From Rhodospirillales bacterium (GTDB taxonomy: Bacteria > Pseudomonadota > Alphaproteobacteria > ATCC43930 > CGMCC-115725): a DNA stretch of 24,219 bases. The notes under the pieces are model-generated. The model was not told the DNA's origin. It did not search any database and saw only the letters and a program-made list of their open reading frames with translations. The stretch lies in contig JAATGI010000154.1 in assembly GCA_015654725.1 (NCBI GenBank), positions 1 through 24,219 on the forward strand, written 5' to 3'. The translations under genes and the position numbers were made by a program. Each line of letters starts with the position of its first letter. Positions within the stretch are counted from its first letter, which is position 1. This document shows, piece by piece, positions 1-24,219 of this stretch.

Positions 1-669
1 CGCGGCGCGCAGCGCCTCGGCGCCTTTGTTCTTCGCGGCCCCTCTCAACACGATGTCGGGCGCCGACACCGAACGGCCGTAATAGGCCGAATCCATGTCA
101 TGCGCTGGACCAATGGCGCCGCCTTGAATCGCGACGCCGCCGAACAGGCCCTTGGAACTGGAAAAGGCGTAGATGTCGGCGCCCGCGGGTGCCACCACAT
201 TGCCTTGCGCGCCCGCGCCGATGGTCGCGATCGCCAAGCCGGCCTCGGCGCCCAGCTTAACTTGCGTGTCCTGCAGCGCGCTGTTGAGCGCGCGATCGTT
301 CATGATGATCAGCACGACCTGCGAGACCTCGGCGCCGGCCTGAAAGCCGAATGACGCCGCGCCCAGATGATAGAAGGCCGGGTAGCTCCAGCCGCCGTTT
401 TTCTGGTGCGCCAGCAACACGCCGGTGCCGCCTTGCGCGCCGAAGATAAAGCCGGCCTGGACCATTTGCGGCACGATGATGACGGCGCGCGACCGCTTCA
501 CGAGGTCCCGCACGTTGGTGAGATATTCGCCGGGGTTGTGGAACGAATCGACCACGCCCTTGGCCTGGTCGACCAATTGCTGCTGGTCCGATTGCGCCAG
601 CGCCGCGGGCGCCGTCGCCAGGGTCGCCGCCGCTAAGCCGAGGGCCGCGGCAAGCCATGTTCTTGTCAT
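1..669 (-). CDS. SYLF/Ysc84-domain lipid-binding protein, secreted (runs off left edge)
   Basis: Not in the ORF track in this frame. Hand translation from ATG 669 (SD AAAGGAG at 677-683): MTRTWLAAALGLAAATLATAPAALAQ (signal peptide)...RAVIIVPQMVQAGFIFGAQGGTGVLL...WSYPAF...SFGFQAGAEVSQVVLIIMN...DIYAFSSSKGLFGGVAIQG. The frame stays open to position 1. Confidence 0.85.
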   Translation of the reverse strand, partial: MTRTWLAAALGLAAATLATAPAALAQSDQQQLVDQAKGVVDSFHNPGEYLTNVRDLVKRSRAVIIVPQMVQAGFIFGAQGGTGVLLAHQKNGGWSYPAFYHLGAASFGFQAGAEVSQVVLIIMNDRALNSALQDTQVKLGAEAGLAIATIGAGAQGNVVAPAGADIYAFSSSKGLFGGVAIQGGAIGPAHDMDSAYYGRSVSAPDIVLRGAAKNKGAEALRAA

Positions 670-820
670 GCTTTAACTCCTTTCATTCGAAAAGCCTCAT
701 CGCCCTGTTCAACACCGGCGATAGGAAAACGTGCCCAACAATAGGAGGGGGGGAGAATACCGATTGTCTCTTCGTTGTACGAGTGCCGCACGCAACCTGC
801 TGGCGATTACGTGACCGGGA

Positions 821-1438
821 TTATCGTGGCGGGCGATTGGCGCTGACAATTCGCGTCCCGTGTCCCTCGTGTCGTTCGGTAAAATATTCGATGATCGTGA
901 GCGACAGATTGTCGATGGCGAAGGCAAGCGCGGTCTCGGACGCCAGTTCGAGCGCGTGACCCAGCGCTGAGCGAATCACGCCGCCATGCGCCACCGCCAC
1001 GATGTCGCGGCCACGATAGTCATGGGTCATGCGCTCGATCGCGGTCTTGACGCGTGCCATCACGGCATTGAAGTTTTCTCCGCCCGGCGGCGTCTCGTCG
1101 GCGCCGGCGATCCACAAATGATGGCGAATGATCTCGGCGCGCTTCTGACCCTGCCAGGCGCCGAAATTCTGCTCGATCAGCAAGGGCTCGATCAGCGGCT
1201 CGATGGCGGTGCCGGCGGCCATTTGAATCGCCGCCGCCGTTTCGCGTGTGCGCTTCAGCGGCGACGTCACCCACACCGCCTCTTTCGGCAATGCGCTTGC
1301 CAGCGCCGCGAAGGCGGCGCGATCGCTGCAGTCGCAATCGACATCGCGCTGGCCATAGAGCCGGCCCTCATGATCGATCGCCGGCGCGTGGCGTATCCAC
1401 CACCAGCGCGTCACGTAGCGGACGGTTCCCCCCGCCAT
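821..1438 (-). CDS. Histidine phosphatase (PGAM/CobC-like) family protein
   Basis: RHA(P) N-terminal motif, SPLKRTRETA, EQNFGAWQG, PPGGE and VAHGGVI; starts 1 nt after the permease stop. Confidence 0.88.
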   Translation of the reverse strand: MAGGTVRYVTRWWWIRHAPAIDHEGRLYGQRDVDCDCSDRAAFAALASALPKEAVWVTSPLKRTRETAAAIQMAAGTAIEPLIEPLLIEQNFGAWQGQKRAEIIRHHLWIAGADETPPGGENFNAVMARVKTAIERMTHDYRGRDIVAVAHGGVIRSALGHALELASETALAFAIDNLSLTIIEYFTERHEGHGTRIVSANRPPR

Positions 1439-1439
1439 G

Positions 1440-2273
1440 TCATTCGCCCATTTGCATCAAGGCGCCGCGGTGCCGGGCCTGACGCATGAAGATGAGGAAC
1501 ACCATGCCGCCCGCCGCCAGATAGACGATATCGAGTCCGGCGGCGGCGAAAAAATGGTCGAGCGGAAACTCGCCCTTGAACATGACGGCGCGCATGCCCT
1601 CGAAGACATGCGATGACGGCAGGAACCAGGCGACATATTGCAGCCAGACCGGCAGGATCGACACCGGGTAATAGATGGCGCTCACCGGCGCGATGATGAA
1701 CACCGCGAACCAGGCGATGCTCTCGGCGCCGAGCCCGTTGCGCAGAATGAGGCCGCAAATCGCCAGCCCGATCGCCCAACCCATGAACATCAGCAGCGCG
1801 AAGAAGGCGATCAAGGGCAGGCCGAGGCTGAAGATCGAATAATGATAAAGCGGGATGGCGAGAAGCGCCGCCGGCACCACGCCGATGCCGACGCGCACGA
1901 AGCTCATGAAAATGAGCGCGATCACCCATTCATAAGGCCGGAGCGGCGTCGCGAACAAATGGCCCAGGTTTCGCGACCACATCTCCTCGAGAAACGACAC
2001 CGAGACTCCGAGCTGGCCCCGGAACATCACGTCCCACAACATCACCGCCGCCAGCAATACGCCGCCGGCGCGCGCCACATAGGAGCTGTTGGTCATGAGG
2101 AATCGGCTCATGAAGCCCCATAGGATCATCTGGATGGCGGGCCAATAAAGCAGTTCCAGCGTCCGCGGCCAGGAGCTCTGCAGCAAATAGAGATAGCGCA
2201 GCATCATCGCCCAGACCCGCGCCGGCGAGAATCCGTCGCCGACCGGAATGCCGGCCTTGGTCACGGCGGTCAT
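1440..2273 (-). CDS. ABC-2 type exporter permease
   Basis: Hydrophobic ~277 aa; starts at an ATGA overlap (2270-2273) with the ATPase stop. EEMWSRNLGHLFATPL and PVSILPVWLQYVAWFLPSSHVFEGMR segments are typical. The track start at 2513 is an upstream extension. Confidence 0.88.
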   Translation of the reverse strand: MTAVTKAGIPVGDGFSPARVWAMMLRYLYLLQSSWPRTLELLYWPAIQMILWGFMSRFLMTNSSYVARAGGVLLAAVMLWDVMFRGQLGVSVSFLEEMWSRNLGHLFATPLRPYEWVIALIFMSFVRVGIGVVPAALLAIPLYHYSIFSLGLPLIAFFALLMFMGWAIGLAICGLILRNGLGAESIAWFAVFIIAPVSAIYYPVSILPVWLQYVAWFLPSSHVFEGMRAVMFKGEFPLDHFFAAAGLDIVYLAAGGMVFLIFMRQARHRGALMQMGE

Positions 2274-3025
2274 TGCGCCGCCTCGCGGGCGAACAGGTCG
2301 GGCCCGCGCGCGATGTCGAGAAACACTTGCTCGAGGGTGGCGCGGCCGTAACGCGCGATCAATTCCTGGGGACTGCCGCGATCCACGATGCGGCCTCGCT
2401 TCATCATCATGACGTCGGAACAGAGCCGCTCGACCTCGCCCATATTGTGCGAGGCGAGCAGAATGGTGGCGTCGCCGCGGCGGCGATAGTCTTCGAGATA
2501 AGAGCGCACCCAATCGCCGGTATCGGGATCGAGCGACGCGGTCGGCTCGTCGAGCAAGAGCAGTTCCGGCCGGTTCAACAGCGCCTTGGCCAGGGCGACG
2601 CGCGTCTTCATCCCCGACGACAATTTGCCGGTCTGGCGGTCGAGAAAATCGGCGATCTGCAGGTCGCGCGCCAGCTCAGCGATGCGGTCCTTAAGCTCCG
2701 GAATCCGATAGAGCCGGCCATAGACGGTGAGGTTCTGGCGCACCGTCAGGCGATGCGGCAGATCGACATAGGGCGACGAGAAATTGAGCCGCGGCAGGAC
2801 GCGATGGCGATGCGTCAGCATGTTCTCGCCGAAAATCTCGATCGCGCCTTCGCTCGGCAACAACAAGCCCGGCAACATCGACAGCGTCGTCGTCTTGCCC
2901 GCGCCGTTGCCGCCCAAGAGCGCCGCCGTCACGCCGCGCGGCAGCGCGAAGTCGAGCGCGTCCACGGCGACGACATCGCCGAAACGCTTTGTCAAATTGC
3001 GGACGGTGACGACCGGCTGTGGCAC
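2270..3025 (-). CDS. ABC transporter ATP-binding protein
   Basis: Walker A GGNGAGKTT, signature LSSGMK, Walker B LLLLDEPT, H-loop SHN. Confidence 0.95.
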   Translation of the reverse strand: MPQPVVTVRNLTKRFGDVVAVDALDFALPRGVTAALLGGNGAGKTTTLSMLPGLLLPSEGAIEIFGENMLTHRHRVLPRLNFSSPYVDLPHRLTVRQNLTVYGRLYRIPELKDRIAELARDLQIADFLDRQTGKLSSGMKTRVALAKALLNRPELLLLDEPTASLDPDTGDWVRSYLEDYRRRGDATILLASHNMGEVERLCSDVMMMKRGRIVDRGSPQELIARYGRATLEQVFLDIARGPDLFAREAAQ

Positions 3026-3175
3026 GCGGGCATCATGGCCGAAACCCCCGGACGATCAAGCGTGAAACCGCCCGCCGCCGACTCGCGCTTGGCGCCTTGG
3101 CCGCTTTGGCCTAGGGTTTCGCCCAATCGAGCGCCGCGGCAACGACAAGCCGCGGCGACAGACAGGGAGGATCGG

Positions 3176-4378
3176 ATGAAATCGAAAACGCTTGTCGTTT
3201 GCGCGGCGATCGCGGCGGCATCGCTGTTCGGACGCGCTTGGGCTGAAAACGCGCCCGGCGTGACCGATACCGAGATCAAGATCGGCCAGACCTCGCCCTA
3301 TAGCGGCCCGGCCTCGGCCTATTCGGCCAACAGCAAGGCCGAGATCGCTTACTTCAACATGATCAACGACCAGGGCGGCATCAACGGCCGCAAGATCAAG
3401 ATCGTCAGCCTCGATGACGGCTACAATCCGGCCAAGACCGTCGAGCTCACGCGCAAGCTGGTCGAGGAAGAGCAGGTCGCCTTCATCTTCTCGACCATCG
3501 GCACGCCCACCAATGTCGCGATCCGCAAATATCTGAATGACCTGAAAGTGCCGGATGTGCTCGTCGCCTCGGGCGGCGATTTCTGGGGCGATTACGAGCA
3601 TTATCCTTGGTCGATCGGCCTGCTGCCGAGCTACCGCGTCGAGGCGACGATCTATGCCAAATACATTCTCGCCCATAAGCCCGACGCCAAGGTCGCGCTG
3701 CTCTATCAGAACGACGATTTCGGCAAGGATTACCTGAACGGCCTCAAGGACGGCTTCGGCGCCGATTTCGACAAGCGCGTCGTCAAACAGGAAACCTACC
3801 AGGTCACCGATCCCACCATCGATTCGCAGATCGTGTCGTTGCAAGCCTCGGGTGCCGACGTTCTGGTCAGCGGCCAGACCATCAAGTTCGGCGACAAGGC
3901 GATTCGCAAGGTCTCCGATCTCGGTTGGAAGCCGCTGCACTTGATCTCCTACGTCTCGTCCTCGGTCGGCGCCACGCTGCAGCCCGCCGGGCTCGACAAG
4001 TCGGTCGGCCTCATCACCGCGCAATACAACAAGGATCCCGGCGATCCGCGTTGGCAGAACGATCCCGGCATGCAGCGGTGGCGCGACTTCATGACCAAAT
4101 ATCTGCCGGGCGTGTCGCAGACCGACAATAATTACGTCGCCGGCTATCAATACGCCCAGACGCTGGCGCAGGTATTGCGCCAATGCGGCAACAATCTGTC
4201 GCGCGACAACATCATGCGCCAAGCCGCCAACCTCCACGATCTCAAGGAAGACGTCTTGCTGCCGGGGATCGCGGTCAATACCTCGCCGACCAATTTCCAC
4301 CCGGTGACGCAGATGCAATTGGCGCGGTTCGACGGCAAGAGTTGGGTGCTGTTCGGCGACGTGATCGGGGTGAACTGA
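3176..4378 (+). CDS. ABC substrate-binding protein, branched-chain amino acid/aromatic acid-binding type (LivJ-like)
   Basis: SD GGGAGG before ATG 3176; signal peptide; GVTDTEIKIG, GGINGRKI, DDGYNP and QNDDFGKDY motifs. Confidence 0.9.
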   Translation: MKSKTLVVCAAIAAASLFGRAWAENAPGVTDTEIKIGQTSPYSGPASAYSANSKAEIAYFNMINDQGGINGRKIKIVSLDDGYNPAKTVELTRKLVEEEQVAFIFSTIGTPTNVAIRKYLNDLKVPDVLVASGGDFWGDYEHYPWSIGLLPSYRVEATIYAKYILAHKPDAKVALLYQNDDFGKDYLNGLKDGFGADFDKRVVKQETYQVTDPTIDSQIVSLQASGADVLVSGQTIKFGDKAIRKVSDLGWKPLHLISYVSSSVGATLQPAGLDKSVGLITAQYNKDPGDPRWQNDPGMQRWRDFMTKYLPGVSQTDNNYVAGYQYAQTLAQVLRQCGNNLSRDNIMRQAANLHDLKEDVLLPGIAVNTSPTNFHPVTQMQLARFDGKSWVLFGDVIGVN

Positions 4379-4453
4379 CCGCAAGGCGCGCGGCCTGACC
4401 ATTGCGCGCCGCGCCGGTATGACGCGATTGCGGTGTGACGGTGACAAGGCGCG

Positions 4454-4485
4454 AAAAAAAAGAGGCCGGAACTGCTTCCGGCCTC
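4454..4485 (-). terminator. Intrinsic terminator downstream of pstS
   Basis: Perfect 10-bp stem GAGGCCGGAA/TTCCGGCCTC with a 4-nt loop, followed by T8 on the minus strand. Confidence 0.85.
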
Positions 4486-4547
4486 CACGCCTCTTGGTCC
4501 GTCGGTAAGGGGTCTAACCGATCGCGAGGTCTTAGAGTTAAGTCAGG

Positions 4548-5576
4548 TCAGAATTTGAACTGCGCCTTCCAATAATCTTGGATCTGCGCCACCAGCGCGG
4601 GCGGCAACGGCACGTAATCGAGCGCCTCGGCTTGCGGCTGGCCCTCCTTGAAGGCCCAGGCGAAGAAATCGAGCACCGCTTGCGAGCGCGTCGCGTCCTT
4701 CGGCACCTTGTGCATCAGGACGAACGACGTCGCCGCGATCGGATAGGCCTGGTCCCCCGGCGCGTTGGTCATGATCAGGTAAAAGTCCTTGGCCTTGGTC
4801 CAGTCGGCGCTCGCCGCGGCCGCCTGGAAGCTGTCGCGGTCGGGCTTGATGAAATTGCCGGCCGCGTTTTGCACCAGCGCATAGGTCATCTTGTTTTGCA
4901 GCACATAGGCATATTCGACATAGCCGATCGAGCCCTTGATCTGATTGACATAGGCGGCGACGCCTTCGTTGCCCTTGCCGCCGATGCCGGTGGGCCAAGA
5001 AACCGAGGTGTCGGCGCCGACTTTCGTCTTCCATTCCGGACTGACCTTGGACAGGTAGTCGGCGAAGTTGAAGGTCGTGCCCGATCCGTCCGAGCGATGC
5101 ACCACCGAAATCTTCACGTCCGGCAGCTTCACGCCGGAGTTGACCGCGGCCAGCGCCGGATCGTTCCAATTGGTGATCTTGCCGAGATAAATGTCGGCGA
5201 TGATCGGCCCGGTCAGATTCAATCCGCCCGGCGCCACGCCGTCGATATTCACCACCGGCACGATGCCGCCGATCACGTCGGGAAATTGACCCAGGCCGGC
5301 GGCGTCGAGATCTTCCGGCTTCAGGGGCTTGTCGCTGGCGCCAAAATCGACCGTGCCGGCCTTGATCTGGGCGATGCCGCCGCCCGAGCCGATCGACTGA
5401 TAATTCATGCGGTTGCCGGTCTTGGAGGCATAATCGGCCGCCCATTTGGCGAATACCGGATAAGGAAACGTCGCCCCCGCGCCGGCGATATCGATCGCGT
5501 AGGCGGTACCCATGCCGATCGCGCCGGCGGCGACGAGAGCCGCCACGGCAATCAATGGCCGAATGCGAAACGCCAT
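4548..5576 (-). CDS. pstS: Phosphate ABC transporter substrate-binding protein PstS
   Basis: GAGATFPYP, YQSIGSGGGI, VDFGASD, HRSDGSGTTFNF, GKGNEGV, GSIGYVEYAY and YPI motifs; SD GAGGAG. Confidence 0.96.
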   Translation of the reverse strand: MAFRIRPLIAVAALVAAGAIGMGTAYAIDIAGAGATFPYPVFAKWAADYASKTGNRMNYQSIGSGGGIAQIKAGTVDFGASDKPLKPEDLDAAGLGQFPDVIGGIVPVVNIDGVAPGGLNLTGPIIADIYLGKITNWNDPALAAVNSGVKLPDVKISVVHRSDGSGTTFNFADYLSKVSPEWKTKVGADTSVSWPTGIGGKGNEGVAAYVNQIKGSIGYVEYAYVLQNKMTYALVQNAAGNFIKPDRDSFQAAAASADWTKAKDFYLIMTNAPGDQAYPIAATSFVLMHKVPKDATRSQAVLDFFAWAFKEGQPQAEALDYVPLPPALVAQIQDYWKAQFKF

Positions 5577-5653
5577 TCTTTTTCTCCTCTGATGTCAGGC
5601 CGGGATCCGCCGCGCCGGATCGGCGCGCGGAATTCATCCCCCAAACGAGCGGC

Positions 5654-5687
5654 ACTCTATTGGCGGGTGATTGCAGTTTCGTGACGA
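5654..5687 (-). promoter_or_regulatory. Putative Pho box plus -10 element of pstS
   Basis: Minus strand TCGTCAC-GAAA-CTGCAAT (5687-5670; consensus CTGTCAT-N4-CTGTCAT), then exactly 10 nt, then TAGAGT (5659-5654). This is the canonical PhoB promoter geometry. Confidence 0.6.
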
Positions 5688-5833
5688 GGAAACGGCGCCT
5701 GCGAGAAATCGTCTCTCCCAAATCTGGGGGAATGAACGTTCCGCTGTACTATATATGGGAGGTGTGATAGTTTTCGTACTCGGGCTAGGCAGCGGATCGT
5801 CCGTTGCTGCCCGTGCGAACGAGGACAGAAATT

Positions 5834-5896
5834 ATGGCAGCGAAAAAGAAAGCAAAGGCGAAGCCGGCGAAGCGGGCCGCCAAGAAGAAGAAGTAG
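5834..5896 (+). CDS. Putative 20-aa Lys/Ala-rich micropeptide MAAKKKAKAKPAKRAAKKKK
   Basis: SD GAGGA at 5821-5825, 8 nt before ATG; 11 of 20 residues basic; TAG followed by two hairpins. Confidence 0.6.
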   Translation: MAAKKKAKAKPAKRAAKKKK

Positions 5897-5903
5897 TCGC
5901 GTC

Positions 5904-5967
5904 CGTCTGAGCGTTTCAGACGATCGCGGGGCTGCTCTGCACCGAAGGGGGTTCAGAGCAGCCCCGC
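5904..5967. terminator. Tandem hairpins between convergent genes (no U-tract)
   Basis: CGTCTGA/TCAGACG (5904-5922) and a perfect 14-bp stem GCGGGGCTGCTCTG/CAGAGCAGCCCCGC (5926-5967). Confidence 0.4.
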
Positions 5968-6037
5968 CAGCGCACGGTTCCCCGGCCCTGCGGCCGGCAG
6001 AGAAATCGGCGATAAATCTCCCACTTTCGATGTGCTT

Positions 6038-7825
6038 TTACGGACGAAACCGCGATAAATCGACGGCTTTCAGCCGATCGCGCGTGTAGCGATATCCGGA
6101 CTCGATCGCCCGGTCGAACGCGCGCCAGTCGCGCATCGCGATATCCTCCAGGGGCGGCTCGATCAGCAGATCGACATGCGATCGGCTGTGCTCGGTTTCG
6201 ACCTCGCTGCCGATGGTGCCGGCGCGCAGCAGCATGGTCACGATTCCCGGGGCGGCCTTGTCGTCGCCAAGAAACAGCCGCGCCAGCGGCCCGCGCTTGA
6301 CCGGGCGGAAGTCGTCTCGCCGGCCGACATCGACGCCGATGATCGGGCCCTGATTCCATTCCGTCATGGTGGCGGCCGGCAGGTTGTTCATCACCGCGCC
6401 ATCGACCAGAATCTCGCCGTCCTCCACGACCGGCGGCAACAGGCCGGGAATCGCGACGCTGGCCCGCAGCGCCCGCCATACCGGCCCGCGATCGTGCAAT
6501 CTCAGCCGGCCGCTCGTCAGATTCGAGGACACCGCGAAATAGGGCCGCCACAGATCCTCGATGCGGTCGTCGCCGAAATGTTTTTTGAGCCGCGCGGTGA
6601 CGCGGCGGCCCGTGGTCAGCGCCAGGATCGGCAGCGTCACGTCGCGCAGGGGATCGGAGCGCACGAAGGCGTCGAGCATGCGCTCGCGCAGTTCGGCGAT
6701 GTCCCATTCATGCGCCAGGCCCGCCGCCACGATCGCGCCCATGCTGGTGCCGCCAAGGAGATCGAAGGCGACGCCTGCCTCTTGCAGCGCCTGCACCACG
6801 CCGACATGGCCGTAGGCGCGCGCGCCGCCGCCCGACAGCACCAGCCCGACGGCGCGGCCCGACAGCATGCGCGCCAGCCGTGCCATGTCGGCCGTATCGC
6901 CGCGCCGCAAATGATAATGAAACCGCGCCGGCACCAGCGCGAGCCACGGCCCCGCCGGCAACGGCATCGGGCGCCGATCCTGCATCACCGCGAGATCGAA
7001 GCGCTGCCACGGCGAGGTCTGGAGCGCGGATAGAATCGGCGGGCTTCGCGGCGCCGCTGCGGCGTCCACGATGACGATGGCATGGTCGCCGCGCCGGGCG
7101 CAGAGCCGCGACCAGTTGGTCAGCGCCGCGTCCGCGCGGTAAATCACGCGGTCGTGCCCCTGTTCGATGGCGGCGAATTCGGTTTCGGTCGCCGCCGCCG
7201 CGGCCGAATCGAGCAGGGCAACGCGCAATCCGGATCTGCCGAACTGATCGGCGAGCGCCTGCGCCAGCGGCGCCGCCGACTCGTCGCCGACCGGAAACAG
7301 CGCGATGGTGCGCGGCGGCGCTTGCCGGGCGTCGCGGAGATGCGGCCGGCGCAGCCAGCCGATGATCTGGGCCGTCACCCGCATCATCGCCTCGGGATGA
7401 AGCGTCAACAGCCGCTCGAACGCGGTGGCCGGCACGCGCAACAGCGAGGTGTCGCGCAGCGCCGTCACCGTCGCGGTATGAAAGCCGGTGTCGAGCATCG
7501 CGACCTCGCCGACAATGTCGCCGGGATGGACCTCGATCTCGCGCGTTCCATTGCGCTCGATGCCCAATATGCCGCTCAACACGACGTAAAACGCGTCGGC
7601 CGGTTCTTTTTCGGCGAACAGGATGGTGCCGCCGGGCAGATCGAACCACGATATTTCGTCGGCGATGCTGGCGAGCGCCGCGGGAGCCATGCCGGCGAAA
7701 AACGGCACCGCTTCGAGCCGCGGCGGCGCGATCGCGGTATCCAGCGCAGCCGCGGCCGCGCTTGCGTGCGGTGCAACACGGCCATGCGCTGCCAACGTGT
7801 TGCCGTTTTTCGCGTCGCTTACCAA
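6038..7825 (-). CDS. cNMP-binding domain + patatin-like phospholipase (NTE/RssA family)
   Basis: N-terminal CAP domain (LFAEKEPADAFYVVLSG, GDIVGEVAML); patatin motifs GGGARAYGHVG, GTSMG and DGA. The start is uncertain (TTG, no adjacent SD). Confidence 0.9.
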   Translation of the reverse strand: MVSDAKNGNTLAAHGRVAPHASAAAAALDTAIAPPRLEAVPFFAGMAPAALASIADEISWFDLPGGTILFAEKEPADAFYVVLSGILGIERNGTREIEVHPGDIVGEVAMLDTGFHTATVTALRDTSLLRVPATAFERLLTLHPEAMMRVTAQIIGWLRRPHLRDARQAPPRTIALFPVGDESAAPLAQALADQFGRSGLRVALLDSAAAAATETEFAAIEQGHDRVIYRADAALTNWSRLCARRGDHAIVIVDAAAAPRSPPILSALQTSPWQRFDLAVMQDRRPMPLPAGPWLALVPARFHYHLRRGDTADMARLARMLSGRAVGLVLSGGGARAYGHVGVVQALQEAGVAFDLLGGTSMGAIVAAGLAHEWDIAELRERMLDAFVRSDPLRDVTLPILALTTGRRVTARLKKHFGDDRIEDLWRPYFAVSSNLTSGRLRLHDRGPVWRALRASVAIPGLLPPVVEDGEILVDGAVMNNLPAATMTEWNQGPIIGVDVGRRDDFRPVKRGPLARLFLGDDKAAPGIVTMLLRAGTIGSEVETEHSRSHVDLLIEPPLEDIAMRDWRAFDRAIESGYRYTRDRLKAVDLSRFRP

Positions 7826-7835
7826 GTCAGACGTG

Positions 7836-7896
7836 AACGCCTCTCGAGGCGTTTCCTCCCTAAACTTGGGCCGTGGCTAACACGGCCCATTTTTTT
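7836..7896 (+). ncRNA. Candidate small RNA 3' portion: hairpin, CU-rich linker, intrinsic terminator
   Basis: 8-bp stem AACGCCTC/GAGGCGTT (7836-7853), linker TCCTCCCTAAAC, 9-bp stem TGGGCCGTG/CACGGCCCA, then T7. The U-tract is on + while both neighbouring genes are on -. 5' end unknown. Confidence 0.35.
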
Positions 7897-7898
7897 GC

Positions 7899-8585
7899 CT
7901 AAAAGTGCTCGACCCACGGCCGAAGCTCGATCTCCCAACTCCAGGCCGAGCGCTGCTGTCGATGCAAGTGAAGATAGTTGGCGGCGATCGCGTCGGGTTC
8001 GAGCATGGCGTCCGGTCCGCGATCGTTGCCGCGCGCGGGGCTGGCGATGCCGCCATCGATCACCACATGCGCGACATGGACGTTATGCGGCTGCAGCTCG
8101 CGCGCCATGCTTTGCGCCAGGCCGCGGAGCGCGAACTTGCCCATCGCGAACGGCGCCGATTTGGCATAGCCCTTCACGCTCGCCGAGGCGCCGGTGAAGA
8201 TGATGGTGCCATGGCCGCGCAACGACATGCGCCGCGCCGCTTCCTGCCCGACGAGAAAGCCGGCAAAGGCGCTGACGATGAGGGTGCGCCGCACTTCCTC
8301 GGCATCGAGTTCGGCCACGGGACCGCGCGTGCGGTAGCTGGCATTGAAAATGACGAGGTCGGGCGGCCCGATCACGCCCTCGGCGGCGGCGAACAACGCC
8401 GTCACCTGCTCCGGGACCGTGGCGTCGCAGGCCCAGGCCTTGGCCCCGGTTTCCGCCAGCAACGGTTCGAGCTTCGCGGTCTCGCGCGCGGCCAGCCCGA
8501 CCTTCATGCCTTCCTTGGCGCAAAGCCGCGCCAGCGCGGCGCTAAGGCCGCTGCCGGCGCCGACCATGAGTGCGGATTCGGCCAT
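7899..8585 (-). CDS. Short-chain dehydrogenase/reductase (atypical: no YxxxK Tyr)
   Basis: VGAGSGLS, VIFNAS, IIFTGASASVKG, FAMGKFALRGLAQSMAREL and VAHVVIDG motifs. Confidence 0.9.
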   Translation of the reverse strand: MAESALMVGAGSGLSAALARLCAKEGMKVGLAARETAKLEPLLAETGAKAWACDATVPEQVTALFAAAEGVIGPPDLVIFNASYRTRGPVAELDAEEVRRTLIVSAFAGFLVGQEAARRMSLRGHGTIIFTGASASVKGYAKSAPFAMGKFALRGLAQSMARELQPHNVHVAHVVIDGGIASPARGNDRGPDAMLEPDAIAANYLHLHRQQRSAWSWEIELRPWVEHF

Positions 8586-8660
8586 GTCTCCTCCATTGGC
8601 TTAGGGCGGCCTAGTATGGCATGAAGAAGCCCACGCTTAGGACGGAAAAGGAGACGCGGC

Positions 8661-9725
8661 ATGACCGTTCATGCGACGCATAACATCGATCCGGCCCGGC
8701 GGGAATTTTACCGCCGCATCGGCGAGCGCAATCTGGCGCCGCTGTGGGAAGTGCTGCACAAGCTCGTCACCGCGACGCCGGAAACCGCGATCGTGCCGCA
8801 TCTGTGGCGCTATGCCGAGCTGAAGCCCCATCTCCTCGAAGCCTGCGAGCTCATCACCGCGAAGGAAGCGGAACGCCGCGTTCTTGTCCTTGAAAACCCG
8901 GCTTTGCCGGGCGAATCGCGCATCACCAAGAGCCTGTTCGGCGGCCTGCAGATCATTCTCCCGGGCGAGATCGCGGCGCCGCATCGGCACACGCAAGCGG
9001 CGCTGCGCTTCGTCCTGGAAGGCGAGGGTGCCTACACCTCGGTCGATGGCGAGCGCACCTTCATGCGCCCGGGCGATTTCGTCATCACCCCGTCCTGGAC
9101 CTGGCACGATCACGGCAATGTCGGCACCGGGCCGATGGTGTGGCTCGACGGGCTCGACATGCACATGATTAAACTCTTCGAGGCGAGCTTCCGCGAAGGC
9201 TCGGGCTCCGATGCGGCCGGCCGGGTGTCCCGGCCCGAAGGCGATTCCGAGGCGCGCTACGGCGCCAATCTGCTGCCGGTCGAGGATTCCTACCGCCGCC
9301 CGACCTCGCCCGTGTTCAATTACCGCTACGACCGCACGCGCGAGGCGCTGGAACAAATGCGCCGCGAGAATGAATGGAGCCCGTGGCACGGGCTCAAGCT
9401 CAAATACGCCAATCCGAAGACCGGCGATTACGCCATCCCGACCATCGCCACCTTTATCCAGCTTCTGCCCAAGGGCTTCAAGACCGCGCCCTATCGCTCG
9501 ACGGCGAGCACCGTGTTCGTGTGCGTCGAAGGCGGCGGCAAGACCGTCGTCGGCGAAGGCGAGGCCACGCGGACATTTGCCTGGGGACCGCTCGATATCG
9601 TGGTGGTGCCGAGCTGGGAAATTTGCCGCCACGAGGCGGCCGAAGACGCCGTCCTGTTCAGCTATTCCGACCAGGGCGTCCACGAAAAGCTCGGCTTCTG
9701 GCGCGAGGAGAAATTCGACGCTTGA
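8661..9725 (+). CDS. gtdA: Gentisate 1,2-dioxygenase (bicupin; salicylate/aminosalicylate dioxygenase family)
   Basis: LAPLWEVL, AERRVLVLENP, HRHTQAALRFV, PGDFVITPSWTWHDH, WLDGLD, YRST and DIVVVPSW motifs; SD AAGGAG. Confidence 0.92.
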   Translation: MTVHATHNIDPARREFYRRIGERNLAPLWEVLHKLVTATPETAIVPHLWRYAELKPHLLEACELITAKEAERRVLVLENPALPGESRITKSLFGGLQIILPGEIAAPHRHTQAALRFVLEGEGAYTSVDGERTFMRPGDFVITPSWTWHDHGNVGTGPMVWLDGLDMHMIKLFEASFREGSGSDAAGRVSRPEGDSEARYGANLLPVEDSYRRPTSPVFNYRYDRTREALEQMRRENEWSPWHGLKLKYANPKTGDYAIPTIATFIQLLPKGFKTAPYRSTASTVFVCVEGGGKTVVGEGEATRTFAWGPLDIVVVPSWEICRHEAAEDAVLFSYSDQGVHEKLGFWREEKFDA

Positions 9726-9737
9726 GCGTCGTGGCGC

Positions 9738-10307
9738 TCATTCGCGCGGGAAAATGCGGGTAAATTTAATCCGCCGCGACAATTCGGCGGCGAAGGCCGG
9801 GCTGGACGCCACCAGGTAACAGGCGCTGGCGCCGCGCCATACCGCGATATCGACCTTGCTGTTGCCGACATAGGCAAAACCGGGATAGCGCGCCGCCAGC
9901 GCCGCTCGCTTGTTCTCGCCGATGAGATTGATTCGCCCGTCGCTCCCCAGATATTCATCGAACAGGCCGAGATAAGCGGCGACGCTACCGACGATGCCGC
10001 GATCCGCGCCCGACGCCAGCACGAGCCTGTGGCCCGCCGCCTTGCGGTCGCGCAGCCAGGCCAGCAGCGATGCGTTATAGCGGACCCGCGCCGGATCGAA
10101 GGCGGCGCGCTTGGCGATCTCGGCCTTGAGCACGGCGCGGCCGCGCCGCTCCCACAGCACATACATCGGCGCGAGCCAGGGCCGCCGCGCCAGCAGATGC
10201 AATCCCAATTCGACATTGAGGTCGCCGCGATAGAGCGTGCCGTCGAGATCGACGCAGACGACGGCGCCGGGCGCGAGTTCGGGCGCTGATGTAGGTTCAA
10301 GAACCAG
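9738..10307 (-). CDS. Stand-alone HAD-like domain of the type normally fused to UbiA prenyltransferases (start uncertain, possible frameshift)
   Basis: VCVDLDGTL motif at about 10259-10233, upstream of the track's TTG start; also LVLASGAD, LGSDGRINL and FAYVGNS..D..VW. Only a CTG (10307) lies between the in-frame stop and the motif. Confidence 0.65.
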   Translation of the reverse strand: MVLEPTSAPELAPGAVVCVDLDGTLYRGDLNVELGLHLLARRPWLAPMYVLWERRGRAVLKAEIAKRAAFDPARVRYNASLLAWLRDRKAAGHRLVLASGADRGIVGSVAAYLGLFDEYLGSDGRINLIGENKRAALAARYPGFAYVGNSKVDIAVWRGASACYLVASSPAFAAELSRRIKFTRIFPRE

Positions 10308-10337
10308 GATAAGACCCCATCGACTTCAGTCACTTTA

Positions 10338-10416
10338 TCGTCACCCCTGCGGAAGCAGGGGTCCAGGGGCAAACGAGTCGCGGTTGCCTTGGATTCCCGC
10401 TTCCGCGGGAATGACG
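10338..10416. repeat. CGTC-type REP doublet, copy 1
   Basis: CGTCACCCCTGC-GGAA-GCAGGGGTCCA ... TGGATTCCCGC-TTCC-GCGGGAATGACG; two inverted hairpin arms. Confidence 0.85.
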
Positions 10417-10452
10417 GAATTGTTCAAAAATCCGAGTAAATGGGGCTTCGCC

Positions 10453-10914
10453 CTATAGCGCTTCGACCAACTCCACCAGCCCGTCGAGACAGCCGAACCA
10501 ACCCTGTTGGTGCGAGACGCGCGCCGCTTCGTCGGCGATGCGCTCGTGCTGGACGATCACTTCGGTGGCGTCGCCGCGCCGCTCGAAGCGCACGGTGACG
10601 CGTTCCGTTGCTTGCGCCGGCGGCGCCGTTCCGCCTGCCGCGATTTCGCCCGGCGCCAATTCCCAGGAATAGATCAAGAGCCGCGGCGGCGCCACGGCCT
10701 CGAAGACGCCGCTGATCCACCACACGCTGCCGTCGGGAAATTGGTTGGCGAGGCGGTAACGGCCGCCGACGCGCAGATCGACTTCCGCCGCGGCGCAGAC
10801 GACGTGCGCCGGTCCCCACCAGACACGAAGCTGCTCCGGATCGGTCCAGGCCGCGAACAGGCGCTCGGGCGTGGCGCGAATGGTGCGCCGGACCAAGAGG
10901 GTGAGGTCGCTCAT
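10453..10914 (-). CDS. SRPBCC (AHSA1/START-like) domain protein
   Basis: ATGA overlap with the ArsR stop; RRTIRATPERLFAAWTDPE..WW, VDLRVGGRY, PPRLLIYSW and HQQGW motifs. Confidence 0.9.
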   Translation of the reverse strand: MSDLTLLVRRTIRATPERLFAAWTDPEQLRVWWGPAHVVCAAAEVDLRVGGRYRLANQFPDGSVWWISGVFEAVAPPRLLIYSWELAPGEIAAGGTAPPAQATERVTVRFERRGDATEVIVQHERIADEAARVSHQQGWFGCLDGLVELVEAL

Positions 10915-11279
10915 CGCCGGCCTCGCTTTGGTTTCGCCGGCGCCTCGACGAAGCGGGCCAGCGCCTCGAGCCGCTCCTCCCAGAAGCCGCGATAATGCTC
11001 GAGCCAGCGGCCGGCGTCCTTGAGCGGCGCCGCCGCGATGGCGCAGCGATGAACCCGGCCATCGACCGCGCGTTCGATCAGCGCGGCGGATTCGAGCACC
11101 TTCAGATGCTTCGATACCGCCGGCAGCGACATGGCGAAGGGCGCGGCAAGGTCGGTGACGCGCGCCGGCCCTTGCGCGAGGCGCGCCAGCAGCGCCCGGC
11201 GCGTGCGGTCCGCCAGCGCGTGAAACACCCGATCCAAGCTGTCCTCGGCAGTGGCCTTGCGTTGCGCGCTTGACGGCAT
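10911..11279 (-). CDS. ArsR/SmtB family transcriptional regulator
   Basis: LDRVFHALADRTRRALL, MSLPAVSKHLKVLE and GRVH motifs; C-terminal FWEERLEAL typical of SRPBCC-associated ArsRs. Confidence 0.92.
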   Translation of the reverse strand: MPSSAQRKATAEDSLDRVFHALADRTRRALLARLAQGPARVTDLAAPFAMSLPAVSKHLKVLESAALIERAVDGRVHRCAIAAAPLKDAGRWLEHYRGFWEERLEALARFVEAPAKPKRGRR

Positions 11280-11300
11280 CGGAAAACTCCGGCAATAAAT

Positions 11301-11316
11301 TAAACCATTCGGTTAA
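11301..11316. promoter_or_regulatory. Putative ArsR operator in the divergent promoter
   Basis: TAAACC-ATTC-GGTTAA (AACC-N4-GGTT core) in a 70-nt AT-rich gap. Confidence 0.5.
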
Positions 11317-11349
11317 TCAATTCAACCCGAACCAGGAGGCCCGGTCGCC

Positions 11350-11739
11350 ATGACGGCAAAGACGATTCGCCAGGAAGTGAAATTCGCCGCAAGCCCGAAG
11401 AAAGTCTATGACGCGCTGCTCGATTCGACGTCGTTCGCGGCATTTACCGGCGCGCCCGCGACCATCGACGCCAAGGTCGGCGGCGCGGTCAACGCCTTCG
11501 GCGGCATGATCGTCGGCACCAATCTCGAGCTGGTGCCCGGCCAGCGCATCGTCCAGGCCTGGCGCGCCGGCAATTGGCCCGAGGGCCACTATTCGATCGT
11601 GAAATTCGAGCTCGCCGCCGACGGCAAGGGCTCGAAGCTCGCGCTCGAACATTCCGGCGCGCCCGACGGCAGCGAGGAAATGCTCGAAGGCGGCTGGCAT
11701 AAAATGTATTGGGAGCCGCTCGCCAAATTCGTGGCGTAG
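11350..11739 (+). CDS. SRPBCC (AHSA1 C-terminal-like) domain protein
   Basis: SD AGGAGG; ASPKKVYDALLD, KVGGAVNAFGG, LVPGQRIVQAWR and GW...YWEPL motifs. Confidence 0.9.
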   Translation: MTAKTIRQEVKFAASPKKVYDALLDSTSFAAFTGAPATIDAKVGGAVNAFGGMIVGTNLELVPGQRIVQAWRAGNWPEGHYSIVKFELAADGKGSKLALEHSGAPDGSEEMLEGGWHKMYWEPLAKFVA

Positions 11740-11758
11740 CACGGTCGCGATCACCCGA

Positions 11759-11789
11759 TTGACCGGCGGCGGTGCCGCCGGAATATAGT
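11759..11789 (+). promoter_or_regulatory. Putative sigma70 promoter with 19-bp spacer and palindrome (MerR-type geometry)
   Basis: TTGACC (11759-64), N19, TATAGT (11784-89); perfect IR CCGGCGGC-GGT-GCCGCCGG at 11763-11781. Confidence 0.45.
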
Positions 11790-11816
11790 GCGGCATCGCC
11801 TCGATCGGAGATGCCG

Positions 11817-12395
11817 ATGCTCACCTTGTATTTCGCGCCTGGGTCCAGTTCGATGGCGCCGCATATCGCGCTCCATGAAATCGGCGCGCCGTTCGAGGCC
11901 AAGTCGCTGTCATTCGCCAAGAAGGAACAGCGCGCGCTGGCTTATTTGGCGCTCAATCCCGAAGGCAAGGTGCCGACCCTGCTGATCGACGGCCGGCCGC
12001 TGACCGAGGTCGCCGCGATTCTGTTTTATCTGGCGAAGCGCTTTCCCGAGGCGGAACTGCTGCCGCCCGGCGATCTCGACGCCGAGGCGCGGGCGTTGTC
12101 CTGGATGTCGTTCATCGCCTCGACCATCCATTCCGCGCGCCATCAGGGCGCCGACCACGTTCGCGCGGTGTGGGCCGTCGCGGATGGCAGGCTCGGCGCG
12201 CACGACTGGGCGCTCGGCCGCTATTCGATCGCCGACATCCATCTCTTCCGCCTTTATTGGCGCTTCGCCAACGCGTTCCATCCCGCGCCCGACGCGTTCC
12301 CCAACCTGGCCGCGCATTACCACCGCATGATGGCGCGCCCGGCCGTGCGCAAGACCTGCGCGATCGAGGCCGCCATCGGCTACGAACTGCCCTAG
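11817..12395 (+). CDS. Glutathione S-transferase (beta-like, Ser in place of the catalytic Cys)
   Basis: LYFAPGSSSMAPHIAL, NPEGKVPTL, LTEVAAILFYL and SIADIHLF motifs; SD GGAG 6 nt before ATG 11817. Confidence 0.9.
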   Translation: MLTLYFAPGSSSMAPHIALHEIGAPFEAKSLSFAKKEQRALAYLALNPEGKVPTLLIDGRPLTEVAAILFYLAKRFPEAELLPPGDLDAEARALSWMSFIASTIHSARHQGADHVRAVWAVADGRLGAHDWALGRYSIADIHLFRLYWRFANAFHPAPDAFPNLAAHYHRMMARPAVRKTCAIEAAIGYELP

Positions 12396-12400
12396 CGGAC

Positions 12401-12429
12401 TGGATCATCCCGCGCGCGCCGCTTAGGAT
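12401..12429 (+). promoter_or_regulatory. Weak candidate promoter for the SDR-SDR-LLM operon
   Basis: TGGATC-N17-TAGGAT upstream of SD AGGGAGG. Confidence 0.25.
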
Positions 12430-12454
12430 GCCGCGCGTCGTCAGGGAGGTTCGG

Positions 12455-13255
12455 GTGAAAGCCAATCAGATGTTCGACATGGCGGGGCCGGCCCCCATCG
12501 TTACCGGGCGCGCCTCGGGCATCGGCCTCGCCATGGCCGAGGTGATCGCCGAGCATGGCGCCGCCGTCACCATCATGGATATGAACGAAGCCGCGCTCGC
12601 AACCGAGGTCGCGCGCATGACGGGTCTCGGCTGGAAGGTCGAGGGCGCGGTCGCGAATGTCACGCAATTCGACCGGCTCGAAGCGGCGATCGGCGATGTC
12701 GCCAAGAAGCATGGCCGGCTCGATGTCTGCTTCGCCAATGCCGGCATGGGCGGCGGCCCCGGCATGTTCACGCCCGAGGGCGGCATTGAGAACATGTCGC
12801 TTGAGAACTACAAAAATACCATCGCGGTCAACCAGAACGGCGCCTTCGCCACGGCGAAATTTGCCGCCCAGCATATGATCCCGCGCAAATACGGCCGCAT
12901 CATCGTGACCGCGTCGGTGGCCGGCCTGTTTGCCGAGGGCACGTCCTATGCCTACGGCATGTCGAAAGCGGCGATCGCGCACCTGGTCGAGCCGCTGGCG
13001 CGCCAGCTCGCGCCGCACAACATCCTGGTCAACGCCATCGCGCCCGGCCCGTTCATCACCAATATCGGCAACGGTTATCTCCGCAAGAATAACGAGGCGA
13101 TCGCGCGCTGGGCGCAGATGGTGCCGCTAAACCGCATGGCCGAGACCGAGGAGATGAAGGGGCTGGCGTTGCTGCTCGCCTCGGGAGCTTCGAGCTATAT
13201 CACCGGCGACGTCATCATGATCGATGGCGGCAGTTCACAAATGCGGCTGTTCTGA
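12455..13255 (+). CDS. Classical SDR oxidoreductase (paralog 1, likely NAD-preferring)
   Basis: GTG start after SD GGGAGG; TGRASGIG, NAG, S, YGMSK and VNAIAPG motifs; Asp at the end of beta2 (IMDMN). Confidence 0.9.
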   Translation: MKANQMFDMAGPAPIVTGRASGIGLAMAEVIAEHGAAVTIMDMNEAALATEVARMTGLGWKVEGAVANVTQFDRLEAAIGDVAKKHGRLDVCFANAGMGGGPGMFTPEGGIENMSLENYKNTIAVNQNGAFATAKFAAQHMIPRKYGRIIVTASVAGLFAEGTSYAYGMSKAAIAHLVEPLARQLAPHNILVNAIAPGPFITNIGNGYLRKNNEAIARWAQMVPLNRMAETEEMKGLALLLASGASSYITGDVIMIDGGSSQMRLF

Positions 13256-13266
13256 GGGAGGACGCG

Positions 13267-14079
13267 ATGAACGCGAAGGAAATGTTCGACCTCACCGGCC
13301 ATGTCGCGCTGATCACCGGCGCCGCAAACGGAATCGGCCTGGCACACGCCGAAATATTGGCGGAGCACGGCGCCAAGGTCATGCTGACCAGCCGCAACGC
13401 CGCGACGCTCGATCCGCAAGTGGCGCGGCTCAAGGCGGCGGGGTTCGCCGTCGAGGGCATGGTCGCCGATGTCACCGACTATGACGCGCTCAAGGCGGCG
13501 TTCGACGCGACGGTGGCGAAATGGGGCAAGCTCGATATCGCCGTCGCCAACGCGGGCATCGGCGACGGCCACGGCATCGTCTCGCCCGCGGGCATGATCG
13601 AGACCCTGCCGTTGCAGAAATATCTCGACACGATCGCGATCAACCAGCACGGCGTGGTCAGCACGGTGCAGTTGGCGGCGCAGCGCATGATCCCGAATAA
13701 ATACGGGCGCATCATCATCATCTCGTCGATCGCGGGCCTCGCCTCGGAGCTGACGTCCTACGCCTATTCCATGTCGAAAGCCGCGATCCAGCATTTGGGC
13801 CGCATGGCGGCGCGGCAACTGACGCCCCATAACATTATCGTCAACGTGATGGCACCGGGGCCGACCTATACCCATATCGGCGATGGCGCGCTCGACAAGT
13901 TCCCCGAGGGTGCGAAACGCTTCGCCAGTATCATCCCGCGCGGCACGATCGGCCAAGTTGACGAGCTGAAGGGCCTGGCGCTGCTGCTCGCCTCGCCCGC
14001 CGCGAGCTTCATCAACGGCACGGTCATTCCCGTCGATGGCGGCGCCTTGACCATGCGCGTTCCCCGCCCCCAACAGTGA
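13267..14079 (+). CDS. Classical SDR oxidoreductase (paralog 2, likely NADP-preferring)
   Basis: TGAANGIG, NAG and YSMSK motifs; TSRN at the end of beta2; SD GGAGG. Confidence 0.92.
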   Translation: MNAKEMFDLTGHVALITGAANGIGLAHAEILAEHGAKVMLTSRNAATLDPQVARLKAAGFAVEGMVADVTDYDALKAAFDATVAKWGKLDIAVANAGIGDGHGIVSPAGMIETLPLQKYLDTIAINQHGVVSTVQLAAQRMIPNKYGRIIIISSIAGLASELTSYAYSMSKAAIQHLGRMAARQLTPHNIIVNVMAPGPTYTHIGDGALDKFPEGAKRFASIIPRGTIGQVDELKGLALLLASPAASFINGTVIPVDGGALTMRVPRPQQ

Positions 14080-14086
14080 GACAACA

Positions 14087-15118
14087 ATGGAACTCGAATT
14101 CGGCGCCGTCGATCACATCGACCAGCAGAACCGGCCGATTCACGAAACCTTCGACAGCCGGCTGAAGCTGATTCAGGCCTATGACAAGGCGGGCTTCTAC
14201 GCCTTCCATGTCACCGAGCATCATTTCACGCCCTTGGGCCTGTCGCCGTCGCCCAACGTATTCCTCGCGGCGGCGTCGCGGATCACCGAGCGGCTGCGTT
14301 TCGCGACGCTGGTCTATATCATGACGGCCTATCACCCGCTGCGGCTCGCGGAAGAGATCTGCATGATGGATCATCTGACGCATGGCCGCTTCGAGATCGG
14401 ATTGGGGCGCGGGGTCTCGCCGTTCGAGATCGGCTATTTCAACATCGATCATCTGCAGTCGCGCGCGATTTTCCGCGAGGCCTGGGACGTCGTTCTGGCC
14501 GCGCTGACCAAGGACAATGTCAGCTACGAAGGCAAATATTTCCAATGCCGCGAGGTGCCGATCGTGCTGAAGCCGTATCAGCTTCCGCACCCGCCGCTGT
14601 GGCAGGCGCCGGGCAACGCCGAGGGCGTCGCCAACGGCGCGCGCCTCAACATGAATCTGGGCTTCAACCGTCCCGCCAACCTCACCAAGCCGATGACCGA
14701 CCTCTACAAGAAGCTCTGGACCGAGACGCATGGCGCGAGCGGCAAGAAAATGCCGAAGCTCTCGGTCGGCGCGCATCTGTATGTCGATCACAACGAACAG
14801 CGCGCCAAGGAACGCGCCGAATTCGGCTACGAGGGCTGGTACAGGAGCTTCGCCCATCCGTGGCGCAAATTCGTCCCCATGGTGCCGGCGCAGGATCAGG
14901 GCGGCGCCTTCGGACGCCAACGTCTCGTCATCGCCGGCACGCCCGCGCAGGTGCGCGAGCAGATCGAGAAGCTGGTCGCCGATTGCGGCGCCAACTATTT
15001 TCTCGCCCGCTTCGCCTATGGCGATCTGCCCTATGAGGAAAGCGCCGCCTCGCTCGGCCTGTTCGTCGAGGAGGTGATGCCGCATTTCCGCGCGGCACCG
15101 TCGCGGCAGGCGGTCTGA
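14087..15118 (+). CDS. LLM-class (luciferase-like) flavin-dependent oxidoreductase
   Basis: TEHHF, SPSPNVFLAA, HPLRLAEEICMMDHL..GRFEIGLGRG and GTP..V motifs. Confidence 0.92.
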   Translation: MELEFGAVDHIDQQNRPIHETFDSRLKLIQAYDKAGFYAFHVTEHHFTPLGLSPSPNVFLAAASRITERLRFATLVYIMTAYHPLRLAEEICMMDHLTHGRFEIGLGRGVSPFEIGYFNIDHLQSRAIFREAWDVVLAALTKDNVSYEGKYFQCREVPIVLKPYQLPHPPLWQAPGNAEGVANGARLNMNLGFNRPANLTKPMTDLYKKLWTETHGASGKKMPKLSVGAHLYVDHNEQRAKERAEFGYEGWYRSFAHPWRKFVPMVPAQDQGGAFGRQRLVIAGTPAQVREQIEKLVADCGANYFLARFAYGDLPYEESAASLGLFVEEVMPHFRAAPSRQAV

Positions 15119-15142
15119 GTTCGATTTCATGGGAGAACAGGC

Positions 15143-15745
15143 ATGATCGGCAATTGGCGGGCGCGCGGCGCGCAATTCCTGCTGCTGGTTTTTGTAGCGG
15201 TGGGATTGTCGGGCTGCGGCGTCAACAAAATCCCGACGCTCGACGAGCAGGTGAAGGCGACGTGGAGCGAGGTGCTGAACCAATACAAACGCCGCGCCGA
15301 TCTGGTGCCGAACCTGGTCGAGACCGTGAAGGGCTACGCGGCGCAGGAGAAAACCGTTCTGACCGACGTCACCGAGGCACGCGCCAAGGCGACCCAGATG
15401 CAATTGCCCGACGACATCCTCAGCAATCCCGACGCCTTCAAGCAATTTCAGGCCAATCAGGCCCAACTCGGCGGCGCGCTCGGCCGGCTCCTGGCGATCA
15501 GCGAAAATTATCCGGACCTGAAATCGAACCAGAATTTCCTGGCGCTGCAATCGCAATTGGAAGGCACCGAGAACCGCATCGCGGTGGCGCGGCGCGACTA
15601 TATTCTCGCGGTCCAGGCCTATAACACCGAGCTGCGCACCATTCCGGGCCGCTGGATCGCGGCGCTGCTTTATCCCGACGCCAAGGTGAAAGAGACCTTC
15701 ACCATCGCCGAGGAAGACCAGAAGACCCCGCAGGTTAAGTTTTGA
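15143..15745 (+). CDS. lemA: LemA family (lipo)protein
   Basis: LSGC lipobox-like; QYKRRADLVPNLVETVKGYA; ENYPDLKSNQNFLALQSQLEGTENRIAVARRDY. Confidence 0.95.
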   Translation: MIGNWRARGAQFLLLVFVAVGLSGCGVNKIPTLDEQVKATWSEVLNQYKRRADLVPNLVETVKGYAAQEKTVLTDVTEARAKATQMQLPDDILSNPDAFKQFQANQAQLGGALGRLLAISENYPDLKSNQNFLALQSQLEGTENRIAVARRDYILAVQAYNTELRTIPGRWIAALLYPDAKVKETFTIAEEDQKTPQVKF

Positions 15746-16575
15746 ACGCGACCGGCGATTTGGATATTCACCACCCCGGCGAAAGCCGGGGTCCATTTCT
15801 CCGATCGATACCGGCTTTCGCCGGTATGGTGAAATTCCTTGGAATCGTGCTGCTCGCGCTGGCGCCGCTGAGTCACGCGCTCGCCGCCGACCTGACGTTT
15901 CCCCAGCTCACCGGCCGCGTTATGGACGAGGCCGGCTTGTTGTCGCCGGCCGCGCAAAACCAAATCACCGGCTGGCTTGCACAATTCGAGCAAACGACCA
16001 AGCGCCAGGTCGTGGTCGCGACGGTCACGAGTCTGCAAGGCGACACGATCGAGGATTACGGCTATCGGCTCGGCCGTGCCTGGGGCATCGGCGAGAAGGA
16101 CAAGAACACCGGCGCCATCCTTCTGGTGGCGCCCAATGAGCACAAGGTTCGGATCGAGGTCGGCTATGGGCTCGAGGGCGAGCTGACCGACGCCATCGGC
16201 GCCACCATCATCAACCAAGACATTCTGCCCGCGTTCCGCCAGGGCAATTATGAACAGGGCATCGTCGCCGGCACCGCGGCGATGTTGCAGGTGCTCGGCT
16301 GGAACGGCGCCAGTGCCGCGATACCCGTTGCACCGCAAGCGCGCGGGAGCAGTTTGGCCTTCATCCCGTGGCTGATTTTCCTGGTCTTTTTCATCTTCGT
16401 CTTCGCGCGGCTGTCGCGGCACCATCCGTTCCTCGCGGCGGGGCTCGGCATGTATGCGCTGGGCGGCGGCTTCGGCGGGCGGGGCGGGTTCGGCGGTGGT
16501 GGCGGCGGCTTCGGCGGCGGCTTCAGCGGGGGCGGCGGTTCGTTCGGGGGCGGCGGCGCCTCGGGAGGCTGGTGA
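15742..16575 (+). CDS. TPM-domain (YgcG-like) protein with Gly-rich tail; start at TTG 15742 or ATG 15826
   Basis: LTGRVMDEAGLL, WGIGEKDKNTGAILLVA, VRIEVGYGLEGELTD and GGSFGGGGASGGW motifs. Confidence 0.92.
   Translation: MNATGDLDIHHPGESRGPFLRSIPAFAGMVKFLGIVLLALAPLSHALAADLTFPQLTGRVMDEAGLLSPAAQNQITGWLAQFEQTTKRQVVVATVTSLQGDTIEDYGYRLGRAWGIGEKDKNTGAILLVAPNEHKVRIEVGYGLEGELTDAIGATIINQDILPAFRQGNYEQGIVAGTAAMLQVLGWNGASAAIPVAPQARGSSLAFIPWLIFLVFFIFVFARLSRHHPFLAAGLGMYALGGGFGGRGGFGGGGGGFGGGFSGGGGSFGGGGASGGW
15767..15833. repeat. REP doublet, copy 2, in frame in the 5' end of the TPM gene
   Basis: TTCACCACCCCGGC-GAAA-GCCGGGGTCCA ... GATACCGGC-TTTC-GCCGGTATGGTGAA. Confidence 0.85.
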
Positions 16576-17198
16576 GCGCCATGATGGGCTTGAACGACGC
16601 CGATCGCGCGCGGGTCGAGGCCGCGGTCAAAGCGGCGGAAACGCGTACCGCCGCGCAATTCGCGCTCGTGGTCGCCCACGCCAGCGACGACTACGCGCTT
16701 TATCCGATCCTGTGGTCGGCGCTGATCGCGCTCATTGTCGGCGATCTGGCGGCGCTCATCTGGTCCGATCTGGCGGCGCTATGGGTCGTCGTTATCGAAG
16801 CGGTGCTGTTTATCGCCGCCGATTTGATTCTTCATCTAAAGCCGCTGCGCTTTCGCTGCGTGCCGGCGCGGGTCAGGAAAAGCCATGCGGCGCGGCTGGC
16901 GCGGCTCGAATTCGCCGCCCTGGTGCATGACCGCACGCCGGGCGATGTCGGGCTTCTCCTGTTCGTATCCGAGGCCGAACGCCATGTCGAAATCCTGGTC
17001 GATCGCGGCATCGCGGCGAAAATTCCCGAGACGGCATGGCAACAGATCGTCGCCGATTTCGTGGCGGCGATTAAGGCCGGCCGCGTCGCCGAAGCGCTGA
17101 TCGGCGCGGTCGATGCCGGCGCGGCGCTGTTGGCGACGCACTTCCCGCCCCAGCCCGGCGCGCCCAACACGATCCCGGATCGGGTGACGGAAATCTGA
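16572..17198 (+). CDS. Second TPM-domain membrane protein (lemA-associated)
   Basis: GTGA overlap with SD GGAGG; AVKAAETRT, ASDDY, GLLLFVSEAERHVEILVDRGI and FPP...N.IPD motifs. Confidence 0.88.
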   Translation: MSAMMGLNDADRARVEAAVKAAETRTAAQFALVVAHASDDYALYPILWSALIALIVGDLAALIWSDLAALWVVVIEAVLFIAADLILHLKPLRFRCVPARVRKSHAARLARLEFAALVHDRTPGDVGLLLFVSEAERHVEILVDRGIAAKIPETAWQQIVADFVAAIKAGRVAEALIGAVDAGAALLATHFPPQPGAPNTIPDRVTEI

Positions 17199-17217
17199 TC
17201 CCGCTCAAAAAGCAAAA

Positions 17218-17385
17218 TTTGAACCGCCAAGGCACCGAGGCGCCACGTTCATTCTGAATTTATCGAATCGCCACCCCGACGAAAGTCGGGGTCCACATTT
17301 GCCGTGGATGCCGGCTTCCGCCGGTATGGTTCGGCGGGGAGGTTGTGTGCGGAGTCTTGGCGCCTTGGCGTCTTGGCGGTTCAAA
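17218..17385. repeat. Long inverted repeat with 8-nt-period CCAAG units enclosing a REP
   Basis: Arms 17218-17245 and 17358-17385 match at 25 of 28 nt; CTTGG at 17356, 17364 and 17372. Confidence 0.8.
17269..17331. repeat. REP doublet, copy 3 (nested)
   Basis: CGCCACCCCGAC-GAAA-GTCGGGGTCCA ... TGGATGCCGGC-TTCC-GCCGGTATGG. Confidence 0.85.
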
Positions 17386-17404
17386 CTTTCTTCTATTTCG
17401 GCGG

Positions 17405-17444
17405 CGGACAAAAAAGGGCGCCCGGAGGCGCCCCCCAAAGTCGC
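17405..17444 (-). terminator. Intrinsic terminator of higBA; direct-repeat copy A
   Basis: Minus strand GGGCGCC-TCCG-GGCGCCC-T6; near-identical to 18105-18143. Confidence 0.8.
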
Positions 17445-17446
17445 CC

Positions 17447-17752
17447 TCAAGCGGCCTTCGGGGCCACTGCCACGAACCGTTTTCGGACCTTGATCTTATT
17501 TGCGCGTCCGCGCGCCGCCGACAAATCGTGCTGCAACTGCATCCGCAGCCAATGATCGGCGGTGCTCCATCCGACTTTTTCGAGGCGAATGGCCATGTCA
17601 ATCGACAGCCCGCTATGTCCATTCAACAGGTCGGACAGCGCCTTGCGCGTCACGCCGAGAGCCTGGGCCGCTTCCGTCACCGTCAATCCCAAGGGCTTGA
17701 GACACAATTCGCGAATCACCTCGCCGGGATGAGCCGGGTCACGCAGTTCCAT
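17447..17752 (-). CDS. higA: HigA-family antitoxin (XRE HTH)
   Basis: [40 protein letters not shown] and WLRMQ..HDL motifs. Confidence 0.93.
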
Positions 17753-17765
17753 TGCTGTCCATCCT

Positions 17766-18047
17766 TTAGTGATAGTCCACCAAATCGAGATTGGTTACGT
17801 CTTCGCCATCGAACTCGAACACCAGCCGCCAATTACCCGATACCGCGACCGCCCATTGGCCTTTCCGGCCGCCTTTGAGCGGGTGGAGCCGCGCGCCGGG
17901 CAGCCGATTCATGTGCTCCGGACGCGTGGCGGCGTTGAGGGCCGTGAGCAGGACGCGGAGCCTCGTCGCCTGCCGCGTATCGATTCCCCTCGCATCCCCA
18001 TCTCGAAAAAACCGGCTCAAGCCCTTGTGGCGAATCCGCCTTATCAT
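17766..18047 (-). CDS. higB: HigB-family (RelE/ParE-like) toxin
   Basis: [30 protein letters not shown] and C-terminal DYH; toxin lies upstream of antitoxin. Confidence 0.93.
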
Positions 18048-18055
18048 TGGCGATA

Positions 18056-18084
18056 AGCGTAAGGTTACAGGTGACAGGTGTCAA
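18056..18084 (-). promoter_or_regulatory. higBA promoter with overlapping palindromic operators
   Basis: TTGACA (18084-79), N17, TACGCT (18061-56); IRs TGACA-GG-TGTCA (18072-83) and GTAA-GG-TTAC (18059-68). Confidence 0.7.
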
Positions 18085-18104
18085 ACGTATCGGGCTTGCG
18101 GATA

Positions 18105-18143
18105 CGGATAAAAAAAGGGCGCCCGAAGGCGCCCCCAAGTCGC
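18105..18143 (-). terminator. Intrinsic terminator of the Rid operon; direct-repeat copy B
   Basis: Minus strand GGGCGCC-TTCG-GGCGCCC-T7. Confidence 0.82.
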
Positions 18144-18179
18144 GGCTTTTCTGAAGCGCCGCTTAATTCCGGATCAGGC

Positions 18180-18563
18180 TCAAGCGTCCTTGGCGACCGC
18201 GAGCACTTCGAGCTGCAGCAGCACGCCGCGCAGCGGCATCACCAGCGAATGCCGCGCCGGCCGATGATGCTCGTCGGGATAAATCTCGAGCCAGTGTTTG
18301 TTGATGACGGTGCGGTGCGCGTCATCGACCAGAAAGACCGTGAGCTTCACCACGTCGCCCCAATCCATCCCCGCTTCCTTGAGGATGTTGCCCATGTTCT
18401 GGAAGGCGAATTTGGCTTGGCTCTCGGCGTCGGCCGGCGCCTTGCCGGTCGCGGGATCGATGCCGCCGACGCCGCCCGTCGCCAGGATCGGGCCGACGCG
18501 CGCGCCCAAGGGGATCGGCGCGTTATGCGCGACACCGGGTAGATGAATGCTTTTCTGACGCAT
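18180..18563 (-). CDS. Rid (YjgF/YER057c/UK114) family protein
   Basis: QAKFAFQNM..IL..AG....DVVKLTVFL, RPARH (catalytic-type Arg) and LQLEVLAV motifs; SD GGGAGG. Confidence 0.9.
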   Translation of the reverse strand: MRQKSIHLPGVAHNAPIPLGARVGPILATGGVGGIDPATGKAPADAESQAKFAFQNMGNILKEAGMDWGDVVKLTVFLVDDAHRTVINKHWLEIYPDEHHRPARHSLVMPLRGVLLQLEVLAVAKDA

Positions 18564-18584
18564 GAATTGCCTCCCTCGATTTAT

Positions 18585-19580
18585 TCAGGACCACCGCACG
18601 AAACCCAAGCCCGTGCCGGTCAGCGCCGGCGTGCGATAGCCCGGGATGTAATCGGCCCAGGAAATTTTCATCGTCGTGCCCGCGGCCGCGCCCGCGACCA
18701 CGAGCCAATTGCGAATCTCCGAGGTGCCGGCTTGCAACCGCTTCGGCGAGAGCTTCGCCAGCCAATCGAGATCGTTGCGCTTCAGGGCGTCGATCACGCC
18801 ATGATCCAGCTTCTCGTCGACGACGAAATGCGACAGGCCGCCCGAGCCCAGGAAGCCGACGCGGATATTCTCGGGAAAGCTCTCGATCAGCTTGCCGATT
18901 TCCTTGCCGAGTTCGATGCAGCGCGCCGGCGTCGGCTGGTTCGGGTCGTAATAGGTGTTGACGAAAATCGGCACGATCGGCAGCGGATAGCCCTTCAGAT
19001 AGCGGCGATGGATAAAGGAATAGGCGTGGCCCTCGGATTGGCCCTCGGTCAGTTTGTTGAAGGCGGAGATGTCGAAATTGCGTTCGCTCAGCCCCTTGAT
19101 GAGATGGAGCGCCAAGCCGGCATGGACCGGATAATCGACATCCTGCCCGTCCTCGCGGCGGCGCTGCTGGGCGCGGTGATACCAATCGTCGGGCGGCAGG
19201 TCGGTGCGCGCCGCCCGGTTGCGGATGGTGTCGCCGTAATAGATCGCGATCGCGGGATTGTGGTGCGGCGGGAATAATTCATGCTGGTCGTCGCCGACGA
19301 TGATGAGCGCGTCGAGATTGGCGCTCCTGATTTCGTCGCGCTCGCGATCCATCGCCGCCTGGGTGCGGCGAAAGCGCTCGGCGATGGCGCCCGGCGTGAT
19401 CAGCGGCGCCGCGCGGTCGGCGAACTTCGCCACCAGATCGTCATAGGAAATCAAATCGCCGTTGAAATCGTGATGTGTCATGCGCTTGTCGGAAGGCGGG
19501 AATTTTGAAATCCAGTCTTCCTCCTGGCACACCAGCATCACGCTGTGCGAGGAACCGAAAGCGGCGGCGAATTGTGCCAT
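18585..19580 (-). CDS. Class III (LigB-fold) extradiol ring-cleavage dioxygenase, DesZ-like
   Basis: SH, IIVGDDQHELF, EGHA, PIFVNTYY.PNQPT..RC, SGGLSHFVVDE, QAGTSEIRNW and DYIP.YR motifs. Recalled similarity to Sphingobium DesZ is unverified. Confidence 0.85.
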   Translation of the reverse strand: MAQFAAAFGSSHSVMLVCQEEDWISKFPPSDKRMTHHDFNGDLISYDDLVAKFADRAAPLITPGAIAERFRRTQAAMDRERDEIRSANLDALIIVGDDQHELFPPHHNPAIAIYYGDTIRNRAARTDLPPDDWYHRAQQRRREDGQDVDYPVHAGLALHLIKGLSERNFDISAFNKLTEGQSEGHAYSFIHRRYLKGYPLPIVPIFVNTYYDPNQPTPARCIELGKEIGKLIESFPENIRVGFLGSGGLSHFVVDEKLDHGVIDALKRNDLDWLAKLSPKRLQAGTSEIRNWLVVAGAAAGTTMKISWADYIPGYRTPALTGTGLGFVRWS

Positions 19581-19609
19581 CGCGATTCTCCCTGTCTCCT
19601 AATCCTTAT

Positions 19610-19688
19610 TCGTCACCCCGGCGAAAGCCGGGGTCCAGGGCGAGCGACGAGCGGTTGCTCTGGGTCCCCGCTTTCGCGGGGACGACGA
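19610..19688. repeat. REP doublet, copy 4
   Basis: CGTCACCCCGGC-GAAA-GCCGGGGTCCAG ... CTGGGTCCCCGC-TTTC-GCGGGGACGACG; spacer resembles that of copy 1. Confidence 0.88.
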
Positions 19689-19717
19689 CAAATATGGATC
19701 CTTGCTGAAGGACATGC

Positions 19718-20848
19718 CTAGTCACCCCATACCTCCCGAGCAACGTCGACGATTAGGTTCAATTTCGCGATCTCTTCCTCGACCGTGATCTTGTTGCCTT
19801 CGAGGGTCGAGGAAAAACCGCATTGCGGGCTTAACGCCAATTGATCGAGCGGCACGAATTTCGCCGCCTCGTCGATCCGGCGCTTCAACGCGTCCTTGGT
19901 TTCGAGCTTGCCCTTCTTGGTCGTGACCAGGCCGAGCACCACGACCTTGCCCTTGGGCACGAAGCGAAGTGGCTCGAAGCCGCCGGCGCGCGCCGAATCA
20001 TATTCGAGGAAATAACCGGTGATGTCGATCTCGTTGAACAGGGTTTCCGCCACCGGCTCGTAGCCGCCCTCGGCGACCCAGGCGCTGTTGGCGTTGCCGC
20101 GGCAGAGATGCATGCACACGGTCATGCCCGCGGGCTTGCCGGCGATCGCGGCGTTGATGAGCTTGGCGTAAGTATGCGGCAGCTTGTCCGGGTCTTCGCC
20201 GATGGCGCGCACCTGCTCGCGCAATTTCGGATCGCACAGATAAGCGAGATTGGTCTCGTCGATTTGAAGATAGGTGCAGCCATTGCGGCCGAGATCGGCG
20301 ATCTCCTCGGAATAGACCCGGGCGAGATCGGCCAGGAATTCCTCCATGTCGGGATAGGCGGTCTCGTCCACCGCCTGGCGCCCGCCGCGAAAATGCATCA
20401 GCGACGGCGACGGGATGGTGAGTTTCGGCACCGCATGCGCGACGGATTTCAGGAACTTGAAGGCGTCGATGAAAATCGGATGCGGCCGCGACAGCTTGCC
20501 GGCGACGAACAGGCCGGGCGGTACCATCTCGGTCTCGCCCTCCTCGGTGTGAAACCGCATCTTCACCTTGCTCGGCACGATCTTGACGTTGGCGAAGCTG
20601 GTGAGGAAATCGCGCTGCCAGCCGGCGCGCGAATATTCGCCATCGGTCACGGATTTGAACCCGAGCTCCTCTTGAAGCTTCACCACCTGGCGAATCGCCT
20701 CATGCTCGACGCCGTGAAAGGCCTCTTCCGAGATTTCCTTCTTGTCGCGCGCGCGATGCGCCTCGATCAGCGCCTGGGGCTTGAGCAAGCTGCCAACCTG
20801 GTCGGCGCGAAACGGCGGCGTATGGCGGGCGAGCGATGGACCGGGCAT
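19718..20848 (-). CDS. Single-barrel MetE-like Zn-thiol alkyltransferase (YxjG/cobalamin-independent methionine synthase II-like)
   Basis: RADQVGSLL, TDGEY.R, QIDE; Zn-ligand motifs HLCRGN, EYD and SPQCGF. Lacks the N-terminal MetE barrel. Confidence 0.88.
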   Translation of the reverse strand: MPGPSLARHTPPFRADQVGSLLKPQALIEAHRARDKKEISEEAFHGVEHEAIRQVVKLQEELGFKSVTDGEYSRAGWQRDFLTSFANVKIVPSKVKMRFHTEEGETEMVPPGLFVAGKLSRPHPIFIDAFKFLKSVAHAVPKLTIPSPSLMHFRGGRQAVDETAYPDMEEFLADLARVYSEEIADLGRNGCTYLQIDETNLAYLCDPKLREQVRAIGEDPDKLPHTYAKLINAAIAGKPAGMTVCMHLCRGNANSAWVAEGGYEPVAETLFNEIDITGYFLEYDSARAGGFEPLRFVPKGKVVVLGLVTTKKGKLETKDALKRRIDEAAKFVPLDQLALSPQCGFSSTLEGNKITVEEEIAKLNLIVDVAREVWGD

Positions 20849-20866
20849 CTAGACCTTCCTCATTAT

Positions 20867-20901
20867 GTTCGTGCCATCAAACGGCGCGCGATGGTACGAA
20901 C
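20867..20901. promoter_or_regulatory. Inverted repeat in the divergent MetE-like/CoA-ligase promoter
   Basis: GTTCGTGCCATC-N11-GATGGTACGAAC (11 of 12 match). Confidence 0.4.
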
Positions 20902-20964
20902 TGTTATATCGTTTAGCTCCATGGTTCCGGCGCGAAAACCAACAGGAAAAAAGGGAAGGGAGAG

Positions 20965-22806
20965 ATGCGGATGGCCGGTTCGTATAGGCGAAATGCCGTC
21001 GCGCGGCTGATGCGGCCGGGCTCGATCGCCATTGTCGGCGTCTCGCCCGAGCCGGGCCAGCCCGGCGGCAACATTATCGGCAATCTGGACAAGGTCGGTT
21101 ACGCCGGCGCGCTCCATCTCGTCAGCCGCAACCGCACCGAGGTGTTCGGCCGGCCTTGCGTGCGGACCATCGACGATTTGCCCGACGGCGTCGATGTCGT
21201 GGTGCTGTGCATTCCCGAGCGCGCCGTGGTCGAGGCGGTCGAGGCCTGCGCGCGTAAACACATGGGCAATGTGCTGATCTTCGCCGCCGGCTTCGCCGAA
21301 GTGGGCGGCGCCGGCATTGTCGCGCAGGCCCGCATTCGCGAGGTCACCGACGCGGCCGAAATGGGCATCGTCGGGCCGAATTGCCTCGGCGTCACCAATT
21401 CGCTGCCGGGCGGCGTGCCGCTGACCTTCGGCATGGCGGAGGGGCGCAGGGTCTCGGGCGACCGGCCGACCCTCGGCATCGTCGCGCAAAGCGGCGCGCT
21501 CGCCGGCATTTTCCGCAACGTCATCCAGGCGCGCGGCCTCGATGTCTCTTACAGCATTTCCTCGGGCAACGAAGCCGGACTCATTTGCGAGGATTATCTC
21601 GATTTCATGCTCGAGGATCCGGCGGTGCGGGCGATCGCGATCTATGCCGAGCAGTTGCGCGATCCGCCGCGCTTTCTCGAATTGGCGGGCAAAGCGCGGG
21701 CCTTGGCCAAGCCCATCGTCATGCTCCATCCGGGGGAGAGCGCGATCTCGCGCGAATCCGCGATCAGCCACACCTATTCCGTCACCCGCAACTACCGCGC
21801 CATGCGCGCCTTGACCCGGCGCGCCGGCGTGGTGCTGGTCGAGAAGGTCGAGGAACTCCTCGATGTCGCCGAGCTGCTGATGTATTTCCCGGCGCCGCCA
21901 ACGATGGGGCCTGCGGTGATGGCGGATTCGGGCGCCTTCAAGGGCCTCGCCCTCGATTACGCCGAGCGCATCGGCATCGATCTGCCGAAATTCTCGCCCG
22001 ACATTTACCAAAAGCTGGTGCCGGTGATGCCGGTCTTTGCGCCGCCCTCGAACCCGCTCGACATGACGGCGCAGGCGGTGAAAGAGCCGGAGATGTACGA
22101 CAAGTCGCTGCCGCTCCTGCTCGCCGATCCGCGCATCGGCAGCTTGTTGCTGGCGCCGATCCTGGGCACCACCGGCTTCGGCCTCGCCAAGGGCCAGCGC
22201 GTCCTGAACGCCGTCAAGGGCGCGACCAAGCCGGTGATCATGACCAATCTCGCCTTCGATGGCGGCACCGCGCCCGAATTGATCGTGGAATGCCGCGCGC
22301 GCGGCGTGCCGTTTTTCGCCTCGCCCGAGCGGGCACTGCGCGCCCTTGCTTATCTCACCCATTACGCGCGGGCCTTGGCGCGGCCGGCGGCAGCGCAAAC
22401 CGACGTGCCGAAGGATTATTTCGCGAGCCTGAGCGCGCCGGATCGGACCGGGGGTGGCGAGGTGCTTGCTTTGGTGGTCGGCGCGACCCGCGATCCCGAA
22501 TGGGGGCCGATCCTCGAAATCGGTTTCGGCGGCGAGTGGCAAAAGGTATTGCCCGATACGGTCATCCTGCCGCCCGATCTCGACGCGGAAAATATCGCCG
22601 GCGAACTGCGGGCGCTTCCTGGTGCGTCGCTATTCGTGGGCCGCGACCTCGCCGCCGCTTGCGCGATCATCGCTCGCCTCGGCGCGATCCTGCGCGCCGA
22701 TTCCGAAATCGGCTCGATCCGGCTCGATCCTCTATTGGTTGATGCGAAGGGTGCGGCCGTTACGAGCACGAAGGTTGTTACCCTCGAACAAATGAGCCGG
22801 CCTTGA
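20965..22806 (+). CDS. ADP-forming acyl-CoA synthetase-like protein with shortened ATP-grasp domain
   Basis: LMRPGSIAIVGVS, GFAE, GPNCLG, QSGAL, GNEAGL, SHT, NPLDM and RDPEWGP motifs; no HKSD.GGV segment. Confidence 0.85.
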   Translation: MRMAGSYRRNAVARLMRPGSIAIVGVSPEPGQPGGNIIGNLDKVGYAGALHLVSRNRTEVFGRPCVRTIDDLPDGVDVVVLCIPERAVVEAVEACARKHMGNVLIFAAGFAEVGGAGIVAQARIREVTDAAEMGIVGPNCLGVTNSLPGGVPLTFGMAEGRRVSGDRPTLGIVAQSGALAGIFRNVIQARGLDVSYSISSGNEAGLICEDYLDFMLEDPAVRAIAIYAEQLRDPPRFLELAGKARALAKPIVMLHPGESAISRESAISHTYSVTRNYRAMRALTRRAGVVLVEKVEELLDVAELLMYFPAPPTMGPAVMADSGAFKGLALDYAERIGIDLPKFSPDIYQKLVPVMPVFAPPSNPLDMTAQAVKEPEMYDKSLPLLLADPRIGSLLLAPILGTTGFGLAKGQRVLNAVKGATKPVIMTNLAFDGGTAPELIVECRARGVPFFASPERALRALAYLTHYARALARPAAAQTDVPKDYFASLSAPDRTGGGEVLALVVGATRDPEWGPILEIGFGGEWQKVLPDTVILPPDLDAENIAGELRALPGASLFVGRDLAAACAIIARLGAILRADSEIGSIRLDPLLVDAKGAAVTSTKVVTLEQMSRP

Positions 22807-22811
22807 TTTAG

Positions 22812-22829
22812 GGTAACACTTGTGTTACC
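22812..22829. promoter_or_regulatory. Operator palindrome of the second TA module
   Basis: Perfect GGTAACAC-TT-GTGTTACC, 7 nt before the toxin ATG. Confidence 0.65.
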
Positions 22830-22836
22830 TAATGCG

Positions 22837-23166
22837 ATGCTTGAGTTGCGTTACTACCTGGCCGCGGACGGGCGAAGTCCTTTCGCCAATTGGTTCGCGG
22901 CGCTCGATCCCGCCGCGCGCGCCAAAGTCTCGGTCGGCCTTGTGCGCCTGGAACAAGGAAATCTGTCGAACGTCAAACCGGTCGGCGAGAGCGTGCTCGA
23001 ATATCGGGTCAATTTTGGGCCAGGCTACCGAATCTACTTCGGCCGCGACGGTCAGGTGCTCGTCATTTTGCTGATCGGCGGCACGAAGAAACGTCAACAG
23101 CGCGACATCTCGGCGGCCAAGGCAATGTGGTCAGACTACAAGCGCCGCGCGCGTGGCGCCGGTTGA
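22837..23166 (+). CDS. RelE/ParE-family toxin (addiction module killer, Gp49-like)
   Basis: YLAADGRSPFANWF, RLEQGNLSNVKPVGESVLEYRVNFGPGYRIYF and LLIGGTKKRQQRDI motifs. Confidence 0.92.
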   Translation: MLELRYYLAADGRSPFANWFAALDPAARAKVSVGLVRLEQGNLSNVKPVGESVLEYRVNFGPGYRIYFGRDGQVLVILLIGGTKKRQQRDISAAKAMWSDYKRRARGAG

Positions 23167-23178
23167 AAGGAGTGAAGC

Positions 23179-23496
23179 ATGGCTGTGACGCGTAGTTTCA
23201 AGGAACTCGTTCAAGAGCACGTCGCCGCGGATCCGGCATTCGCCGAAGCGCTGCTGCGCGAAGGCATCGACAGCTTGCTCCAGGGCGATATCGATACCGG
23301 CAAGGCGGTTTTGCGCGATTATATCAAGGCGACCGTCGGCTTCGAAAAGCTCGGTCAAGCGACCGGCACCCAGCCGAAAAGCCTCATTCGCATGTTCGGT
23401 CCGCGCGGCAATCCTCAGGCCCGAAACCTGTTCAACGTTCTCGGCTATTTGCAAAAGCGCGCGGGTCTGGAATTGCGCGTCGCGAAGGCACCATAG
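23179..23496 (+). CDS. Cognate HTH antitoxin
   Basis: SD AAGGAG; LRDYIKATVGFEKL..ATG..PKSL.RMFGPRGNP.A.NLF motif. Confidence 0.88.
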   Translation: MAVTRSFKELVQEHVAADPAFAEALLREGIDSLLQGDIDTGKAVLRDYIKATVGFEKLGQATGTQPKSLIRMFGPRGNPQARNLFNVLGYLQKRAGLELRVAKAP

Positions 23497-23532
23497 GAGC
23501 CGGAGCCGCAAATATCTCTCGCGTCTCCGCCG

Positions 23533-24219
23533 ATGAAACCGCACCAGCCCGCTGATCCGGCCGATAACGGTTTTCAGCGGCTCCTGAGCCGCGAGGTCGT
23601 GCGCAGCGAACGGCGGCGCATGCTGGATCTCGCCGGGGTCTTTGCCGTCATTCTTGCCGCCGCCTTGGCAGTTCTGGCGCTGGCACCGGGCTTCACCGCC
23701 ACGATCTTTCACGGACCGATTCCGTGGCGCCTGCCGGTTTCCGTATTCGTGCCGTTCATCGCCTATGAGCTGCTCGCGGCCGGCGTTCTCACCCGGCTGG
23801 CGCACAGGGGCCGGGCGTTTCCGACGGTGGGTCGCTTCGTCAACACCCTGATCGAAACCAGTTTCCCGACCCTGTTGATCTATCTTCTGGCGGCGGAATA
23901 TGTCGATCCGTCGGCCGCCTTCACGTCCTGGCCATCTCAGCTCTATTTCCTGTTCATTGTCCTATCGACGATGCGGCTCGATTTCGTGCTGTCGGCCTTC
24001 ACCGGCGCGGTTGCCGCCGTGGAATCGTTCGCGCTGGCCTATGTCATGCTGCACCTGACGTGGCGCGCGAGCGATCTCAACCACGGGATCGGCTTTCACC
24101 TGACGCGAAGCGTGGTGCTGCTCGGCGCCGGGCTGCTCGCGGGTACGGTCGGGCGGACGATCAAAAGCTATTTCGCCCGCGCGCTTGACGCCGCCTCGGC
24201 CCGCGACCGCGTCACCAAC
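23533..24219 (+). CDS. Membrane N-terminus of a probable adenylate/guanylate cyclase (runs off right edge)
   Basis: Not in the ORF track. Hand translation MKPHQP...SERRR, then several TM helices (IETSFPT, YFLFIVLSTMRLD..LSAFTGAVAA), ending ARDRVTN. The catalytic domain is not in the window, so the call is inferred from architecture. Confidence 0.65.
   Translation, partial: MKPHQPADPADNGFQRLLSREVVRSERRRMLDLAGVFAVILAAALAVLALAPGFTATIFHGPIPWRLPVSVFVPFIAYELLAAGVLTRLAHRGRAFPTVGRFVNTLIETSFPTLLIYLLAAEYVDPSAAFTSWPSQLYFLFIVLSTMRLDFVLSAFTGAVAAVESFALAYVMLHLTWRASDLNHGIGFHLTRSVVLLGAGLLAGTVGRTIKSYFARALDAASARDRVTN

What the first reader, a model, noticed from the sequence alone, without database searches (positions are those of the whole stretch)
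5821..5967. Unannotated 20-aa polycationic histone-H1-like micropeptide divergent from pstS
Seen: SD GAGGA, 8 nt, ATG, then MAAKKKAKAKPAKRAAKKKK* (10 Lys + 1 Arg, no acidic residues), followed by two hairpins. It is too short for the ORF track. Known: K/A/P-rich repeats typify H1-like DNA-binding tails (AlgP, Hc1/Hc2, mycobacterial HupB). Inference: a free-standing polyanion-binding peptide (DNA, RNA or polyphosphate), possibly tied to phosphate status because it shares an intergenic region with the Pho-box promoter.
Basis: partly seen in the sequence, partly recalled or inferred. Interest (0 to 1): 0.7.

Follow-up and report, generated by a model that had tools for sequence, protein, structure and literature searches.

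The report
Conserved free-standing oligolysine micropeptide gene
A 20-codon gene for a peptide that is half lysine sits next to the phosphate-uptake gene pstS; it is conserved and apparently translated, no gene caller records it, and it belongs to a widespread class of tiny polycation genes whose function is untested.

Summary
Window 5834-5896 (+) encodes MAAKKKAKAKPAKRAAKKKK (10 Lys, 1 Arg, no acidic residue). It has an SD at 5821-5825 and two downstream hairpins, and it lies divergent from a bona fide pstS.

It is not a chance ORF:
- Seven of eight same-genus genomes keep the ATG, SD, frame and TAG stop, with only in-frame length changes and mostly third-position substitutions.
- Every genome with the ORF also carries a second paralogous micro-gene. 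That copy has unrelated UTRs, so the reading frame is the shared part.
- A DNA-pattern scan of one genome per prokaryotic species gave at least 119 hits. Of these, 69 are free-standing 14-38-codon Lys/Ala/Pro ORFs in many phyla, usually with a strong SD and an intrinsic terminator.
- Those ORFs avoid TGA stops and AAA codons relative to their neighbours.

No Pfam, NCBIfam or Rfam family matches, and I found no paper describing them. This scan has reported the same kind of micro-gene before on other DNA.

Best reading: a translated, disordered polycation of about +11 charge that binds polyanions. A phosphate or polyphosphate link is suggestive only. It rests on pstS synteny here, a ppk1-sORF-ppx or CHAD arrangement in one acidobacterial lineage, and a Ppx homologue near one further locus. 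I obtained no expression data.

The parts
5834..5896 (+). 20-codon micro-ORF MAAKKKAKAKPAKRAAKKKK with TAG stop. After Met removal the peptide would be about 2.05 kDa, pI about 11.6 and charge about +11.
   Evidence: Orthologues of 19-24 codons in 7 same-genus genomes.
5821..5825 (+). Shine-Dalgarno GAGGA, 8 nt before the ATG
   Evidence: Relatives keep AGAGGGA or GAAGGAA 7-8 nt before the ATG.
5720..5754 (+). Conserved promoter-like block: AAATCTGGG (5720-5728) and the invariant CTGTACTATAT (5744-5754). The second probably holds the -10 element. There is no good -35 element.
   Evidence: Alignments. The sigma-70 consensus scan found nothing here, so the promoter assignment is an inference.
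5782..5812 (+). 5'-UTR stem-loop (GGGC...GCCC), nearly invariant in relatives
5904..5922 (+). Small 3' hairpin (7-bp stem CGTCTGA/TCAGACG)
   Evidence: One-sided changes keep the pairing in relatives.
5926..5967 (+). 14-bp GC-rich terminal hairpin, terminator-like. Relatives follow it with CCCATTTT; this genome has no T-run.
5671..5686 (-). Pho-box-like direct repeat CGTCACGAAACTGCAA, about 95 nt upstream of the pstS start (context, not part of the micro-gene)
   Evidence: Conserved in 6 relatives. One of only 2 genome matches to the degenerate motif. Matches about 11 of 18 positions of the E. coli consensus as I recall it.
4548..5576 (-). pstS, the divergent neighbour
   Evidence: TIGR00975, NF008171.
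6038..7825 (-). Cyclic-nucleotide-binding and patatin-like phospholipase gene, the convergent neighbour
   Evidence: The same neighbour occurs in relatives.

Best explanation
Window 5720-5967 is a self-contained monocistronic mini-gene. It consists of a promoter-like block, a structured 5' UTR, an SD, a 20-codon ORF and two 3' hairpins. The ORF is translated into an intrinsically disordered peptide of about 19 residues and about +11 charge, made of Lys, Ala and Pro. With no hydrophobic or acidic residues and no folded domain, the peptide can act only electrostatically. It would coat, neutralise or condense cellular polyanions (RNA and ribosomes, DNA, polyphosphate), like a free-standing histone-H1-type tail or a gene-encoded polyamine. 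Shown here: the ORF is conserved under protein-level constraint, and it belongs to a widespread class of such mini-genes. Inferred: translation itself, polyanion binding, and which polyanion matters in the cell.
For: - Orthologues: 7 of 8 same-genus genomes hold the unit at 73-78% identity. All keep the ATG, SD, K-rich frame and TAG, with lengths of 19, 20 or 24 codons, so indels are in frame.
- Substitution pattern: six gapless 19-codon orthologues vary at 0, 2 and 7 sites in codon positions 1, 2 and 3. Six codons change synonymously and 2 non-synonymously.
- Paralogue: a second locus in G000-G007 (19-25 codons; G000 contig C270) has a different promoter, UTR and terminator, so only the ORF is shared.
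- Strain variant: a soil-metagenome contig carries an in-frame +3 nt insertion and a synonymous change (low depth).
- Antisense frames lack conserved start codons.
- Wider class: 69 of 119 pattern hits are free-standing ORFs of 14-38 codons across bacterial phyla, plus 3 archaeal records. 42 of 66 have a core SD, and most are followed by a hairpin and T-run.
- Stop codons in those ORFs: TAA 35, TAG 28, TGA 3. In loci of at least 60% GC, TGA is 2 of 38 against 43 of 70 in neighbouring genes (p = 3e-9).
- Lys codons in loci below 50% GC: AAG is 67% in the ORFs against 34% in neighbours (p = 1e-17). This fits selection against slippery A-runs in a translated frame.
- The same N-terminal sequence heads SWIB-, HU- and H1-like DNA-binding proteins.
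Against: - There is no transcript, ribosome-footprint or peptide evidence for this locus or its orthologues.
- The UTR and terminal hairpins are even more conserved than the ORF, so an RNA-level role cannot be excluded.
- Low-complexity Lys/Ala sequence can arise convergently, so the cross-phylum class may not be one homologous family.
- The pattern search fixed the first 7 residues and a KPAK motif, so similarity in those parts is by construction.
- Very short peptides are often degraded quickly.
- This genome's terminal hairpin lacks a T-run.
Confidence: 0.6

Rival explanations
1. Phosphate-linked version: the peptide is a dedicated polyphosphate-granule or phosphate-starvation factor. It would be co-regulated with pstS by PhoB, and it would bind or organise polyP as the Lys-rich tails of Caulobacter Ppk1 and Pseudomonas AlgP do.
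For: - pstS-sORF synteny with a conserved Pho-box-like site holds in every relative whose flank is available.
- The micro-gene's promoter lacks a -35 element, as activator-dependent promoters do.
- In an unrelated acidobacterial lineage, 13 of 14 loci place a homologous-looking micro-ORF beside polyP genes. Nine are ppk1 > sORF < ppx, one has ppx at a contig end, and three have a convergent CHAD-domain gene 22-26 nt away.
- A deltaproteobacterial locus has a Ppx homologue 1.4 kb away.
- My rough estimate is 3 independent lineages with such neighbours against about 0.5 expected (Poisson p about 0.014).
- Precedents: the 22-residue basic tail of Ppk1 (PMC3806658) and the AlgP KPAA domain on polyP granules (PMC9239181), read.
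Against: - The Pho-box-like site is oriented and positioned for pstS, not for the micro-gene.
- The paralogue and 65 of 69 free-standing loci have no phosphate gene within the 8-kb pieces fetched.
- Only 1 of 29 ppk1 loci sampled across Acidobacteriota has such an ORF, so that synteny belongs to one lineage.
- There is no K-rich ORF near ppk1 in this genus.
- Synteny within a genus is weak evidence.
Confidence: 0.2
2. Ribosome-associated micro-protein: the peptide is an accessory polybasic ribosomal component or rRNA counter-ion, analogous to bS22, bL37, bTHX or eL41.
For: Similar size and charge. Strong SDs, a TAA/TAG preference and stable structured mRNAs fit high expression. rRNA is the most abundant cellular polyanion (general knowledge). 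Two loci lie next to the gene for ribosomal protein L21.
Against: No NCBIfam or Pfam hit to any ribosomal family. The sequence is low-complexity Lys/Ala with variable length and indels, unlike the Arg-rich, position-specific known micro-r-proteins. There is no consistent linkage to ribosomal operons.
Confidence: 0.12
3. Non-coding or dual-function small RNA: the conserved hairpins and the single-stranded A/G-rich (ARN-like) stretch are the functional parts, for example as an Hfq-binding RNA, and the ORF is incidental.
For: The 5' UTR hairpin and terminal hairpin, loop included, are nearly invariant across 7 genomes, more so than the ORF. The 219-nt RNA folds at -103.9 kcal/mol, z = -5.4.
Against: No Rfam match. 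The paralogues share only the ORF. The evidence also includes third-position substitution bias, in-frame indels, and a conserved ATG, SD and stop. The class-wide stop-codon and AAG biases are translation-level signatures. Only 4 of 58 predicted pairs show compensatory change.
Confidence: 0.07
4. Regulatory leader or sensor ORF: translation of the Lys-rich frame senses lysyl-tRNA or ribosome state and controls a neighbouring gene.
For: Runs of one amino acid are typical of attenuator leader peptides (general knowledge).
Against: There is no co-directional downstream gene. The ORF is followed by terminator-type hairpins and a convergent gene here, and by terminators in most other lineages. No alternative antiterminator fold overlaps the ORF. 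Neighbours are unrelated to lysine metabolism.
Confidence: 0.03

Closest known systems
Lys/Ala/Pro-rich histone-H1-like tails of bacterial proteins: AlgP and PhaF KPAA domain, chlamydial Hc2, mycobacterial HupB C-terminus, Bordetella BpH1
   Same: Composition (K about 50%, A about 30-35%, some P, no acidic residues), predicted disorder, and expected electrostatic binding to DNA or polyP. The same MAAKKKA...KPAKK sequence occurs as the N-terminal tail of SWIB-, HU- and H1-like proteins found by the same pattern. AlgP's tail associates with polyP granules (PMC9239181).
   Different: Those tails run to tens or hundreds of residues of tandem repeats and are fused to a folded domain. This is a 20-residue peptide encoded alone, with its own SD and terminator. 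No Pfam model (HC2, linker histone) matches it.
Positively charged 22-residue C-terminal tail of Caulobacter crescentus Ppk1 (PMC3806658)
   Same: Similar length and charge. That tail is needed for co-localisation with polyP granules. In one acidobacterial lineage the micro-ORF lies about 105 nt behind ppk1.
   Different: That tail is part of the enzyme, whereas this peptide is separate. In this window's genus it is next to pstS, not ppk1.
Polybasic ribosomal micro-proteins (bS22, bL37, bTHX, eL41)
   Same: Size of 20-35 residues, extreme positive charge, and often missed by gene callers.
   Different: Those are Arg-rich with conserved, position-specific sequences and curated models. This peptide is low-complexity Lys/Ala of variable length and matches no model.
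Oligolysine/Lys-Ala micro-genes reported earlier by this scan in other genomes (Sumerlaeota, Acidobacteriota, Bacteroidia, Dehalococcoidia, DPANN archaea)
   Same: Same architecture: strong SD, a 10-25-codon Lys/Ala ORF, its own terminator, conserved among relatives and unannotated.
   Different: Those are AI notes on other DNA and I did not check them. Homology with this locus cannot be established for such low-complexity sequence.

Membership tests
Bacterial histone-H1-like Lys/Ala/Pro-repeat proteins (AlgP/PhaF CTD, Hc2, HupB CTD) | Lys/Ala/Pro-dominated, acid-free low-complexity composition | tested here: met
   10 K, 7 A, 1 P, 1 R and no D/E in 20 residues. Class average is K 51%, A 31%, P 5%.
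Bacterial histone-H1-like Lys/Ala/Pro-repeat proteins (AlgP/PhaF CTD, Hc2, HupB CTD) | Long tandem array of KPAA/AKKA-type repeats (tens to more than 100 residues) | tested here: not met
   Only 20 residues with one KPAK unit.
Bacterial histone-H1-like Lys/Ala/Pro-repeat proteins (AlgP/PhaF CTD, Hc2, HupB CTD) | Tail fused to a folded domain (HU fold, AlgP N-domain, PhaF phasin) | tested here: not met
   Free-standing ORF bounded by SD/ATG and TAG in all 8 genomes of the genus that carry it.
Bacterial histone-H1-like Lys/Ala/Pro-repeat proteins (AlgP/PhaF CTD, Hc2, HupB CTD) | Match to a curated model (Pfam HC2, Hc1, linker histone) | tested here: not met
   No Pfam or NCBIfam hit at E up to 10. 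Short, biased queries are hard for HMMER.
Bacterial histone-H1-like Lys/Ala/Pro-repeat proteins (AlgP/PhaF CTD, Hc2, HupB CTD) | Binds DNA and/or polyP | not testable with these tools
   Needs EMSA, coacervation or localisation experiments.
Polybasic ribosomal micro-proteins (bS22, bL37, bTHX, eL41) | Conserved family-specific sequence recognised by curated models | tested here: not met
   No NCBIfam or Pfam hit. Length and sequence vary by in-frame indels.
Polybasic ribosomal micro-proteins (bS22, bL37, bTHX, eL41) | Physical presence in the ribosome | not testable with these tools
   Needs ribosome purification with MS or cryo-EM.
Attenuator leader peptide | Lies upstream of, and on the same strand as, the gene it regulates, with alternative terminator/antiterminator folds | tested here: not met
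   The downstream gene is convergent. Hairpins follow the stop directly and no competing fold overlaps the ORF.
Trans-acting Hfq-type sRNA | No conserved reading frame; conserved unpaired seed; intrinsic terminator with U-tail | tested here: not met
   The frame, ATG, SD and stop are conserved with third-position bias. There is no Rfam match. A U-tail is present in relatives but not in this genome.
Pho regulon member | Pho box replacing the -35 element of its own promoter | tested here: inconclusive
   The only Pho-box-like site (5671-5686) faces pstS and ends about 58 nt upstream of the conserved CTGTACTATAT block. The region at -35 is conserved (AAATCTGGG) but does not resemble a Pho box.

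The most novel reading that the evidence does not exclude
These mini-genes are a pan-prokaryotic, so far undescribed class of gene-encoded oligolysine counter-ions, acting as protein polyamines. Their physiological partner would be polyphosphate. In this genus the gene would be switched on with pstS under phosphate limitation, and in one acidobacterial lineage it would have been captured between ppk1 and ppx or placed beside a CHAD granule protein. There it would nucleate, neutralise or position polyP granules.
Probability: 0.2. Interest if true: 0.85.

Novelty: new variant of a known kind. Interest (0 to 1): 0.62.

Why it matters
Genes of 14-38 codons fall below every standard gene caller. 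None of ten exact peptides from this class is present among about 15 billion predicted proteins. If these mini-genes are translated, as their SDs, stop-codon choice and Lys-codon choice suggest, many bacteria and some archaea make an abundant unrecorded polycation. Such a peptide could affect nucleoid, ribosome or polyphosphate-granule physical chemistry. The peptide is small enough to synthesise, so binding and condensation with DNA, RNA and polyP can be tested directly. The ppk1-sORF-ppx and pstS neighbourhoods give concrete genetic starting points.

Tried and rejected
- Expression: no RNA holder was listed for window 5700-6000. Laying the one metatranscriptome of the same study (contigs) gave no cover. 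This says nothing either way.
- Rfam at E up to 10 gave only noise.
- The sigma-70 promoter and terminator consensus scan found nothing at the locus.
- Pfam and NCBIfam gave no hit for three peptides.
- The search for homologous proteins refuses queries under 40 aa.
- An exact look-up of 10 peptides found none in the collection.
- Eight literature searches found no description of free-standing oligolysine genes. A Breaker-lab IGR survey does not mention them.
- Antisense hydrophobic ORF (type-I-toxin-like): rejected, because start codons are not conserved and the T-runs lie on the + strand.
- Chance ORF: rejected.
- Universal gene neighbour: none found among 113 flanking genes.
- My first Pho-box regular expression had the wrong spacing. 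The corrected motif hits only pstS and one intragenic site.
- No K-rich ORF lies near ppk1 in the genus, and only 1 of 29 sampled acidobacterial ppk1 loci has one.
- Locus L216, from an unpublished genome (G190), was left out.

Full report
**The observation**

- GAGGA lies at 5821-5825, followed by 8 nt and then ATG at 5834.
- Twenty codons read MAAKKKAKAKPAKRAAKKKK, ending in TAG at 5894-5896.
- A 7-bp hairpin follows at 5904-5922, then a 14-bp GC-rich hairpin at 5926-5967.
- The divergent neighbour at 4548-5576 (-) is PstS (TIGR00975, 409.7 bits).
- The convergent neighbour at 6038-7825 (-) is a cNMP-binding patatin-like protein.

The window is contig C236 of an 80%-complete MAG of 2.68 Mb and 64.8% GC, from a wood-decay metagenome. 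One same-genus MAG is deposited as 'Stellaceae bacterium', an alphaproteobacterial family.

In this GC-rich genome a Lys-rich ORF is very unlikely by chance. Of 21,520 ATG-started ORFs of 12-40 codons, only three are Lys-rich and free of acidic residues. Two of those are this ORF and a paralogue on contig C270.

**Conservation in the genus**

Seven of eight same-genus genomes hold the whole roughly 190-nt unit at 73-78% identity. It was not found in the eighth, G008. Each keeps the ATG, an SD 7-8 nt upstream, a Lys-rich frame and a TAG stop.
- Four genomes read MAAKKKAKPAKKTAKRKKK.
- Two read MVAKKKAKP[AV]KKTAKRKKK.
- One reads a 24-codon version.

Lengths of 19, 20 and 24 codons mean that every indel kept the frame. 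UTR gaps, by contrast, include single nucleotides. Among the six gapless 19-codon orthologues, variable sites number 0, 2 and 7 at codon positions 1, 2 and 3. They include transversions at Ala third positions.

Each of G000-G007 also has a second micro-gene of 19-25 codons, MAAKKKAAKKKPAKKAAKK[RK] or similar. In G000 it reads MAKAKKAAKKKPAAKKVAKKK, on C270. This copy has a different, sigma-70-like promoter (TCGACT-17-TATGAT), a different short UTR and a classical intrinsic terminator. The two loci share only the reading frame. That is hard to explain unless the peptide, or at least its translation, is the selected feature.

Antisense frames have no conserved start codons. A low-depth soil-metagenome contig shows a strain variant with an in-frame +3 nt insertion and a synonymous change.

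**RNA anatomy**

Upstream lie two conserved blocks, AAATCTGGG and the invariant CTGTACTATAT at 5744-5754. The second probably holds the -10 element; there is no recognisable -35 element. The likely transcript is about 210 nt.
- It has a nearly invariant 5' stem-loop at 5782-5812.
- The A/G-rich ORF is unstructured.
- The two 3' hairpins close it.
- The predicted fold is -103.9 kcal/mol, z = -5.4.

Because these elements hardly vary, covariation is uninformative: 4 of 58 predicted pairs show compensatory change. Their conservation exceeds that of the ORF. A stabilising or regulatory RNA role is therefore likely in addition to coding, and a purely non-coding role cannot be fully excluded. Relatives have TTTT after the terminal hairpin; this genome does not.

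**A widespread class**

A degenerate DNA pattern for MAAKKKA-x(0-4)-KPAK was run against one genome per prokaryotic species.

Sixty-nine hits (66 distinct DNAs) are complete ORFs of 14-38 codons, median 22. They occur in:
- Acidobacteriota, Dormiibacterota, Thermoanaerobaculia and Eisenbacteria;
- Vulcanimicrobiota/WPS-2, Verrucomicrobiota and Planctomycetota;
- Myxococcota and other 'Deltaproteobacteria', and Chloroflexota;
- many Patescibacteria;
- Alpha- and Gammaproteobacteria, plus two MAGs labelled Bordetella parapertussis (a betaproteobacterial name);
- three archaeal MAGs.

Forty-two of 66 have GGAG, GAGG or AGGA at -20 to -5. Most are followed within 30-70 nt by a GC hairpin and a T-run. 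Several lineages show conserved UTRs across species, so the genes are maintained within those lineages.

Two features were not imposed by the pattern and point to translation.
- TGA stops are almost absent: 3 of 66 overall. In loci of at least 60% GC, TGA is 2 of 38 against 43 of 70 in neighbouring genes (p = 3e-9).
- In loci below 50% GC, the ORFs use AAG for 67% of Lys codons against 34% in neighbouring genes (p = 1e-17). This is what selection against slippery A-runs would produce.

The other 50 hits are N-terminal tails of longer proteins with SWIB, HU-like or H1-like domains. That links this sequence type to nucleic-acid-binding contexts.

These counts come from hits chosen by the pattern, and relatives are not independent. 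Common descent cannot be shown for sequence of such low complexity.

**Context and the phosphate question**

Across phyla the flanking genes are heterogeneous, and no family recurs beyond lineage-specific synteny. About half of the downstream genes are convergent. The unit is therefore autonomous.

In this genus, pstS is the divergent neighbour wherever the flank is available. The shared spacer holds a conserved Pho-box-like repeat (CGTCACGAAACTGCAA on the pstS strand, 5671-5686). It is one of two matches in the genome. The site is placed for pstS, so whether it also drives the micro-gene is unknown.

One hit gave an independent lead. In an acidobacterial MAG the micro-ORF lies 106 nt behind ppk1 and convergent with ppx. 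Among 30 relatives of that genome, 14 loci were fetched (the MAG's own and 13 relatives'), and all carry MA[AT]KKKAAK-x(2-6)-KKKAAKK with a GGAGGTGA SD. All but one end in TAA; the other uses TAG.
- Nine loci sit as ppk1 > sORF < ppx.
- One has ppx at a contig end.
- Three lie 22-26 nt from a convergent CHAD-domain gene. From general knowledge, CHAD is a family associated with polyP granules.
- One is elsewhere.

A deltaproteobacterial locus, with two tandem K-rich ORFs, has a Ppx homologue 1.4 kb away.

Against a general link:
- Only 4 of 69 free-standing loci have ppk1, ppx, CHAD or pstS within the fetched 8 kb.
- Only 1 of 29 ppk1 loci sampled across Acidobacteriota carries such an ORF.
- There is none near ppk1 in this genus.

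My rough estimate is three independent lineages against about 0.5 expected (p about 0.014). That is suggestive, not decisive.

Published precedents make the chemistry plausible. The 22-residue basic tail of Caulobacter Ppk1 is needed for co-localisation with polyP granules (PMC3806658). The KPAA tail of AlgP associates with and spaces polyP granules (PMC9239181).

**Mechanism and rivals**

I commit to a translated, disordered polycation of about +11 charge that binds polyanions electrostatically (0.6).

I put the chance that the ORF is a real translated gene at about 0.85. The ligand is the uncertain part. The rivals are:
- a polyP- or Pho-specific role, about 0.2;
- ribosome association, about 0.12;
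- a purely non-coding RNA, about 0.07;
- a leader or sensor ORF, about 0.03, contradicted by terminators and convergent genes;
- chance, negligible.

**Comparison with what is known, and novelty**

The peptide works like an H1-type Lys/Ala/Pro tail, but it fails the membership tests for that group. It has no repeat array, no folded partner domain and no model match. It also fails the tests for polybasic ribosomal micro-proteins.

No curated family matches it, it is not in the predicted-protein collection, and the library searched holds no paper on it (and eight literature searches).

This scan has reported the same kind of micro-gene before on other DNA: Sumerlaeota, Acidobacteriota, Bacteroidia, Dehalococcoidia and a DPANN archaeon. 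This locus is therefore a further member rather than a first sighting.

- the cross-phylum census with translation-level signatures;
- the two-paralogue argument;
- the ppk1/ppx/CHAD neighbourhood.

**Limits**

There are no expression data for this locus. The genome is an incomplete MAG, and ppk1 was not found in it. All functional statements are inference.

Noticed in passing
window 5926-5967 and orthologues (alignment A4): The terminal hairpin is almost invariant across 7 genomes, including most of its 14-nt loop (ACCGGTGGGGGGT). That is unusual for a plain terminator. This genome alone lacks the T-run after it.
   Followed up: partly
G000 contig C270:279-344 (-), locus L179: A second micro-gene in the same genome reads MAKAKKAAKKKPAAKKVAKKK. 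It has a GGGGG SD and its own intrinsic terminator. In most same-genus genomes the downstream gene is convergent and its C-terminus reads like an OmpA-family end (read by eye from the DNA).
   Followed up: partly
L180-L193 (Acidobacteriota relatives of L056): A micro-ORF MA[AT]KKKAAK..KKKAAKK is wedged between ppk1 and ppx (9 loci) or beside a 514-aa CHAD-domain protein (3 loci). The Ppx proteins there end in basic tails such as ...QKKRGRR. Most of these genomes also have a second copy of the micro-ORF elsewhere.
   Followed up: partly
L147:2245-2319 and following (Deltaproteobacteria MAG): Two K-rich micro-ORFs lie in tandem, the second starting 16 nt after the first stop and reading MATKKKKAAKPAKKK.... 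A Ppx homologue lies about 1.4 kb upstream.
   Followed up: no
L057, L061, L070, L074, L079, L095 and others: In Gemmatimonadota and Betaproteobacteria the same MAAKKKAAKKPAKK sequence is the N-terminal tail of 100-116-aa proteins that continue ...RKPNAAFMKP.... By memory this looks like a SWIB/MDM2 domain. A CHAD homologue (L108) and a Ppk1 homologue (L132) lie within a few kb of two of them.
   Followed up: no
L043-L055 (genus g9 of the window's family) and L033, L035, L036, L041 (genus g12): HU-like 101-aa proteins and roughly 380-aa proteins start with the same MAAKKKA Lys-rich head. Genus g12 also has free-standing MAAKRKAKKKAKKKKKKK and MAAKKKAKKKAKKAKKKKK ORFs.
   Followed up: no
L139, L145, L173: Archaeal MAGs (Nitrososphaeraceae, Pacearchaeota and an unclassified archaeon) carry 14-24-codon ORFs of the same type.
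   Followed up: no
window 5790-5937, soil metagenome run X2: A 151-nt contig from an unrelated soil metagenome carries a near-identical micro-gene. It has an in-frame CGG insertion after 5864, a synonymous G>C at 5866 and an Ala>Thr change at 5876. Depth is only 2.4.
   Followed up: no

Follow-up and report, generated by a model that had tools for sequence, protein, structure and literature searches.

Pairing of a MetE-like gene with a LigB-type dioxygenase gene suggests passage of lignin-type methyl groups into methionine

Organization of the locus

The window, that is, the whole 24,219-nt stretch of DNA that was analyzed, originates from a soil bacterium in a wood-decay metagenome and is covered over its full length by the source DNA run; in three metatranscriptomes from the same study, the matches to the locus are only scraps of 30-75 nt. 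Profile searches found four open reading frames with the positions and families that a first-pass annotation had assigned. Three of them lie on the minus strand, beginning with a MetE-like gene (19718-20848; 376 aa; PF01717; NF005085/PRK06520 at 440 bits, cut-off 313), which is followed after 137 nt by the gene of a LigB-like dioxygenase (18585-19580; 331 aa; PF02900 at 49.8 bits, over residues 149-302 only) and, after a further 21 nt, by a Rid gene (18180-18563; 127 aa; PF01042 at 58.5 bits). An intrinsic terminator on the same strand (18115-18136; 9-bp stem with 7 G-C pairs, 4-nt loop, T run) lies 44 nt past the Rid stop codon, and the three genes form a small putative operon. Facing them on the plus strand is the gene of a 613-aa protein resembling NDP-forming acyl-CoA synthetases (20965-22806), with CoA_binding_2, Succ_CoA_lig and Ligase_CoA_2 domains and a partial ATP-grasp_5 match confined to profile positions 111-219, the C-terminal half of the ATP-grasp; its score against TIGR02717, 297 bits, is under the cut-off. 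Coordinates and profiles confirm the arrangement described earlier, namely three co-oriented genes with a strong terminator, a divergent CoA ligase and an inverted repeat in the promoter region.

The divergent control region spans 116 bp (20849-20964, strand not assigned) and contains a 12-nt inverted repeat, GTTCGTGCCATC / GATGGTACGAAC, at 20867-20878 and 20890-20901, whose arms are 92% complementary. Beside it lies a AAACGATAT(G/A)ACA box that is conserved upstream of orthologous MetE-like genes; of the palindrome, two orthologues retain a part and three retain nothing. The 137-nt gap between the MetE-like and LigB-like genes holds a double hairpin of two perfect 8-bp GC stems (19604-19690, likewise with no strand assigned), where the depth of the DNA contig reaches 81x versus about 6x in the flanks, with many loose ends. 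The genome has 39 hairpins similar to this element, and the same junction in orthologous loci measures only 18-33 nt. The hairpins are thus an inserted, multi-copy REP-like element.

The Rid protein scores below the cut-off of the RidA subfamily (TIGR00004, 50 versus 106), and in alignments the arginine of its P-x-R motif falls on the one in TdcF/YjgF, so that the catalytic arginine is kept; it is a putative imine/enamine deaminase or tautomerase. Further along, two SDR genes and a luciferase-like monooxygenase gene occupy 12443-15118 on the plus strand and are separated from Rid by LemA, TPM-domain and toxin-antitoxin genes. In locus L008, counterparts of these three genes (67-86% identical) lie directly next to Rid in convergent orientation, and in the window they are probably part of the same module, displaced by about 3 kb by inserted genes. 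The LigB-like gene likewise has a luciferase-like neighbor in L150 and in the 53-59% clade.

Properties of the MetE-like and LigB-like proteins

The MetE-like protein matches PDB 1ypx at 7e-93, and the profile search shows that it lacks the folate-binding N-terminal barrel. It is a single-barrel "core" homologue of the PRK06520/YxjG type and a putative Zn-dependent homocysteine S-methyltransferase. Its zinc residues H247, C249 and C343 and its homocysteine residues S20, E71 and D197 align to 3RPD and 1XPG, their roles being those described for core MetE homologues (PMC7857596); E282 was assigned from the translated sequence. Identity with MesD was rejected, given that the protein reaches only 41.6 bits with MesD 3RPD and belongs to the PRK06520/YxjG-type family, and MesX gave no match in a search whose control likewise gave none.

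The host genus contains 20-51 copies of PF01717, versus 0-6 in neighboring genera. No two-barrel MetE was found in the genus, and MetH is represented only by two fragments with internal stops, which means that some paralogue must make methionine. A homologue 70% identical to the MetE-like protein is encoded in a MetK-AhcY-MetF operon and one 69% identical beside asd/hom. Given these contexts, the retained homocysteine residues and the lack of an intact alternative synthase, the MetE-like protein most likely still makes methionine, as far as sequence can tell. It had been proposed earlier to act in catabolism rather than in methionine synthesis; the recurrent dioxygenase neighbor speaks for the first part of this proposal, but the choice itself is a false one, since the homocysteine site is intact and close homologues stand in methionine contexts. 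The dioxygenase-adjacent MetE-like proteins cluster apart from the other paralogues of the window's genome. The closest paralogue belongs to a GST / MetE-like / GcvT (LigM-like) unit conserved in three genomes, and two others adjoin luciferase-like genes, one of them also with SDRs. Two out of six randomly chosen homologues of 67-73% identity lie in LigB-type clusters, one with the same LigB-like family (L150) and one beside LigA/LigB, a LigC-like gene, Amidohydro_2 and a VanA-type Rieske gene (L152).

By its sequence, the dioxygenase is a single-subunit enzyme from a distinct subfamily of about 330 aa within the LigB family (class III) of extradiol enzymes, and its activity is predicted. The subfamily profile matches the LigB beta subunit at 4e-26, the protein carries a helical insertion of about 65 aa, and its AF2 model (pLDDT 96.5) has LigB (1bou_B) and DesB as best Foldseek matches, with a TM of about 0.65. 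H12, H185, H251 and E288 are conserved, which preserves the catalytic histidine and two iron ligands, and all four, including the catalytic base H251, are invariant or nearly so among the family representatives. The LigB motif N59-D-H61 corresponds to D97-D98-Q99, making the third iron ligand a glutamine, as in 51 of the 71 representatives. Between close relatives, the residue switches between glutamine and histidine, as would be expected of an exchangeable ligand.

Genomic neighborhood of the dioxygenase subfamily

In a survey of 81 loci of the subfamily, a MetE-like gene directly adjoins the LigB-like gene (within 400 nt) in 12. The 12 loci represent six supported subclades from Alpha-, Beta- and Gammaproteobacteria and show three architectures, with the MetE-like gene upstream, downstream or divergent; locus L107 carries two different pairs. 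Such recurrence across lineages and gene orders points to a function linked to catabolism. In Methylocella and other Beijerinckiaceae, the cluster comprises an FAD hydroxylase, the MetE-like and LigB-like genes, an SDR, Amidohydro_2, an HpcH/HpaI aldolase and a second Amidohydro_2, so that in Methylocella the pair lies inside a full meta-cleavage cluster. More generally, the ring-fission clusters of the subfamily carry Amidohydro_2 hydrolases/hydratases, HpcH/HpaI or RraA aldolases (the latter adjacent in 30/81 loci) and FAD aromatic hydroxylases, and hold the remainder of a lower pathway of the protocatechuate-4,5/gallate type. Lower-pathway genes of this kind (Amidohydro_2, aldolase) were not found within the window.

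The idea of a ring-cleavage module is therefore supported insofar as the subfamily occurs in genuine ring-fission clusters with MetE-like as a recurrent partner, but the trio is not invariant: two to three genus-level orthologous loci (overlapping between the two sets compared) have no MetE-like gene, which means that the dioxygenase does not depend on it. The facing CoA ligase fared similarly. Within the genus, an NDP-type CoA enzyme is the divergent neighbor at most orthologous loci, and it holds this position in the host genus only; elsewhere the place is taken by a family III CoA-transferase, adjacent in 33 of the 81 loci, and an NDP-type synthetase lies several kb off in 29.

Proposed function and comparison with known systems

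The pairing suggests that lignin-type methyl groups are passed into methionine. We tentatively favor, with somewhat less than even confidence, a unit that opens a methoxylated lignin-derived acid of the catechol or gallate type from decaying wood, the methyl group of which passes to homocysteine, giving methionine. In the most likely order, the dioxygenase would cut the ring beside the methoxy-bearing carbon, converting an inert aryl methyl ether to a CHMOD-type methyl ester, from which the MetE-like enzyme, through its zinc-activated homocysteine thiolate, would remove the methyl group. For thiolate attack on a carboxyl methyl ester we know of no enzymatic precedent in the MetE family. DesZ, LigAB and MgaAB are known to cleave 3-O-methylgallate to the methyl ester CHMOD, from which the methylesterases DesC and MgaC then release methanol (PMC12314914), and the MetE-like enzyme would replace these esterases. 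Other possibilities are that the aryl methyl ether is attacked directly, prior to ring cleavage, or that 5-methyl-tetrahydrofolate from a LigM-type demethylase encoded elsewhere serves as donor. Rid might act on the ring-fission product in an imine, enamine or enol form, and the divergent CoA enzyme might activate a precursor or the dicarboxylate product.

This reading is favored by the LigB fold and catalytic residues, the intact zinc and homocysteine sites, the recurrent pairing, the lower-pathway genes of relatives, the LigM-like gene of the closest paralogue, the PF01717 expansion, the wood-decay source and the known 3-O-methylgallate chemistry. Against it stand the glutamine at the His61 position, the lower-pathway genes missing from the window, the lack of MetE-like at some orthologous loci of the genus, and the fact that the scheme assigns no defined role to Rid and the CoA enzyme.

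The homologues of about 70% identity in methionine operons fit plain folate-donor methionine synthesis, and it is a serious, if unlikely, alternative that the MetE-like protein is an ordinary synthase with a general donor (5-methyl-THF or other). Its link to aromatic catabolism would then be indirect, through regeneration of THF following the action of an O-demethylase of the LigM/DesA type whose gene lies elsewhere, or of methionine/SAM for an O-methyltransferase, and the dioxygenase and Rid would work on a catechol or gallate on their own. The retained active site, the broken MetH of the genus, the GcvT/LigM-like gene directly after the closest paralogue and a Methyltransf_3 O-methyltransferase gene preceding MetE-like in L009 all agree with this. 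Nonetheless, a GcvT-family gene is found neither in the window nor in the Methylocella-type clusters, the folate-binding barrel is lacking, characterized core methionine synthases do not use methyl-THF (PMC7857596), and a housekeeping role poorly explains why the gene adjoins the dioxygenase across six subclades and in three gene orders.

The substrate had been proposed to be an amino- or a methoxy-substituted aromatic, and the methoxy option is the one favored, given that the amino option draws on Rid only, which is present in just 13 of the 81 loci. An aminophenol or aminohydroxybenzoate, with the LigB-like enzyme resembling 2-aminophenol 1,6-dioxygenase, Rid resembling 2-aminomuconate deaminase and MetE-like as an unrelated passenger, is rather improbable. 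Rid does follow the dioxygenase gene directly in every genus-level orthologous locus and keeps the arginine for imine hydrolysis, and aminophenol dioxygenases are among the Foldseek matches; they are, however, more distant (TM 0.57, 13% identity) than LigB/DesB (TM 0.66, 20%), no aminomuconate-semialdehyde dehydrogenase or amn-type genes were seen nearby, Rid is missing from most loci of the subfamily, complete meta-cleavage clusters included, and the recurrent MetE-like neighbor is left unexplained.

In the Xanthobacter epoxide pathway, XecA works with two stereospecific SDRs. By analogy, the MetE-like protein could be a zinc thiol-alkyl transferase adding a thiol to an electrophile, for example an epoxide or quinone, that the luciferase-like monooxygenase produces, with the two tandem SDRs of the wider module oxidizing the enantiomeric adducts, and the paralogues beside luciferase-like genes would be in line with this. 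It is a very improbable reading, given that the intact Ser/Glu/Asp triad for the amino-acid part of homocysteine argues against CoM or another non-amino-acid thiol, that no reductase/carboxylase partner was seen, and that only 2 of about 7 genus-level loci have the SDR/luciferase-like genes next to the unit. Least credible is a LigB-like protein that, having lost the His61-type ligand, now acts on a CoA thioester as a binding subunit or as an enzyme other than an oxygenase: the frequent glutamine, a CoA-transferase III or NDP-type CoA synthetase somewhere in 41/81 loci and a Burkholderiales gene within a beta-oxidation-like operon (two acyl-CoA dehydrogenases, thiolase-like + DUF35, enoyl-CoA hydratase, thioesterase) point that way, but the other active-site residues are kept, glutamine and histidine interchange between close relatives, and the Amidohydro_2 and aldolase neighbors fit a ring-fission product.

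The favored methoxy-acid reading has partial counterparts among known systems; in the literature searched, no publication describing the MetE-like/LigB-like pairing was found, in agreement with the earlier statement that no characterized pathway has this combination. AmnAB/CnbC (2-aminophenol 1,6-dioxygenase) with a Rid-type 2-aminomuconate deaminase likewise pairs a LigB-fold enzyme with a Rid-family gene; the window enzyme differs in being a single subunit that matches LigB/DesB better, with no dehydrogenase or amn-type genes nearby. Epoxyalkane:coenzyme M transferase (XecA/EtnE) is a single-barrel MetE-family zinc enzyme used in catabolism, a parallel drawn from general knowledge, from which the MetE-like protein departs by its homocysteine triad and by the lack of a visible CoM pathway or reductase/carboxylase partner. 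In Sphingobium SYK-6, ligM-metF-ligH encodes a THF-dependent aryl O-demethylase, with methyl-THF recycled by an oxidizing MTHFR and not by methionine synthase (PMC11868366, PMC6888825); methyl handling from methoxy-aromatics, as proposed here, and the GcvT/LigM-like coupling of the closest paralogue are shared features, whereas the locus itself has no GcvT-family gene.

The 3-O-methylgallate route of Sphingobium SYK-6, Novosphingobium and Pseudomonas NGC7 runs through DesZ/LigAB/MgaAB, a CHMOD methylesterase (DesC/DesD, MgaC) and then LigI-LigJ-LigK or GalD-GalB-GalC (PMC12314914, PMC3962378). It has in common with the window a LigB-family extradiol dioxygenase, lignin-derived substrates (predicted for the window) and, in related loci, Amidohydro_2 and an aldolase. 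Unlike DesZ/LigAB/MgaAB, the window dioxygenase is a single subunit of about 330 aa with an insertion of about 65 aa and a glutamine at the His61 position, and in place of an alpha/beta-hydrolase methylesterase and lower-pathway genes, a MetE-like gene stands beside it. MesD/MesX is an oxygen-dependent, folate-independent core methionine synthase, with 390 bits used to define MesD (Price, Deutschbauer and Arkin 2021, PMC7857596). The MetE-like protein belongs instead to the PRK06520/YxjG-type family and its partner is a LigB-type dioxygenase, but both systems combine a single-barrel MetE homologue that has the zinc and homocysteine residues, an aerobic host and an oxygen-dependent partner encoded alongside.

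Organization of the locus and its conservation in the genus

The four genes proposed by the first-pass annotation are all real open reading frames, with families assigned by domain search. Rid (18180-18563, 127 aa, PF01042), a LigB-family protein (18585-19580, 331 aa, PF02900) and a single-barrel MetE homologue (19718-20848, 376 aa, PF01717; NF005085/PRK06520) lie on the minus strand, divergent from an NDP-forming acyl-CoA synthetase-like protein on the plus strand (20965-22806, 613 aa). The proposed terminator after Rid is also found, as a 9-bp G+C-rich hairpin followed by a T run, as is the proposed inverted repeat in the shared promoter, which is 12 nt long and falls inside the 116-bp divergent region. 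The exact repeat has no copy among the other 162 loci, and the aligned orthologous upstream regions contain a degenerate palindrome in two cases and none in three. Given that the palindrome is not conserved, a regulatory role for it is unproven.

The orthologous loci of the genus share 82-86% identity. In every one of them Rid follows the dioxygenase, and in most of them the NDP-type CoA ligase is divergent. The MetE-like gene occurs in the window and in the loci L042/L070, L044/L073 and L009/L045, and is missing from L008, L043/L071 and L072; in L009 it is preceded by an additional Methyltransf_3 O-methyltransferase. With Rid constant and the MetE-like gene present in some loci only, the unit put forward earlier is real but modular, and its composition is not fixed. 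The LigB-like and Rid genes are the local core, and the MetE-like gene is an add-on.

The gap between the MetE-like and LigB-like genes is 137 nt and contains two perfect 8-bp hairpins, whereas at the equivalent place in the orthologous loci it is only 18-33 nt. This REP-like double hairpin (19604-19690; GTCCCCGC..GCGGGGAC and ACCCCGGC..GCCGGGGT) is covered at a depth of 81x in the source metagenome DNA versus about 6x beside it, which indicates a multi-copy element, and about 39 similar hairpins are found in the genome. It is an insertion within the operon. The DNA comes from a wood-decay metagenome run, where the window is contig C236 of a genome bin of 2.68 Mb that is 80% complete. The metatranscriptomes yielded no usable RNA, since the few matching pieces were short fragments confined to the REP-like repeat and to conserved motifs of MetE.

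Rid of L008 has a luciferase-like monooxygenase gene and two SDR genes directly next to it, and their counterparts in the window are at 12443-15118. The stretch between these and Rid (15143-18143) holds LemA, TPM-domain and toxin-antitoxin genes, and appears to be an insert of about 3 kb that has split a once-contiguous module. No NCBIfam equivalog scores above its cut-off for the SDRs, the luciferase-like protein, the CoA-transferase III or the O-methyltransferase. Upstream of the SDR and luciferase-like genes are a Cupin_2 protein of a size like that of gentisate dioxygenase (8661-9725, 354 aa) and a glutathione S-transferase (11772-12395), which add an aromatic-catabolism flavour to the contig.

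The LigB-like protein and its gene neighbours

The LigB-like protein scores 49.8 bits against PF02900 (cut-off 26.3), with a coverage of residues 149-302 only. It belongs to a separate, full-length subfamily of about 330 aa, with 207 representatives at E<=1e-30 (50%-identity clusters). A profile built from 71 representatives hits LigB beta (4e-26) and DesB (1e-20), and the AlphaFold (AF2) model, with a pLDDT of 96.5, is closest to LigB (1bou_B) and DesB, at TM 0.63-0.66. Both the PF02900 domain and the LigB fold of a class III extradiol dioxygenase are present. Relative to LigB there is an insertion of about 65 residues (roughly 20-85), mostly helical, and the gene is not accompanied by one for a separate LigA-like subunit.

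The iron ligands His12 and Glu242 of LigB align with H12 and E288. The catalytic base His195 corresponds to H251, which is invariant (71/71 representatives), and the second active-site histidine, His127, to H185 (69/71). The 2-His-1-carboxylate iron site is nonetheless incomplete, given that the position of LigB His61 is occupied by Gln99, D97-D98-Q99 standing where LigB has N59-D-H61. Among the 71 representatives, 51 have Gln and 14 have His at position 99, and the two residues swap even among close relatives. From the fold and the conserved residues, taken together with the missing counterpart of His61, the protein is filed as a LigB-fold enzyme that very probably retains ring cleavage despite the loss of one defining ligand. 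The name DesZ carried by homologues is an automatic JGI label only, the Protein Atlas labels are generic (LigB/DODA only), and no matching NCBIfam equivalog exceeds its cut-off. One orthologous gene (G572:C13:68759-69750, in another genome of the genus) is in two pieces with an internal TGA, and may be a pseudogene or an assembly error.

At 1e-40, the family was found in one of 400 other genomes of a phylum-wide sample, and within Stellaceae/Allostellaceae, the family to which the window belongs, it is frequent (117/193 genomes). Neighbouring genes were tallied by tblastn in 81 loci (80 named loci and the window), with representatives checked against Pfam; the search patterns include GDDQ, so that the 80 loci are skewed towards the Gln-type subfamily. 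CoA-transferase III is directly adjacent to the dioxygenase gene in 33/81 loci, an RraA-type aldolase in 30 and Rid in 12; thiolase-like and DUF35 genes occur within 3 kb in 31, a MetE-like gene within 400 nt in 12, and an NDP-forming CoA synthetase anywhere in the locus in 29. Some CoA-activating enzyme is present in 41/81 loci, which suggests thioester handling of either a precursor or a dicarboxylate product. In the window, the acyl-CoA synthetase-like protein has complete CoA_binding_2 and Succ_CoA_lig domains, while its ATP-grasp_5 match covers only the second half of the profile (positions 111-219, versus 11-219 in a Burkholderiales counterpart), and every NCBIfam equivalog falls below its cut-off. 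Its orthologues are 576-621 aa long.

In the dioxygenase tree, a Burkholderiales/Halomonadaceae clade stands apart from the clades holding the window. Its members (L084-L142, e.g., L100, L103 and L092) share an operon of about 12 genes, in which an NDP-CoA synthetase, two acyl-CoA dehydrogenases, TctC, thiolase-like and DUF35 genes are followed by CoA-transferase III, the LigB-like gene, two RraA-like genes, an enoyl-CoA hydratase and a thioesterase. The LigB-like gene is flanked there by CoA-transferase III and the two RraA-like aldolases, and the operon appears to encode an uncharacterised CoA-dependent pathway.

The strongest evidence for aromatic ring opening by the LigB-like family comes from Methylocella sp. 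and other Beijerinckiaceae (L085, L089 and L091). In these clusters the order is cupin, FAD-dependent aromatic hydroxylase, MetE-like, LigB-like and SDR, followed by Amidohydro_2, HpcH/HpaI aldolase, NMT1-like binding protein and a second Amidohydro_2. This gene set matches that of a protocatechuate-4,5/gallate-type pathway, whose LigI and LigJ belong to Amidohydro_2 and whose LigK/GalC step is catalysed by an aldolase (PMC12314914). Amidohydro_2 or aldolase genes lie beside the LigB-like gene in these three loci, in L075-L077, L080, L110 and L112, and in the RraA-bearing clade; among the window ORFs scanned (7.9-24.2 kb), neither Amidohydro_2 (LigI/LigJ-like) nor aldolase genes were found.

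The MetE-like protein, its pairing with the dioxygenase and its paralogues

The MetE-like protein scores 440.2 bits against NF005085 (PRK06520; cut-off 313), and its nearest structure is the YxjG-like 1ypx (7e-93). The zinc ligands H247, C249 and C343 were aligned to the MesD structure 3RPD, with E282 assigned from the translated sequence, and the homocysteine triad S20, E71 and D197 was aligned to 3RPD and to the MetE of T. maritima. [quoted passage not shown] With 376 aa and a PF08267 score of 18 bits (cut-off 27), the protein does not have the N-terminal folate-binding barrel. It is not MesD, to which (3RPD) it scores only 41.6 bits; the criterion of Price et al. for MesD is at least 390 bits to ACIAD3523 (PMC7857596). 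The window has no DUF1852 (MesX) gene, and the PF08908 search for MesX gave no match in the 80%-complete genome, but none in control genomes either.

The dioxygenase tree has six supported subclades with adjacent MetE-like and LigB-like genes (window/L070/L073; L076; L077/L080; L110; L098/L107; and L085/L089/L091). Three architectures occur: the MetE-like gene precedes the dioxygenase gene in Alphaproteobacteria, follows it in Beta- and Gammaproteobacteria and is divergent from it in L076. Weight was placed on these subclades and architectures rather than on locus counts, since related genomes are non-independent and the counts overstate the number of independent events. The adjacent MetE-like proteins are 85, 85, 72, 62, 62, 62, 54, 48, 48, 47 and 45% identical to that of the window. 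In a gammaproteobacterial bin (L107, 4032-11758), there are two different LigB-type/MetE-like pairs; they flank a molybdenum hydroxylase large subunit, and two TctC binding proteins adjoin. In a MetE-like tree that includes the 14 other paralogues of the genome, the dioxygenase-adjacent copies fall into groups of their own, and support for the alphaproteobacterial group is strong (99/98). Some ORFs in this tree are wrong (L085 has a long branch and L080 is 1062 aa), and only starred clades were used.

The gene context of six homologues with 67-73% identity was checked on long contigs. Two of them are part of LigB-type clusters: in L150 the neighbours are a member of the same LigB-like family, a luciferase-like gene, IclR and an aldolase, and L152 has LigA/LigB, a LigC-like gene, Amidohydro_2, a VanA-type Rieske gene and an alpha/beta-hydrolase. 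In L153 (7001-13134), a 70% homologue heads an operon of MetE-like, an unannotated 508-aa protein, MetK, AhcY and MetF, and in L155 the homologue is near asd and hom; the remaining two contexts are uninformative. The 508-aa protein could be a partner of a core methionine synthase. From these contexts, the MetE-like family as a whole behaves as a methionine-forming enzyme, part of which is wired to aromatic ring cleavage.

The expansion of this family is specific to the genus. The window's genome has 21 PF01717 matches and eight further genomes of the genus have 20-51 each, versus 0-6 per genome in neighbouring genera; nine of the MetE-like copies in the window's genome are closely related to the window gene. 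None of the nine genomes of the genus was found to encode a two-barrel MetE or an intact MetH, of which there are two fragments with internal TGA stops (G486:C161 and G601:C6, in two congeners). Given that the window's genome is incomplete, the absence from it of MetH, two-barrel MetE and MesX is provisional; for the first two, absence was also checked in the eight congeners.

The closest paralogue, on contig C35, is followed by a GcvT-family gene (unit at G000:C35:5-1953, locus L156). Two better-assembled relatives (L163:6179-9699 and L162:6189-9344) have the order glutathione S-transferase, MetE-like and a GcvT-family protein of 466 aa, which resembles LigM/DesA in both size and family. Near this conserved three-gene unit is an ECF-type sigma factor with DUF6596, and a P450 is nearby in L162. 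Other paralogues of the genome adjoin luciferase-like monooxygenases (contigs C21 and C391), an Amidohydro_2 gene (C156) and binding proteins (C116). These contexts are a circumstantial fit to enzymes that take methyl groups derived from catabolism.

Possible routes for the methyl group

The removal of methoxy groups is a bottleneck in bacterial lignin use. Three types of enzyme are known for it (Rieske, P450 and tetrahydrofolate-dependent); the products that carry the methyl group away are formaldehyde, methyl-folate and, where the ring is cleaved first, methanol. For the present locus, judged from sequence, the reading that we tentatively favour is that the substrate may be a methoxylated catechol or gallate-type acid whose methyl group would be passed to homocysteine.

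Three donors can be envisaged. The first would be a ring-fission methyl ester made by the dioxygenase. Known pathways form such an ester, CHMOD, from 3-O-methylgallate with DesZ, LigAB or MgaAB and then release methanol from it with DesC or MgaC (PMC12314914). No CHMOD-type esterase gene adjoins the dioxygenase in the MetE-like clusters of this analysis. A carboxylate is a far better leaving group than a phenolate. The second donor would be the aryl methyl ether itself, ahead of ring cleavage. The third would be 5-methyl-THF supplied by a LigM-type enzyme encoded elsewhere, as suggested by the C35-type unit and by the MetF-containing operon of L153.

This third route is not sharply separate from the main rival reading, in which the enzyme would be an ordinary methionine synthase linked only indirectly to aromatic catabolism. 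The contexts of L153 and L155 speak for it and the repeated pairing with the dioxygenase speaks against it; we consider it possible, if rather doubtful. Also unlikely, and somewhat more so, is an extended form of the favoured reading, in which a fifth, as yet undescribed family of core methionine synthases, that of the PRK06520/YxjG type and independent of both folate and B12, would have its methyl donor made by the LigB-type dioxygenase as an O2-dependent partner. By cleavage beside the methoxy group, the aryl methyl ether would become an activated methyl ester, from which zinc-bound homocysteine would take the methyl directly. If so, lignin methoxy carbon would reach methionine without formaldehyde, methanol or folate, and the 20-51 paralogues would be a methyl-harvesting set with LigB-like, LigM-like, luciferase-like and Amidohydro_2 partners.

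An amino-aromatic pathway centred on Rid is improbable. Rid is a constant companion of the dioxygenase in the genus, it scores 58.5 bits against PF01042 and it keeps the catalytic Arg of RidA (Arg105, which aligns with P-T-R of TdcF and P-A-R of HI0719); with 50 against a TIGR00004 cut-off of 106, it is not an archetypal RidA. Thiol addition of the epoxyalkane:CoM-transferase kind, which would draw in the luciferase-like enzyme and the two SDRs that abut Rid in L008, is very improbable. A non-dioxygenase role for the Gln-type LigB-like protein, to which the residue at position 99 lends itself and the invariant catalytic base does not, has the slightest chance of all.

If the favoured reading is true, a zinc enzyme that moves a methyl group straight to homocysteine would represent demethylation by a novel chemistry and supply methionine from a new source, and it would bear on the question raised for MesD/MesX, namely the methyl donor of the aerobic 'core' methionine synthases. 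If instead the simpler rival is true, the locus still shows methionine synthesis tied to aromatic catabolism, in bacteria without two-barrel MetE and with MetH only as broken fragments. The individual parts belong to known families, and no description of the combination of LigB-like, MetE-like, Rid and CoA enzyme was found in the literature searched. Among known systems, the locus comes closest to the DesZ/CHMOD branch of syringate catabolism, to MesD/MesX and to ligM-metF-ligH, and it bears a more distant likeness to XecA and to AmnAB with its Rid-type deaminase.
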